DNA from: an uncultured delta proteobacterium
Lineage (GTDB): Bacteria > Desulfobacterota > Desulfomonilia > Desulfomonilales > Desulfomonilaceae
DNA: 64,000 bases
Direction of reading: 5' to 3'
Assembly: GCA_963789265.1 (NCBI GenBank)
Contig: CAWBKB010000001.1
Location: 1,760,001-1,824,000 of the forward strand
Under the pieces are notes generated by a model. It saw nothing but the letters and a program-made list of their open reading frames with translations. It did no database searches and was not told the origin of the DNA. Position numbers and translations under genes: made by a program. Below, one piece after another: positions 1-64,000 of the stretch (positions within the stretch are counted from its first letter, which is position 1; each line of letters begins with the position of its first letter).

Positions 1-6
1 AATCTC

Positions 7-84
7 GTGGGGCGGTCCCGCGAGGCGCGGGACTGCTTGGCGGAGAAACTCCTGTTTAATGGCGGGCTAGAAAGCCCACCCCAC
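7..84. repeat. GTGG-type REP-like doublet containing a CCCGCG..CGCGGG mini-hairpin
   Basis: Bounded by CGTGGGGCGG...CCCACCCCACG; internal hairpins cccgcgaggcgcggg and gggctagaaagccc. Confidence 0.55.
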
Positions 85-131
85 GAAGCCATCCGCAAAT
101 TCCGGCTGTAACTGAATGCATACATCTAAAC

Positions 132-278
132 GGAACCATTCACTTACGCGGGGATTTTTCTGCCCCTTGTCATTGCGAGGAGTGAAACGACGAAGCAATC
201 TAAGCGGCGTTCAAAGGAAAAGATTGCTTCGCTTTGCTCGCAATGACAATCTCTTGCCGCGCGTAAGTGAATGGTTAC
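132..278. mobile_element. MITE family A (IS66-like ends), copy 1
   Basis: TIRs GGAACCATTCACTTACGCG / CGCGTAAGTGAATGGTTAC; 8-bp flanks ATCTAAAC / ATCGAAAC; internal palindrome GTCATTGCGAG..GAAGCAATCT..AGATTGCTTCG..CTCGCAATGAC; homologues at 10579 and 43821. Confidence 0.8.
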
Positions 279-584
279 ATCGAAACCGACTTTTTCCTTG
301 ACTTGTCCAAATCCGTAGTTAAACTGACCAAGCGCGGAACGATTTCGCTTTGAAGGAGATTGGAAGTCAAGGAAATGAACGATTCTGACGGCCCTAGTTG
401 TTGCAAGACAACGAGACCAAGGATGTTGGACATCAAGAAACAAAACCAAGGACCCCGCGGAAAAGTCCGGCGGCAATTGAGGTGACCCGTCCTTTAGTGT
501 GATCCCCGTTCGCCTCCAGCCGCATCGGACTGCGGTCCCCACCTGAGAGGCGAAACTAATAAACGCGTAAAACCAACAAACTTT

Positions 585-714
585 CGCTAGAGATGGTTCA
601 GAGTCATGATCGGCCGGTCGAATGTGGCTAGGTCCGCTTTCCGATTGGCCGATCTGTGACTTCCAGAAGTCCTAAAGAGACCGTCCTACTGGCAGCCTTT
701 ATCGGAGTGACGGC
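585..714 (+). promoter_or_regulatory. Structured 5' leader, candidate metal-sensing riboswitch-like element
   Basis: Stem GTCATGATCGGCC/GGCCGATCTGTGAC; GATGGTT can pair with GACCGTC, which can alternatively pair with GACGGC between the SD and the TTG start. Confidence 0.45.
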
Positions 715-1977
715 TTGGAAACTGCTCAATTTCACACATATTATCTTAGCGGCTTGCTCGCTACGAGAGTCCTCTCCGCCGAAGGGAAAGTCCTCGGTAA
801 GACTCTGGATTTGCTGGTAGACTTGGATCGGCCGCAACCCGAAGTGGTGAAGCTTGTCTATCGCCATTCCTGGTCCAGAGAACGCTGGTGCGGCAACTGG
901 ACTGACGTCGAATTGGTAGAGCCTCGAGGGATCAGGCTGAAGGCCGGTGCCATTCCAAAGCCCCTGGCCGACGGGTCATTCCCATCTTCCCAGATTCTTT
1001 TGAGGGATTTCCTTTTGGATAAACAGATAGTGGACGTTCATGGGGCTAAGCTCGAACGGGTGAACGATCTTCAGTTTGTCGGCTCCAATGGAAAGCTTAT
1101 GCTGACGCAAGTGGATGTCGGCCTCAGGGGCCTCTTGCGCCGTCTAGGATTTGAAAACGCCGTCATGCGGTTTACCGAATGGTTTTTCGATTACACGCCC
1201 AAGGAAAAGTTTATCGCCTGGAATTACGTGCAGCCACTGGCCGATAGGGATCGCCTCAGGTTGCAGATTCCTCAGGGCAGTCTTCCTCAGCTTCATCCAG
1301 CCGATCTTGCCGACATTATCGAAGACATGGATGTTCACGAGCGGGCTGCTGTGGTCGAGTCTCTCAATGAAGAGGTCCTTGCCGACGCGTTGGAAGAAAT
1401 GGACCCAAAGGTTCAAGTCTCAATAATGAGAGGGCTTGAGCCCGAAAAGGCCGCGGATATTCTGGAAGAAATGTCTCCGGACGACGCCGCGGACCTTATC
1501 GCCGATCTCCCCACCGATACCGTTAAGGGAATTTTCCAAGAGATGGACGGCCAGTACCAGGAGACTGTCAAAGGCTTACTGGCCCATGAGGAAGATGAGG
1601 CTGGCGGTCTGATGACCACTCAATTTATCGCGCTCCCCCCTGACAATACTATTGTGGACGCGCTTGCCGCCGTGAAACAAAATGCAGACAAGACGGATGT
1701 AATCTATTACATCTACGTAGTAGATCAGCGCTCCAGCCTCCTTGGTGTAATAAATCTGAGAGAACTCCTTTCTCATGAGATCTTCACCCCCCTTGAGAGA
1801 ATAATGACGACCAGGTTGATCACGGCCAAAATCGATGATGAGGCCGCTGACCTGGCGGACCTGTTCGTCAAGTACGGTTTCCGAGCGATTCCGGTGGTCG
1901 ATGACGAAAACCGGATCCAAGGAGTAATTCGATTTAAAGCCTTGATGGACATCGTCGCTCCGCATCTTGGCAAGTGA
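715..1977 (+). CDS. PRC-barrel + MgtE N-terminal + CBS domain protein (cytosolic MgtE-like, no TM domain)
   Basis: LHPADLADIIE, EEMSPDDAADL, AGGLMTT, YYIYVVD, AIPVVD motifs; no hydrophobic C-terminal domain. Confidence 0.9.
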   Translation: METAQFHTYYLSGLLATRVLSAEGKVLGKTLDLLVDLDRPQPEVVKLVYRHSWSRERWCGNWTDVELVEPRGIRLKAGAIPKPLADGSFPSSQILLRDFLLDKQIVDVHGAKLERVNDLQFVGSNGKLMLTQVDVGLRGLLRRLGFENAVMRFTEWFFDYTPKEKFIAWNYVQPLADRDRLRLQIPQGSLPQLHPADLADIIEDMDVHERAAVVESLNEEVLADALEEMDPKVQVSIMRGLEPEKAADILEEMSPDDAADLIADLPTDTVKGIFQEMDGQYQETVKGLLAHEEDEAGGLMTTQFIALPPDNTIVDALAAVKQNADKTDVIYYIYVVDQRSSLLGVINLRELLSHEIFTPLERIMTTRLITAKIDDEAADLADLFVKYGFRAIPVVDDENRIQGVIRFKALMDIVAPHLGK

Positions 1978-1993
1978 TTCTGGAGAGTAAACA

Positions 1994-3274
1994 GTGTCGA
2001 ACGAAATCGCCAACTCGAGTAACGCCAAAGGACAAGGATACTTCGGGCGACGAATGATAGCCTTGTGGGGTGTGCTCATCCTGCTCGGACCAGGTATTAT
2101 CACGTCCAACGTGGATAATGATGCCGGCGGAATTACAACTTATTCTCTTGCCGGCGCTCAATTTGGCCTGACCCTGCTCTGGTCGCTGATTCCGATCGCG
2201 ATTATTCTTCTAATCGTTCAAGAAATGGGCGCCAGGATGGGAGTGGTCTCCGGCAAGGGGCTATCGGACTTGATTCGGGAACGTTTTGGGGCCAAACATA
2301 CCTTCTACCTGATGATTCTGCTGGTCCTCACGAACCTGGCGAATACTCTGGCAGAATTTGCAGGGATCGCCGCCTCCCTGGAGATCTTCGGCCTTTCCCG
2401 TTACATCACTATTCCTCTGAGTATCCTCTTCCTCATGTGGCTCGCGGTCAAAGGATCATACAGGTCGGTTGAAAAGGTCTTTCTCACTGCCTGCGTCTTT
2501 TATGTATCGTATATAGCCGCCGGTTTTCTGGTTCGACCGGACTGGTTTCACGTAGTCAGGGCTGTGGCTGTCCCGACTTTCAGGACCGATTCCGCTTTTC
2601 TGGTCATGCTCGTGGGGCTGGTGGGTACCACAATTGCCCCATGGCAGCAATTCTATCTTCAGGCCTCAATCGTGGACAAAGGCTTGATGGCAAAAGACAT
2701 AAGGGTCGCTCGTATAGATGTCATCGCAGGCTCAATACTCGTGAACGTGGTGGCTTTCTTCATCATTCTCGCCTGTGCGGCCACACTCTTCAAAGCCGGC
2801 GTTAAGATCGAGACCGCGAAAGATGCTGCGCTCGCCTTAAGGCCGTTAGCAGGACCTTACTGCACTTGGCTTTTCGCCTTCGGTCTTTTTAATGCCTCGA
2901 TGTTTTCGGCGGCGATTCTGCCATTGTCGACTGCATACACTGTTTGCGAAGCTTTTGGCTGGGAGTCCAGTCTGGATAAGAAGTTCTCGGAAGCTCCTCA
3001 ATTTTATGGCCTCTACTGTTTCACGATTTTTTTCTCGGGTCTGGTAATCCTGATCCCCACCCTACCCCTTGTCCCGATCATGTTTATTTCTCAGGTCATT
3101 AACGGTCTCGTGCTCCCTGTGGTCCTGGTTTTTATGCTACTGCTGATTAACGACTCTTCAATAATGGGGGACCACACGAACGGGTTTTTTCTGAATCTTG
3201 TGTCATGGTCCGTGGTGATCATGCTCGCGGTTTTGAGCATTGTCATGATCTTTTCCGGGTTTTCGCCGGCTTGA
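1994..3274 (+). CDS. NRAMP-family divalent metal transporter (NrmT/Mg2+-type)
   Basis: LGPGIITSNVDNDAGGITTYS and GTTIAPWQQFY motifs, many TM segments, downstream of the MgtE-CBS gene. Confidence 0.9.
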   Translation: MSNEIANSSNAKGQGYFGRRMIALWGVLILLGPGIITSNVDNDAGGITTYSLAGAQFGLTLLWSLIPIAIILLIVQEMGARMGVVSGKGLSDLIRERFGAKHTFYLMILLVLTNLANTLAEFAGIAASLEIFGLSRYITIPLSILFLMWLAVKGSYRSVEKVFLTACVFYVSYIAAGFLVRPDWFHVVRAVAVPTFRTDSAFLVMLVGLVGTTIAPWQQFYLQASIVDKGLMAKDIRVARIDVIAGSILVNVVAFFIILACAATLFKAGVKIETAKDAALALRPLAGPYCTWLFAFGLFNASMFSAAILPLSTAYTVCEAFGWESSLDKKFSEAPQFYGLYCFTIFFSGLVILIPTLPLVPIMFISQVINGLVLPVVLVFMLLLINDSSIMGDHTNGFFLNLVSWSVVIMLAVLSIVMIFSGFSPA

Positions 3275-3405
3275 GACCGAATTAGCGAATGTGCTACTCA
3301 ATGGCCCTCTTGGCCTCGATCGCAGCCAAATTTGTCACGGGGGGGGCGGGTAAGTGCTTGGGAAGTCATAAGGCAGCCTTTCTCGCACACACACAGAAAA
3401 TGGAC

Positions 3406-3434
3406 TTGACAGATTCATCACGTTTTGTTAGCCT
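3406..3434 (+). promoter_or_regulatory. sigma70-like promoter
   Basis: TTGACA-17 nt-TAGCCT with TG extension. Confidence 0.5.
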
Positions 3435-3574
3435 CGTCTACTACTAGGCGACTTGTCTGTCAATGTCTGATCGTCGTAAACAAGGAAGGGGTCCGTCATG
3501 ATGCCTGTGGCCGGGACCCTCTTCTGGTAGGATCGGCCTCAACGCCGGTTGTTTATGAAACGCCTGCAGGGAGG

Positions 3575-3780
3575 AACTGTCTCAAAATTCTTGAACTGGA
3601 CGCAACCGTAACACGAAATTCCCTCACCCTGACCCTCTCCCAATGGGCGAGAGGACGCTAACAGAGACCTTGGATCAGCTCCCTCTCCTTCTGGGAGAGG
3701 GCTGGGGTGAGGGCGCTGAAAATGCTGACCAGGCCTAATCGTGGCACGATTCTGGGCATCATATTCGTTTTGAGACAGTT
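3575..3780. mobile_element. MITE family D (IS1182/IS5-like ends) carrying CCCTCACCC..CCCTCTCCC palindromes, copy 1
   Basis: TIR AACTGTCTCAAAA / TTTTGAGACAGTT; inverted homologue at 13717-13926 shares AATCGTGGCACGATTCTGG. Confidence 0.75.
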
Positions 3781-3917
3781 TGCGGACTCCGGCGCTACCG
3801 GACAAGTGGCACCGTACTTAGTAAATTGAGCACTGGGTTCGACTTTGATGCTATTTCTACAAGTTGTATGTTTGAGTTGCCACGATCACACGAATCGTGC
3901 TACGATAGTGCGTCCTT

Positions 3918-5657
3918 TTGACAGTTTTTGGTTCTAATGCAATGGGAGGATGGATCATGCGGAGGCTCACGCGCTGGATTTTATTCGCTGTTTGCGGAGT
4001 CTGGACGGTCTTTTTTGCTCCGTGCGCATTTGGATGGGAATTCGACTTGGGCGTATCCTTTAATTGGATTTACGAATGGTATGATCAGCAGGGTCATAGC
4101 GGTTTTTTCGGACCATATAATGTCGACAACGGCCCCGGTAATACGGCAAATCTTAACTTTTGGAACGGCGCGCAGTTTGACACCAACACGACCACCGGCG
4201 CGAGTGCAGGATGGTCTTACTTCTACGTGGAATTCCTGCCGAAATTTAGGGTGAACCCGGCAATCAAGTTTGAGGGCAAATATCGGCTCGCCACCTGGGG
4301 CAGTCTGATAAACAACTTCTACCATACACAGGACGCGCCCGGGGTGAACACGGCATTCACCGACGGGCAGTGGACCATGTTCTGGGTTACCGCGCAAACT
4401 CCCTGGGGTATCTTTGGGATCGGGAAAAGGCCGTGGGAATTCGGAACCGGCCTCCAGTACGACATGGATGGACTTTCGACTGAATCCATGGTTCTTGTGA
4501 TTCCGTATGGGCCTCTGGACATCGGGATCGGCTACTATCCATACAGGTTCGTTGGAACTTCAAGTATTCCGGAGTTAGCTCCCTTGGGAGATCCGTTCGA
4601 TTTGATAACGGTGACACCTGGGGTCAGAAGACAGTATTTTAGTCGTGCAGACAAAAGCGGGAGCACATCAACCGACGTTTTGGCTTTCTTAACTTACTCC
4701 AGCGGGCCTCTTCAAGCGGGAGTTATCGGAAACTACGGCACCTTCCATATAGGTCCGGAAGCCCCGCTGGAGGTGGCTGCAGCACAACCGGTGGGTCAAG
4801 ACTCGGAGTATTGCCACGGGTCGATCTTTTCAAAATATAATAACGGCCGATTCTTCTTCAACGCTGAAGCAGCCTGGGTATATTGGACCGACCGGTATTC
4901 AGATCCAACCGGACTTTTTGTCACGAACGGCATTCATGCCACCACAAGATACATCGAGCAGTGGCGGTACATGGTTGAGTTGGGATGCTTTGCAGGCCCT
5001 GCAAAGGTCAGCTTTTTGTACGGCATGGCTCCCGGTCCGGATCGTAGGAATGGTACCTTCATTGACAGGCAGCCCGCAGCTTTTGTATGGCATCCCACTT
5101 TTGATGCTTACCTCGGCAATTTCAGTGTGTTCCGGCCCTACGCGTATCTCATCGGTTACGACTATGGATCCGGGCTGAATGCGTACAATCTCTCACGCGA
5201 TGGTTACATTAGAGATGCCTCGGTCTTAGCTACCCGAATCGATTATGCTGTGGCCGCTAATCTCAACGTCTTTGGGACATTTGCCTGGGCTGAAAGGACA
5301 TCCAATGGCTATAGCTGGGGCTGTATCGGCCCCAACGCCGGAGGCGGAAATTTTCCCGCTCCGTTAGATGGCGACATAAACTTCAACTTTAATCGCTATC
5401 CCGCGTCGCCAAACATTCCCGACCGCGGCCTTGGTTATGAGATCGACACGGGTTTCGCCTGGAGACTCCTTGAGGGGTTCGATGCCGGTATGATGTTCGC
5501 GTACTGGCAGCCTGGGAAATGGTTCAACTACGCGTGCATCGACAGATCGGTCGCTGGTTGGCAGGCTGGGACGGCCGGGAATTTTTTTGGTACGAGGCCG
5601 GGAAGGAGCATTGACCCGGTAATTGGCGGACAGTTCACCTTGATGATTTCCTTTTAG
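3918..5657 (+). CDS. Outer-membrane beta-barrel/porin-like protein (paralog 1)
   Basis: Signal peptide ending AFG-WEF, aromatic/Gly-rich alternating strands, C-terminal Phe; paralog at 45726-47444; true start may be ATG 3957. Confidence 0.75.
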   Translation: MTVFGSNAMGGWIMRRLTRWILFAVCGVWTVFFAPCAFGWEFDLGVSFNWIYEWYDQQGHSGFFGPYNVDNGPGNTANLNFWNGAQFDTNTTTGASAGWSYFYVEFLPKFRVNPAIKFEGKYRLATWGSLINNFYHTQDAPGVNTAFTDGQWTMFWVTAQTPWGIFGIGKRPWEFGTGLQYDMDGLSTESMVLVIPYGPLDIGIGYYPYRFVGTSSIPELAPLGDPFDLITVTPGVRRQYFSRADKSGSTSTDVLAFLTYSSGPLQAGVIGNYGTFHIGPEAPLEVAAAQPVGQDSEYCHGSIFSKYNNGRFFFNAEAAWVYWTDRYSDPTGLFVTNGIHATTRYIEQWRYMVELGCFAGPAKVSFLYGMAPGPDRRNGTFIDRQPAAFVWHPTFDAYLGNFSVFRPYAYLIGYDYGSGLNAYNLSRDGYIRDASVLATRIDYAVAANLNVFGTFAWAERTSNGYSWGCIGPNAGGGNFPAPLDGDINFNFNRYPASPNIPDRGLGYEIDTGFAWRLLEGFDAGMMFAYWQPGKWFNYACIDRSVAGWQAGTAGNFFGTRPGRSIDPVIGGQFTLMISF

Positions 5658-5692
5658 TCAATCCCCCTCTGCCAATCGACGGAAAATTCAGC

Positions 5693-6064
5693 ATGAGAAC
5701 ATCTACAATTTTGGTCGTGTGCATAGCCGCGATGACAGCAGCGTACGGTTTGGTAATTCCGGCTCCATTCAACTTGCATCCGAGCCGATATTCGTACGAC
5801 AAGTTTTATGGAATCGAACCGACTATCGCATGGTCTGCAGAGAATCGAACTCCTGCCCTGACTGAGGAAATGCCTGCACCGCGCACGGAAACATCACTCC
5901 CCTTCCCCACTCTGACCGCAGCTAGCGATAACAGTGGCGACGCGGAAGCCAACGACGGAAACGGCGACATAAAGAAAGACAGCGAGAAAGCGGACAAGAA
6001 AGGCGAAGACGCAGGGGACGAAGGGGGCTGGGATCGACTTTGGGATGTGCCAAAGCTCGGATGA
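5693..6064 (+). CDS. Hypothetical exported protein with acidic low-complexity tail
   Basis: 123-aa ORF with N-terminal hydrophobic segment, downstream of the porin. Confidence 0.6.
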   Translation: MRTSTILVVCIAAMTAAYGLVIPAPFNLHPSRYSYDKFYGIEPTIAWSAENRTPALTEEMPAPRTETSLPFPTLTAASDNSGDAEANDGNGDIKKDSEKADKKGEDAGDEGGWDRLWDVPKLG

Positions 6065-6074
6065 CAAGATAGTG

Positions 6075-6262
6075 CACCGCGGAGGACGCAAAGATTGCTG
6101 AGTTTTCAGTTTTCTCCACCCCTCCACGGTCGGCACGGCCAAATGTAGCCAGCGATAGTGAGATCAATTCCGGCCTACTGGGGTGAATTATCTGCGTTTT
6201 AGGCCCATACCGCGTTTCACGGAACGGTTATCCCGCGCGGACCGCTGGATTGATTGCCGGCG
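6075..6262 (+). repeat. Dispersed repeat family E, copy a
   Basis: Shares ACCGC.GAG.ACGC..AGA..GCTGAG, GCGA.AGTGAG..CAATTCCGGCC and CGGTTATCCCGC..GGATTGATTGC with 12863-13095. Confidence 0.65.
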
Positions 6263-6389
6263 AGGCGTTCCTTCTTTCTTCCTAGTGCGGGGGGCAGAAG
6301 ACTCACAATCCAACAACTACCTTTGCGAATTATAAGGCATTAATAGTAAAACATAACAATAAGATATTTTGATTTCTTAAAGTATTTTC

Positions 6390-6418
6390 TTGACTTTTAA
6401 TCCTGCTTCTCCTATAGT
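6390..6418 (+). promoter_or_regulatory. Strong sigma70-like promoter with AT-rich upstream region
   Basis: TTGACT-17 nt-TATAGT preceded by about 60 nt of AT-rich sequence. Confidence 0.65.
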
Positions 6419-6424
6419 CCCGAA

Positions 6425-6565
6425 CTGTGAGATGGCCGTTTGGTGAAAGCCGATGGCTGTCTTACTAGACCTCTCACCCTGGATGGACACCCTCCCTCCC
6501 CCATAACCCCCCCATCCAGGGCCCAGAGGTCATTTCAATCATTGGGCTTCTCTTCAAGCCCGTAC
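6425..6565 (+). ncRNA. Candidate small RNA (GAAA-tetraloop hairpin plus C-rich loop hairpin)
   Basis: Hairpin 6427-6465 with GAAA loop; hairpin 6468-6531 with a 25-nt C-rich loop; hairpin GGGCTT/AAGCCC; directly behind the promoter, no credible ORF. Confidence 0.5.
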
Positions 6566-6660
6566 TCTTGTGTCTGGGTGGCGGTCGCCGATGCGGCCGC
6601 CATCGGCGCGTCGGGACGACGGATCGGTCCAATCCCGATCTCCAGCTAATTAGAGACTCT

Positions 6661-6790
6661 GCCAATGCTCCATCAAGCGAGTGACAATCCCAAGACAGGA
6701 TGTGGTGCGGCAGGCACCGTGCCAGCGTACGCTGGCATGACGACAGACTGAAAGTGTGCCTGCCTTGCCAAGTTGTATTGTCAGAATTGG
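6661..6790 (+). repeat. Degenerate MITE family B copy
   Basis: CCAATGCTCCATCAAGCGAGTGACAATCCC resembles the family B left end; contains TGCCAGCGTACGCTGGCATGACGACA as in 45577-45601. Confidence 0.5.
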
Positions 6791-6851
6791 AGAGTCTGTG
6801 ATACGTAGTTCTTGTTTGCGAGCTTGACGAAACAACTCGAGGGGGCCTGAT

Positions 6852-6941
6852 ATGCGAGATATTCTGTCGCGGTTGATAGTGGCCCTTTTTCTTATTGCAT
6901 GCGTCTTGTTTCTTCGCTGGATCGGTTCGGTCTATCCGTAG
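6852..6941 (+). CDS. Candidate 29-aa single-TM peptide MRDILSRLIVALFLIACVLFLRWIGSVYP
   Basis: SD-like GAGGGGG upstream of ATG; continuous hydrophobic core; below the ORF-track length cut-off. Confidence 0.35.
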   Translation: MRDILSRLIVALFLIACVLFLRWIGSVYP

Positions 6942-7235
6942 AGTGCTGCGGGGGCCGAGTGATTTCGGGCAATACTCCACCGCTGAGAATTTTGTTTTCG
7001 ATGCACGTCTATCCGGTGGACCACACCAAATTCTGCTCTGCGACAGTCAAGGCTACACCGGCTTGGCGATACGCTCTGATGACTCGGACCAGTGCGCCAT
7101 CAAGCAAGTGACAATCCCCGCGAGGCTATGGTGGGGCATCCCGCGTTCCGCGGGATCACCCCGGACTTCGATCCGGGGATGTAGGGGCCGACCTTGTGTC
7201 TGCCCTCTTTCGGGCACCCACGAGAGGTGCCCCTA

Positions 7236-9130
7236 GTGCGCCTGCGAGCGTACCTAATCAGAGAGGTGCAAGTCCTCTCCAGGTCCACGCTACAGCCTGT
7301 AGCCGCCTGCAACTGCGTCGCTGCGAGGCGGGGTGGAGAGCAGCAGGGGGCGAACGACCAGTCCGTAGGCTGACAAACCCGTTTCGGCCGGGTGTTTTCG
7401 GCGAGCCTGCTAGGGAAAGGTGAAGCCTGGACGTATCTCCTGAGGCCTGAGTCGCCGGAACGCGACAATACACGGTACAGAGGTACGAGATCTGTTGCGC
7501 TGACAAACAAAGTGGCGGAAGGAAAAGCGACAACAGAGGAACACAAGGTGGTTAGGGACGGAATGGTCAGGAAGGTTGAGTACGTGAAGCAGGGAGACCT
7601 GTACGCCGGGAAGAGGCGTACAGGAGTCAGAGCCCCCATAGTAGCGTCGAGGCGCCGTAATGGGCGCGGAGCCAAGGGGGGCAGGGAGGTGGATACGTGG
7701 GTATCAGACAAGAGGAGGAGAAACCGACTCCAGTGTGCCGCGCTGTGTGCGGAACTAAACCGGCCGGAGAGACCCGAGACCGATGGTCCTGGGTTGAACC
7801 TAGTGTCTGGACAAAACGTATGTTGACGGCCCTGGAAAACGGGGTGAAAGGCGGCAAATGGTACAGCCTGATGGACAAGGTCAGCTCTCCGACGAACCTT
7901 AAGAGCGCTTTTGCCACGGTGAAAGCGAACAAAGGGGGGCCGGGCGTCGACCATCAGACCATCGAGATGTTCGAGTCCCGACTCGAAGATAATCTTAGGC
8001 TTTTGGAAGAGAGTCTTCGGACGGGAACGTACCGGCCTCAGGCCATCAAAAGGGTTTGGATACCCAAACCCGGAACGGCGGAAAAACGACCGCTGGGCAT
8101 ACCCACGGTTCGTGACCGCGTGGTCCAGGCCGCGTTGCGCAATGTTTTGGAACCGATATTTGAAAAGGACTTTGCTGTCCACAGTTACGGGTTTCGTCCG
8201 GGCTGCGGCTGCAAGGACGCACTGCGACGAGTCGATGCCCTGCTTCGCCAGGGCCATGTCTTTGTCGTGGATGCGGATCTCAAGTCCTACTTTGATACGA
8301 TTCCCCATGATCCTCTCATGGCCCGGCTTCGGGGAAAGCTTGCCGACAAGCCTCTCTTGGACCTCGTGGAGTCGTTCCTGCGTCAACGGGTAATGGATAC
8401 GATGGAGTGCTGGACTCCCGAGACAGGTACCCCCCAAGGGGCTGTCCTGTCTCCACTGCTCTCCAACATCTATCTTGACCCCCTTGACCATCTGATGGCT
8501 GGACATGGTGTCCAGATGGTGCGGTATGCCGATGACTTTGTGATCCTGTGCCGGACGGAGGGGGAGGCGCATATTGCGCTGGCTCTTGTTCAGGACTGGA
8601 CGACCACGGCCGGTCTGAGTTTGCACCCCACCAAGACCCGGATCGTCGATGCGACCGCCCGAGGCGGATTCGATTTTCTGGGTTATCACTTTGAGCGGGG
8701 TATGCGATGGCCTCGGCCCAAGAGTCTCCGGAAACTGAAAGACACTCTCCGAGCCAAGACCAAGCGCACCAACGGTCACAGTCTTTCGGCGATCGTCTTG
8801 GATGTGAACCGAACCCTCGGGGGCTGGTTTGAGTACTTCAAACACAGTCATTACACGACCTTTGCTCCACTGGACGGCTGGATACGCATGCGTCTGCGCA
8901 GTATCTTGCGCCGCCGGCGTGGCGGCTCCGGCCGTGGCCGAGGTGTCGATCATGTCCGCTGGCCCAATGCTTTCTTCGCCGAACATGGGTTGTTCTTCCT
9001 TGCCACAGCCTATCGTTTGGCCGGTCAATCCGCCCAGCGGTGAACCACCAACCGGAGAGCCGTATGCGGGAGATCCGCTCGTACGGTTCGGAGGGGGGAG
9101 CGCCGGGTAACCGGTCGTTCCTACCCCTAT
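7236..9130 (+). mobile_element. Group II intron (IIB-like, AGC triad, no endonuclease domain)
   Basis: 5' GTGCG; domain V GAGCCGTATGCGGGAGATCCGCTCGTACGGTTC (9057-9089); domain VI ending CCTACCCCTAT; RT ORF inside. Confidence 0.92.
7697..9043 (+). CDS. ltrA: Group II intron reverse transcriptase/maturase
   Basis: RPLGIPTVRDRVVQ, SYGFRPG, GTPQGAVLSPLLSNIYL, RYADD, FDFLGY, X domain; SD GGAGGT before GTG; no HNH domain. Confidence 0.95.
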   Translation: MGIRQEEEKPTPVCRAVCGTKPAGETRDRWSWVEPSVWTKRMLTALENGVKGGKWYSLMDKVSSPTNLKSAFATVKANKGGPGVDHQTIEMFESRLEDNLRLLEESLRTGTYRPQAIKRVWIPKPGTAEKRPLGIPTVRDRVVQAALRNVLEPIFEKDFAVHSYGFRPGCGCKDALRRVDALLRQGHVFVVDADLKSYFDTIPHDPLMARLRGKLADKPLLDLVESFLRQRVMDTMECWTPETGTPQGAVLSPLLSNIYLDPLDHLMAGHGVQMVRYADDFVILCRTEGEAHIALALVQDWTTTAGLSLHPTKTRIVDATARGGFDFLGYHFERGMRWPRPKSLRKLKDTLRAKTKRTNGHSLSAIVLDVNRTLGGWFEYFKHSHYTTFAPLDGWIRMRLRSILRRRRGGSGRGRGVDHVRWPNAFFAEHGLFFLATAYRLAGQSAQR

Positions 9131-9381
9131 CAATTGATGCCCGCGGTCGCGGGCATGACGACATGTAAGGGCGGGTTTGGAACCCGCCCCTACCGGTAAC
9201 ACGATGTCACTTGTTTAAAAGCGAATCGGTATCACACCGCACTGAATAAGCTATCCTATTTCTCTGCGTTCCCTGTGCATCCCGCGTCTTGCGACACGGT
9301 GATCCCGCGTTCCCCGCTGGATTGATTGCCCGGTGAACAGTTACGATTTTGGTTTGCCGGCAAGAGGGCCGCGTTTCTCCA

Positions 9382-10440
9382 CTATCTGAAGATGTCCAGG
9401 ACACTCTGGAGGCCCGCTCTAATTTGCGACAGCCCATCCTGGATCATCGACGTTAAGTCTAATTGCTCGCCCGTGTCCGGATAGTCACCGTCTATGACCA
9501 CCTCGACCGGTTTGTCGAGCCAGTGGTATGAACCTCTGTCGTTGTGCTTCAGTGGACCTATGCCGACCAGTTTGATCAGAGTTGACTTGAACTTGCAAGG
9601 GTCCGGCAACCTTATGCAGCCTGCCGAAATTGCCCCGTAGGCATTCGCCAGAGTTACGTGGGGCGCCGGGTCCCTCCCCGGAGTGAAGCCGTGCAAACCC
9701 AGTTCGTGATACCTCTCGCACTTGCCCTGCTCGTTACAGAGAAGTAATGGAGCGAAGAATCCACCGTATACATGCGGGATATGTTCGCCCGAAACTCCGA
9801 AAAGGACCACATCCGGGTAGCAATACACGTGATTGATGAGAAATCGCCCTTCAGGAGTGGGAGAAGAAATGTCTCCCAAACCCACGAAGGTCCTGTAGAT
9901 CTCCTCCACGGACTCATCCGGGTGAATCCCTTCGAAGGTCAGCTCGAAGTTGGATCGATCAATGTGTATTCTGAACGCAGCGAATCCGTGACGCCGAGCT
10001 TCGTCCTGGTTGTTGAGGCTCATTTCCTGCCAGTCTTTGTATAGCGGCGGGAGGCAGGGGTCATCGGGAGCTTCGAGGGGCGCGGCCGGCACTTCGGCTG
10101 CTGGAGGTGTGGCTTCCGGAAGTTCGGCTTCCGGCGGCTTGGCCGCTGGAGGTTCAACTGCTGGAGGTTTGGCTTCCGGAGGTTCGGCTTCCGGCGGCTT
10201 GACCGTTGGAGGCTCCACTGCTGCAGGCTGGGTACCGATCTCAGTCGGAGAAGGCGCGCTTGGGGCAGGTGAGGCCTCATCGGCAGGTTGTTTTTGTGTA
10301 GATGCCGCTGAATCGGGCGCTGGCACTGCGGAGTAAGTCGGAATGACCAACACGGCAACGATGAGGAGCAGCCCCAATGTGAGTGCCATTGCAAGCACAC
10401 GGGCGTTCATAGGGTTGTCTGCTCCGGCAGCCTTCTTCAT
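9382..10440 (-). CDS. L,D-transpeptidase (YkuD) family protein with Pro/Ala/Glu-rich linker
   Basis: SPTPEGRF, LGLHG...SAGCIRL catalytic motif; N-terminal TM segment. Confidence 0.8.
   Translation of the reverse strand: MKKAAGADNPMNARVLAMALTLGLLLIVAVLVIPTYSAVPAPDSAASTQKQPADEASPAPSAPSPTEIGTQPAAVEPPTVKPPEAEPPEAKPPAVEPPAAKPPEAELPEATPPAAEVPAAPLEAPDDPCLPPLYKDWQEMSLNNQDEARRHGFAAFRIHIDRSNFELTFEGIHPDESVEEIYRTFVGLGDISSPTPEGRFLINHVYCYPDVVLFGVSGEHIPHVYGGFFAPLLLCNEQGKCERYHELGLHGFTPGRDPAPHVTLANAYGAISAGCIRLPDPCKFKSTLIKLVGIGPLKHNDRGSYHWLDKPVEVVIDGDYPDTGEQLDLTSMIQDGLSQIRAGLQSVLDIFR
10085..10230 (-). repeat. Coding 15/30-bp tandem repeats (KPPEAE/EPPAA)
   Basis: Repeated GGCTTCCGG(C/A)GG units. Confidence 0.7.
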
Positions 10441-10578
10441 GACGGGCTGATTGTATCCGGTCTTCCATGTCCTGTCAATGAGCGCACTAGCAGCGGGTAC
10501 CTGATGAGCCCGGCCTCAAATGATTGAAGCTAACCGCTTAGCAGACCATACCTGGGCCGAGACCAGATCAATTCTGCT

Positions 10579-10785
10579 GCAACCTTTCAAGTGCGCGGGG
10601 AATTGTCGGTTCCCTGTCATTGCGAGGAGTGAAACGACGAAGCAATCTAAACCTTAATCCAGTAATCGTCATTCCGGCGTAGGCCGGAATCCAGTCTGGA
10701 CCCCGGATCAAGTCCGGGGTGACGGTGTCATTGCTTCGCTTGGCTCGCAATGACAATCTTTCACGGTTCGTAAGCGATTATTTGC
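10579..10785. mobile_element. MITE family A copy 2 with an inserted GTCATTCCGG..GTGAC cargo
   Basis: Degenerate TIRs; same outer palindrome as 132-278; extra doublet at 10668-10723. Confidence 0.7.
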
Positions 10786-10903
10786 ATTCCGTCAACTTGA
10801 CCCACGGTCCTCCAACGCGAACATGGCGTTTCGCCGGAAGAGGCAACCGTCGCACTCATGGCCTCACTGACAGGCCTCCCCTTGAGTTCACAAAATTGTG
10901 AAA

Positions 10904-11485
10904 TCACGCTGATCCAAAGTCAAAGCGAAATAGTTGTATATATTCTGCGCCGGACGGCTTCAAAATACTCTGAAAGAGTACCACATGGTCTGCTACAAAA
11001 GACGGGCCGGCAATATTCATTTTATGGCGGATGGCTTCGATGAGATTTGAACTCCTCTCGCTGGATTTGAATCGTCCAAGAGTAAGGTGCGGGTTGAAGG
11101 GTCTCTTTTCTTTTGCAAATCCGAGAGGTTCCAGCAGGCTCTCCAGCCGATTGACGAGAGGAGGAAGGACTCCTGCGGAGTCTGATAGTCCAGCCCAAAC
11201 CACTCTAGGTCTCCTCAAATCCGGGAAGGCTCCCAATCCGAGCACCTGCAAGTGTATGGAGCCCTGTTCATTAAACAGCGGTTGAGCAGCCTCTTGAATT
11301 AGCGGCAGCAGGTCCGTACGGGTCGAACCCAGGAACTTGAGGGTCAGATGGATACCCTCGGGTCGTACCCACATCACTGGACCGCGGCATTTTTTCAGTT
11401 CGTCCGAAGTGCTTTCGAGGAATGATTTTACAGTATCAGGCAATTCGATGGCGATAAAGACTCTGACTTCGTCACTGTTTGTCAT
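10904..11485 (-). CDS. thpR: RNA 2',3'-cyclic phosphodiesterase (2H family, LigT)
   Basis: RVFIAI, IHLTLKFLG, PRVVWAG, PHLTLGR motifs. Confidence 0.92.
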   Translation of the reverse strand: MTNSDEVRVFIAIELPDTVKSFLESTSDELKKCRGPVMWVRPEGIHLTLKFLGSTRTDLLPLIQEAAQPLFNEQGSIHLQVLGLGAFPDLRRPRVVWAGLSDSAGVLPPLVNRLESLLEPLGFAKEKRPFNPHLTLGRFKSSERSSNLIEAIRHKMNIAGPSFVADHVVLFQSILKPSGAEYIQLFRFDFGSA

Positions 11486-11589
11486 AAGTTACCCCCTCTC
11501 GGTGCCGAAGATCGCGGCTCACGGTTCCGACAATCCGACAGCTCAGCGGCTATTCACTTTAAAGAGACAAAACAGTGCCGCGGGTAGTT

Positions 11590-12405
11590 TCAAAGCAGAG
11601 CCCCGGCACCATACTTTACAGGGGCTTGCGCGTAACTTTTTTGCGCTTGCGGCAGATACTCTCTGAGCTTGCGGAGCCGATCTTCATCGGAAGGATGCGT
11701 AGAGAGCCATATCGGTATTGGAGGTTTCTTGATCTTGGACATCCTCGTCCATAGCCTCACCGCCTCAGCCGGGTCGTAGCCGGCAGCAGCCATGTATATC
11801 TGTCCTATGCGATCTGCTTCGAATTCCTGGACGCGGCTGTACGGCAACAAAATACCGAGCGTTCCGCCCATTCCTAATGCTCCCAGAATTACTCGAGATT
11901 TAGTGTCAAGGCTTCCATCGTCCTTTTTCAAGATCGCGCCTCCGGTCGCAATCGCGCCTTTCAGCGCCAATTGTTGACTCAATCGCTCCCCGCTGTGCCG
12001 GGCAACGGCGTGTCCGGTCTCATGAGCGATGACCGCGGCCAGGCCCGCCTCATTTCTTGCGTAGGGAATCATGCCCGTATATACGACGATCTTCCCTCCC
12101 GGAAGACAAAAAGCGTTAGGCACATCCTTGTCGATGACTCGCACTTCCCAATCGAACTTAGGCTTGTCAATCTTCTACGCGGCCTTGCTCACGCGGTCGG
12201 CAACTCTTCGCACGATCTGGGTGAAGCGTTGGTCTTTGCATGGGGCTTCCTTTGCAACTACCTCGTTGAACGCCTTCAAGGCCAGACTGTCGAGTTCCCG
12301 GTCAGAGAGCACGTTGAACTGATGGCGCCCCGTATGGGGCACGGTGGCACAGCCGCAGGCAATGAAGAGTAGTAGCACGCCAACGATCTTCCAGAGAAAC
12401 GCCAT
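11590..12405 (-). pseudogene. M48 family metallopeptidase lipoprotein interrupted by an in-frame TAG at 12175-12177
   Basis: Lipobox IACGC; NAFCLPGG, HETGH, EFEAD, STHP; the two ORFs are in the same frame, separated only by TAG. Confidence 0.75.
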
Positions 12406-12512
12406 CACCGGGCGATCAAGCGTCGGCTTGCTCGATAAAACTTGATTTATCAAGTAGTTCATGTTATTTTTCTATATGATTAGATAAAGTACCCCATGCG
12501 TAGAGGTGCGCC

Positions 12513-12749
12513 TTGAAGTGTGAAAAATGCGGCTACATAAGCTTCGATCACAACGTTGTGTGTCCATCATGCAACAAGGATCTCAATGCGACGTGTCGAA
12601 AGCTTGGTGTCACTTACGATACCCCGGAGAAGACTTTCGACGAATTCTTTGCAGGGCCTTCTTCGTCCTACCGAACACTGCCCCCAACCCAAGAAGCGGA
12701 ACTCGACCTGGATTCAGAGGAAGATTTCGAGTTCACGCTCGATGATTAA
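12513..12749 (+). CDS. Small Zn-ribbon protein with acidic tail
   Basis: MKCEKCGYISFD..CPSC; SD AGAGGTG before TTG. Confidence 0.7.
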   Translation: MKCEKCGYISFDHNVVCPSCNKDLNATCRKLGVTYDTPEKTFDEFFAGPSSSYRTLPPTQEAELDLDSEEDFEFTLDD

Positions 12750-12862
12750 TTACTGGCATACTGGAAACGTTAAGACCAGTCATGACCGATAACATCACTC
12801 CTATTGTGATTCAGCCCAGAAAACCTGCCGAGGTCCAGCCATAATCTTCAATCTTAACAGGT

Positions 12863-13095
12863 TTACCGCAGAGAACGCGGAGACCGCTGAGAATTCTGTT
12901 TTCCCACGCCTCTAACCGTTGGAGCACTGAAAGTCTCGGTCCGCGACAGTGAGGGCAATTCCGGCCCGACTGGAGGCATGGATGTCTCACGTGGCATTGA
13001 ATAGGCTATCCTTGTTCCACTGCGTTCTCGGCGCATCCCGCGCCTCGCGAGACGGTTATCCCGCTCGGAACGCGGGATTGATTGCAGCGTTACCT
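12863..13095 (+). repeat. Repeat family E, copy c (uninterrupted)
   Basis: ACCGCAGAGAACGCGGAGACCGCTGAG with inverted partner CTGCGTTCTCGGCG; homologous to 6075-6262 and to the split copy 6966-9332. Confidence 0.65.
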
Positions 13096-13148
13096 TCAAC
13101 CATGGTGGCGATCCTTGGATCGACGCAGGCCGACTCGCGGGCGTCCGA

Positions 13149-13550
13149 CTAATCGACTCTCTCTTCAATGGGCCAATCACCTTTTTCCTGCAGGACTTCC
13201 TTCAGGACCTTCAGAGCGCTATTCACTACCGGCATGCCGCCGTAAATTCCGCACTGAAAAATTACTTCCGCGACGTCCCGTGGATTGCATCCAACGTTTA
13301 ATGCCGCGTAGATGTGGAGTTTAAGCTCATCGGGCCTTTCCAGGACCGTCAAAGCGGCTACGGCCACGAGCTGGCGCGTGGTGTGTGGTATCTTCTCTCG
13401 AGCGTACATTTGCCCGGTTATGAATAGCGAAAGGTCTCTTGCGAGTCTTTTGTCAAAGGAGCGCCACAAGTCAAACGGTCTTTCATCCGGGAACCCTTCG
13501 AAGTAGATCTTTGCCGTCTTGGCGGTCCTAGTTTTGAGATCGTCATCCAT
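13149..13550 (-). CDS. Carboxymuconolactone decarboxylase family protein
   Basis: TRQLVAVAAL..ELKLHIYAALNVG..EVIFQCGIYGGMP. Confidence 0.85.
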   Translation of the reverse strand: MDDDLKTRTAKTAKIYFEGFPDERPFDLWRSFDKRLARDLSLFITGQMYAREKIPHTTRQLVAVAALTVLERPDELKLHIYAALNVGCNPRDVAEVIFQCGIYGGMPVVNSALKVLKEVLQEKGDWPIEERVD

Positions 13551-13716
13551 TGATCACCTCTTGATTCTAAGTTGGAATCGGCGCGGCGAGTCTCTGGTAT
13601 GATACACGCGATTACCCATGAATTCCACTCGACCGGCACCAACCGGCGACACCGGTGGCGACTTCCGGTGGGCTGCCTTCAGTTGTACCCATTCAGTCTG
13701 GTGGGGCACGGTTTCC

Positions 13717-13926
13717 GAAAGCGTCTCAAAACTATTCAGATGACCAGAATCGTGCCACGATAGAGGCTCATTCGTATAGTCGTCGCCCCTCACCCCAACC
13801 CTCTCCCAGAGAGAGAGGGAGCAGATCCAGGGCCGTTTTGCACTTCCCTCGCCCTCTGGGAGAGGGACACAGGGTGAGGGATTCGTGCTACGATTCCGAC
13901 CGTTTCATTGTTTTTGAGACAGTTTC
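13717..13926. mobile_element. MITE family D copy 2 (inverted)
   Basis: TIR GAAAGCGTCTCAAAA / TTTTGAGACAGTTTC; internal CCCTCACCCCAACCCTCTCCC..GGGAGAGGG..GGGTGAGGG. Confidence 0.75.
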
Positions 13927-14172
13927 TTCCAGCCAGCCCCACAAGATCGAATGCTTGCCTTCGGTTCAATTTTTTCATTGCAAAAATTTCTTCGGAGTGA
14001 AAAAATATAGACAAAGTACGTCGTAATCGGTTATACGGACAGGATTAACCGCTAAGTCGGAGGGGAGAATTTTTCAGGCTTTTTGTCCAGCGATCGCTGG
14101 AAGCAAACGTTCTAAACTACAACAAACTCTATTCCCTGGCTCTCTCTCAGCAGCCAAGAAGGAGCGAAACTT

Positions 14173-16033
14173 ATGGCAAACCTTCTCGTTGATGAGCGCG
14201 ATGCTAAGTTCGTGCTTTATGAACAGCTCAACATCGAAGAACTGTGCCAATCGGAAAGATATGCGGAGTTTTCCCGAGAGATGTTCGACATGGTCCTCGA
14301 TGCGGCCCAAAAACTGGCCGAAAAGGAGCTTTTCCCAACCAATCGCGATGGCGACACCCAGGGTGTTGTCCTCGAAAATGGACAAGTTAAAGTCCCTGAA
14401 TCCTTCCACGCCGCTTACGGCCACTACTGCGAAGGCGGTTGGGCCGCGCTCCCCATCGACCAGGACAAGGGAGGGCAAGGCTTCCCGCATGTCCTGTATT
14501 GCGCCGTCACAGAGCTTTTTGTTGCCGCAAATCAGGCCCTTATGATGTACCCAGGCCTTACGATCGGTGCTGCGCGCCTCCTGGAAAAGTATGGTACCGA
14601 AGATCAGCAACGAACGTACATGGATAAAATGTACACCGGCGAATGGGCCGGCACCATGTGTTTGACGGAACCGCAGGCAGGCAGCGACGTCGGAGCGCTA
14701 CGGACCAAGGCCGTGAAGAGGCAAGACGGGAGCTATTCCATAACCGGCAGCAAGATATTCATTTCAGCCGGGGACCACGATCTTACCGAAAATATCATTC
14801 ACATGGTGTTGGCTCGGATAGAAGGAGCGCCCCCGGGAACCAAAGGGATCAGCATATTCGTGGTTCCCAAGAAGAGAATCGAAAACGGGGGGTTCGCGGA
14901 CAACGACGTGACGACAGCGGCAGCGGAAAAAAAGCTGGGTATTCATGCATCCGCGACCTGTGCGCTCAACTTCGGTGAACAGGACAACTGCATCGGGTAC
15001 CTGCTCGGGGAAGAGAACCAGGGCATGAAGATCATGTTCAACATGATGAATGAGGCCCGGCTGGCTGTTGGATTTCAAGGATTGGCCCAAGCCTCGGCCG
15101 CTTATCTGCATGCCTTGAAGTATGCCAAGGAGCGCTATCAGGGGCCTGAGATCAGTTCCATGCGGGACCCCAACTCACCTAAAGTCCCCATCTTCCAGCA
15201 TCCCGACGTGCGGCGCATGTTGATGTGGATGAAGAGCGTTACAGAGGGCATCCGGGCATTGCTCTATTACGCGGGCTATTGTGCGGATAGGCTTGTTACT
15301 GCGAAGAGTCAAGAAGAAGCTGACAGGTACCAGGGATTCCTGGACATATTGATCCCTGTTTGCAAAGCCTGGAGCTCGGATATGGGCTTCCGGGTAACTG
15401 AGCTGGCCGTCCAGATATACGGCGGCTACGGATATTGCAAAGAGTATCCGGTTGAGCAATTCCTGCGTGATGCAAAGATAGCATCTATTTATGAGGGAAC
15501 AAACGGCATTCAGGCCCTGGACCTTGTGGGCCGGAAACTCGGATACCGCCAAGGGGCCTTGTTCAACGGAATTGTTAAGGAGACCAGCGATCTTATCAAG
15601 CTCGCCCAGAAGAACTACCGCCTCAAGGACATTGTTGAACCTTTTGACGCTGCACAAAAGCAGTTGATAGAAGTCACACGTTATTTCGGCCTCAAGAGTA
15701 TTACAGAGGATTTCATGACGCCGATACTGGACGCTGACCCCGTACCTGGAGCTTTTCGGCGACGTGGCAGTCGGGTTCATGCTCCTATGGCAGGCGGTAA
15801 TCGCTGATCGTCGCCTGGAAGAGCTCTATAGCGACGCAAAGGCGGATACGTCTGAGAAGAAAGCGGAACTTTGCAAGGCTAACAGAAGCGCCGCGTTTTA
15901 CCGAGGCAAGATAGCTTCGGCGCAGTTTTTCTCCAACACCATCCTTTCTCTGGCTAAGGGGAAGGCCCGTGCGATCATGAGCGGCGATCGCTCGGCAATT
16001 GACCTCCCGGAAGAATCGTTCGCTCTATTCTAA
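14173..16033 (+). CDS. Acyl-CoA dehydrogenase (apparent frameshift near 15735)
   Basis: TMCLTEPQAGSDVG, KIFIS, QIYGGYGY, IYEGTNGIQALDL; C-terminal PYLELFGDVAVG..GKIASAQFF continues in another frame. Confidence 0.88.
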
Positions 16034-16053
16034 TCTCGATCGGAGTCTCGATT

Positions 16054-17298
16054 ATGAAAGCAAGAAAAGTCGTTTTGGTTGATGCAATACGGACCGCTTT
16101 CGGCAAGGCCGGAGAAAAGGGTATTTTCTGGAATACCCGAGCCGATGACATGGTTGTGAAGGTTATCCGTGAGCTTCTCAGGCGAAATCCTCTCGTGAAG
16201 CCGGAGATGATCGGTGAAAATGCCTGGGGAGTCTTTTGTCAAGAAAAAGACCAGGGATTGACGCTTGGAAGGACTTCAGTCATCCTTGCGGGCCTACCTG
16301 AAACTACCGCGGGATTCTCTATAGATCGCATGTGTGCCGGAGGAATGAGCGCCCTTACCACGGCCGCAGCCGAGATAGCGCTTGGCGCGTGCGATGTAGC
16401 CATCGCGGGAGGTGTCGAACACATGGGTCATCATCCCATGGGGGCAACGGCCGATCCTAACCCTCGATTTCTGACGGACAAGCTGGTCGATTCCAGTGCC
16501 ATGTCCATGGGGGAAACCGCGGAAAATCTCCACGATATGTTCCCTGAAATAACCAAGGAGATGGCGGATGAATACTCCTTGCTTTGCCAGCAAAAGGCGG
16601 CCCGAGCCGCCGAATCCGGAAAGATTCGGGAGATGATCGTCCCCATGACCGTGTACACCAAAAGTGGCTGGGTTGTCGCGGACAAAGACGAACAGCCGCG
16701 GCCGGAAACCACCCTGGAAGGGCTGGCCAAACTACGAACTCCCTTTCGGGTCATGGGAAATGTGACCGCCGGAAACTCATCGGGCTTAAACGACGGTGCA
16801 GCCGGAGCTCTCTTGATGGCGAAGGAAAAAGCCGAAGAACTTGGCATCGTACCTAGAATGCAACTCCAGGCGTTTGCGTATGCCGGGGTTAAGCCCGAAA
16901 TCATGGGCATAGGCCCGATTCCGGCCACCCATAAGGCTCTCAACATAGCAGGACTATCTATTGACGACATCGGGCTCGTTGAGCTGAACGAAGCTTTCGC
17001 AGTCCAGGCCGTGGCTTTCATGAAGGAATTCGGCCTACAATTCCCGGATGATCCTCGGATGAACATCTACGGCGGAGCAATTGCTTTCGGGCATCCCCTC
17101 GCCTCCTCAGGCGTCAGACTTGCCTGCCATCTGATGCACGGGTTTGCAGAAAGGCCGGACGTCGAGTATGGGCTGACAACTATGTGCGTGGGCCTGGGTC
17201 AGGGTGGAACAGTCGTATGGAAGAACCTTCAACGCAACGGCAACAAGGCGGAGAAAGAAGAGCACAAGGACAAGGAAAAGAAGAAGAAAAAGGAATAG
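16054..17298 (+). CDS. fadA: Thiolase (acetyl-CoA C-acyltransferase)
   Basis: DRMCAGG, NEAFA, GHPLASSG, CVGLGQG; Lys/Glu-rich tail. Confidence 0.92.
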   Translation: MKARKVVLVDAIRTAFGKAGEKGIFWNTRADDMVVKVIRELLRRNPLVKPEMIGENAWGVFCQEKDQGLTLGRTSVILAGLPETTAGFSIDRMCAGGMSALTTAAAEIALGACDVAIAGGVEHMGHHPMGATADPNPRFLTDKLVDSSAMSMGETAENLHDMFPEITKEMADEYSLLCQQKAARAAESGKIREMIVPMTVYTKSGWVVADKDEQPRPETTLEGLAKLRTPFRVMGNVTAGNSSGLNDGAAGALLMAKEKAEELGIVPRMQLQAFAYAGVKPEIMGIGPIPATHKALNIAGLSIDDIGLVELNEAFAVQAVAFMKEFGLQFPDDPRMNIYGGAIAFGHPLASSGVRLACHLMHGFAERPDVEYGLTTMCVGLGQGGTVVWKNLQRNGNKAEKEEHKDKEKKKKKE

Positions 17299-17428
17299 AC
17301 ATCTACTTCTCGGGATTACCGGTTGCCGAACCGAATAAGAGGGGGCGTTACGGCCTAATCCAACGGGCATTTGGAATCCATCAATTTCGCTGCTCCCTCT
17401 GGAGAGAGCTTGAACGAAAGGAACTATC

Positions 17429-19480
17429 ATGGCTGAAGCACCGACTTTATTCTATACGAATTACTACAATTCCCGCGTGGGGAAGATCGCCATCGTCACC
17501 ATGGATAATGGCGAAGACTACAAGAAGCCCAATACCTTCGGTGAAAAAGCGCTTGCGTCCTTGCACGAAACTATAGACAAGATCCAAGCTGACAAGGATC
17601 TGAAAGGCATGATGCTCTGCGGTAAACATTACATTTTCGCCGTGGGAGCGGATCTGATGCAGATCCCCTTTGTAAATACCTTCGAGCAGGGCCGGCGTAA
17701 CGGCGCGGCGGGCCACGCGGCCATGAAGCGGATTATGGACCTGAAGATACCTACTCTGGCTGCAATCAACGGCGCTGCACTCGGGGGAGGGCTTGAAATC
17801 GGTTTGTATTGCAACTACCGCACCGTATCCAAGGCTGTTACCGCGATAGCATTTCCCGAATGCTTCCTCGGACTTATCCCTGGCTGGGGAGGATCCACCC
17901 TCATGCCTCGGCTGATAGGTCCGGAGAAGGCATTGGAACTTATCGTGTACAACCCGATGAACCAGAATCGAATGATAGACGGCACTAAAGCCTTCCAAAT
18001 GGGAATTGCCGACAGGCTCTACGATTCCGTAGATTTTTTCGACGAATCCCTTGCGTTTCTTGAGGATCTGATTGAAGGCAAAGAAACAGTCGAGCGAAAT
18101 CAGCCCGACACGTCAAAGCTCAAGAACCTTGTTGACTCGGCCCGGAGCTTCCTGGACATGAGGGTACATGGAGCCACGCCTGCCCCTTACCGGGCCATCG
18201 AACTGATTCAAGGGGCCTGCGACTTCGATAGAAGCTTGGAAGAGTGCTTCGCAGAGGAAGACAAAGCCTTGGGCGATCTTATCAAGAGCCGCCAATGCAA
18301 AGCCGGCGTTTACAGCTTCGATCTGGTGCAACGCCGTGCGAAAAGGCCGGCCGGTCGGCCTGCGGATGTCAGTCCTCGCCCTATCAAGAAGATAGGCGTC
18401 ATTGGCGCGGGACTGATGGCTTCTCAGCTAGCCATGCTTTTCCTCAGACGTTACGGCGTTCCTGTGGTGATGAAGGACATCAAGCAAGAGTTTTTGGATA
18501 AAGGGCTCGGGTACGTCAAAGGCGAGCTGGCAGGTCAAGTTGCCAGGGGAAAAATGACTCAGGCCAGGGCGGACTATCTCTTCCGGCTTCTTATCGGGAC
18601 TCTGGACTGGGATGCGTTCGCGGATTGCGACTTCGTAATAGAGGCGGTCTTCGAAGAGATGCGCGTGAAACAGGATGTCTTTGCGCAGGCAGAAGCTGTG
18701 GTCTCTCCTACGTGCATTCTGGCCACTAACACTTCCAGTTTATCCATCACTGAGATGGCATCCCAGTTGAAGAACCCGGAACGTGTGGTGGGATTCCACT
18801 TTTTCAACCCTGTTGCAGTCCTGCCGCTCCTGGAGATCATCAAGGGAGAGAAGACTGACGATGCAACACTCGCCACAGCGTTCGAGTGCGCCAAGAAGAT
18901 CAGGAAGACCGCGATACTTGTCAAAGATTCGCCCGGCTTCCTTGTGAACAGGATTCTCACAAAATTCATAGGTGACTGTTTCGAGATCGTAGACGAAGGA
19001 GCGGATTTCGTTCAGGTGGACGACGCCGCACTCATGTTGGGGCTTCCTATGGCGCCTTTTGAGCTTTTGGCCTTGGTAGGACCGGCAGTGGGATTTCATG
19101 TTGGTGAAACCCTCCACAAGGCGTGGCCGGATCGCTTCCCCATTAACGAGCACTTCAAGAAGCTCGTCGAGGCGAAGATACCGGGGATATACCGAGGCAT
19201 GGGTCCTGGAAAGCAAGTATTACCTCAGGTGGCTGAAATCTGGAAAGACAAGGGCAACAAGGAGTTTGTAAAAGAAGAAATTCTGGATCGGCTTCTCACC
19301 AACCTGACGGTGGAGATCGATCTGATTCTCAAAGAGAAGGTTGTTGCGGACCCCAAGGACATAGATACGGCCATGATCATGGGCGCGGGGTGGCCGTTCT
19401 TCAACGGTGGGATAACCTTGTACCTGGATGTTACGGGCTATACCCCCAAAATCTTGCAGAAAGTGTTCTTCAGAATTTAG
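17429..19480 (+). CDS. fadB: Enoyl-CoA hydratase / 3-hydroxyacyl-CoA dehydrogenase
   Basis: ALGGGLE, PECFLGLIPGWGG, GVIGAGLM, IEAVFE, TNTSSL, GFHFFNPV. Confidence 0.93.
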   Translation: MAEAPTLFYTNYYNSRVGKIAIVTMDNGEDYKKPNTFGEKALASLHETIDKIQADKDLKGMMLCGKHYIFAVGADLMQIPFVNTFEQGRRNGAAGHAAMKRIMDLKIPTLAAINGAALGGGLEIGLYCNYRTVSKAVTAIAFPECFLGLIPGWGGSTLMPRLIGPEKALELIVYNPMNQNRMIDGTKAFQMGIADRLYDSVDFFDESLAFLEDLIEGKETVERNQPDTSKLKNLVDSARSFLDMRVHGATPAPYRAIELIQGACDFDRSLEECFAEEDKALGDLIKSRQCKAGVYSFDLVQRRAKRPAGRPADVSPRPIKKIGVIGAGLMASQLAMLFLRRYGVPVVMKDIKQEFLDKGLGYVKGELAGQVARGKMTQARADYLFRLLIGTLDWDAFADCDFVIEAVFEEMRVKQDVFAQAEAVVSPTCILATNTSSLSITEMASQLKNPERVVGFHFFNPVAVLPLLEIIKGEKTDDATLATAFECAKKIRKTAILVKDSPGFLVNRILTKFIGDCFEIVDEGADFVQVDDAALMLGLPMAPFELLALVGPAVGFHVGETLHKAWPDRFPINEHFKKLVEAKIPGIYRGMGPGKQVLPQVAEIWKDKGNKEFVKEEILDRLLTNLTVEIDLILKEKVVADPKDIDTAMIMGAGWPFFNGGITLYLDVTGYTPKILQKVFFRI

Positions 19481-19490
19481 ATTACAGAAG

Positions 19491-19530
19491 AAAGGGGGAC
19501 CTGGTAGCAGGCCCCCTGCCCGCCTTTTGC
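19491..19530. terminator. Probable bidirectional intrinsic terminator
   Basis: GGGGGACCTG-GTAG-CAGGCCCCC hairpin between convergent genes. Confidence 0.5.
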
Positions 19531-19555
19531 CAAGTCACGCGCGCAAAGAAGATTT

Positions 19556-20888
19556 CTAGTTGGTCCTCGTCTTAAGAGACCGGTGGGTTGACCGCCGATA
19601 AGCCCACTCCGCGCGACAAACAAATCGGAATCAGAACTACCATGGTAATCAATGCCACCCGGGAGTTTTGGTAAATGTAGACGCAGAGAACTGCCAGCAT
19701 GGCCAGGCATGTGGCCAAGGCCAGAGCCACAATCGCTTTATTTCCTCCGGTCTCTGCGGCCACTCTCAGATGAGCGACATGCACACAGGCATAGATCAAA
19801 AGAAAAGCCCCACTTCCCATCATCGCAATACCGGACAAATCGAAAAACAGAATGAATAAAATCACCAGAGCAGAGGTGACAAAAAGGCCTCCACCGGGGT
19901 TTTGCCGAAATTGCCATGAAAACACGTCAGGCAATTCACCGTCGCGGGCGATCGTGTAACTAACATTGGCCGCGCCAAAAAGGGTTGCATTGATTGCCGA
20001 GGCGGTGGAAAAGAGGGCCCCTACTGCAATCAGTCTGAAACCGAAATTTCCCAGGAACGGCTTTGCGGCTTCAGCCAGAGCATAGTCCTTTGCGCTCAAG
20101 ATTGTTTTAATATCAAGGTTCCCAATCACCGCCACCGATACTGCCACGTATATGAGGATGACGATGATAACGCTCAGGTACAGAGCCGTTGGCAACAATT
20201 TTCGGGGATCGTTCATATCTTCCGCAGCATTTGCCACCAATCCGAATCCTTCGTACCCGATGAAGAGAACACCTGCCCCAAAGAGGATTCCAGGGACCGC
20301 GGGCCATAATGCCGGCGCCAGGTATGCAGGATGAATAAAGAACAGCCCCGCACCAGCGAACAGAAGGAGAATGATTAATTTCACTGCAACGATTAATGTC
20401 TCGGATCCGCCCACCACTCTTGCGCCTATTAGATTAACGCCGGTAAATACCAGTACGATTCCGACACCTATGGCTTTGGGCAACCAAAAGGGCAAGCCTG
20501 ATGGCACGAAAGTCATAGCGTATCCGGAGAATCCTTGCGCATAAAGGGCCAATGCGATCACATAGCCGATCCACATATAAAGGTTGATCCCCCCACTGAG
20601 CACACCGTCGCCGAAGCCCTTCACGAGGAATTCCACAGCGCCTCCTGCGGAAGGATAGCGAGCCCCCAGCTTCGCATAAGAGTAGGTAGAAAGAAGTGCG
20701 ACGGCTCCGCCAATCATAAATGACATCCACATCGCCGTTCCGGAAGCCTCAGCCACAACGCCCAGGATGGAAAAAATTCCGGCACCGATCATTCCGCCGA
20801 TGCCTATGGACATGGCAGCGAAAAGGCCGATCCGGCCTGCAGAAGTATGGCTTTGTTTACCAATTCTAACGCCGGCTCTATCAACCAT
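19556..20888 (-). CDS. APC family amino acid permease (probable frameshift near the C-terminus, ~19612)
   Basis: GIGGMIGAGIF, SYAKLG..PSAGG, YEGFGLVANAAED; many TMs; the more typical end EWAYRRSTHRSLKTRTN is in another frame. Confidence 0.85.
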
Positions 20889-20992
20889 GTGGCACCCCCT
20901 ACTCCAAACTTCGCTTACAATTATTCGGATAATAGTTTATTGCAGTGTTGCGTCTCCACGCAATAGTTTATAAGCTATTTGCAAGCAAGCAA

Positions 20993-21220
20993 ATGCGAAG
21001 ATACAGGGTAATAGTTGAAAAGCACTCCGATTGCTACGTGGCCTACCCCCTCGGGATCAAGGGAGTCGTCGTGGGTCAAGGCGATACCTACGAACAAGCC
21101 CTGTCGGACGTCAAGTCAGCCATTAAGTTTCACATCGAAACTTTTGGCGCAGATGCATTGGCAAACTGCAGCGGGACCTCGGACGAAAGGCGCCCCTTAC
21201 GCTACCCCCGAAAACCCTGA
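20993..21220 (+). CDS. hicB: HicB family antitoxin (orphan, possibly truncated)
   Basis: YRVIVEKHSDCYVAYPLGIKGVVVGQGDTYEQAL; no adjacent hicA. Confidence 0.75.
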   Translation: MRRYRVIVEKHSDCYVAYPLGIKGVVVGQGDTYEQALSDVKSAIKFHIETFGADALANCSGTSDERRPLRYPRKP

Positions 21221-21311
21221 TGTTGCGCGTCGCTTCTCTTGGAGGCCAAAAAAAAACTGTGGTCAAATAACCTAGGAAGGAAATAATCAGGAGATCTTAA
21301 AGATGGGGCAC

Positions 21312-21341
21312 GAGGAAGACCCTGTCGTTAGAGTCTTCCTC
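21312..21341. terminator. Hairpin downstream of rnfB
   Basis: GAGGAAGAC/GTCTTCCTC stem. Confidence 0.4.
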
Positions 21342-21354
21342 TACTATTTCACTC

Positions 21355-22281
21355 TTACGCTTCTGCAGCTTCCTTTTCCGGGACTTCCGCGGCCTTCTTG
21401 GCAGCGGCAGCAGCCTTTTTCGCGGCCTGGTCCGCCTTTATTTCCGCGACTGCCTGCGCTTGCCGCTCAGGATCGGTGTATCGGAAGATAAACTGACGGT
21501 TACAAGCCCACACACACGCTTTGGCCATTCCTTCGTCGAATTTATCGTAGTCGATCTCGATGCGGTCCTTGACCATGTTGACCACATCTTTGGCCTTTCT
21601 CGTGCAGGCCATGCAGTGAATGCACCCGGCTTTGCACACATTGCTCACCGCCTTGCCCGAATCATGGTTGCTGCAAGGAACATACGCAGTCGCATCCTTG
21701 GGAAGCAGTTGCAATACCTGTTTCGGGCAAGTCTTAACGCATATACCGCAACCGGTGCAGGCTTCAGGATCGATTACCGGCATATTGTCTTTCATGTGGA
21801 TAGCGTTGAAGGGGCACGCGGCTTCACAGTCGCCGTAACCGACGCACGCGAAATTGCACTCGTACGGGCCGCCAAACGCTATTGAAGCTGCCTGGCAACT
21901 GTCAAATCCGATGTAGGAATGCTTCCTCTTGACTTCACCGTCGTTCCGAGCACATCGAAGGAAGGAAATCACGCTGCTCGCCGCACCCGCAGCCTTGCCC
22001 GTGATCGCGGCAACCTTTTCCGCCACTTCTTGCTTCCCCGGCGCACACTTACCCGGGGGACAATTGGGATCGACGACACAGGCTTCTGCATACGATTCGC
22101 ACCCGGCGAATCCGCACGCGCCTCAATTAGCTCCAGGCAGACACGCCCTCACTGCCTCGATTTTAGGATTGACCTTTACAGCAAACTGCTTGGCCAACAG
22201 GGCCAGAGCTGCGCCTGTGAGCCCACCGAATACCGCAAAGAATATTGTTCCGATTATCGCTATGAACCAAACATTATCCAT
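21355..22281 (-). CDS. rnfB: Rnf electron transport subunit B, selenoprotein (Sec at TGA 22123-22125)
   Basis: Reading through TGA gives LPGAN-U-GACGFAGC...CAPGK, then ferredoxin motifs; the two ORF-track pieces are in frame; SD GAGGTG. Confidence 0.88.
22081..22122 (-). promoter_or_regulatory. Bacterial SECIS element
   Basis: Directly after UGA: GCGUGC-G-GAUUCGC-CGGGU-GCGAAUC-GUAUGC stem-loop; G-containing apical loop 17 nt from UGA. Confidence 0.8.
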
Positions 22282-22435
22282 GCTATGGCACCTCGAAAAA
22301 ACCGCGTGCTTGTGCCGCGGCATTGTGTGACGAGCGGATTTCAGGCGAATGATTCTCAGGACCGAGAAATTGCCCGCATCGGATCATCATAATCAGTTAA
22401 ACCACCTGAATCAAGTGTCCGGCCTCCAACGGGCT

Positions 22436-23392
22436 CTAAAATATTGAAAGGCCCGAGAAGCCCAGGAAGGCCAACGCGAACAACCCGGTCACTATGAAGG
22501 CAATGGGAAGCCCCTGAAAAGTTGGCGGTACCCGGCTTACCTCGAGTTTCTCTCGAACACAGGACATGAGGAACAGCGCGAGAGCAAAACCAAGCCCCGC
22601 ACCTACGCCAAGGGTCAGGCTGGCAAATGGCCCGTTGCCGCTATCCGCATTTAACAGCGGGACAGCAAGAATGATGCAGTTGGTAACGATCAGTACAAGG
22701 TAGACACCAAACCTTTTAAACAGAAAAGGGTTGACCTTTCTGAGAACTGTATCCGCTGCTTGTACAAAAATCGCCACGGTCCCGATAAACACAATGATTT
22801 TCAAAAAGTCGAGATGTAGTGTCTGCAGGACATAAGAGAAAAGGGCCCAGCACATGATTGAGCTTAACCCAATCACTATGGTGAAGGTGATTCCCATGCC
22901 TATGGCTGTTTCCTTCTTCTGAGAAACTCCGAAGAAGATGCACAATCCCAGATACTTAGTAAACACAAAGTTGTTGATCAGCATCGCCCCAAGGAAGATC
23001 GCGAACAGAACCTGAGTCTGGCTCTTCTTGACCAAAAAACCGACCCGGTTCTTCAGGATCTTGCCGCCGGAAGTGACATCCTTTGCCTCAACTATGTATT
23101 GGCTGGAGAGGTTCAACGGATCCTTGAATTTTAGTATGGCGGTTGTCTTACGAGGGCCGAGCGTGACTGATTCGACCGGGATCTTAATGTCAGGGTTGGG
23201 TTTCTCGTACGTGGAGTAGTTCGACGGATTCTTGGCCCAGGCCTCATCTACGGGAACGCCAAATGAAATTTTTATTTGTTTATCATTCTTGAATGAGCCC
23301 GTCTGAGTAGATTCTGCCAGAAGGGGGCCGCAAATCCAGAGGGATAGAGCCGCAGCTAATACTAGCTTGAGAAGATGCTTCCGTATATGCAT
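22436..23392 (-). CDS. rnfA: Rnf subunit A with N-terminal signal peptide and extra soluble domain
   Basis: NNFVFTKYLGLC, LIVTNCIIL, FQGLPIAFI; ~125-aa N-terminal extension. Confidence 0.88.
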   Translation of the reverse strand: MHIRKHLLKLVLAAALSLWICGPLLAESTQTGSFKNDKQIKISFGVPVDEAWAKNPSNYSTYEKPNPDIKIPVESVTLGPRKTTAILKFKDPLNLSSQYIVEAKDVTSGGKILKNRVGFLVKKSQTQVLFAIFLGAMLINNFVFTKYLGLCIFFGVSQKKETAIGMGITFTIVIGLSSIMCWALFSYVLQTLHLDFLKIIVFIGTVAIFVQAADTVLRKVNPFLFKRFGVYLVLIVTNCIILAVPLLNADSGNGPFASLTLGVGAGLGFALALFLMSCVREKLEVSRVPPTFQGLPIAFIVTGLFALAFLGFSGLSIF

Positions 23393-23393
23393 G

Positions 23394-24014
23394 TCAGTGC
23401 GCTCCTCCCGACCTGGGCAGCTTGCCCGTGATCTTGTATTCAAACCAGTTGAAGGTTGCCATGATGAAGCCGATCACAAAAAAGCCACCGGCAGGCAAAA
23501 TCAACAATAAGAGGGGTCTGAATCCCAGCACGTCATAACCCCAAAGCTGACCGGCCCCGAAAAATTCTCTGATAGCCCCAATTAGAACGAGGCCGAAGCA
23601 AAAGCCTGCGCCCATGCCGACTCCATCCCAAAAAGACGGAACTAGCGGCTCTTTTGATGCAAACAGCTCAAGCCTTGAAATAATGATCGCAAAGACGACT
23701 ATCAATTTGACAAACAGGGCAACCTGTTTGTACACCGCCGGGGAAATGACCGGTAGTATCATATCGATCACTGTGACCCACAAGGCGATCACGATGACGT
23801 AAGCGGGTATTCTGATCCTGGGATGAATCCAGGACTTGAATATCGAAACCGTGCAGCTCGAGAACACTTGGACGAATAGGACCGCGATCCCCAGGAGGAG
23901 GCCGTTCTTGATGGAAGTGGTTACCGCCACGGCAGGGCACAGACTGAGAGCTAATCGGAAGATCGGATTTTCGGGAATTAATCCGTTCCACACAAGTCTT
24001 ACGTTCCGGTTCAC
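23394..24014 (-). CDS. rnfE: Rnf subunit E
   Basis: ENPIFRLALSLCPAVAVT, RIRIPAY, IGAIREFFG, LPAGGF. Confidence 0.92.
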   Translation of the reverse strand: MNRNVRLVWNGLIPENPIFRLALSLCPAVAVTTSIKNGLLLGIAVLFVQVFSSCTVSIFKSWIHPRIRIPAYVIVIALWVTVIDMILPVISPAVYKQVALFVKLIVVFAIIISRLELFASKEPLVPSFWDGVGMGAGFCFGLVLIGAIREFFGAGQLWGYDVLGFRPLLLLILPAGGFFVIGFIMATFNWFEYKITGKLPRSGGAH

Positions 24015-24025
24015 CTTAACCTCCC

Positions 24026-24934
24026 CTAGAATGCAACCCGCACATTTTCTTGCTTGAGAGCGTCGGTTAATATGCCAATCCGATACGCAAACTTTCTGAC
24101 CGTACTCTTTACTCCGCGAGTCACAGCGCGGCTTGATATGGTCGCACCGGTCAAGGCATATATATTCTGTTTTGCGTACTTTTTCTTTGTGTCGCGAATC
24201 TGATCCGGCGTGAGATGCTCCTGCTTGGCTTTCTCGGGCTCAAGAACGCTGAGATAGTCGGCAGGCAACGGCTCTTTTATAACTTTGAGAGTCTTCAAGA
24301 CCTCGAGGGTCTTCCCCACAAATTGATTTCTGAAGTAGCGATGCTCTATTCCCGCTCCCAGCCCAGGATCCTCTTCGGAGGAGATAATAGCCACACCTGT
24401 GACCGCTAATTCCGGGTCAAGGGAAACCATCATCTTGATGAACGTCTTAAAACCCTGTGTCACCCCCGGGATCACATATCCAAGGCGTTTGCCCCCGAGG
24501 TCCGCAATTGACAGGGTTTCCGTGTAGGTGGCCTTGGAGCCTTTAGGCAGGGCTTTCTCGATCGCGGCGTCCCTGGTGCCCTTCTCAGCCAATTCCGCAG
24601 CACTAGCCGAGATGGGGATTATCTTGTCCGGCTCACCCGAGAGGTCGATTTCCACCAGGCCAAATCCCTTTTCCTTAAGCGGAAGCAGGTAGCCCAAGAC
24701 TGTAGTCCCTTTGCTATCTGTGATTACATACCGGTAAACGTCAAAGATTTTGAGGTCATTCGGTATCTTGGTACCGGCGCCGTAGCCGAGGAGGCTCTGA
24801 ACCGTCTCTTTTGTCTGTCTTGCCTCGTTTTCCTTACGCAAGCGTTCCGTCTTGGCGTACACGAAGCCCAATATCGAGGCTGCGGCAAGGCACACTATGG
24901 TCAAACTAGCAGTGATCTTGAGAATATCTTTCAT
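24026..24934 (-). CDS. rnfG: Rnf subunit G (FMN-binding), enlarged
   Basis: N-terminal TM, EEDPGLG, LTGATISSRAV flavinylation motif. Confidence 0.88.
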   Translation of the reverse strand: MKDILKITASLTIVCLAAASILGFVYAKTERLRKENEARQTKETVQSLLGYGAGTKIPNDLKIFDVYRYVITDSKGTTVLGYLLPLKEKGFGLVEIDLSGEPDKIIPISASAAELAEKGTRDAAIEKALPKGSKATYTETLSIADLGGKRLGYVIPGVTQGFKTFIKMMVSLDPELAVTGVAIISSEEDPGLGAGIEHRYFRNQFVGKTLEVLKTLKVIKEPLPADYLSVLEPEKAKQEHLTPDQIRDTKKKYAKQNIYALTGATISSRAVTRGVKSTVRKFAYRIGILTDALKQENVRVAF

Positions 24935-24960
24935 TGAACCCTCTTACGACAGCGGAAGCC

Positions 24961-26022
24961 CTATTTTACGGCCGCGACGGGCGCCTGCTTCGGCGGAGCG
25001 AATCTCTTCGGCTTGAACCATTCATCAAGGGCCGGAGTAAGGCAGTTCATCAGTAAAATGGCGTAGCAAACCCCTTCTGGATAGCCACCTTTAAGGCGAA
25101 TGACCACCGTAAGGACACCTACACCGATACCAAAGACGACCTGAGCGCTCTTGAGCGTGGGAGAAGTGACATAGTCGGTGCACATAAAGAAAGCGCCCAG
25201 CATGAGACCACCTGATAGCATATAAATGAGGGGATGGCCTGTGAACCAAGTCTCTCCGCCGAAGATCCAACTGAGAATACCCACAGTAGCTATAGTCGAA
25301 ACTGGAATATGCCAGGTTATGATACCCCGGGCCAAAAGAAACAGGCCCCCAAGAAGGATCAGCACAGCGGATGTTTCCCCGATGCATCCCGGCCTCAAGC
25401 CGATGAAAAAATTATGATAAATAGTCGAGAGACCTCCGAACTGCTCCGTGAGTGCGTGGAAACCATAATGCCTCAATACGTACAACGGCGTAGCGGTTGA
25501 AACCGCATCCAACCCTTTCACGTAGATGTCCAGAGGAGCTTTTGCCCAGTTCACCGGCGGTATCCAGGCAGAGGTCATATACACAGGAAAGGAGGCAGTG
25601 AGAAGCGCGCGTCCCACAAGAGCGGGGTTCCAAACGTTGAATCCCAGGCCCCCCACCAATTCTTTGTTGATGAAGATTGCGCCGACAGCTCCGATTATCG
25701 GTAGCCAATACGGCACTCCCGGCGGTATCACGAAGGCCATCAAAATGCCGGTTAGAACCGCACTCCCGTCACTGACGGTCACAGCTCTTCCGAGTGCCTT
25801 CGAAGAGATCGCTTCGACCACCACGCACGAGATGACGCTCACAAGGGTGATGAACAGCGCTCTGAGGCCAAAGTTGTAAATGGACAACAGCATTACCGGA
25901 ATCAGGGTCGCGGACACGGTCCACATGATTTCGGCAGTGGTTCTCCCCATTCGTATGTGAGGAGAAACCGAAACAGCCCATTGGGGGCCCAAACTCGGGT
26001 CCCTTTGTTCTAGCGTGTCGAT
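24961..26022 (-). CDS. rnfD: Rnf subunit D
   Basis: SPHIR, GGLGFNVWNPALVGR, STATPL, GCIGETS, FFMCTDYVTSP, GGYPEG; start uncertain (ATC 26022 or TTG 25992). Confidence 0.92.
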   Translation of the reverse strand: MDTLEQRDPSLGPQWAVSVSPHIRMGRTTAEIMWTVSATLIPVMLLSIYNFGLRALFITLVSVISCVVVEAISSKALGRAVTVSDGSAVLTGILMAFVIPPGVPYWLPIIGAVGAIFINKELVGGLGFNVWNPALVGRALLTASFPVYMTSAWIPPVNWAKAPLDIYVKGLDAVSTATPLYVLRHYGFHALTEQFGGLSTIYHNFFIGLRPGCIGETSAVLILLGGLFLLARGIITWHIPVSTIATVGILSWIFGGETWFTGHPLIYMLSGGLMLGAFFMCTDYVTSPTLKSAQVVFGIGVGVLTVVIRLKGGYPEGVCYAILLMNCLTPALDEWFKPKRFAPPKQAPVAAVK

Positions 26023-26118
26023 TTTCCCATCCTCCCTCGGATATATTGATTCAGAAGGGGGGCCGTGCGTTTAGCCACACCCCTCTGTGGATGCAAAGGT
26101 TCCCTAAACCGGCAGCTA

Positions 26119-27444
26119 TCAGCCGTGCTTTTTTATTTGTATTTTGGCCAGCCTGGCAAACTGGACCAACGGACGCTTCGCAGGACATACATACGCACAG
26201 CACCCGCATTCAAAGCAATCAAATACGCCGAATTTCTCAGTCAGGTGCCCCTTGCCTGCTTCCACATAGATTGCTACTTCTTTTGGTAAAAGCCCCATCG
26301 GACAAGCTTCCAAACACCAACCACAATGGATGCACGGCCCATAGGCGCTAACATCCGTCTCTTTCTTATTCAAGAACAACACCCCGGACGTTGTCTTGGT
26401 GATTGGAACGTCCAGCGTAGACATAGCGAATCCCATCATCGGGCCGCCTGAAACTATCTTCAAAAGATCTTTGGTGGTACCGCCCAGATAGGCCACCACA
26501 TCGGAAAGCAGGGTACCGACCTTCACTTTCAGGTTGGCCTGTCGATTTATGGCTCTTCCCGAGATGGTTGCAACTTTCTCATACAAGGGCTTATTCATAG
26601 CGGCGGCTTCAAATACAGCGAGAGTCGTGGAAATATTCTGAACTATCACGCCCACGTCAAACGGAAGGCCACCACCGGGAACTGATCGCTTCGTAAGCGA
26701 GTAAATGAGCTGTTTCTCCGATCCCTGGGGATACTTTACCCTCATGCCCTGAATCGCGACAGTTAAATCATCATAACGTGAAGCATCTTTGGCAGCCTTA
26801 CTCATTGCGTTTATCGCATCAGCTTTGTTCAGCTCTATCCCGATGATCCCGCGTTTTATTCCAAGGATCCTGAGGAGGATCTTGGCCCCCGCCACCACCT
26901 TGTCCGGGTATTCCAGCATGAGCCGATGGTCTGTGGTCAGGTAGGGCTCACATTCTGCACCATTGAGCACTAGAACATCGACCTTCGCGGTAGGGGGAGG
27001 TGAAAGCTTAACATGGGTGGGAAATCCGGCTCCTCCCAGTCCCACTATTCCGGCGTCCTTGACCCGGGCCAAAAGCTGCTCGGGAGTTAATTTACGCCAG
27101 TCCTCCACCTCGTATTTCCTGGGCGGCGCGGCCGGGTCTCGCTCGATGATTACGGCATCACATCGAACCATTGTAGGATGAGGACGAGGCTCTATTGCCT
27201 TTACCACGCCGGTGACGCTGCTGTGAATGGCGGCACCAAGCGCTTTTTCAACCACGCCAATGACCTCCCCCTCCTGCACTTCTTGCTTCTTCTTGACAAC
27301 CGGCTGGGCAATCGCGCCAAAATGCATGGACAAGGGGAGAACGACCTGGTCGGGAGGCGGCATCTCCTCGATCGCAAGATGTTCCGTTAGTTCCTTATGT
27401 TCTGCGGGATGCACCCCGCCTTTGGGGAAAGTCGATCCTGCCAT
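26119..27444 (-). CDS. rnfC: Rnf subunit C
   Basis: GGVHP, GLGGAGFPTHVK, NGAECEPY, YPQGSEK, GGPMMG, two CxxCxxCxxxCP motifs. Confidence 0.95.
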   Translation of the reverse strand: MAGSTFPKGGVHPAEHKELTEHLAIEEMPPPDQVVLPLSMHFGAIAQPVVKKKQEVQEGEVIGVVEKALGAAIHSSVTGVVKAIEPRPHPTMVRCDAVIIERDPAAPPRKYEVEDWRKLTPEQLLARVKDAGIVGLGGAGFPTHVKLSPPPTAKVDVLVLNGAECEPYLTTDHRLMLEYPDKVVAGAKILLRILGIKRGIIGIELNKADAINAMSKAAKDASRYDDLTVAIQGMRVKYPQGSEKQLIYSLTKRSVPGGGLPFDVGVIVQNISTTLAVFEAAAMNKPLYEKVATISGRAINRQANLKVKVGTLLSDVVAYLGGTTKDLLKIVSGGPMMGFAMSTLDVPITKTTSGVLFLNKKETDVSAYGPCIHCGWCLEACPMGLLPKEVAIYVEAGKGHLTEKFGVFDCFECGCCAYVCPAKRPLVQFARLAKIQIKKHG

Positions 27445-27640
27445 GATTCCTCTTTATAGCTGCTTCGCACTTCCCGACTGCACCAAAAGGAACGGGCTCG
27501 ACTCCTCGCGTGTCTCCTGTCCCTGACACGTCGCCGCATGTCGGAAAGATGAGCTCGAGATGATTGTATTTTAAGGCTCTTCCTTATAATGCTGGAGAGC
27601 CGTACGTTCTCCCCCTCCGGGAGATGTAACACAGCCGAAT

Positions 27641-27669
27641 AGGTTAATATCAGGAGCCTCTTCTGTCAA
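27641..27669 (-). promoter_or_regulatory. sigma70-like promoter of the rnf operon
   Basis: TTGACA-17 nt-TAACCT on the minus strand. Confidence 0.55.
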
Positions 27670-27938
27670 GAAATTCTTCGGTTGTCCAGCGTCCTTTCAC
27701 TTACGCGAGGAATCTTCGAGGTTTTGTCGTTGCTGTAGATGTTTTGCTGAATGTAAGTTAATACTCGCGTGCAGCGAGCAGGCAGTTGATGGGACGCCAA
27801 GGAGCCTGCTCCCAGAATGAAATGACACTCGGCTTCCGAGACTGACTACAAAGGTTGCCCAAGATACTATAAAAAGGCTTGCCCTCGGGCCTCCTTTCTC
27901 ATACAAGCACCGGTCAGGGACGGGAGCCGAGGAGAGAC

Positions 27939-28232
27939 ATGAACAAAGATATTGAAGAAGCCATTATGGAGAGAATAAACCGGCCCGGCTGGGTCACAAC
28001 TCGCGGGGTACTCCCGGGCGCTTCCGGGCAATCCGAGGAGGAGGATTACCGCATGGTCGAAGAGGCCATGAAGAGGCTCGCGGAAGAAGGTCTGGTTACT
28101 CTGTGGCGTCTGGCGCTTGAAAATGAGCCGGTTGAACTGCTGGCTGCTGCCAAACCTGGCTTTGAGCTGGATAAGGACCTGGAGCAGAGAGGCGCGGCCG
28201 CCAGAGCCCAGAAGTACGTGCCGACGCTCTGA
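27939..28232 (+). CDS. Hypothetical protein
   Basis: SD GAGGAG, 97-aa ORF with protein-like composition. Confidence 0.65.
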   Translation: MNKDIEEAIMERINRPGWVTTRGVLPGASGQSEEEDYRMVEEAMKRLAEEGLVTLWRLALENEPVELLAAAKPGFELDKDLEQRGAAARAQKYVPTL

Positions 28233-28415
28233 TACTGCCTCGCTCCGCAGATCGGATTAGAAACACCGTGATTATCGGTCGGCTAGTGAGGCGCCTATGG
28301 CCCCTTGCAAAAGCCCTGATATGGTCGGAAGCCCGAAACCTCGCTAGACTCTGGGCCGACTCCGACGCGGATGGGAGGGACGTATCGTCCGGCCGGTCAC
28401 GAGACGCTCCACACC

Positions 28416-28937
28416 ATGAAACTTCTATTTGATCGCGACATCTACGAAGGGTTCACCGAAGCTCATTTGGTTAAAGCAAGACGTTTCGTGTGGATCTCTA
28501 CCGCGAACATAAAAGCGACCGGCCTACGGTACCGCGGAGGTTTCTTTTCTTTCGTGGACTTCATGGCCTCGCTGGTTAACCAGGGGGTGTCATTCCGAGT
28601 AATTCACGCGGAACTTCCTTCAAATCCCTTTCGTGAGCGTTACGAGCAGATAGATTCCAGAGGACAGCTCAGTGCCGGTGTCGAGTTCCTCCACTGCATC
28701 CGAATGCATGCGAAGATATTTATTGTCGACGGCCGGATCGCCCTCGTGGGTAGCCCGAATTTGACGGGCGCGGGAATCGGCGCGAAGGGCAAGGCAAAGC
28801 GTAACTTCGAGGTTGCTTTCCTGTTCGAAGAGCAAAAAGAAACAGAACCATACATGGAATACTTTGATTACGTATGGATGGGGGGGCCGTGCCCGGACTG
28901 CGGCCTGCGCCATCTTTGTCCGGCCCCGGTAGGCTGA
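28416..28937 (+). CDS. Phospholipase D-like (HKD) nuclease-family protein with Cys-rich tail
   Basis: MHAKIFIVD..GSPNLTG..RNFE; C-terminal CPDCGLRHLCP. Confidence 0.8.
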   Translation: MKLLFDRDIYEGFTEAHLVKARRFVWISTANIKATGLRYRGGFFSFVDFMASLVNQGVSFRVIHAELPSNPFRERYEQIDSRGQLSAGVEFLHCIRMHAKIFIVDGRIALVGSPNLTGAGIGAKGKAKRNFEVAFLFEEQKETEPYMEYFDYVWMGGPCPDCGLRHLCPAPVG

Positions 28938-29042
28938 TAACGCGGCCACGGGGGAAATGAGTCCCGGCAATTCCGGACAATTGATGCCGACTTCGCATTC
29001 AAAATCCCCTCTTCTCCACTTTACTAAAGTTGGGTTAGAGGG

Positions 29043-29219
29043 CATAGGTGTTAAAGTAGCTCCGCGGGCCGAGGGTTTTCCCCCCTTTCTTAAAGGGGGG
29101 CAGGGGGGATTTTGGGATAACTAGTTGAAAATCCCCCTTTACAAAAGGGGGACTTTGAATGCCTGTCAGTCATCTGGAGTGCTCAATACCAAGCAGCCAA
29201 CTCTATTTTAACGCCTGTG
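29043..29219. mobile_element. MITE family C (IS4/IS231-like ends), copy 1
   Basis: TIR CATAGGTGTTAA / TTAACGCCTGTG; 12-bp flanks TGGGTTAGAGGG / GGGGTTAGAGGG; cargo of CCCCCTTT..AAAGGGGG palindromes. Confidence 0.75.
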
Positions 29220-29770
29220 GGGGTTAGAGGGGATTCTTTCTATACCTTTGAATGCGAAGTCGGTACGACACGACCTGATCGATTACTAATCAGGAACCGG
29301 TCCGAGAATTATGTGTCCGAGCATTTGGAATGGTTGTGGCCGGAGATATGCGGTGTGTCAACGAAACGCAGCTTTGCTTATGGTACGCATGACGTGGCAA
29401 GCCACTTGGGCAGTGGAAATTTTGCCGGTGGCAAGCTACTACATGGTCCCTTGAAGGCTATATTTCGCCGGCCGCAAACGGCTCCCGAAGTGGCAGATTT
29501 GGCGACAGCCCTCCGGCGAGAAACAATTGAGTGCATTATAGTTGTTCAATAATCAACACCAATAATCGATAAGGGGTGTTGCCATCAATTGCTTTTGGAA
29601 AGTTCAAGTAACGGACTCTTGGAAATTCTCAATAGCTTAACGAGACTTGGAGGCGCGGGAATGGCGCAAAGCCACGAACTGGTGTCGGCGAGGCTTCACG
29701 TTTGAACGGGTACGCGCCAATTTGCGATTACCGTTGCCCTCTGCGCTCCCCATAAAAAGAAGGAGAAGTC

Positions 29771-30770
29771 ATGGAAACGACTCAACTACAAGGTATACCC
29801 ATCGGGGCATCTCGGATTGCCCTTGGCACTTGGGCCATCGGGGGCTGGATGTGGGGCGGCACCGAGGAAGAGGAATCGATCCGCACGATCCATGCCGCTC
29901 TTGACCATGGGATAACGGTGATCGACACCGCGCCGGTGTACGGATTCGGCCGATCGGAGGAGATCGTCGGCAAGGCCATTGCCCGCCGCGGCGGCAGAGA
30001 CCGGGTTATTATCGCCACAAAAGTTGCCCTGGAGTGGCAGGATGGGGCTGTCTTCCGCAATGCAACCGCTGCACGGATCGCATCCGAAATGGAGGACTCG
30101 CTTCGCAGGCTGCAAACCGACTACATCGACATATATCAGGTCCACTGGCCCGATCCTCTCGTTCCTTTCGAAGAGACCGCCACGGCTATGGCTAAGCTTT
30201 ACCAGGCGGGAAAGATACGCGCAATCGGTGTCAGCAACTATTCTCCCGCGCAGATGGATGTCTTTCGCCAGACAGCACCGATCCAGACCTGTCAGCCTCC
30301 TTACAACTTGTTCGAGCGGCAGATTGAGCAGGACGTGCTCCCCTACTGCAAGAAAAACGGTATTGCGCTGCTTACCTACGGAGCCCTTTGCCGCGGCCTG
30401 CTCAGTGGCAAGATGAAACCGGACACACAGTTCAGCGGCGATGACTTGCGAAAAATCGACCCCAAATTCCAACAGCCTCGCTTCGGTCAGTATCTGGCTG
30501 CGGTCAGCCGACTCGATCAGCTTGCCCGGGAGCGTCACGGCCAGGGAGTGATGCAGTTGGCGGTGCGGTGGATTCTCGATCAGGGAGTAGATATAGCCCT
30601 CTGGGGCTCTCGTCATCCCCATCAGGTGGAAGGAGTCGGCCCCGCGGATGGGTTGGACCCTCACAGCCGCTGATAAGGAGGAGATCGACCGCATTCTGAA
30701 TGAGACGATCACCGATCCGGTCGGCCCCGAATTCATGGCGCCTCCGGCGCGAAACGCAGAGGAAAAATAG
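29771..30770 (+). CDS. Aldo/keto reductase (YhdN-like; apparent frameshift near 30640)
   Basis: LGTWAIGG, DTAPVYGFG, IDIYQVHWPD, IGVSN, QPPYNL; C-terminal GWTL..DPVGPEFMAPP in another frame. Confidence 0.88.
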
Positions 30771-30820
30771 GTCGGTTGCCCGTCTGTCGGCGGGCATTGT
30801 ACTTACAGCGAGGTATTTTC

Positions 30821-31615
30821 ATGAATATTCAACTTTCCGGCAAAACCGCCATCGTCACGGGCTCGACAAAGGGTATCGGCTTCGCAATTGCCCGCGGCCT
30901 CGCGGATAGCGGCGCGACGGTTGTGATTAACGGTCGAACGGAGTCCGCGGTGAGTCGGGCCGTAGCGGCTGTGAAGGACGCAGCATCCGCGACAGGCGTG
31001 CGTGGAGTCGCCGCGGACCTTGCCACCGCGGCCGGGTGCGACGCTCTGGTGAATGCCGAACCGACCTGTGACATTCTTGTTAACAATCTGGGTATTTATG
31101 TCCACCAAGACTTCTTCGAGATTCCTGACAGCGAGTGGATGCGATTTTTCGAGATCAATGTCATGTCAGGTGTACGCATGTCCCGCGCATACATGCCCGC
31201 AATGATGGAGCGCAACTGGGGTAGAGTCGTGTTCCTGTCTTCGGAGTCCGCGCTGAATATTCCGCCGAACATGATTCACTACGGTTTTACCAAGACGGCG
31301 GTGCTGTCGATTGCGCGTGGTCTCGCCAAGCTCGCGGCCGGATCCGATGTGACGGTGAATGCCGTGCTGCCCGGACCGACTCGGTCGGATACTGTTGAAA
31401 AGATGTTGAAGGACATGGCAGAGAAGACAGGCCAGTCCATCGAACAGGCCGGCATCGCTTTCGTAAAGGCGAACAGGCCGTCCTCCATCATTCAGAGGAC
31501 AACCTCTCCGGAAGAAGTGGCTAACATGGTGGTCTACGTCGTGTCTCCTCAGGCGTCCGCGACCACGGGCGCCGCATTGCGGGTGGATGGCGGCATTGTC
31601 GACACGATCGCATAA
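30821..31615 (+). CDS. SDR family oxidoreductase
   Basis: TGSTKGIG, NNLG, YGFTK, LRVDGG. Confidence 0.92.
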   Translation: MNIQLSGKTAIVTGSTKGIGFAIARGLADSGATVVINGRTESAVSRAVAAVKDAASATGVRGVAADLATAAGCDALVNAEPTCDILVNNLGIYVHQDFFEIPDSEWMRFFEINVMSGVRMSRAYMPAMMERNWGRVVFLSSESALNIPPNMIHYGFTKTAVLSIARGLAKLAAGSDVTVNAVLPGPTRSDTVEKMLKDMAEKTGQSIEQAGIAFVKANRPSSIIQRTTSPEEVANMVVYVVSPQASATTGAALRVDGGIVDTIA

Positions 31616-31668
31616 TCGGCGTAAGTCAATTGGAGGACAACGCTCGAAGCAGATGAAGAGGTTAAGTT

Positions 31669-32559
31669 ATGAAGGTAGGGTTTATCGGATTGGGGCGTAT
31701 GGGATCCGGCATGGCCGCCAACCTGCTCAAGGCGGGTCATGAGGTCACGGTTTACAACCGGACGCCGAGCAAAGCACAAACGCTGGTCGAGCGAGGAGCG
31801 CACGCGACCGCCCAGGTTGCGGACACCTGCCGGGGCGAGGTCGTCATCACGATGCTGGCAGACGACGCGGCAGTTGAAAGCGTTGTTTTCGGCAACAATG
31901 GCGTGATAGGCAGCTTGAGCAAGGGTGGAATCCACATATCCATGAGCACGATCAGCGTCGCGCTATCAGAACGGCTCACTGACACGCACGAAAATTCCGG
32001 CCTGCGTTTTGTCGCGGCACCGGTTTTTGGACGGCCGGACATGGCGGCCGCGGGCAAACTATTCATCATTGCCGGCGGAGCCCCGGATGCCGTCGAGGCT
32101 TGCCGGCCTCTCTTCGAGGCCCTGGGACAGAAAACATTCGCGGCCGGCGACCGGCCTCAGGACGCTAACTTGATTAAGCTCAGCGGCAACTTCCTCATAG
32201 CTTCGACCATCGAGGCCCTGGGTGAGGCCATGGCGCTCGTCGGCAAGGCGGGCATAGATCGAAGCCATTATCTCGATATTCTGACCTCGACGCTCTTCAC
32301 TGCACCAATTCATAGGACATACGGTGAGCTGATCGCAAAGGAGAAGTTCGAGCCGGCCGGGTTCGCCGCGCCGTTAGGACACAAGGATATCCGCCTCACT
32401 CTTGCCGCAGCGGAAAGCCTTCTCGTGCCCATGCCGCTCGCGAGCCTGTTACGGGATCGGTTGTTGACTCTTCTTGCTAAAGGAGGCGAAGCCCTCGACT
32501 GGTCGGCTATCGGGCAGCTTTCCTCAACGGACTCGGGGCAGGTGGACCGACACCGGTGA
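31669..32559 (+). CDS. NAD(P)-dependent beta-hydroxyacid dehydrogenase family
   Basis: GFIGLGRMG, YNRT, APVFG, KLSGNF, KDIRL. Confidence 0.9.
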   Translation: MKVGFIGLGRMGSGMAANLLKAGHEVTVYNRTPSKAQTLVERGAHATAQVADTCRGEVVITMLADDAAVESVVFGNNGVIGSLSKGGIHISMSTISVALSERLTDTHENSGLRFVAAPVFGRPDMAAAGKLFIIAGGAPDAVEACRPLFEALGQKTFAAGDRPQDANLIKLSGNFLIASTIEALGEAMALVGKAGIDRSHYLDILTSTLFTAPIHRTYGELIAKEKFEPAGFAAPLGHKDIRLTLAAAESLLVPMPLASLLRDRLLTLLAKGGEALDWSAIGQLSSTDSGQVDRHR

Positions 32560-32811
32560 CAAGGGCGATATAGAGAGGACGCTCTTGTATTAGCTTGCGG
32601 CAAGCAGGAATCGGCAAAAAAAAGATTGACTCCAAGAGTCGACTCGGTAATTATGATAAATAGTAATTCGGTCGACGCGTCGAATGCTGCTTTCAACCGA
32701 TTAACGAAAGGAGCATGATGGAAGAACCCGATAAGAGTTCAAAAACCTAATATAGGGCAACGAAGGCAACAGGAAAAATTCCTGTTGTAACTATGGGTAC
32801 TAAGACTCATG

Positions 32812-32848
32812 AAACGGAACTGAGCGATCAGTTCCGTTTTCTATTTTT
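32812..32848 (+). terminator. Intrinsic terminator hairpin
   Basis: AAACGGAACTGA-GCGA-TCAGTTCCGTTTT followed by CTATTTTT. Confidence 0.65.
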
Positions 32849-33006
32849 CACCCTCTGTTGCCTTTCCGGTTGTGTTCCCCAGAGCGACAGAGCTCTTGAG
32901 GCCGTGAAAATATGCGGTGGTAATATTCCGGCAAATTTGCAAGTTCCGATTTGACGGTTTAACGTTCGTGGCCCCCTCACGTCAGAGTTATTGTGCATCC
33001 GGGTTC

Positions 33007-33067
33007 ATCCGGTGCGCCAAGGCTCCTCATCACCTCCCCCCCCAGCCGTGGCGCACTGGATTCTTTT
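33007..33067 (+). ncRNA. Candidate structured RNA hairpin with anti-SD-like loop
   Basis: ATCCGGTGCGCCA/TGGCGCACTGGAT stem; loop CCTCATCACCTCCCCCCCC; followed by TCTTTT. Confidence 0.35.
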
Positions 33068-33621
33068 CGGCCTGAGGACTTCGCCAAGATGTCGGCGCTA
33101 CGGCAGCCATGTGAGTGCGGTCAATGGACGACAAGATGGCTTCTTGGCCGTGCCCGGTGCGAATGGGAGACCCCATCATCATTGATTCTATCCTGTTGAG
33201 GCCAGACCAAAGAAGACTCGTTGCGAGGTTGAATCAATTCGTGAAAACGCAAGTCATTGGTTCCTGCGCCATGACGATAAAAACACCCGAATGTCGCTGC
33301 GCCGATAAGTCAGCTTTGCTTAGCAGGTCGCCGGCCTAAGGGGCCTCATCTTGTCCTCGTCCCGGTACCACCAGGTTGCCATCTGGCGAGGGTCAAGAAA
33401 TTCTGGTTGACGTAGGAGTGTACGCTGAAGTACGGTCAAAAACAGTGACAAACAGGCTCTGTCAACAACATGGCGACGGTTTTGCCGACCTGCTGTTTTG
33501 TGAGGGACCGTACGGCCTCTTATTGGGTGTAAAGGAGACACTGCCAGGACCGGATTCCGGGGGCAAACGTCTTAGAATTGGCAAGCCCGCCGCATAATCT
33601 CGGCAAAGAGAGGAGGGAGTT

Positions 33622-34194
33622 ATGACAACCAGCGTGGAAAAAACCGAGTTCAATCCCGTGCAAGAAGTGTTTGGAGAAGTGCAGGCGAACTGGGGCTGGC
33701 TTCTGGCTCTCGGGATCGTCTTCGTGATCCTGGGATTCATTGGATTGGGGATGACCTTTGCGGTAACTGTGGCGAGCGTCCTTATGTATGGCGTCCTCTT
33801 GCTCATAGGCGCGGGTGCTCAATTCGTGGACGCGGCTAAGTGCAAAGGATGGAAGGGCATCATCTGGCACGTGCTCATAGCGTTGCTCTATGTAGTTGCC
33901 GGCATCGTAGTGATTCAGAACCCATTGGCCGCATCCGTAATCCTCACCCTGGCCCTCGCAGGAGCGCTCATTGTTGTCGGCCTGGCAAGGGCTATTATGG
34001 CCGTTCAGATGCACGCGGCCAGGAACTGGGTGTGGCCGTTTCTGGGCGGACTGGTCTCCATCATCCTGGGATGCATCATCATGGCCCATTGGCCGGTGTC
34101 GGGCCTATGGATAATAGGACTCTTTGTTTCAATAGAATTGATGGTGCACGGCTGGTCGTACATCTTTATCGCTTTGTCGGCTAAGGGTGCTTGA
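33622..34194 (+). CDS. hdeD: HdeD/DUF308 membrane protein
   Basis: NWGWLLALGI..WPVSGLWIIGLFVSIELMVHGW; 6 TMs; SD GGAGG. Confidence 0.85.
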   Translation: MTTSVEKTEFNPVQEVFGEVQANWGWLLALGIVFVILGFIGLGMTFAVTVASVLMYGVLLLIGAGAQFVDAAKCKGWKGIIWHVLIALLYVVAGIVVIQNPLAASVILTLALAGALIVVGLARAIMAVQMHAARNWVWPFLGGLVSIILGCIIMAHWPVSGLWIIGLFVSIELMVHGWSYIFIALSAKGA

Positions 34195-34448
34195 GTTGCA
34201 CCAGACCCCGGCGTCGGATGAGCCTCTGAAAATCCTAAAGAATGTGGATGTCCAAGTCATTCAAGGACATGCCGAACACGATGGATTCGGTTGCCGGCTG
34301 GTACGGGGGCGTCCCGAGACCGCCTGATCGGTACGCGGCTCAATAGCGTGAATTGAGTATGGTTTCCACGGAATTCAATAGAATTCCGAGCTTCGGTGTG
34401 GCGCATGAGTCGTGTTGATGGTCCGTCAGAAAATGAGGGAGCTGATCC

Positions 34449-34652
34449 ATGGACGCGACAACCCTGTTGTTTGGAGTAATTTTTGGCTCATTAGGCATGG
34501 GATATATTGTATACGGAAGGAAACAAAAAAGAGGTATAGCCTTGCTTTCAGGGTTTGTCCTGTGCGGACTGCCTTATTTCGTTTCTAATATCTTCTTGCT
34601 CCTGACCGCGAGCGTTGCAGTCGCGGCGTTGCCATTTGTTCTCCCGTACTGA
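34449..34652 (+). CDS. Small membrane protein
   Basis: 67-aa ORF, LLFGVIFGSLGMGYIVYGRKQ; SD GAGGGAG. Confidence 0.75.
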   Translation: MDATTLLFGVIFGSLGMGYIVYGRKQKRGIALLSGFVLCGLPYFVSNIFLLLTASVAVAALPFVLPY

Positions 34653-34739
34653 TGTCACGTAGAGAATTTAGCGCCTTTTTGGAACGAATCTGGGATATCA
34701 TTGTCGACGGCCGACCCGCGTGGCAAAATCCAAGCCATC

Positions 34740-34919
34740 AAGGTCGATAAGCTCGCGACTGAGGCCATTAAGCGCCAACGCCTGACCGCGCTGGGCTGTT
34801 CGCTGCCGGCTGCGCTCCATTTTGTGGCGGTGGATTTTCCGCAGGAGGACCTGCCGCACGCTCCCAATCGGTCGTGCCACGATACCGACATTCCTACCTT
34901 TTTCAGTTGGCCTGGCGTG
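34740..34919 (+). pseudogene. Fragment of a class I SAM-dependent methyltransferase (LCM/TIGR00027-like), ending at MITE B
   Basis: KRQRLTALG..LHFVAVDF..EDL..TFFSWPGV, no start or C-terminus. Confidence 0.55.
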
Positions 34920-35323
34920 ATACCAGTGCGCCATCAAACAAGTAACAATCTCCGCGAGGATATGGTGGGGCATCCCGCGCGGAACGCGGGACTGCCTGCC
35001 ATTCGTCACCCCGGGCTCCGATCCGGGGTCCAGTCTGGATGCCCGCGTACGCAGGCATGACGACAGGCAATCACGCCCGGGCGCATAGGCGTTAATTTAA
35101 GGCAATTTCGTTCCTTTTCAAGAGGTGAATGCAGGCCGAGGGCGATCAAAGTCCCCCTTTTTTAAAGGGGGATTTAGGGGGATTTTCAATGAGTTATCCG
35201 AAAATCCCCCCTGGCCCCCCTTTACGAAAGGGGGGAATAAATCGTTAACTTAACGCCTATGTGCCCCCGGCGGGACTGTCCTGCCAGAAACACGCTGTCT
35301 CTTGCTTGAAAACGAATCGGTAT
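34920..35323 (+). mobile_element. MITE family B copy 2, containing a nested family C element
   Basis: ATACCAGTGCGCCATCAAACAAGT / CTTGCTTGAAAACGAATCGGTAT ends. Confidence 0.75.
35084..35261. mobile_element. MITE family C copy 2
   Basis: TIR CATAGGCGTTAA / TTAACGCCTATG; same cargo type as 29043-29219. Confidence 0.75.
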
Positions 35324-35510
35324 TGAACGTGGTTTACTGCGGCAGGACAATGGGAATTGGCTCAAATGAGGTTTTGGGAGGGCAACGGAAATCTGAAGAG
35401 ACAGTGAAACCTTGAGGAGTGCGTCTGAATAGTGGCGTGAACCTGAAAAAAGTGAGAAAGATTATCGGCGGCTGGAAAGTCCAAAGTTGTACAAGAGGCA
35501 CACGGTGTTT

Positions 35511-35837
35511 ATGGCAAGAGCGGCTGTTCTCTTTCTATTTGCGGGTCTGGCGGAAATTGGCGGGGGCTATCTGGTATGGCTTTGGCTGCGGGAAGACAAG
35601 CCTTACTGGTACGGGATTATCGGCGGAGTGATTCTCTTCCTCTATGGAATCATCCCCACGATGCAGAGTTTTCCTCACTTCGGAAGGATTTACGCTGCAT
35701 ACGGCGGCGTTTTCATTGTCCTGTCCCTATTGTGGGGATGGGGTGTAGATCGTAAAACCCCGGACTTATATGACGGTATAGGAGCCGCTATCTGCTTGGT
35801 CGGGATATATGTGATCCTCTGGAGTCCGAGGAATTAA
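35511..35837 (+). CDS. ynfA: YnfA/UPF0060 family membrane protein
   Basis: [31 protein letters not shown]. Confidence 0.9.
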
Positions 35838-36016
35838 ACCTGTTGATAGCCCTTCGACGGTACAATCGAACACCGGAATTTGGGGGACACCATGCTTATT
35901 CCTTTTCGGCCGCGGACTGGCGGCGACTTACGTTAAGGACTGCAGGGTTGCAAGCTTGACGTGGCCGGTGGCTGCGTGTGAAAGACAGAATCACGAGTGG
36001 GGCCATGCCGCTATGA

Positions 36017-36151
36017 GAGAGGACCAGTCGAGGCCTGTTCGTGGTGTTCACTGTCCGAGGAGACACAATCCGCGTGATTTCGGCCCGCGACATGAATCGA
36101 AATGAGAGACGGATTTACGATGAAAAAGAAAATTCCGAAATTCGAGACTGA
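36017..36151 (+). pseudogene. BrnT toxin C-terminal remnant
   Basis: GLFVVFTVRGDTIRVISARDMNRNERRIY; in-frame TGA upstream, N-terminus absent. Confidence 0.7.
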
Positions 36152-36383
36152 AAACCAGGAACGCGAGTTTTGGGCAAGCCACGACTCAACCGAGTACGTG
36201 GGCTGGGATAAAGCGAAACGAGTGAAATTCCCCAATCTGAAGCTGTCTACCAGGACTATTTCTATCAGGCTTCCTCAGTCGATGCTGGATGACCTGAAGA
36301 TGCTGACAAACAAAAGAGATGTTCCGTATCAATCATTGCTGAAGGTCTACCTGGCAAAGCGCATCAAAGAAGAGCTTGGATAA
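36120..36383 (+). CDS. BrnA/CopG family antitoxin
   Basis: IPKFETE..EREFWASHDS..TISIRL..DVPYQSL. Confidence 0.85.
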   Translation: MKKKIPKFETENQEREFWASHDSTEYVGWDKAKRVKFPNLKLSTRTISIRLPQSMLDDLKMLTNKRDVPYQSLLKVYLAKRIKEELG

Positions 36384-36530
36384 AGACCGGCACACCAAAG
36401 AGACAACGGCCACACCCGTAGCCGGGGCATTGTGCGATGATATCCAAGGACTTCATAACAAATCAATTGGTGCTACCTGTGCTGTTATCCAGATTAGTGA
36501 TATAACATGATTACATGATGGGGCAATACT

Positions 36531-36860
36531 ATGACAACGCCAAGTGAAATCGAGGAGTTGTTGGCGTCACTAAGCCGTGCAGAAAAAGCGGAACTGCTGC
36601 AATGGATAGTCCGTGATCTCGGCGATGCGTTCCCCGGGATCGAGAGCAATCCCCTGGTGAGCGGTGGCGAGGCATGTATCGTCCGCACACGGATTCCGGT
36701 CTGGGTTCTGGCTCGAGCGAGAAACCTGGGGATGAGTGAGGCAGACATTCTCCAGTCCTACCCTACCCTGCGTGCCCAGGATCTTGCCAATGCCTGGGCC
36801 TTTTACCGTTCGCACCGGGATGAAATCGACCGCCAGATCCGGGACAACGAGGCCGCATAG
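36531..36860 (+). CDS. DUF433 domain protein (putative antitoxin)
   Basis: PLVSGGEACIVRTRIPVW..ILQSYPTL. Confidence 0.88.
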   Translation: MTTPSEIEELLASLSRAEKAELLQWIVRDLGDAFPGIESNPLVSGGEACIVRTRIPVWVLARARNLGMSEADILQSYPTLRAQDLANAWAFYRSHRDEIDRQIRDNEAA

Positions 36861-36865
36861 AAGGC

Positions 36866-37204
36866 ATGGCTCGGATATACTCCAATGAGAACGTCCCGCT
36901 CCCTGTTGTTGAAGAGTTGCGGCGACTTGGCCACGACGTTCTTACAACCTCGGATGCCGGTAATGCGGGAAAGGCGCTGCCTGATGAGGCAGTCTTGGCC
37001 TTTGCTGTGGCACAAAACCGGATATTAATCACGCTCAACCGGAAACATTTTATTCGACTGCATGCGTCTAATCCAGATCATCACGGCATAATCGTTTGTT
37101 CGGTCGATCCTGATTTCATTTCGCAAGCACGTCGGATTCATGAGTCTATGGATGCATGCGGATCGATCGAGGGCAAGTTGATTCGGGTGAATCGTTCGCC
37201 TTAG
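36866..37204 (+). CDS. DUF5615 PIN-like protein (putative toxin)
   Basis: YSNENVP..LGHDVLT..DEAVL..RILITLNRKHF..HHGII. Confidence 0.85.
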   Translation: MARIYSNENVPLPVVEELRRLGHDVLTTSDAGNAGKALPDEAVLAFAVAQNRILITLNRKHFIRLHASNPDHHGIIVCSVDPDFISQARRIHESMDACGSIEGKLIRVNRSP

Positions 37205-37286
37205 GGGTCGATGCAGTTCTCGTTTATCACCATGTCGTAAGTGGACTCAATTTGGCAAACCGCTGACAAATGCAAAGGGGGTTCGG

Positions 37287-39495
37287 ATGTTCAAAGCTGG
37301 CCAGCCCATTCAGGACCGTGATGAGGACAGCCTAGGGCGGTGGCCCTTTGCTCTTTCATTGGCGGAAGCCATATTGGGCTATCAGGAAACGGAAAGCATT
37401 GCTATCGGCCTTTATGGAACGTGGGGGGCAGGCAAAACGTCCGTGCTTAACCTACTGGAACATGCCATTTATCTGAGATCTGTGGAAATCTCTCCCCAAC
37501 GAAGACCGGTGATTGTCCATTTTAATCCGTGGCACTATTCGGATCAAAACCAACTGATCGCCATGTTTTTTAGGGACTTATCAATAAACACTGGAAACAA
37601 GCTAAGCGACGAAAAGGCTAAGCGGATAAGTGAGCTGTTTGATTCTTTATCTTTATATTTTTTCTGCTTGGCGGCGATTCCTCAGGCTGCTCCTGTGACG
37701 ATAGGCGCAGCTATCACACTTAAGACTTTGGGAGAACTGTTCAAGAGATTTACGAATCACTTCCGCCGAGACCACGGTCCCGATTTGATCCAGTTGAAAA
37801 AGGAACTCGACCTCATATTGAGCACAATTCAGAACAAAATAGTTATTATCATGGATGACATTGACCGATTAAACAGCACCGAGATTAGGCAAATATTCCA
37901 GTTGGTCAAGTCCGTGGCCGACTTCAAGAACACTGACTACGTGCTTGCCTTCGACAAGAAAGTGGTCATAAAGGCATTAGATAAAGTTCAGGAAAAGACA
38001 GGGCAGCTCTACTTGGAAAAGATTGTACCCGTTTGCTTCGACATTGTTTCGCCTGACCGGTCAAGAATCAGAAAAGAATTACATGATCGACTTAAGGCAA
38101 TCGTCGCGGACGCGTGGGAGGAGAAAATCTGGGAAGGTTTGTACGCGGATAGGTTGCGCCCTTTCTTTTCAACTCTTAGAGATGTAACACGGTTTCTCAA
38201 CACATTTCTGTTCAGCTACGGGCTGCTCGCTCATGACGTCAGGTTTGAGGATTTGGCCGTCATCACTGCTATTCAAGTTCACGAGCCGGCCATATATAGT
38301 GAAATCCATAAGAATAAAGGCCTATTTGCCGGGGAATATCGCAGGAGCCCCATCTCGGCTATGATGAGCGATAGCAGTGAGTCCCAACTCAAGGAGCATC
38401 TCAAACAAGAGTGCGAAAAGATACTTAAGCTGTCAACTAAGATTCCCGTTGAGGAATTGCGAGAGGTTGTGAAAATTACGTTTCCAAGAATTGATGCAAT
38501 CTATAGCTCAAGTACGACTGAATCGGACGGGGAATCGGAATGGCGCACAAAAAAAAGAATATGTAGCCCGGAGTATTTCAGCAGGTATTTCAAGCTGCTC
38601 TTATCAGCCGATGAGTTTTCCCAAAAAGAACTCGATGCGATTTTATCCACGGCGGTGGACACGGCACAGTTCCTCGGTGAACTCGAAAGACTGAGACATG
38701 GAAATCGTCTCTCTGAATTTCTCGAGACCATGCAATTCTTAATATCGCGGCAACTTGTCAGAGCAGCAAATCTCAATTGTTATGACTGCTTTGCTCAATA
38801 TCGATGACATTTTCCGGACCGTACAAAGTGGCAAATTAGGGTGGCTAGTGGCGTCACAAATTAGTGAGATAGTTTCAGCATTCTCTCGCGGCTTAGACTC
38901 CCTCGAAAAGCGATTTCAGGTGATATCCGAGGCCATTCGCACGGCTAAAGCTAGCAAAAGTATATTTGCCATCGTATGGGCCGTTTACGATGAGCATAAG
39001 GTTCATGCAGATTTACCTGTTGGGACCATGCTGCCTAAATATAAGTTGGAACGCTTGATGGTCGACGGCACGCAGCTTGATGAGTTAAAACGTCTGGTAT
39101 CAGCCATGATCCTTGAGCGAGCGTGTGACGGCAGATTGCTTACAGAAGAAGGACTTCCTCACTTACTCTATGAATGGAAGCCGTGGGCAAGGCCCGAAGA
39201 CTTCGATATATGTACTGGCCTTTTGACATCCAAAGGCCATTTGATAGACTTCTTGGCATGCTTCAATCCGCGCCCGGATAACGACTTACCGACTAAGAAA
39301 ATCTTCACCTTGAAAGCGCTGGAAGGAATACTCGATATTAGCAAAATCCTGCCACGAATCCGATCCATTTACGAGTCTCCATCATTTGAAGCACTGGAAG
39401 AAGACAAGAAAGCGGCCATAAAAGCCATTATCGAACATCAAGGTGCAACGTCGCACGAACAAGCGGAAAGCTCGTCTGGGAACACCGCGGATTAA
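37287..39495 (+). CDS. KAP family P-loop NTPase (apparent frameshift near 38757)
   Basis: GTWGAGKTS, FNPW, MDDIDRL, YLEKIV; AT-richer than flanks; C-terminal part in another frame. Confidence 0.85.
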
Positions 39496-39834
39496 TCGCT
39501 GCCGCACGGTCCCAGGATTTGTGGATATCCTGATACCTATTCTTCTTGGTCTCAAGCTTCCGGGAAATTCTGGGCACACCGCAATAATTTCCTCTCATAC
39601 ATGGGTCGTGCAGCAACGTCTGCGCCAGTAGAACGCTAATCAGGCCTGCTCAAGGTTGCTCAAGAACGTGTTGTCGCGGCGGCATCCCCGGCCCCTGTCT
39701 CCCCGGATCGATTTCTTACTAGGATACGCACTCGAATCCTGAGATTCGCTGCCTGCCCTTCCCTTCCTTTCCGCCTTCTCCTACAGCTTGGAAAACTGTA
39801 TAATGAACCCGGAAGCCAGGAAAGGAGCACAAAT

Positions 39835-40332
39835 ATGAGAGATATCGGCAAGAATGAATTGAAGGAATTGTTGCTCAAATGCTGGATGACACACGACGGG
39901 ATGTGGTTCTATCATTCCATGCAGAACCTGGGCATTGAAAAGGCCAATCAAATAAACAAAGCCGCAATGAAGTCGCTTGCGGGCATAGAAATGGAGAGGA
40001 TCCGAAAGGCCTTTGGTCTCAAAGAGATTGAAACTTTTGAAGAACTTAAGACACTGTCTCATGCCGCGTTCGGAGTGCTTACGGATGATTTCATGGGATT
40101 AAGTTACGGTTTTCCTTCAGAAAATGATATGCACTGGGAGATGAGCAAATGCTTCGCCCATGCTGGAATGACAAGACTTGGGGTCATCGAACAGTATGAA
40201 TGCGGGGTTGTTTTCAGAGTGATGTGCTGGTTCGATCACCTGGGGGTAAAATATGTCGTCACTCCACGATCTGACCGCTGCCTCATGCTCGTTAGCGGTA
40301 GTTGCCGCGGAGACTTCAAGTTTTCCTTTTAA
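39835..40332 (+). CDS. DUF6125-like hypothetical protein
   Basis: KCWMTHDGMWF..KCFAH..YECG..CLM...C; SD AGGAG. Confidence 0.7.
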   Translation: MRDIGKNELKELLLKCWMTHDGMWFYHSMQNLGIEKANQINKAAMKSLAGIEMERIRKAFGLKEIETFEELKTLSHAAFGVLTDDFMGLSYGFPSENDMHWEMSKCFAHAGMTRLGVIEQYECGVVFRVMCWFDHLGVKYVVTPRSDRCLMLVSGSCRGDFKFSF

Positions 40333-40377
40333 GCGTCGCCCGGAACTTGAACCAGAGGCGATCAGCATCTTATTTCC

Positions 40378-41835
40378 TCACATTTCGGCCGGGGATTTCT
40401 CGAAGCGACCGTAACGGAGTGCAAGGCTCGGTAACACGAGGAGATTCAGACCTGTTGAGGTAACCAGCCCACCGAGGATAACTATCGCCATCGGTCCTTC
40501 GATCTCACGTCCGGGAGCGCCGCTGCCGATTGCCATCGGGAGCAGCCCCAAGGCCGTAACGAGCGCGGTCATGAGAATGGGAGCAAGCCTCTCCAAAGCA
40601 CCTCTGGCATTGGCTTCTGCACCCCACTCCATGCCCTCCATTGATACCAGATATCCCCAGTGAGATATCAGCATGATGGAGTTGCGCAACGTGATACCGA
40701 AAAGAGTAATAAAGCCCACAGCCGAGCCAATCGAAAGAACCCCGCCGGAAGCGAAGACCGCCAGCACGCCTCCCACCAGCGCGAACGGCAGGTTCAAGAG
40801 CAACAGGATGAAGTTCGGAAAATTCCGGATAATCATTGCCAGAAGGATAATGATCCCTGCGCCGGCTAAAAACGAATGGAAAATAAGATCTCTTTCAGAC
40901 TTCGCCCGGGCTTCCGCGGTACCCGAGAATTCCAAATAAGTTCCCGGGGACAAACAGACCTCTGAGGTGATCTTTCTTTTTGCTTCAGCCGCGAACGAGC
41001 CGATGTTGGGTCCAGCCGCATTACAGGTCACAACCTGAACCCTTCGGGCTCCCTGGTGCAGAATTGCATAGCGTCCCGATGTTTCGTAGATATCGGCCAA
41101 CTGTCGAAGGTGAACGTACGTCCCGGCCATGTTGCGCAATGGAAGCGTTCCAAGCTGGGATGGCGTCCTCCTCTCCGCGGGGTCCAAGATAACCGAGACG
41201 TTAAAGATGCGGTTTCCCTCATATACCTGACCGACCACGTCCCCATTGTAAGCTGTGCGAACCGCGTCGAGAACACTTACCGGATCAAAGCCCCATCTCA
41301 CGAGATCGGATTTTCGCAAGCGAACAACTAGTTGAGGGGTCCCACGCCGCGATTGAATCATCACATCGGTTGCTCCGTGGACTTTCTTTAGCACGTCGGC
41401 CACCGTTTGTGCCGCTGCATCCAGCGCTTTGAGATCGTTTCCGAAAATATTGACCACAAAGGCCGCGGTATACCCGGAAATGGTCTCCTCAACCCGTTCC
41501 GACCAGAACGTATTCATAGAGAAGTCTACACCGACAAACTTTGAAAGCGCCTTTCGGATATCGGTTTGGGCCGCCTCGGCCTGGTCACCGGCAAGTGGGC
41601 GAAGATCCACCTCAAATTCGCTTTGATAAGCCCCCAACCAATCATCCCCTCTTTCGGCCCTTCCCGCCCGTTGGCCTACGGAACGCACGGAGGAGATTTT
41701 AAGGAGCGTCCGGGTAACTTCGTTGCCGAGTCGCATGGATTCGGCTATGGAAGTCCCCGGTGCAGCGGCCATGTGAAGTATGAAATGTCCTTCTTGCAAC
41801 TCCGGCAGGAATGCGCCTCCCATGAAATGGTTCGC
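40378..41835 (-). pseudogene. CusA/CzcA-type RND permease, C-terminal half only
   Basis: Starts at FLPELQEGHF; ERLAPILMTAL, PMAIVILGGL; N-terminal half missing. Confidence 0.8.
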
Positions 41836-42236
41836 TCCCCAAAGAGTTGGCGGCGACGTTCATAAATCTTTGAGGACTTGATGTAGCTCGCACCTGCACT
41901 TTCCAGTTGTGCCTTTGCTGCGGCATATCGATTGCGCAAACGGGAAAGAGTGTCGAAGGAAAGGGCTGTGCCGTATGCTTTGAATTTTTCTTGCCGAGTT
42001 GTAGATTCCAAGGCTGCGGACTCAATTCCGGTCGCCTTCTATTCCTCTTCACGAACTGTCAGGACAGTCTCTCCGCCCACTACGGACACTACGGCCGCGG
42101 ATCTGAAAGGGCGTTCACCTTCTTTCTCCAGTGACAATTCTTTGCGTCCCTGCATATAGGCCCGGACGAGCAGGGCTGCAACCCCTGCAACGACGATTAT
42201 GACCAATGCGATATTTAGCCATCGCTTGATAGTCAT
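41836..42236 (-). pseudogene. N-terminal fragment of an efflux membrane fusion protein (in-frame TAG 42039-42041, truncated)
   Basis: N-terminal TM, AYGTAL..AAKAQLESA coiled coil; abuts the RND fragment. Confidence 0.65.
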
Positions 42237-43678
42237 CTGTTGGCTCGCGTGTCTGGCCCCACTGGCCGGGCCAGCAACGTGTCAAAGGCTATTTCACTCT
42301 CCCACAACGACTGGATCGCATCGATGGCCTTCAGCCTCTTGTTAGCCAAGGTGTTCTCCATGTTCAGATAGACCACCGGGTCCATGTCATGGTCTGAGTA
42401 TGCCCGTCGCGCTTTCCTGACCATAGTTGCGAGAGTAGGAATGTATGCTTGTAATTGACGAAGCTGGACAATCAACAGCCTTTGCTTGGCCCAAAGCAAC
42501 CCCACGTCCTGATATGCCTTGTCGACGCGGGCCTGGTATTCCTGACGCAGTTGTTCCCGGGTGGCCTCCTGCACGGCTATTTTGCCTCGGTTGCGGTTGA
42601 AAAAGGGCAGAGTAAGTGTCGTTTGATGGCCTATCATGTGAACGTCAGTGTTATCCGAGGAAGGTATTACGCCAACGGTGAGAGCAGGAAATTGTCCGAG
42701 TACGGCCTTATGAACCTTCGCTTCTTGGCTTTCGTAGCCGGCTTTCAAAGCCATCAAGTCGGGGCGGCGCTGCGGCATTCCAATTAACGACTTATTCATG
42801 TCTTGTTCTTCAAGAACCTGTGGAGGCCCCGGGGGCAGTAGTCGCAGCATCGCGTCCGGCCATACGCCTAGTATCGCATTCAGTTCGTGCTGTGTTTGAT
42901 TGAGTTGCTGTTCCATGTCATTGACCAGAGTAGCCGAGTCAATCTTTGCTGTCAGGTCGGTGCCCGTCACGTCCAAAGTCAAATTACCTTTTCGTAGCGC
43001 GGCCGATGAATCGGCATACCGCCTTGCATATAAGCGCCGAATTCGTTTCAGCAACGCCAGCTTACGCTCCAAATAAATGCTTCTGATAAAAAGTATGCGA
43101 GCTTGCTGGGCCACCTGCCATTCTTGCCACAGAATATCGAGATCGACGTTGCGCACTGTTGCTGCGGCTTCGTCAATGGCTGCTCTACGGGTGACAAAGA
43201 AACCCAGATCGTAGTTGATGCCGTACTCATAAGCAGTGAATACATCGGGACGATCTACTGTAGGATAGTCTACCCTCACGGAAATTTCGGGGTTTGGTAA
43301 CAGCCGTGCATCAAACAGTTGGGCTCTCGCCACCCCGGCCTTTTGACGTGTTGCCCTCAGGTCAGGGTTGTTAACCACGGCGAATCCGGCGATTCCCGCC
43401 ATATCCAAGGGGTTTTCAGCGTTGAAAGGGTGTGCCTTGAGGGGGGGGCATGCGAACCGATCGGGACCTACGGACAATCGGAATGGGGGAGTCAAATTCG
43501 GTGTGGCGGACAGAGGCCGCGGTGTGTACCTGGCGCATCCGGTCAAAAGGATGCCGACACCCAACGAGATAAGGGCAAAGCGGATCCAGATTTTCCGCAA
43601 GCATCCACCCTCCATGACAACCAACCCAATTCTCATCGAAGCCCCTCCGAAAAGTTCCTCTCTCGTGGGGCGGAACAA
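42233..43678 (-). CDS. TolC family outer-membrane efflux lipoprotein (paralog 1)
   Basis: LLTGC lipobox, NNPDL, RRPDL, LPFFNRNRG; true start probably ~43600-43636. Confidence 0.88.
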   Translation of the reverse strand: MFRPTREELFGGASMRIGLVVMEGGCLRKIWIRFALISLGVGILLTGCARYTPRPLSATPNLTPPFRLSVGPDRFACPPLKAHPFNAENPLDMAGIAGFAVVNNPDLRATRQKAGVARAQLFDARLLPNPEISVRVDYPTVDRPDVFTAYEYGINYDLGFFVTRRAAIDEAAATVRNVDLDILWQEWQVAQQARILFIRSIYLERKLALLKRIRRLYARRYADSSAALRKGNLTLDVTGTDLTAKIDSATLVNDMEQQLNQTQHELNAILGVWPDAMLRLLPPGPPQVLEEQDMNKSLIGMPQRRPDLMALKAGYESQEAKVHKAVLGQFPALTVGVIPSSDNTDVHMIGHQTTLTLPFFNRNRGKIAVQEATREQLRQEYQARVDKAYQDVGLLWAKQRLLIVQLRQLQAYIPTLATMVRKARRAYSDHDMDPVVYLNMENTLANKRLKAIDAIQSLWESEIAFDTLLARPVGPDTRANR

Positions 43679-43820
43679 GAATCGGGGTCCCGCAGATTAC
43701 CGATTTCGAGTTCCAGGCGGCTAACCGGCAATTGTTACGAATGACCCAGTCCGACCGAAAAAATGATGAAGACTCTAGAATACCAAGGAGGCTTTTGACA
43801 ACCCGAAAATTCCAAGCCGG

Positions 43821-44019
43821 GTAATCATTCACTTACGAGGGGGAATTGTCGAACCCCTGTCATTGCGAGGAGTGCATGGTGGGACAGGCTTCCAGCCTGT
43901 CTATTGGGATGACGGGCAAGATGCCCATCCCACCGGCAATCTAAGCGCCGTTTGAAGGAAGAGATTGCTTCGCTTCGCTCGCAATGACAATCTTTCGCCG
44001 CGCGTAAATGAATGGATAC
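43821..44019. mobile_element. MITE family A copy 3 with GTGG-REP doublet cargo
   Basis: TIR GTAATCATTCACTTACG / CGTAAATGAATGGATAC; perfect 8-bp TSD CAAGCCGG (43813-43820, 44020-44027). Confidence 0.85.
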
Positions 44020-44228
44020 CAAGCCGGCAGAGGCAGATCGAGAGAAGAGGACTCCGGCCCTTGACGATCCTGGTCCAATGCCCTAGGTTGAAATATAGGA
44101 GATGAAATGGGGGGCGGTCCAGGCTACTCAGTGGCTTGAACCGAATAGCGAGTTCAAAATTGTTCGTAATCATGTTGCTAAACTTGCGGCATCGGAATTG
44201 ATCGTAAGGACCGAAAAGGGGGATCATC

Positions 44229-44702
44229 ATGAATTGTATTGTTGACGAATCTGCCAAACCTAGAGAATTCTTCTGCAAGACGGATATTCTCCTCCCCGGT
44301 AATCTTGTTCGCAAGTGCTTGATTGCAATTGCTTTAAGCTGTCTCGCAGTCGCCGTAGTTTGCGCTACTGCTCATGCCCAGGCCCCGAACCCCTTCAATA
44401 CCGCCGCGGAACATGCCCAAAAGGCCGTCGATGCAAAGGATCTGGCCCAAATTCATCTTCACCTGCATCACGTGCTGAATTGTCTGGAAGGCTCCAGAGG
44501 GCGTGACTACAAGAATGTCGCGGACAATCCGTGTAGCGGCAAAGGTGCGTTACAGACTCTACCCAAGCATTCGGCGGACCTTGTCAGGGCAGAGAAAGCC
44601 ATTGCCATCGCCCGTGTGGCAGTGACGTTGCACGATACGGCACCGGCCCATTACGCAGCGAAGGCGGTTCATGCCATTCTCACCGAAGGCAAGCAAAAGT
44701 AG
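44229..44702 (+). CDS. Secreted His-rich helical protein
   Basis: Signal peptide ending AHA; HAQKA..HLHLHHVLNCLEG..NPC. Confidence 0.7.
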   Translation: MNCIVDESAKPREFFCKTDILLPGNLVRKCLIAIALSCLAVAVVCATAHAQAPNPFNTAAEHAQKAVDAKDLAQIHLHLHHVLNCLEGSRGRDYKNVADNPCSGKGALQTLPKHSADLVRAEKAIAIARVAVTLHDTAPAHYAAKAVHAILTEGKQK

Positions 44703-44871
44703 AGGAGAATTGATCGCTGGCAAGCGTACCACGTCACCACGCCATGTGCTTTGCCGGCGCAGATCTGACTTCCATGCTGGACCATGCCCCACACGGCGAA
44801 GATCTGCTGGAGCGATTTCCGGTGGAAGGAACCCTGGCGACAGATTGCCATTGTAGTGAGGATGTCTTGCT

Positions 44872-45411
44872 ATGAAAAGTTCATCTCATTCGAGAAATCA
44901 GCATGAGAGCCGAACACGCTGGGTGGCGCTTCTTTTCAGCGTGTTCGTTTTCTCAATGGCAGTGGTTTCATGCCTTATTCTTTTGGTCACGCACAGTGCG
45001 CGGTCCCAGACCCAAGTACCAACTACGATGAGTGCCCCGCCTCGCGTGGATCACATACTTTTGACCGTGTCGGACATGAGGGCATCTGTAGCCTTTTATC
45101 GCGATATGATTGGATTGCGGGCCAAATCTCTGGGCTCAAGTTTCACCATTCTCGAAGCGGAAAACCTCGGTATTTACCTGATAAATTCTCACAGGCCCTG
45201 GGAGCCGAAACCAGGCAAAGGGGAACATCTCGGGTTAGGAATTTACCCCCATTTCGAAGTTGCCAACGTAAAGGCTCTTGTGGACCGGCTGAAGAAGGCT
45301 GGTTACAAGATCGTGCAAGAAGCGGAAGTACATGATTGGGGCACTGAAGCGTTTGTCGCGGATCCGGACGGGTACACGTGGGCGCTATTCAGTTGGCGAA
45401 AAAAGCAATAA
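44872..45411 (+). CDS. VOC/glyoxalase family protein with N-terminal TM/signal
   Basis: DHILLTVSDM..FYRD..HFEV..WGTEAFVADPDG. Confidence 0.85.
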   Translation: MKSSSHSRNQHESRTRWVALLFSVFVFSMAVVSCLILLVTHSARSQTQVPTTMSAPPRVDHILLTVSDMRASVAFYRDMIGLRAKSLGSSFTILEAENLGIYLINSHRPWEPKPGKGEHLGLGIYPHFEVANVKALVDRLKKAGYKIVQEAEVHDWGTEAFVADPDGYTWALFSWRKKQ

Positions 45412-45470
45412 TCGCAGCACTTTCAAACGAGTCAGACCCCACCCGTCCGGCGGGCAATCGAAACTCTCTC

Positions 45471-45670
45471 AAACCAGTGCGCCATCAAACAAGTGACAAT
45501 CCCCGCGAGGACAAGGTGGGGCATCCCGCGCGGAACGCGGGACCGCCCAGGGCGAATGCCATTCGCCCCTACAGATGCCAGCGTACGCGGGCATGACGAC
45601 ATGTAGGGGCGGGTTTGAAACCCGCCCCTGCCAGAAACACAGTTTCACTTGTTTGAAAATGAATCGTTTT
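45471..45670 (+). mobile_element. MITE family B copy 3 (intron-free)
   Basis: ACCAGTGCGCCATCAAACAAGTGACA..TCACTTGTTTGAAAATGAATCG; REP hairpins with intact CCCCTAC at 45566-45572. Confidence 0.75.
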
Positions 45671-45725
45671 TGGTTCTCGCAAGCCTTATGTCATACGAAA
45701 TCCGGGCCGCCATCTTCGATGGATA

Positions 45726-47444
45726 CTAGAAAGTGAAATTCATGGTGAACTGGCCCCCGAAGATCGGGTCTATGGTTTTGGCGGGACGCGTACCCCAATT
45801 GTTCCCGGCACTTGGAACGTTCCATTCAGGAACCGACCGATCAATGCAAGCATAACTAAACCACCTGCCCGGCTGCCAATAGGCCGCGAGGAAACCGACG
45901 GTAAATCCATCCAAGATCTGCCAATCTACGCCCGTGGTGACTTCCCACCCCAGGGACCGGTCCGGAATATTCGGGGCACCGGCTGCGCCATTGAGGGCAA
46001 ACTGGATATTTCCGTCATTTCCGATCCGGTTCGTAAACTGGGGTGGCATATTGATGTCATTGGGGCTTATGCAGGCCCAGCCATATCCGTTAGAGGTTCT
46101 CTCCGCCCAAAAAAACGTTCCGTACCAATTCAAGTTGGCGGCGACTGCGTAGTCGAGACGGCTCGCAAGCACCCAAGCATCTCGCAAATATCCGTCTAGA
46201 GAGAGGTTGTAGGCATTGAAGCCTGCACCATAATTGTATGTGAAAAGAAAGGTGTACGGCCGAAACACATCATAGTTGCCGAGAAAGGTGTCGAAAGTGG
46301 GGTGCCACACGAATGCGGCAGATTGCCGCCCTATTAACTGACTATTTCTCCTGTCCGGCCCGGGCGACCACGCCGAAAGCACTGTGAGCCGACCGGGGCC
46401 TGCCATAACACCCGTTTCGGCCATATAGCGCCACTGTTCGGTATCTCTTTGGGTGGGCAGCGGAGCGGTTGGCACGCCTACGCCGAGTAGCGCGGGGCCG
46501 GTCAACCGATCGCTCCAATAGAGCCACGCGGCTTCGCCATTGAAGAAGAATCTACCGTTGTTGTATTTCGTGAAAGTCGTCCCGTGAAAATAAAAAGAAT
46601 CCTGTGCCAACACCGGAACCGATGGGGGGATCGGCAAACCGGTCGGGTTGACCAACCGCCCTTCGGGACCTATGCGATACGCTCCGTATGCTGCCAAAGT
46701 CCCAACCTGAATGGGTCCGTTATTATAGACCACGAACGTTTCCACATCCCTCATGATCACGCCGCTCTTGTCCGCGGAGTCGTAATACGCCTTTACCACG
46801 AGGTCGTAGGGATCGACCGTGATTGTCTGCCCTGCCGTGGCGGCCCGATGGGGATAGAAAGCGATCCCGAGGTCGAAAGGTCCGAAAGGAGCGTTCAATA
46901 TAAGTGACTCGGTGGAGAGACCGTCAGACCCGTCGTACTGCAAGCCTGTGCCGAATTTCCAGGCTCTCTTCCCAATACCAATGGTTCCCCAGGGCAATGT
47001 TACAGTGGCCCAGAACAAGGTCCACTGGGCTTCACTCATAGCGTTGTCGGCGCCGGGGGCGTTTTCAGTAAAGTAAAGGCTGGCCACAGGGACGTTCCAA
47101 AAGCCCAGACGAAGCCTTCCTTGGAGTCTTACCGCAGGGTTAATCTTTATGACGGGTTCCATGGTGACGTAGAAATATGAAGCATTCGCGTCGTGGCCGG
47201 TGACAGTATTCTGCGCAACCACTGGACCGCTCCACCAGTAGTTGAGGTTCGCCGTCGACGTGTTCAAGCCGTTATCGACATTGTAAGGACCGAAAAAACC
47301 TTGATTTCCCGTTTGGTTGGCAAACTGGAATGTCCAGTACATTCCACCGGTCATCCCAATTTCCCAGGCGAAAGCCGGGGCTGCAAGCAGAGGGATGACA
47401 AGGAGACATACCCATATCACGGACAACTTCCCGATTTTGCTCAT
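45726..47444 (-). CDS. Outer-membrane beta-barrel/porin-like protein (paralog 2)
   Basis: Signal peptide AFA-WEI; shares GFFGPYNVDNG, KYNNGRFFFN, EQWRYM, WAERTSNGY, YACIDRSV with 3918-5657; C-terminal Phe. Confidence 0.75.
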   Translation of the reverse strand: MSKIGKLSVIWVCLLVIPLLAAPAFAWEIGMTGGMYWTFQFANQTGNQGFFGPYNVDNGLNTSTANLNYWWSGPVVAQNTVTGHDANASYFYVTMEPVIKINPAVRLQGRLRLGFWNVPVASLYFTENAPGADNAMSEAQWTLFWATVTLPWGTIGIGKRAWKFGTGLQYDGSDGLSTESLILNAPFGPFDLGIAFYPHRAATAGQTITVDPYDLVVKAYYDSADKSGVIMRDVETFVVYNNGPIQVGTLAAYGAYRIGPEGRLVNPTGLPIPPSVPVLAQDSFYFHGTTFTKYNNGRFFFNGEAAWLYWSDRLTGPALLGVGVPTAPLPTQRDTEQWRYMAETGVMAGPGRLTVLSAWSPGPDRRNSQLIGRQSAAFVWHPTFDTFLGNYDVFRPYTFLFTYNYGAGFNAYNLSLDGYLRDAWVLASRLDYAVAANLNWYGTFFWAERTSNGYGWACISPNDINMPPQFTNRIGNDGNIQFALNGAAGAPNIPDRSLGWEVTTGVDWQILDGFTVGFLAAYWQPGRWFSYACIDRSVPEWNVPSAGNNWGTRPAKTIDPIFGGQFTMNFTF

Positions 47445-47720
47445 GTTGCCCCCTGCCCCTCGACTGCTTTCCGAACAATGGAAAATATTTGAGCTTCAAC
47501 CATGCCTTATGCGGCAATCTTTGGTCAAGACTAAATGATGCTTCCAGTGCTTTGCTAATATTGTTCTAACAGTAAATGCGGCCGTTGAGCCGGACAAAAC
47601 GGCGAATCCCCGCCAGTGCTCAAGCGATGAAGAATTGCTAGAATAAATGTGTGCAGATTCTAGTACCAACGGGTAGGAGTCAATTTCCGCTTAGTATCTT
47701 TTTTACATTGAAGCAATGCG

Positions 47721-50700
47721 CTATAGCGGTTCTTCGTCCTGCCTTCCGAAACTGGTCCCGGCTCGATCCAAAATCCGGCGGAAGAATACAGGCATGACAA
47801 TCAGAACCAACGGCATCTGTATTACCAAGCCGGAAATAATTGCAATGGCAAGAGGTTGCTGCATTGCAGCACCTTGACCTAATCCCAGAGCCAAAGGAAG
47901 AAGAGCCATGATTGCTGCGAGGGTTGTCATGGCAATAGGTCGCATGCGATTTAGGCCGGCTTCCACCAGAGCCTGGTCTGGAGCTACTCCGGTCATTCGT
48001 AAATCCTGGTACTCCGAAAAGTAGAAAATAGCCACCTCGGTTACAATGCCTACCACCATGGTCATGCCCATCATGGATGTGATGTTGAGTTCCGTACCGG
48101 TGACCCAGAGCCCTAATAATACTGCCGAAATAGCCAACAGCGGCATTCCCAGAATCGCCACTGCTACACGAAACCGTTCGTAAAGAAAAAGCAACAACAA
48201 AAAGACCAAAGCCACCGCTCCGGCGAACACTGCAATCAAACCTCTGAAGGCGATCCTCTGCTGCCTGTACAGCCCTCCAAGCTCGTAGTACATGCCGGGA
48301 GGAACCAGAACCCGCTTTAGACAGTATTCGCTGCACATCCCTCACGGTAGACCCCATGTCTCGCCCACTGATGCGAGCGGTTACCGCAATCATTCGTTTG
48401 AGGTTGTCTCGAGTGATCTCCGGCTGCCCGGTCACCATTCGCACTTTGGCGACACGCTTGAGCGGGAACCAATGACCGTGAGGTGATTGAAACCACAGTT
48501 CGGGAATATTGTCTGTCGTGGCTCTAACGTCTTTCGGTATCCACACGCGGATACCGATGAATTTCTCACCCTGCTGTACCTGAGTTGCCACATCTCCGGT
48601 GAAGTAAGAGCGGAGCTGTCTTGTAATTGCTTCAGGATCGATGCCTTCCAGCGCAGCCCGATCACGGTCTATCTGAATCTCTAGCGCATCCCCCGCCAGT
48701 TTGATGCCGTTCTTTATTTCCACAACTCCCGGAACATTGGCGATTGCCTGCGCAATTTTAGGAGCGGTATTCATAAGCATTTTCGGGTCGTCTCCGTAGA
48801 GTTTGATCTCAATGGGCTGGGGTACGGCGGTGAGATCGCCGATCAAGTCTTCCATGAGTTGTGCCATTTCGATCTTCAGTCCTGGAACCCGCTGCTCGAT
48901 TTGTCGTCGCACGGCGTCCATAATTTCGTACACGGTACGTCGAGGCGGAGGTTTGAGTCGCACAAATAAGTCACCCTGATTCGCTTCGGTCAATCCTCCG
49001 CCAAGTTGTGTCCCGGTTCGACGAGAGTATGACGCCACCTCGGGGTTTGCACTCAGGATAGCCTCTATCTGGCGACACAGTCGATCCGTTTCCTTTAGAG
49101 ACGTACCGGGAACTGCCAGGTAGTCAATTACAAAACTTCCCTCATCCATAGCAGGCATAAAGCCGGATCCCACCTCGTGATATCCGAGGTAACCGCCTGC
49201 AATCAGAGGAATTAGACCGATCACCAGGAGCCACGGACGGCGCAAAACCACTGCGAGTACAGCCCGGTAACCCCTTTGAAAAAGGCGGGTCAGCGGTCCT
49301 ACGTCCTCTATTTCTGTGTCTTTTTGGCTAATTATGTGGGCGGCCAGAATCGGAATGCCGAACCAAGCCACAAAAAATGAGATGACCAGAGCACACCCCA
49401 TTGTCAACGACAGCGGCTTGAAGAATGCTCCCGTTACACCCCCCAGGAAGGCCAGCGGCAAGAAAATGACGACCGTTGAAGAAGATGAGCCTACCAGGGG
49501 AAAAGTGAACTCGCGTGCCGCCTGTCTAACCACCCCCGGGTGGCCCGAATCCCCGCCCCTTAGGCACCGGACAATATGCTCGATCATGACGATGGCATCG
49601 TCCAAAATCAGTCCTACCGCCGCTGCCATGCCACCCAAGGTCATAATATTGAAGCTCATGTCCAGCATGTAGAGCAACAAAATGGTAATCGCCAGGACTG
49701 TAGGAACCGTCACCATTGCCAGCAAGGTTACCTTCAAGTTGCGAAGAATCATTAGAATGATGAGAGCGGCTAGAGCTACGCCGATTAAAATCGTGTCCCG
49801 CACGCTTGCCGCGGACTCCGTGATAAGCAGGCTCTGGTCGTACCAGTTGCTAATCTTAACGCCTGCCGGGATTTTATGCTGAAACGCGGCCAGCTTTGAT
49901 TTTACGTCGCGCATGATCTGAACCGTATTGCCTGTCGGCTGCTGGTACACCTGCAGTAACACTGCATCACGCCCATTGGCGGTCACTCTTTGCCATTGGG
50001 GAACGGTAGCTAGTTTGACGGTAGCGACATCCTCCAATTGCACCAAACCGTTAGCGCCACTTCTCAAGATTGTCCGCCGAACTTGTTCCAAGTTCCTGAG
50101 ACGAGCATCGGACAGAATTAGAAATAACTTGTAATGATCTTCCAGACGTCCGACTGCTTGCAGAAACGTTGGTTGCGGACAAAGCCTGCACTACATCCTG
50201 AACCTTAAGCCCATAAGCTTTCAATCGCGGTAAATCTACCGTTACTCGATATTCGGCCAGTTGCCCGCCCAACACGCTGACTCGAGCCACACCATTTATC
50301 GCTGACAACAGAGGGAGTAATTGATATTGAGCAAAGTCATGCAGTTGGACCAGAGTATGGTTGGTGGAGATAAGGCTGTAAGCACCCACAGGAAAACTGT
50401 GGGGTCCATCCGTTTTGCTAGAAATGTGGTCCCTGGGGGCAGCTTAGGCAAAACCCGGTTAATGGCTGATTCAACCTGGAGAAGAGCAACTGGCATGTCT
50501 AATCCCCAGGTAAAATTGAGGGAAAGCTCCGCGCTGCCTCGGCTGGTAGTGGAACGTATGCTTCGCAAGCCAATGACCGATCGAACAGCCTGCTCCACGG
50601 GCATGGTCACGGATATAACCATTTGGTCGGCGGGACGGTCTCCGGAATCGATGGTGACAACGATGCGGGGGAAATTGACGTGCGGAAACAACGATACCGG

Positions 50701-50796
50701 CAGCAGCAAGGCGGTCGCAGCCCCACTTGCTGAAAGAACCAGCAGCAAGAATACGATCGAGCGGCGGTGTGCGGAAGCCCAATTTACGAAGCTCAT
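47721..50796 (-). CDS. RND efflux permease (AcrB/CzcA family) with three apparent frameshifts (~50390, ~50165, ~48315)
   Basis: LFPHVNFPRI, GLILDDAIVMIE, RMRPIAMTT, QQPLAIAIISG spread over four overlapping ORFs. Confidence 0.85.
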
Positions 50797-51842
50797 GGGG
50801 TCTCCCTTCGCACCGCCATACCATCACTTAATTCGTAGTTTCCCAGCACCACCACTTGGTCCCCCGCTTTAAGGGGACCGCTTATAGCAATCATCCCTGC
50901 TTCTTGCCGGCCTGTCTTCACCGGCACCTTATGGGCTCGGTTCCCGCTGACGATAAAAACCCAGGAACCATGCCCGTCCCTCATCACAGCGCTTCTGGGA
51001 ACCCCGAGGGACTCAATTCGGGAGAGCGTGATGACCCCTTTCATCGTTAAACCCAACGGGAATTCGGCATTTGCAGGCAATTTCACCCGGACCAACACGT
51101 CAATCAACCGGGTGGCAGGATTAATCATTGCGTGAACCTCACTCACCTGACTGTTGAGAGTGGTTCCGGGCTGAAAAACAGGGCTGATCGAAACAGGCAT
51201 TCCCGGCCGTACGTTAACGGCATCCTCAGGTTCCACTCCCAGCGGGACTATCAAGGAATCCCGGCGAGCCAGCAATACGACGTTGGAACCCGCCTGGATC
51301 AGGTCGCCCTGACTTACGCTTATCTTCGTAACGACTCCGGCGAAAGGTGCATTTACCGTCTCGCTTGCTTGTCCGGTTCCAAGTTTCTGTTGCTCTCGAA
51401 CCTGGGCATCTGCATCTGCAAGATTTTTGCGTGCGATTGCTACCTGGTCCTTGGTGGTCAACTGGTTTCGGAAAAGATCCTCTTCGCGGCGCAGATTGCT
51501 ACGCGCGTAATCCAATGCGGCTTGCGTCTGCTGAAATTGCACGCTGGCGGTCGGCGAAGTATAAAACTCCAGCAGTGGCGCACCACTCTCAATAAGCTGA
51601 CCGGATCTTACCCAAACTTTGGCGATGATCCCGGAGCGAGGCAAGTTGATGCTTGTCACGGAAACAGGATCGGGCCGGGTGCTGCCGTAGGCAGTCAGCG
51701 TCTTGGTGAATGTCCTCGACTGAATTGGGGACGTCTCCACCTGTACACTTGGTTCAGCTCCCACCGACGGAATGGTGAATGAAAAGAGAATAGTCGCTAT
51801 GCTCAAGGACCGGCCGATGTACCTGAAGACCGCCATCGGCAA
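50793..51842 (-). CDS. RND periplasmic adaptor (MFP)
   Basis: APFAGVV, GDLIQAG, INPATR, VPRSAV, GDQVV. Confidence 0.88.
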   Translation of the reverse strand: MPMAVFRYIGRSLSIATILFSFTIPSVGAEPSVQVETSPIQSRTFTKTLTAYGSTRPDPVSVTSINLPRSGIIAKVWVRSGQLIESGAPLLEFYTSPTASVQFQQTQAALDYARSNLRREEDLFRNQLTTKDQVAIARKNLADADAQVREQQKLGTGQASETVNAPFAGVVTKISVSQGDLIQAGSNVVLLARRDSLIVPLGVEPEDAVNVRPGMPVSISPVFQPGTTLNSQVSEVHAMINPATRLIDVLVRVKLPANAEFPLGLTMKGVITLSRIESLGVPRSAVMRDGHGSWVFIVSGNRAHKVPVKTGRQEAGMIAISGPLKAGDQVVVLGNYELSDGMAVRRETP

Positions 51843-51854
51843 ACCTCCTGTTCC

Positions 51855-53264
51855 TTACTGTGTGTCAGTTGTCACCTGGCGAGACAGCAGTGTATCAAGT
51901 GCAATCGCCGTGTCCCGCAAGCCTTGAATCAGATCGAGGAACTTCAGCCTTTTGTTGGCCAAAGTGTTTTCCATGTTCAGATAGGTCAGTGGATTCATAT
52001 TTTGATTTGCGTACGCCACCCGCGCCTTCTGAACCATCTTTGCCAGAGTGGGGAGGTACATCTGTAATGTATGGATCTCCTTCATCAAGATGCGCTGCTT
52101 AGTCCAGATCAAATCGGCTTGTCCGCATGCCTGATCGATTCGAGCCTGATATTCTTCACGCAGTTGTTGTCGGGATGCCTTCGCCACGGCTATCTTTCCC
52201 CGGTTACGGTTGAAAAAAGGGAGGGAAAGCGTGGTTTGGTGGCCTATCGCATGGACGTCGGTGTTATCTGAGGAAAGTACTACGCCTACGTTGAGGGCAG
52301 GGAATTGCCCTAGAACGGCCTCATGAACCTTTGCTTCCTGGCTTTCGTAGCCTGCCCTCAATGCGAGCAAGTCGGGGCGACGATCTGCCATTCCTGCGAT
52401 CGCTAGCTTGAGGTCTCGTTCGTCAAGGATGTTTGGCAGAGCGGTAGGCGGGATGAGTTTCACTGTAGCCTCCGGCAATATTCCCAGCAGAGCATTGAGT
52501 TCGTGTCGGGTCTTATTGAGGAGTTGTTCCATATCATTAACCCGGGTATCCGAATCGATCTTTGCGGTCAGATCCGTTCCGGTGACTTCCAGAGTCAGGT
52601 TTCCTTCCCGTAGGGCTTTGGATGACCGAGCATAACGGCTCGAATACAACATTTGAATTTGCCTCAGTATCGCGAGCTTATCTGCTTCATAAATGCACTG
52701 GACAAAAAGGGAGCGAGCTTTCTGAATCACCTGCCATTCTTGCCACAAGATGTCCAGGTCCACTTTGTGGACTGCCGCGTCGGCTGCCTTGATACCCGCT
52801 TTCCGAGTGACTAAGGAATTGAGATCGTAGCTGACACCGGCCTCGTACGCAGTGAATAGATCCGGGCGGTCTACCGTGGGATAGTCCACTCTTAGGGAGA
52901 CCTGGGGGTCTGGTAGTAGTCGTGCAGCAAACAGTTGGGCTCTGGCTACTCCCGCCTTCCGACGCAGTGCATTGAGGTCAGGATTATTAAGCACAGCCAA
53001 TATCGCTACGTCAGTCATGTCCAAGCCGTTCTCGGCGTTAAAGGCGTACGGCGTGAGAGGAGGACAGGAGAAGCGGCTGGGATTCACGGTTAATCGGGAT
53101 GGGATGGTCAAATTCGGCGTAACGGGCAAAGGGTGGGGCCTGTATGTAGCGCATCCGGCAAGAAAAGCGCAAATGCCTAGCAAGAGAATGCTCGATGCGA
53201 TCCAGAGCCTCCGGAGCACCGGAGTCTCAATAAGGACGGACCGGTATTGCTTGAAATAACCCAT
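51855..53264 (-). CDS. TolC family outer-membrane efflux lipoprotein (paralog 2)
   Basis: FLAGC lipobox, NNPDL, RRPDL, LPFFNRNRG. Confidence 0.88.
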   Translation of the reverse strand: MGYFKQYRSVLIETPVLRRLWIASSILLLGICAFLAGCATYRPHPLPVTPNLTIPSRLTVNPSRFSCPPLTPYAFNAENGLDMTDVAILAVLNNPDLNALRRKAGVARAQLFAARLLPDPQVSLRVDYPTVDRPDLFTAYEAGVSYDLNSLVTRKAGIKAADAAVHKVDLDILWQEWQVIQKARSLFVQCIYEADKLAILRQIQMLYSSRYARSSKALREGNLTLEVTGTDLTAKIDSDTRVNDMEQLLNKTRHELNALLGILPEATVKLIPPTALPNILDERDLKLAIAGMADRRPDLLALRAGYESQEAKVHEAVLGQFPALNVGVVLSSDNTDVHAIGHQTTLSLPFFNRNRGKIAVAKASRQQLREEYQARIDQACGQADLIWTKQRILMKEIHTLQMYLPTLAKMVQKARVAYANQNMNPLTYLNMENTLANKRLKFLDLIQGLRDTAIALDTLLSRQVTTDTQ

Positions 53265-53710
53265 ATTCTCAAAGGGGAAGGCAGGAGAGTGAATTTTTGA
53301 ATTAAATTTGTTGCACTAGACGGAAGACATGATGATCGGTGTGGGACAATCCACCCTCCTACATACAAAACATGCCGAGAAAACGAATTTCAGCCGCCGC
53401 GTGGGTCAAAAAAAGGGGCCTTCGTATATCTATCTCAAACCCCAGTGCCCAGGCCGAGCAGCAACTATACGAATAAAAGCGTCCAACAGAATAAGGAAGC
53501 AATATACTATAACGGGAGGTTCTTTGACAATGAACATACACGCGCCGGAATGACGCTCAGTCCGCCGCTTTGTCCGTCTTATCTCGACGGACATCTGCGG
53601 CAAGAGCCCATCAGATCTGTCTCTTCCGACTGGGATCTCTCGTTTCGGGCTCGGTCCGTGCTCGCACTCTATTTAGTAATAGACTCGGGAAGTGGGGGCA
53701 TGACTACGAT

Positions 53711-54211
53711 CTACTCTCGGCCCCTTTCGGTCATAAACGGCTTTTGGGTCGCATTATTGATCGCTGCCCAACTGGTAGTAAATACGTCGACCACAGCCGT
53801 ACAAAAAGGAACGACAAACCACCACGGCAAGCCGGCTTTGCTGTTGATTAAATAACCAAAGGCTATACTAAATGTGATGGCTAAGGCATCAGTGACGGCA
53901 CTGTTGAATTGTAGGTTTCGAGACGTCGTCTCTCGGTTAAAGACCCAAAACAGGTCCCACAGCAGCCAGACGATTGACAATGTCATAAGTATGACCAGCG
54001 GCGGCCAGACACTGGGATCTATAGGCCATCGGCTGAATACCGACGTATTGAAAGCCGGGATGAATTGCCCGATTAGATACCCTATCCCAGCAAGTACTAA
54101 TGGGAAAAGCCAGTAAATACATCCGAGCAGCAGGCGCTCGAAACGAGATCTACCGGCGATAGCTGTATCCACCCTCTTTATTACGGCTGCCTTACTTTCT
54201 ATTGGAATCAT
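53711..54211 (-). CDS. Hypothetical 4-TM membrane protein
   Basis: 166-aa ORF with four hydrophobic segments; SD GGAGGGG. Confidence 0.65.
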   Translation of the reverse strand: MIPIESKAAVIKRVDTAIAGRSRFERLLLGCIYWLFPLVLAGIGYLIGQFIPAFNTSVFSRWPIDPSVWPPLVILMTLSIVWLLWDLFWVFNRETTSRNLQFNSAVTDALAITFSIAFGYLINSKAGLPWWFVVPFCTAVVDVFTTSWAAINNATQKPFMTERGRE

Positions 54212-54552
54212 TCCACCCCTCCGATGTTACTCCGTGAATCTCAATTAATTGCATTGACGATGAATTGCTGCTTTTCCTGTTTCCGTATCGCGCCGCTTTC
54301 ACCCGGGGTCCCGAGAGAATGCCTTTGACTCTTATGTCCCGCCTGCCGAATCCCATAAGTTCCGCGATCCGAATTGTATAGCGGAGCCGACTTGAAATCA
54401 ATGCAGGCGAGTACAGCCGTGGAAGGGCGCCCAAGACGGGACAAATTGGGACACTACCAGATTCTTACGCCGATGTATTCTATGTGGTATGTTCTGATTA
54501 TGAGTCTCTCTCTTTTTTCCAAGTCGTTAACCGACTGAGCACAGGAGACCCC

Positions 54553-56955
54553 ATGAAGGACCGGGAGGAGACCGAAGAAGTCGCCACCAACGAATTGCTG
54601 GACCCCAGCCAAGTAGAAGCGTCGTTTGTCGCGCTCGAAAACCTGGAAGAAGCCTGCATCAAGAGCGAAAGAAAATACCGGACTCTCTTCGAAGAATCGA
54701 GAGACGGCGTGTACTCTGTTTTAAGAGAGGGAGCGATGACCGATGCTAACCCATCTTTCTTGCAACTTTTCGGCTATACAAAAGATGAGATGATCGGCAA
54801 GAACATTCGTGACCTCTGCGTTGATCCTGCCGAACACCCAAAGTTCCAAAATGAGATAGAGAAAAAGGGCTTCGTGAAAGATTATGAAATAAAGTTTCGG
54901 AAGAAAGATGGAACAGAGATGGACTGCCTGGTCACGTCCTCTGTGGAATTTGGAGATGATGCAAGAATTATTGGACACCGCGGAACCATACGAGACGTGA
55001 CCGACCAAAAGCGTGCGCAACTAGCGTTGAGGGAAAGTGAGGAAAGATACCGAGCCGTATTCGAAAACGTAAGCGTCGGCATCAACGAAGTTGACCCAAA
55101 CGGGAAATTCACGCAGGCGAATCCTGCTCTACTGAAAATGCTAGGCTATTCCGAAGAAGAATTTCGGCGGCTCGGTCCCCTGGACGTTACCCATCCCGAC
55201 GACCTGAAAGATTCCGAGCAACCGATCCATGCCTACTTGAGGGGTGAGCCAGGCCCGTGGAGAGTGGAGAAGCGTTATATCAGGAAAGACGGCGGCGTCC
55301 TCTGGGGGGATTTATCGGTTTCCACTATTCGGGACTTGGATGGCAAGCTCAAGGCCGCGGTGGCCGTGATTGCCGACATCACCGAAGCCAAGAAGGCTGA
55401 AGAAGCCCTTAGGGCGGGCGAGGAGAGACTGGAGCTTGCACTGAAAGGAGCGGATCTCGGCTTTTGGGATTGGGACCTCAAAACCGGCACAGCCGTGTTC
55501 AACGAACGTCACGCAGAGATGTCCGGGTACTCACCGGCCGAGTTCAAACCGACAGTTCGCGCCTGGAAGCATCAGGTTCATCCGGAGGATTGGCCGAAAG
55601 TCTCTGAAGCTCTAAACGCACATCTTGATGGACGCCTTCCCTTTTATGAGGCTGAGTATAGGGTCCGATGCAAGTCCGGTGAATGGAAATGGATTTTGGG
55701 GAGGGGAAAGGTCGTGTCACACGACGCTGCCGGCAATCCCTTGCGCATGACCGGGACCAGCCTGGACATTAATGAGCGTAAGACGGCGGAGCGAGAGAGA
55801 GAACGTTTGGCAGCTCAACTTCTTCAAGCCCAGAAGATGGAAGCCGTCGGCACTTTGGCCGGAGGTATTGCTCATGATTTCAACAACCTGCTTACCATTG
55901 TGCTAGGGTATTCCGATTTGCTTCTCGCGGCCAAAGATGGACGAGATCCGTCCTATGAAGATCTCAAGAAAATACATCAGGCAGCGCTCAACGGGGCCGA
56001 CTTGGTTAAGAAAATACTCGCTTTCAGCAGAAAGTCGGATACCAATCCCCGGCCCGTCAACCTGAACCGACAAATTGAGGAGGTTAACATACTGCTGAGT
56101 CGCACACTTCCGAAAATGATCAAGATCGAACTTGTCTTGTCCGATCCCTTGTCTATCGTCAGTGCGGATCCCACTCAAATGGAGCAGATCCTGCTGAACC
56201 TTGCGCTAAATGCCAAGGACGCCATGCCCGATGGCGGCAAACTGACTATTGCGACACGGAATGCTACTCTGGACGAGGAATACTGTAGGTTGAATGTTGG
56301 AGCCAAATCCGGTGATTATGTACTGGTTTCCGTCGCGGACACAGGTTGGGGCATGGACGAGGAGACTTTGAAGCATGTATTCGAGCCCTTTTATACGACC
56401 AAGGAGCTGGGCAGGGGAACAGGTCTGGGACTGGCTATGGTCTATGGCATTGTGCAGCAACATCACGGCCGTATTACGTGCGAAAGTATCCCTGGAGAGG
56501 GAACTACATTCAAAATCTACCTGCCGGCATTAGAACCCGGAACTGAATCCGCGGCCCCGCCTCAGGGCCTAAAGGCAGATCGCGGAACCGAGACCATTTT
56601 GCTGGTGGATGATGAAGAATTTGTCAGAGATCTGGGCAAAAGGATACTGGAGCTATCGGGCTACACTGTGCTCACCGCGGCCAATGGGAAAGCTGCGCTG
56701 GACCTTTACAGACAAAATGGTAACGAGATGTCTATGGTGATTCTTGATTTAATTATGCCGAAAATGGGCGGTAAAGAGTGTTTCCAGGAGTTATTGAAGA
56801 TCAATTCCAAAGTGAAGATCCTTATAGCCAGCGGCTATACCTCCGGTGGTACGCTCAAGAACGCCATTGACCTAGGTGCCGGAGGATTCATCAGGAAACC
56901 ATACGACATGAGGCAGATGCTTCGGGCAGTACGTGAAGTTTTGGATCGGCCCTGA
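54553..56955 (+). CDS. PAS-domain hybrid histidine kinase/response regulator (CckA-like)
   Basis: Three PAS domains, GGIAHDFNNLL, NLALNAKDAM, GTGLGL, receiver LLVDDE..LDLIMP. Confidence 0.93.
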   Translation: MKDREETEEVATNELLDPSQVEASFVALENLEEACIKSERKYRTLFEESRDGVYSVLREGAMTDANPSFLQLFGYTKDEMIGKNIRDLCVDPAEHPKFQNEIEKKGFVKDYEIKFRKKDGTEMDCLVTSSVEFGDDARIIGHRGTIRDVTDQKRAQLALRESEERYRAVFENVSVGINEVDPNGKFTQANPALLKMLGYSEEEFRRLGPLDVTHPDDLKDSEQPIHAYLRGEPGPWRVEKRYIRKDGGVLWGDLSVSTIRDLDGKLKAAVAVIADITEAKKAEEALRAGEERLELALKGADLGFWDWDLKTGTAVFNERHAEMSGYSPAEFKPTVRAWKHQVHPEDWPKVSEALNAHLDGRLPFYEAEYRVRCKSGEWKWILGRGKVVSHDAAGNPLRMTGTSLDINERKTAERERERLAAQLLQAQKMEAVGTLAGGIAHDFNNLLTIVLGYSDLLLAAKDGRDPSYEDLKKIHQAALNGADLVKKILAFSRKSDTNPRPVNLNRQIEEVNILLSRTLPKMIKIELVLSDPLSIVSADPTQMEQILLNLALNAKDAMPDGGKLTIATRNATLDEEYCRLNVGAKSGDYVLVSVADTGWGMDEETLKHVFEPFYTTKELGRGTGLGLAMVYGIVQQHHGRITCESIPGEGTTFKIYLPALEPGTESAAPPQGLKADRGTETILLVDDEEFVRDLGKRILELSGYTVLTAANGKAALDLYRQNGNEMSMVILDLIMPKMGGKECFQELLKINSKVKILIASGYTSGGTLKNAIDLGAGGFIRKPYDMRQMLRAVREVLDRP

Positions 56956-56973
56956 TCCGAAATACGCTAATTT

Positions 56974-57160
56974 TAGAGCGACTCTCAAAAGTAATCACGG
57001 AAAAAGAAAATGACTTGGTGGCGACGCCCCGGCCGGAACGCGGGGTTGCCCGTCACTCCCAATAGACAGGCTGGAAGCCTGTCCCACCAGCAAAGGGTAG
57101 CTCCGCACCTCACGGCATTTCGTAACTTGGAATCCGTCAAAACTTTCGAGAACCACCTTA
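56974..57160. mobile_element. MITE family F copy 1 with GTGG-REP doublet cargo
   Basis: Imperfect TIR TAGAGCGACTCTCAAAAGT / ACTTTCGAGAACCACCTTA; cargo 57018-57087 homologous to 43879-43933 and 60521-60577. Confidence 0.65.
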
Positions 57161-57161
57161 G

Positions 57162-58592
57162 TTATCGGAAAATTGCGAGCGACAAGAAGGCCCCGCCGAT
57201 TACAATCCAGACGGTGTCGATCTTTACGAATCGTTGCACAAGGAAAGCGGCTGAAGCCATGAAGATGGTGGGTATGTCCACCAAGGTGGCCCCGGCCAGT
57301 TTAATGAGCACAATGATGAGTGTGCCAATGAAAGCGGCCACAATGCCTCCAATCGCCTGCCTGACGTAGCCGACCTGACCGGCTTTTGCGTACGGGGCGG
57401 CCACAATGGTCGTCATAGCCCAGGCCGGGAAATACATGTTCACGATTCCAACCAGTGCACCAGTCAGACCGGCCACTTTGTACCCGATAAACGTGCCGAT
57501 GATGGTCACTGGACCTGGCGTAATAAGGCTCAGGGCCAGAGCGACGCCAAACTGCTGATCGGTAAGCCAGCCAAACCGGCTGACTACGGCCTCCTGTATA
57601 AACGGAAGCATTGCGTACCCGCTGCCGAAGACCAATGCACCGATCCGAAGAAATTGACGGCCCATCTGCAATAGCTCGGGTCTGAAACTGATCAAAAGCA
57701 GATCCAGGGACAGAATCACCGACAGCCAGATAATGAGCCTGAAGATCTGCGTCCAACGCAGTGGTAAAGGCATACGGCTACAGGCAGAAACGCAATCTGA
57801 ATTTTGAACCGTCGCGCACTCCCGATCACTTACACCCCACAACTTTCTGACCTTCGCTAAGACGGCCCGCTGCACATTGGACTTGCCGGCAGCTCCGTCT
57901 GCGGATTCCATCTCGTCGGCAGAACTCGTAAGCAGGTTACGAGCCACCTTGCCTCTTTCCCACACGTCATCCCAACTGCCCATCCAGCGGGACAAATTTT
58001 CGAAGCGGCGGGACAGCAGAACTACGACTGTGCTTGCGATGCCTGCTACGATTAGGATTCGCATCACTCCCATCTGAAACCAGAAGACCATCAGGAAGCC
58101 CACAATAGCCATCAGCCAGTTGAAAATGCCCCGGACGCCCGATCTCCACAGATTGAGGATAGTGTTGAAAACCAAGCCGACGACAAGAGCTCCCAACCCA
58201 TGAAAAAGGCCGGAAATTACGGGCATTTCTCCATACTCGAGATAGAGATAGGAGAGCAGTAACATGAGCAGAAAGCATGGGATCAGAAAGAACGTCGTGG
58301 CCGTTGCCGCCCCTGGCAAGCCTCGCAACCGAAAACCCAGATAAGCCGTCAGGTTGACAGTAGGCGCACCAGGCATCAATTGTGCGAGTCCTAGTCCCTG
58401 CATGTATTCCTCGTCGGTAAACCACCTCCTCTTTTCGGTCATCCATTTCTTGGCTTCTCCGAGAGCGGCTAGGCTAAAGGACGCCAGCCCGATGCCCAGA
58501 AATGTACGAGCGATTTCCCACAGCGGAACTCGCTGGCCTTCGCGGACCGTGATCGAATCTTCAGCCTTGCCGGAAACATGCTCTCGAATCAT
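57162..58592 (-). CDS. chrA: Chromate efflux transporter (long-chain CHR)
   Basis: AQLMPGA, GALVFGSGY, ITPGP; two homologous halves. Confidence 0.88.
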   Translation of the reverse strand: MIREHVSGKAEDSITVREGQRVPLWEIARTFLGIGLASFSLAALGEAKKWMTEKRRWFTDEEYMQGLGLAQLMPGAPTVNLTAYLGFRLRGLPGAATATTFFLIPCFLLMLLLSYLYLEYGEMPVISGLFHGLGALVVGLVFNTILNLWRSGVRGIFNWLMAIVGFLMVFWFQMGVMRILIVAGIASTVVVLLSRRFENLSRWMGSWDDVWERGKVARNLLTSSADEMESADGAAGKSNVQRAVLAKVRKLWGVSDRECATVQNSDCVSACSRMPLPLRWTQIFRLIIWLSVILSLDLLLISFRPELLQMGRQFLRIGALVFGSGYAMLPFIQEAVVSRFGWLTDQQFGVALALSLITPGPVTIIGTFIGYKVAGLTGALVGIVNMYFPAWAMTTIVAAPYAKAGQVGYVRQAIGGIVAAFIGTLIIVLIKLAGATLVDIPTIFMASAAFLVQRFVKIDTVWIVIGGAFLSLAIFR

Positions 58593-58628
58593 CGGTTCCC
58601 TCTCCCATCTTATCTGCGATCCGGCCGG

Positions 58629-59117
58629 TTAGAGCTTTGGATCTTCGAACAATTCCCCTTTTTCTATGGACCCTTCCGCGATCAACACAGGGCGATGAGC
58701 TGTTTTGAGAACACTCCGGGCTATACTCCCCATGACCAGATGCTTGACACCGGTCCGGCCATGAGTTCCGGCAACGATCAAATCCGCCGACTCTTTCATT
58801 GCAAGAGACACGATCTCTTTGGCAGGCAAACCGATCCTGCAAAAGGTTTTCACTTCTTTTCCGCGTTGATCGCATTCTCTGGCCAAAGACTTCAGGCGAG
58901 CTTCCGCGGATTCCTTGGCCTGCAGCAGGAATCGGTCGAATTTCTCTAGCATGCTGGGCATCATCCAGTCCGCATCGTTGGGGAAGCCACTTGAATCAAC
59001 TACGTGGATGATAAGAAGCTCCGCTCCGAAGGCCTTCGCGTAATCGACGGCGATTTCGTGAGCGGCCTCGCTATTCTCCGAAAAGTCCGTGCAAAACAGG
59101 ATCTTCTTTGGGAGCAT
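58629..59117 (-). CDS. Universal stress protein
   Basis: KILFCTDFSENS, ADLIVAGTHGRTG..GSIA..RPVL; SD GGAGG. Confidence 0.9.
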   Translation of the reverse strand: MLPKKILFCTDFSENSEAAHEIAVDYAKAFGAELLIIHVVDSSGFPNDADWMMPSMLEKFDRFLLQAKESAEARLKSLARECDQRGKEVKTFCRIGLPAKEIVSLAMKESADLIVAGTHGRTGVKHLVMGSIARSVLKTAHRPVLIAEGSIEKGELFEDPKL

Positions 59118-59177
59118 GACACGAACCTCCTTGTGAATCATGGCTGCTTAAAAGCATCTGAGGATGATTCATGGCTA

Positions 59178-59213
59178 TTGACCTATGACATGTTTTTATA
59201 TAAACTCGTGTCA
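59178..59213. promoter_or_regulatory. Palindromic operator overlapping a sigma70 promoter
   Basis: TGACATG-N14-CGTGTCA (59186-59213, 22/28 self-complementary); TTGACC-17-TAAACT on + strand. Confidence 0.6.
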
Positions 59214-59336
59214 ATATGATGAGGGGCTTTCCAACTCTTGTCAAGCTTTTTTGCACACGCTTGGTCGCCGGAATCAGATGTGCTAATTGTCCCAAATGTG
59301 GAATGCTGTGAATCGTGATGCGGCTATAAGGAAACC

Positions 59337-60452
59337 ATGCCAAACGATAGGGGTAAAATCTTTGAATCGTCGAATCTCGCTGGTACTCAGTCAGAGTCCA
59401 AACTCTTGAACCCTGCCCGCATCTATGAAATCCCACGGGAATCCCGATGTCTCGACCCTACTGAATTGGCGAAGTTGGAGCAGTCCTTCCGCTCGTGGGC
59501 AGAGGATTCGCCGCGGCTGGACGTACGCGAATCCAGAAGACGTATTCTGTTGATCTTTCTGTTAATTCGTTACACCGGCGCGCGACTCAATGAAGTCTTG
59601 ACTCTGGATCTCGGCCGGAACATAGATATCATCAACAGGATTGTTCGGTACGGCGATGTCGAAGCCATTGAAAGCAGGTCCCTCCGCGAAGTGCAGATTT
59701 CATCTGAATTGACGTCCGAAATTCGGCAAACGATGAATGATCTCTCTGTCACGGCAAAAAGAGACTGGTTATTAAGAGTAGATCCGGCACATGTCAGGCG
59801 AAAGTTTTATGAGAGAGCCGCGGCCTGCGGTTTTGCAAAGGATCTCGGTTCCCCTAATGCTATTCGCCGTGCGCGGGCAATGGAGCTCATGCAAAACAAC
59901 ATGCCGTTGCCGGTGGTTCAAAGGGTTCTCGGCCATTCCACCCCTAATCTTACTGCATCCATGGTTACTTTTTCCAATGAAGACATTCACCAGGTAGAGC
60001 GACATTTCATTGAAAAGGAGAGTGCAAGGAAAACAAGCGCACGCAATACATTTTTCGGAAAAATCAGTACGATAAGGAAAGGTGATATTCAGTCCCAGGT
60101 CGAACTGGTCACCATGGGTGGAGATGTGGTGACCACCGTGATTACAAATAACAGCTTCGAAAGGCTGGGACTGAAACCAGGCTCACTGATTACGGCTGAG
60201 GTTAAGGCCCCGTGGGTCATAGTACAGAAATCTCAAAGCCGACCGTCATGCACCGCGGAAAATCTGTTTCAAGGGAAAGTGGCCTCTATACGTCGCGGCA
60301 GACTCACCACGGAATTCATTGTTCGTATTCCCGACGGAACCGAATTATGCTCGGTAGTGACCGAAGAGAGCAGGCGCAGGCTTAATCTCAAAGAAGGGGA
60401 TGATGTGTGGGTGATGTTCAACAGCTTTGGGGTGATCTTGCGTGTTGATTAG
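59337..60452 (+). CDS. tunR: TunR-like regulator: XerC-like N-terminal domain plus two TOBE (Mo/W-binding) domains
   Basis: YTGARLNEV, LGHS but HxxR His and catalytic Tyr replaced; TSARNTFFG, AEVKAPWV, AENLFQG. Confidence 0.8.
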   Translation: MPNDRGKIFESSNLAGTQSESKLLNPARIYEIPRESRCLDPTELAKLEQSFRSWAEDSPRLDVRESRRRILLIFLLIRYTGARLNEVLTLDLGRNIDIINRIVRYGDVEAIESRSLREVQISSELTSEIRQTMNDLSVTAKRDWLLRVDPAHVRRKFYERAAACGFAKDLGSPNAIRRARAMELMQNNMPLPVVQRVLGHSTPNLTASMVTFSNEDIHQVERHFIEKESARKTSARNTFFGKISTIRKGDIQSQVELVTMGGDVVTTVITNNSFERLGLKPGSLITAEVKAPWVIVQKSQSRPSCTAENLFQGKVASIRRGRLTTEFIVRIPDGTELCSVVTEESRRRLNLKEGDDVWVMFNSFGVILRVD

Positions 60453-60459
60453 AGCAAAT

Positions 60460-60600
60460 TGGAGTGGCTCCCGAAAGAATTGTCGTCACACGCGGCGGCT
60501 GTAGCCATCAATTTGGATTAGTGGGACAGGCTTTCAGCCTGTCAATTGGGAATGACGGGCAGGATGCCCGTCGCCACTAAGTTCTTTTTTTTGTATGTGG
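60460..60600. mobile_element. MITE family F copy 2 (inverted, degenerate)
   Basis: GTGGCTCCCGAAAG end and GTGGGACAGGC..GCCCGTCGCCAC cargo match the reverse complement of 56974-57160. Confidence 0.55.
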
Positions 60601-60619
60601 CAATCGTGCCCCAAATTCT

Positions 60620-61342
60620 TCACATGCCAATTCGATGTGAAGTTTTCGTGTGATTGGACCTCAAAGCCCCGTCTTCCATTTCCAGAATTCGGTCGAACAC
60701 ATCCAGGGCTCGGTGGTCGTGTGTGGCCACCAGAACCGTGGTGCCATTCTCGTGAGCCACGGAGCGAAAGAGTTCCATTACCTGCCGACCGCGGACGCTG
60801 TCCAGCGCTGCGGTGGGCTCGTCCGCGAGAAGCAGACGCGGCTTGTTCGCCAGGGCTCTGGCGATCGCCACCCGTTGCTGCTCACCTCCGGAGAGCATAT
60901 AGGGCAAATTATCTACTCGATGTTCGACCCCCAAATGCTCCAGCAATTCCAGGGCCCGGTTGCGAGCGGTCGCTGCTGAAACGTCGTTGATCTCCATAGA
61001 CAATTGCACGTTTTCAAGTGCGGTGAGAAATGGGATGAGATTGGCCTTTTGGAGAACATAACCGATATATTTTCGTCGGTATGACCTGAAGTCCACTTTC
61101 GCGATGGGACCGTCCATCACGACATCGTCTCCAATGATGAGCCGTCCCGCTGTCACCGTGTTGATCAGTCCGACAGCCGTGAGGAGCGTGGACTTGCCCG
61201 CGCCGCTCGGTCCTACAAGCGCTACGATTTCTCCACTCGCGAGGGAAAACGTCACATCCTTCATCGCGACAACTTCGGTGTTTCCGCTGCCATAAACCTT
61301 GGTGAGAGCCTGCGCGTCAATGGCGTGGGCTGAGCCGGTCAT
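60620..61342 (-). CDS. ABC transporter ATP-binding protein (LolD/MacB-like)
   Basis: GPSGAGKST, LSGGEQQRVAIARAL, LLADEPT, VATHD. Confidence 0.93.
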   Translation of the reverse strand: MTGSAHAIDAQALTKVYGSGNTEVVAMKDVTFSLASGEIVALVGPSGAGKSTLLTAVGLINTVTAGRLIIGDDVVMDGPIAKVDFRSYRRKYIGYVLQKANLIPFLTALENVQLSMEINDVSAATARNRALELLEHLGVEHRVDNLPYMLSGGEQQRVAIARALANKPRLLLADEPTAALDSVRGRQVMELFRSVAHENGTTVLVATHDHRALDVFDRILEMEDGALRSNHTKTSHRIGM

Positions 61343-62559
61343 GACACGACCTCGTTCGGCTCTACCCGCATGGCCTTCCAGATCCCTAGTACGGAGGACA
61401 ACAGAGAAATGGCTGCCACGATCAGAGCAAGAAAAATTTGGTCATCTTGGATAAGCACCACTCTCCTGGGAAACAAAGGGTAGAGCCACTGCCCAAAGAA
61501 GATCGCAATAAGGTATCCCAGAAGTCCGAGAATGACAGCCTGCTGAAGGACCAGCCCCAGTATTACCGAATTACGGGCGCCGATGAGTTTGAGCATCGCT
61601 ATATCATGCAGTTTCTCCAGAGTCAGCGTATAGATGATTAGGGCCATGATGACTGCCGCCACACAGATTAGAATTGTACGAAAAAGACGAAGCTGACGAC
61701 GAGAGCGGTCGACCACTCCTGTGAGAAGCAATGCCTTTTGCTCATCCCTGGTTAGCACAGAGATATCAGGCCAACCTGAAAGTATTGAGCGAACAGAGGC
61801 AAGGTCCGCTCCAGGCTGCAATTGGACTATTACCGCGCTCACAGGTGGAGGGGCAATAGCGGGGAGATTGTCCGATGTGAGCTGAGCCCTCTCCTTTAAC
61901 ATTGGCACGATCTTGCTGAGATTTCCGAAATTTGTGCTGAGTACTCTCAAACTTCGTGCATTGCGTTCCAGGCGGATGGCCTCACCTGACTCGTCGTATT
62001 GGATGTCGTTGGAATCGAGGCGAGTGAAAAAGGCGAGGCCGTCGCCACCTATGCTGAACATTCCCTTAGTGAGCCCCACCACCGTGTAAGTGTTCTTGCC
62101 GAGATGTAACTTGTCCCCCAGTTGAAGTCCCAGAATTTGGTCTGCAATCATTTCATAATGTGCGGCCCCGAGTCGGCGCCCCGCAACAATGGGAAGCCAC
62201 TCACCCCTGTCCTCCGGCCATTCTAGCCCTTGAGCCTGCATTCGGAGAGGCTTATTGCGGAACTCGCGTTGAAGGGAGTAGGTCACAAAAGCATGGGCGC
62301 TGCGAACCCCGGGCACGGCCAACAACCGATCTTCGAGGTTCCTCGGCACACGGGAGATCTCTGCAAAAGGCCCTTTGGTTCCATGCTGGACGACCCAGAG
62401 ATCGGCCCCTATTCTGTCGACCAGCAGAGTGGCCTCTTCGATTAATCCGCGATAAATCCCCGACATCCCCATGACAATCATGAGGAGCATCCCGATCCCG
62501 ACGGTAGTCAGCGAGAAGCGCGAAATATTGTGACGGATATCTTTATATGCGAGATTCAT
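61339..62559 (-). CDS. ABC transporter permease (MacB/FtsX family)
   Basis: GADLWVVQ, EKLHDIAMLKLIGA; 1+3 TM topology. Confidence 0.9.
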   Translation of the reverse strand: MNLAYKDIRHNISRFSLTTVGIGMLLMIVMGMSGIYRGLIEEATLLVDRIGADLWVVQHGTKGPFAEISRVPRNLEDRLLAVPGVRSAHAFVTYSLQREFRNKPLRMQAQGLEWPEDRGEWLPIVAGRRLGAAHYEMIADQILGLQLGDKLHLGKNTYTVVGLTKGMFSIGGDGLAFFTRLDSNDIQYDESGEAIRLERNARSLRVLSTNFGNLSKIVPMLKERAQLTSDNLPAIAPPPVSAVIVQLQPGADLASVRSILSGWPDISVLTRDEQKALLLTGVVDRSRRQLRLFRTILICVAAVIMALIIYTLTLEKLHDIAMLKLIGARNSVILGLVLQQAVILGLLGYLIAIFFGQWLYPLFPRRVVLIQDDQIFLALIVAAISLLSSVLGIWKAMRVEPNEVVS

Positions 62560-63713
62560 CGGGCGGCTACCCTCTGTCCGTCAATTAATTGAGCAGTTTG
62601 AGGACCGATAAGCACCTTGTCACTTTTGGAAAGCCCTCGCGTGATCTCTACCTTATCGGGCCCTTGCAAGCCCAGTGTGAGCTCTTTCCATCGGGCGCGG
62701 CCATTGTCAACGACGTACGCGCCGGGCTTGCCATCGTGCCACAGGATCGCTTTAAGAGGGACGTTGATTACATTAGGTTTCCGCGCAGTCTCTATATAGA
62801 CCTCCGCCCTTTGGCCAACGCCCCAATTTGTGGGCAGTTCGTCTACGCCGCAGTCGACTCGAAATTCCCGGGTCTCACGGTCCACTTCATTTCCCAAGCG
62901 GGTTACCTTGCCGGGAAATTGCTTTTTCGGCTCGGACCGGAAGACCACTCTTGCCGGCTGTCCCGGCGCAAGCCCTGCCATCCGGTACTCGTCGACCCAG
63001 GCTGAAATCCACAGCTCACGCTTCGACACCAACAGAAAGATAGAGGAGCCGGGGACCACAATGTCTCCTACTTCTCGGTCCCGGCGGGCGATGAGTCCGT
63101 CAAAAGGGGCGGTGATACGAGTGTATGCAAGCCTTGCTTGCTGATATTTGAGACGCTCTTTTGTAGCAACTTCCTGGCGACGCGCCTCGGCAATGGCTGC
63201 CGTGGCCGCGGCCAATTCTGCTTTAGCCACCTCCAGGCTCTGCACCACCTTGTCCATCTGGTCCTGTGAAATACTTTTGGTCACCAAGAGCCCGGAATAA
63301 CGATCGTAGTCCAGACGGGCTTTTGCGACATTCGCCTTGGCTTTGTTCTCGTCGGCGATGGTACGTTGGACTGTCGCCTCCGCGGCCTTCACCACGGCTT
63401 CCTGGTTCGTCACTTCTCTCTTGATGTCCGAATCGTCAAGCCGTGCCAACAACTGGCCTTTTTTGACCCAATCATTTTGATCGACCAGGTACTCGACAAG
63501 TGATGCCTGGATCTGAGCGCTAACCGCGCCCTGGTAGTGTGCTTCCAGCGTCCCGGTTCCCATGACTTCTGCCACGACTTCGCCCGTATTCACCAGTTCT
63601 GTCCGGACGGACACCGGACTAAATTTGGTTTCGTACACTGCTGCCCCGACAATCACGATTATTATCGCCCACTTCCACCCTTTACGCATCAAGTTTGAAA
63701 TTGCTATGTTCAC
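62556..63713 (-). CDS. Efflux membrane fusion protein (MacA/HlyD-like)
   Basis: VKKGQLLARLD, ITAPFDG, GDIVVPG, VDRETRE. Confidence 0.9.
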   Translation of the reverse strand: MNIAISNLMRKGWKWAIIIVIVGAAVYETKFSPVSVRTELVNTGEVVAEVMGTGTLEAHYQGAVSAQIQASLVEYLVDQNDWVKKGQLLARLDDSDIKREVTNQEAVVKAAEATVQRTIADENKAKANVAKARLDYDRYSGLLVTKSISQDQMDKVVQSLEVAKAELAAATAAIAEARRQEVATKERLKYQQARLAYTRITAPFDGLIARRDREVGDIVVPGSSIFLLVSKRELWISAWVDEYRMAGLAPGQPARVVFRSEPKKQFPGKVTRLGNEVDRETREFRVDCGVDELPTNWGVGQRAEVYIETARKPNVINVPLKAILWHDGKPGAYVVDNGRARWKELTLGLQGPDKVEITRGLSKSDKVLIGPQTAQLIDGQRVAAR

Positions 63714-64000
63714 CTGCTTCCTTCCTTACATTACGAAGGTTGGCTCGGGTAGCTCGTGAAGACCGCTATCCCACGGAGGAAAAAGGCTCGGGTGCTGTTC
63801 ACTGAATGGGCTCGGTAGGAAACAAGACGGTGCTTCGAGCTGAGGTGGATAATTCACTTCAACGATCCCCCAAGACCCCTCTCGCAGGACAGCCACCGTG
63901 ACTGCGAGCCTGTTCCTCAAGATATGCCGCGAACTTAGGTTCTGGCTTCGGGTGGCAGAGACTCGGCAATCTTCATCAATGCTCCAACTGCTACCAATCG

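Follow-up and report, generated by a model that had tools for sequence, protein, structure and literature searches.

What does a group II intron read in its target when it is found precisely at the foot of a multicopy repeat? A locus in an uncultured delta proteobacterium raises this question (assembly GCA_963789265.1, contig CAWBKB010000001.1, positions 1,760,001 to 1,824,000; this stretch of 64,000 nucleotides is the window, and coordinates refer to it unless stated). GTAG-type REPs are short, multicopy intergenic palindromes with a GTAG 5' foot and are associated with RAYTs. The module at 7181-7235 plus 9131 fits this type, being a multicopy palindrome with a GTAG foot, and the intron cuts this GTAG...CTAC module at CCCTA/C (the slash marks the insertion point). 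An earlier note on this DNA, made from the sequence alone, had proposed that EBS1 programs the intron to home into such REPs. Our analysis, in which the anatomy, the covariation, the hairpin at every site, and the empty sites were computed directly, makes it probable that the lineage targets a stem-loop together with IBS1 and IBS3 and that REP homing is a special case of this rule. The features of the locus are as follows.

7181..7235, plus strand: 5' exon, a GTAG-type REP module with two hairpins
7236..9130, plus strand: intron, placed by Rfam RF00029, ~60 homologues, and the second genomic copy
7288..7293, plus strand: tentative alpha, CGCUAC, complementary to tentative alpha' (GUGGCG, 7512-7517)
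7400..7427, plus strand: Id3 stem-loop with EBS1, placed by covariation, compensatory helix pairs, and the RNAalifold consensus
7551, plus strand: EBS3, the last G of GGUGGU, pairing with exon base +1 (C9131)
7820..9043, plus strand: reverse transcriptase/maturase ORF, 407 aa from ATG, with RVT_1, GIIM, and TIGR04416 matches
9057..9089, plus strand: domain V, 33 nt (AGC triad, 9058-9060; terminal loop, 5 nt)
9092..9127, plus strand: long domain VI with presumed branch-point A9123, placed by the Rfam alignment and the relatives' alignment
9131..9193, plus strand: 3' exon, IBS3 = C9131 followed by further REP modules

The intron is complete, spanning 1895 nt (GUGCG...CCUAU) with boundaries set by homology and by the EBS/IBS pairings. 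The window sequence has GTGCG starting at 7236, CCTAT ending at 9130, and C at 9131, and ~60 homologues agree with these boundaries. Its ends fit a mobile group II intron (GUGYG at the 5' side and AY, here ...CUAU, at the 3' side), and both domain V and a domain VI containing a bulged A are present. The Rfam model of domains V/VI (RF00029; gathering score, 40) hits 9055-9130 with 54.5 bits. Domain V has a distal stem of 4-5 bp, and its AGC triad and pentaloop (GAGAU-type) are kept in 40/40 distinct 3' ends of relatives. In the relatives' alignment domain VI is ~36 nt long, and the presumed branch-point lies 8 nt from the 3' end of the intron. Subtracting the reading frame (1224-1347 nt) leaves a ribozyme of 548-671 nt. 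That frame is intact and open from GTG 7697 (448 aa), and the protein carries a YADD motif, matches RVT_1 (1.9e-39) and GIIM (7.6e-12) in Pfam, and matches TIGR04416 at 367 bits (cut-off, 300). The intron thus encodes, in domain IV, a reverse transcriptase equipped with a maturase (X) domain, as mobile group II introns do. Pfam and TIGR04416 profile searches found no endonuclease domain in the protein. The earlier note was right on the intron boundaries, the AGC triad, and the missing endonuclease domain.

The sequence elements of the split REP that the earlier note had listed are likewise each present in the window. The 5' exon begins with GTAGGGGC (7181-7188), and its second hairpin is formed by GGGCACC (7212-7218) and GGTGCCC (7226-7232), followed by CTA (7233-7235). 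IBS1 is CCCTA (7231-7235) and overlaps the hairpin stem by 2 nt. For the 30 nt upstream of the site the DNA fold energy is -7.6, with the last paired base 3 nt before the insertion point. Further modules follow in the 3' exon, with a hairpin at 9137-9156 and GTAAGGGCGGGTTTGGAACCCGCCCCTAC at 9165-9193, which includes an unoccupied CCCTA/C; the intact CCCCTAC reported at 9187-9193 is there, and the intron-free site at 45566-45579 reads GGGCGAATGCCATTCGCCCCTA/CAGATGCC.

Unoccupied counterparts of this site are found throughout the genome. When the flanks were joined by script, 13 uninterrupted genomic places matched them across the junction, the best being C3:851230-851417 (94% over 189 nt). The same hairpin module was unoccupied in 20 genomic copies, reading CCCCTA/C in 19 and CCCCTA/A in one. 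The 3' flank of the intron is repeated many times, GTAGGGGC occurs 399 times, and hairpin repeats are abundant in the genome, which also has six matches above cut-off to PF01797 (Y1 transposase), RAYTs and IS200/IS605 transposases taken together.

To define what the intron pairs with, we used 70 distinct insertion sites of relatives, representing 53 distinct intron sequences and 32 EBS1 words; sites that share a genome belong in part to a single repeat family, and the 70 sites are not independent events. EBS1 is UAGGG (7411-7415) in an 11-nt terminal loop, UGCUAGGGAAA (7408-7418), and is complementary to CCCTA at 7231-7235. Across the 70 sites, EBS1 paired with all of the last five exon bases in 59 and with four of five in 11, and seven sites had six pairs. 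The mean pairing run of EBS1 with its own exon over 57 intron/site pairs was 4.79, compared to 3.39 after permutation, and pairing thus exceeded chance, as no permutation out of 200 gave so long a run. The Id3 helix contains pairs with compensatory changes (for example, one pair is GC in 31, AT in 6, and TA in 1), and the Id3 EBS1 hairpin is present in the RNAalifold consensus. Covariation, the changes in the closing helix, and the consensus fold therefore bear out the loop that had been proposed as EBS1. EBS3 (G7551) pairs with exon base +1 in 62/64 evaluable sites (G-C in 53, A-T in 5, T-A in 3, and G.T in 1, with A opposite A in the other 2), and both sides have changed from the commonest G-C pair in 8 sites (5 A-T and 3 T-A). 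For EBS2-IBS2 we found no signal: when exon positions -30 to -7 were matched to domain I of their own intron, the best Watson-Crick run was 6.11 versus 6.10 after permutation, and 519/1000 permutations reached this value.

These pairings bear directly on the proposal that EBS1 alone homes the intron by sequence into GTAG-type REPs, with the REP family as its programmed target. At the window site the proposal fits well, since UAGGG matches the REP foot. UAGGG is also the commonest EBS1 (19/70 sites), and it suits GTAG-type REP feet in three phyla, with full GTAG...CTAC palindromes hit in three hosts (that of the window, Kuenenia [L027], and Cloacimonadales [L042]). The expected abundance of empty REP targets was found as well, with CCCTA/C behind a hairpin at 355 genomic sites, 212 of them with GTAGGG ≤70 nt upstream. 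However, five bases plus one are too few for REP specificity, given 1792 genomic occurrences of CCCTAC, and the left-arm GTAG is missing at most UAGGG sites (e.g., L010, L004, L030, and L035). The second intron copy in the same genome (C3:298750-300644) is inserted at CCTCA/C in a hairpin repeat of another family, one that has no GTAG foot. Homologues are also inserted elsewhere, at sites that include ATC/C, TCC/C, TGT/A, and TAG/T, so the expectation that all copies and homologues would sit at CCCTA/C REP feet failed in part. In addition, the 31 other EBS1 words all occur with hairpins of unrelated sequence. As a full explanation, we regard homing by EBS1 alone as quite unlikely.

What all of the sites have in common is a hairpin immediately upstream. 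Within 30 nt upstream, a hairpin with a DNA fold energy of -4 or lower was present at 70/70 sites (mean, -8.3), with 55/70 at -6 or lower and 15/70 having a weak hairpin (-4 to -6). The last paired stem base was 0-7 nt before the site in 69/70 and at 11 nt in the remaining one, most often at 3 nt (25 sites), so the spacing varies. Energies of -6 or lower were found at 46 of the first 57 sites versus 84/1140 control windows from the same loci, in which coding and intergenic DNA are mixed (Mann-Whitney p = 1e-31). Base-shuffled versions of the real upstream flanks of 57 sites still reached -6 in 97/570 cases. The 30 nt downstream of the sites gave no hairpin signal (mean, -2.7). The same intron can be found behind different hairpins, as in one Acidobacteriota genome where five sites (L012, L014, L015, L016, and L079) have four stems, and the hairpins also differ between the two copies of the window intron. 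Because hairpins differ behind copies of the same intron, structure rather than sequence appears to be what is read. We considered whether the hairpin might be part of the intron and rejected this, as hairpins vary between copies and are retained at empty sites.

A hairpin at every site could also arise by survivorship, with insertion occurring wherever IBS1 and IBS3 fit and the hairpin acting as a filter for harmless copies that persist rather than as a recognition element. Bacterial group II introns are mostly retained in intergenic or mobile DNA, according to the available text of Gomes 2025, and this genome is rich in hairpin repeats, as such a filter would need. However, selection for harmlessness predicts neither a short fixed distance, which we observed as a gap of 2-5 nt between stem and cut at 55/70 sites, nor 0/70 hairpin-free intergenic sites across 32 EBS1 words. 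We consider survivorship an unlikely explanation and continue to favor recognition of a stem-loop with IBS1 and IBS3.

Independent support comes from plasmid records of cultured strains, which obey the same targeting rule. In Paraburkholderia aromaticivorans and two Cupriavidus strains the junction reads ACCGCGTCAGCGGT TTAGT/GUACG and EBS1 is ACUAAA. Two of these records have U as EBS3 opposite A(+1), and the third (L088) has an A/A mismatch there.

Upstream stem-loops are known from class C (IIC) introns, and we therefore considered whether this might be a plain class C intron whose domain V is slightly unusual. The upstream stem-loop and the lack of EBS2 are IIC-like, and so is a protein with no endonuclease domain, as in B.h.I1, O.i.I1, GsI-IIC, and E.r. 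IIC. Class C introns, like the window lineage, target a DNA stem-loop with a short IBS1 and an IBS3 behind it, and one class C intron can use multiple hairpin sequences (Toor 2006, PMC1702495, in the text available). The closest solved structures to the window protein are also IIC reverse transcriptases (6ar1, 6e-62; 7uim, 3e-59; versus 5e-40 for 6me0). A Burkholderiaceae sub-lineage (L087) passes Rfam RF02001, which the classical IIC intron L094 matches at 133.8 bits.

In contrast, the RNA features by which class C introns are defined in the accessible part of Toor 2006 (PMC1702495) are CGC in place of AGC, a domain V distal stem 2 bp shorter than that of IIA/IIB, an EBS1-IBS1 of 3-4 bp, and a stem-loop in place of IBS2. 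The window intron has AGC, a 33-nt domain V with a 5-nt loop, an EBS1 of 5-6 bp, and a larger ribozyme (~550-670 nt), and the short distal stem is seen in L094. Its stems are REP-like and GC-rich, and no T-run follows them. An Ic1 internal loop with a 4-nt 5' strand (UAAC) appears IIB-like in an alignment by eye, with the IIC counterpart being an 11-nt epsilon' bulge with a conserved AGGAA. L094 has ~38% protein identity and falls outside the lineage in a quick protein tree, in which the lineage itself is supported by an SH-aLRT of only 85. L087 was the only sub-lineage to pass RF02001, which the window intron and five other lineage members did not match. None of the Rfam D1-D4 models reached its gathering score on the window (best, RF01998 at 22.4 bits and RF02003 at 17.2 bits), and these models thus give no class assignment. 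A plain class C intron is very improbable. The earlier statement that this is not a class IIC, hairpin-targeting intron accordingly divides: the first half stands on the AGC triad, the 33-nt domain V, and the 5-6 bp EBS1, and the second half falls, with 70/70 sites lying 3' of a stem-loop.

The intron also resembles IIE/IIF introns (class F: Ge.ur.I1, So.us.I2, Pe.th.I2, and c-Ku.st.I1), compared here through published descriptions of class F introns. As far as described in the part of Nagy 2013 available, these share with the window intron a 5-nt domain V loop, a long domain VI, a ribozyme of 450-700 nt, and a protein without an endonuclease domain. They have alpha' in the Id3 terminal loop, which may also be the case here. 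The candidate alpha' is in the terminal loop of the distal Id3 stem-loop, and relatives show similar complementarity (TACGCT with AGCGTG, and CGCCCT with AGGGTG in L072); the permutation value was 6.75 for both real and permuted pairs, the motif being conserved. The class F host range, given in part in Toro 2013, overlaps that of the lineage (Kuenenia, Acidobacteria, and Geobacter-type Deltaproteobacteria), and a published tree used class F proteins as outgroup for class C (Monachello 2016, as excerpted). The available text of Nagy et al. 2013 reports EBS2-IBS2 as dispensable for splicing in IIF. Published IIF introns differ from the window lineage, which lacks EBS2, in having an EBS2-IBS2 pairing and ordinary homing, with no upstream stem-loop mentioned in that text, which describes tandem AUUCG motifs in the exons of Ge.ur.I1 and Pe.th.I2 and leaves hairpins unmentioned. 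By sequence comparison, the lineage is spread over many phyla, with a ribozyme that is IIB-like with IIE/IIF traits and a protein whose closest solved structures are those of IIC reverse transcriptases.

We propose a model in which target recognition would rest on three elements. The intron would engage a GC-rich stem-loop ending ~3 nt (0-7) upstream, recognized by shape and not by sequence; EBS1 would form 5-6 bp with IBS1, with ~2 nt of this pairing lying inside the stem's 3' arm; and a single EBS3-IBS3 pair would form with the first 3'-exon base. EBS2-IBS2 pairing would have no part in target recognition. By analogy with IIC introns, the hairpin may be recognized at replication forks, where the DNA is single-stranded; introns that lack an endonuclease domain prime from replication-fork strands, according to the accessible part of Zimmerly and Semper 2015 (PMC4424553). 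An EBS1 of UAGGG and an EBS3 of G together spell CCCTA/C, the 3' foot of the abundant GTAG...CTAC REPs, which would make REPs natural and harmless landing sites.

Hairpin-guided insertion is credited to class C only in the available portions of Zimmerly and Semper 2015, a 2021 Mobile DNA article (PMC7923331), and Gomes 2025, and in the literature searched we found no hairpin- or REP-targeting intron lineage outside class C. The group II intron of Pseudomonas putida KT2440, with REPs at 2/9 copies (Tobes and Pareja 2006, PMC1525189, in the part available), and IS elements resemble the window intron in having multicopy REPs as insertion targets. That account, compared with the window intron by description, is an association count only, without EBS/IBS or hairpin-distance analysis. 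A broader but tentative reading, which we hold as possible and no stronger, is that structured-DNA targeting extends beyond IIC, with an IIB-like (IIE/IIF-type) lineage in many phyla, which lacks both EBS2 and an endonuclease, reading a stem-loop, a 5-6 nt IBS1, and a 1-nt IBS3, stem-loop recognition being protein-borne and UAGGG variants being specialized on REPs. As part of this reading, the lineage proteins are near relatives of class C proteins, which would make stem-loop recognition a protein-borne trait.

If this reading is true, protein-borne stem-loop recognition is either older than the reduced IIC ribozyme or has two origins. A second lineage, with a different and larger ribozyme and a guide longer than that of class C, would show whether protein or RNA carries stem-loop recognition. 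The reading would also account for the dispensable EBS2 in IIF ribozymes, and a hairpin plus six bases would constitute a targeting module more sequence-specific than IIC introns and the ribozyme tools built on them. In at least three phyla, variants with UAGGG as EBS1 would be specialized on GTAG...CTAC REPs, which would offer them renewable landing sites, and REPs, which are very abundant bacterial repeats, would be systematically colonized by retroelements.

The genome also gives some indication of how active the intron is. The two intron copies differ at 2/1895 positions, and one of the differences is synonymous by our reading of the frame. The suggestion that the intron might ride a MITE was rejected, as the two copies share no common flank. 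Only these two copies occupy the genome, versus ~355 perfect candidate sites that are empty, indicating that activity may be low or that a hairpin plus six bases may not suffice. In four contig runs of soil-metagenome DNA from one study, neither a sign of splicing nor a usable empty-site joint was found, the single joint (side 23, 9 foreign letters) probably being a repeat artefact; one contig spans 7149-9177. Judged from its sequence, the intron is intact and probably still mobile.

Our re-check upheld every coordinate in the earlier note, the site at 45566 included. The window contains a complete group II intron within hairpin-rich flanks, and the source genome carries a second copy. The relevant features are as follows (window positions unless a contig is named; a bar in a motif separates the last 5' exon bases from the first 3' exon base).

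7181-7188: upstream GTAGGGGC
7212-7232: second upstream hairpin GGGCACC/GGTGCCC, then CTA
7236-9130, + strand: complete group II intron (copy 1), 5' end GUGCG, 3' end CCUAU
7400-7427: EBS1 stem-loop, 28 nt, conserved, with compensatory changes in both short helices
G7551: EBS3, the fifth base of conserved GGUG[N]U
ATG 7820 (or GTG 7697) to 9043, + strand: open frame in domain IV (Pfam RVT_1 and GIIM; NCBIfam TIGR04416, 367 bits)
9055-9130, + strand: domains V/VI (Rfam RF00029, 54.5 bits)
C9131: start of the 3' exon
9165-9193: unoccupied GTAAGGGCGGG...CCCGCCCCTAC
Contig C3, 298750-300644, - strand: intron copy 2, differing from copy 1 at 2/1895 positions

Pfam and NCBIfam domain searches detected no endonuclease domain in the intron-encoded protein. 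The composite REP array flanking the intron, a BIME-like series of several hairpin modules in fixed order, recurs at 34930-34979 and 45481-45640.

For comparison, we fetched 79 loci with relatives of the intron protein (54-81% identity), added three plasmid records (53-54% identity), and placed the intron ends with nhmmer, which yielded 70 distinct sites, some of which within one genome belong to the same repeat family. The EBS1 stem-loop appears in the RNAalifold consensus, and among the relatives the last five exon bases covary with the five loop bases that directly follow GC (EBS1/exon pairs include GAUCC/GGATC, UGGGA/TCCCA, ACAUUU/AAATGT, GGAAC/GTTCC, and UCAUUC/GAATGA). All five pairs form at 59 of the 70 sites and four of five at the other 11, across 32 EBS1 words, and none of 200 permuted pairings reached the observed value. 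This covariation and the permutations, together with the compensatory helix changes, bear out the EBS1 originally proposed. Pairing of EBS3 with exon position +1 was G-C at 53 of 64 evaluable sites, A-T at 5, U-A at 3, and G.U at 1, with an A/A mismatch at 2. Complementarity of domain I to its own exon from -30 to -7 was 6.11 and to other introns' exons 6.10; with no excess for the own exon, there was no sign of an EBS2-IBS2 pairing. In sequencing run X4, a low-depth (2.1) soil-metagenome contig of a close relative carried G>C at 7414 and A>T at 7418 in the EBS1 loop, giving UAGCG, which hints that near relatives differ chiefly in their guide. Neither an empty allele nor splicing was seen in the sequencing runs (DNA contigs, one study).

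A GC-rich stem-loop lay just 5' of all 70 sites. Folded as DNA, the 30 nt ahead of the insertion point had an energy of -4 or lower at 70/70 sites and -6 or lower at 55/70 (mean, -8.3), and the last paired base fell 0 to 7 nt ahead of the site in 69/70, most often at 3. Among the first 57 sites, 46 reached -6 or lower, compared with 84 of 1,140 control windows of mixed coding and intergenic DNA from the same loci (p = 1e-31) and 97 of 570 base-shuffled versions of the real upstream flanks; the 30 nt downstream of these sites resembled controls. Stem sequences were unrelated even among sites of a single intron, with four different stems over five sites in one Acidobacteriota genome, and three plasmids of cultured Burkholderiaceae followed the hairpin rule too. 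Empty sites retain the hairpin, indicating that it is part of the target and ruling out that it belongs to the intron. These sequence patterns lead us to infer that the stem itself is recognized by the intron machinery. The main rival explanation, that only harmless insertions persist, seems unlikely to us and leaves the fixed short stem-to-site distance unexplained.

If the stem is recognized, the ribonucleoprotein would locate a stem-loop in the DNA, probably extruded from the single strand at the replication fork, whose strands prime introns without an endonuclease domain according to the available text of Zimmerly and Semper (2015, PMC4424553). EBS1 would next pair with 5 to 6 bases beginning within the 3' arm of the stem, and EBS3 would then check the following base before reverse splicing ensues. 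The available portions of three sources (PMC4424553; PMC7923331; Gomes 2025) credit stem-loop targeting to class C alone. We found no lineage outside class C with this behavior in the literature searched, and Simon 2008 may already mention one.

Several minor observations concern these relatives. The Burkholderiaceae plasmid introns (L087-L089, 647-648) begin GUACG, and L087, the only one of the three scanned, alone among scanned lineage members passes Rfam RF02001. The hairpin preceding both these introns and a Phycisphaerales intron (L019/L021/L022, 874-875) is nearly identical, ACCGCG(N)CAGCGGT with TTAG after it. On one Acidobacteriota contig (L057), two copies of one intron lie about 160 nt apart (3-1784; 1943 onwards), each with its own hairpin.

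The earlier note had the intron homing by EBS1 into GTAG-type REPs. For the window intron, UAGGG plus G would spell the target word CCCTA|C, and GTAG...CTAC palindromes supply both this word and a stem-loop. REP targeting is thus real, but only as a special case of a rule of stem-loop, EBS1, and EBS3. UAGGG is the most frequent EBS1 of the lineage (19/70 sites), and full GTAG...CTAC palindromes are targeted in the window, Kuenenia (L027), and Cloacimonadales (L042). The source genome (6.06 Mb, 9 contigs, two intron copies) has CCCTA|C behind a hairpin at 355 sites, 212 of them with GTAGGG at most 70 nt upstream. Copy 1 is flanked by a patchwork of hairpin modules that recur throughout this genome; at 13 places the genome matches its joined exons across the junction with no interruption (top match, 94% over 189 nt), and 19 of 20 unoccupied copies of its hairpin module contain CCCCTA|C. 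Copy 2, for which one of the two differences is a synonymous third-codon change (frame read by eye), has flanks with nothing in common with those of copy 1. Its site lies outside GTAG REPs, preceded by GGCGGGCT-AGAA-AGCCCACC-TCA|, in a different repeat family of at least 45 copies with CCA|C in 38 and CTA|C in 3. Three copies of that family have a perfect CCCTA|C, all empty. This high-copy family (...GCCTGCCGGGGAAACCCCTGTTCAATGGCGGGCTAGAAAGCCCACCCCA|CGAAGCC...), which carries the hairpin preceding copy 2, occurs at window positions 45-80, at C3:300645-300700, and at 45 or more further locations. The Y1 transposase family PF01797 scores above cut-off at six places in the genome (e.g., C4:127925-128263 and C1:92163-92501), some of which may be RAYTs spreading GTAG REPs. 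The available part of Tobes and Pareja (2006, PMC1525189) reports, as a count only, 2 of 9 group II intron copies of P. putida KT2440 as REP associated; the literature searched yielded no other record of such an association.

Regarding class, we used the IIC criteria from the accessible sections of Toor et al. (2006, PMC1702495). Like IIC introns, the window intron has a stem-loop upstream and no EBS2; it lacks the CGC triad, shortened domain V, and 3-4 bp EBS1. A classical IIC intron from a Lactiplantibacillus plasmid (L094; about 38% protein identity), used for comparison, carries CGC and a terminator bearing a T-run, and its domain V is short. Among IIE/IIF traits in the portion of Nagy et al. 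(2013) available, the window intron shares the 5-nt domain V loop (present in 40/40 relatives), the ribozyme size (548-671 nt), and a long domain VI; it may also have alpha' in a terminal loop. The nearest solved structures of the protein are IIC reverse transcriptases (6e-62, versus 5e-40 for a IIB enzyme), and class F and g1 proteins serve as the outgroup to class C in the excerpted text of Monachello et al. (2016). The class F core listed in the available part of Toro and Martinez-Abarca (2013), Ge.ur.I1, So.us.I2, Pe.th.I2, and c-Ku.st.I1, has the same kinds of hosts as the present loci: Kuenenia, Acidobacteriota, and Desulfobacterota. Together, the IIE/IIF traits, nearness to IIC proteins, and class F-like hosts make a class F-type assignment plausible. 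In a quick protein tree, the 64 lineage rows all fell into one group (SH-aLRT 85) that excluded L094 and three further introns, and the window protein joined Desulfomonilaceae and Thermodesulfobacteriota copies (99). The source genome also carries a third, unrelated group II intron (L084; C8:72407-73501), whose protein is 30% identical to that of the window and whose domain I scores 124 bits against Rfam RF02005.
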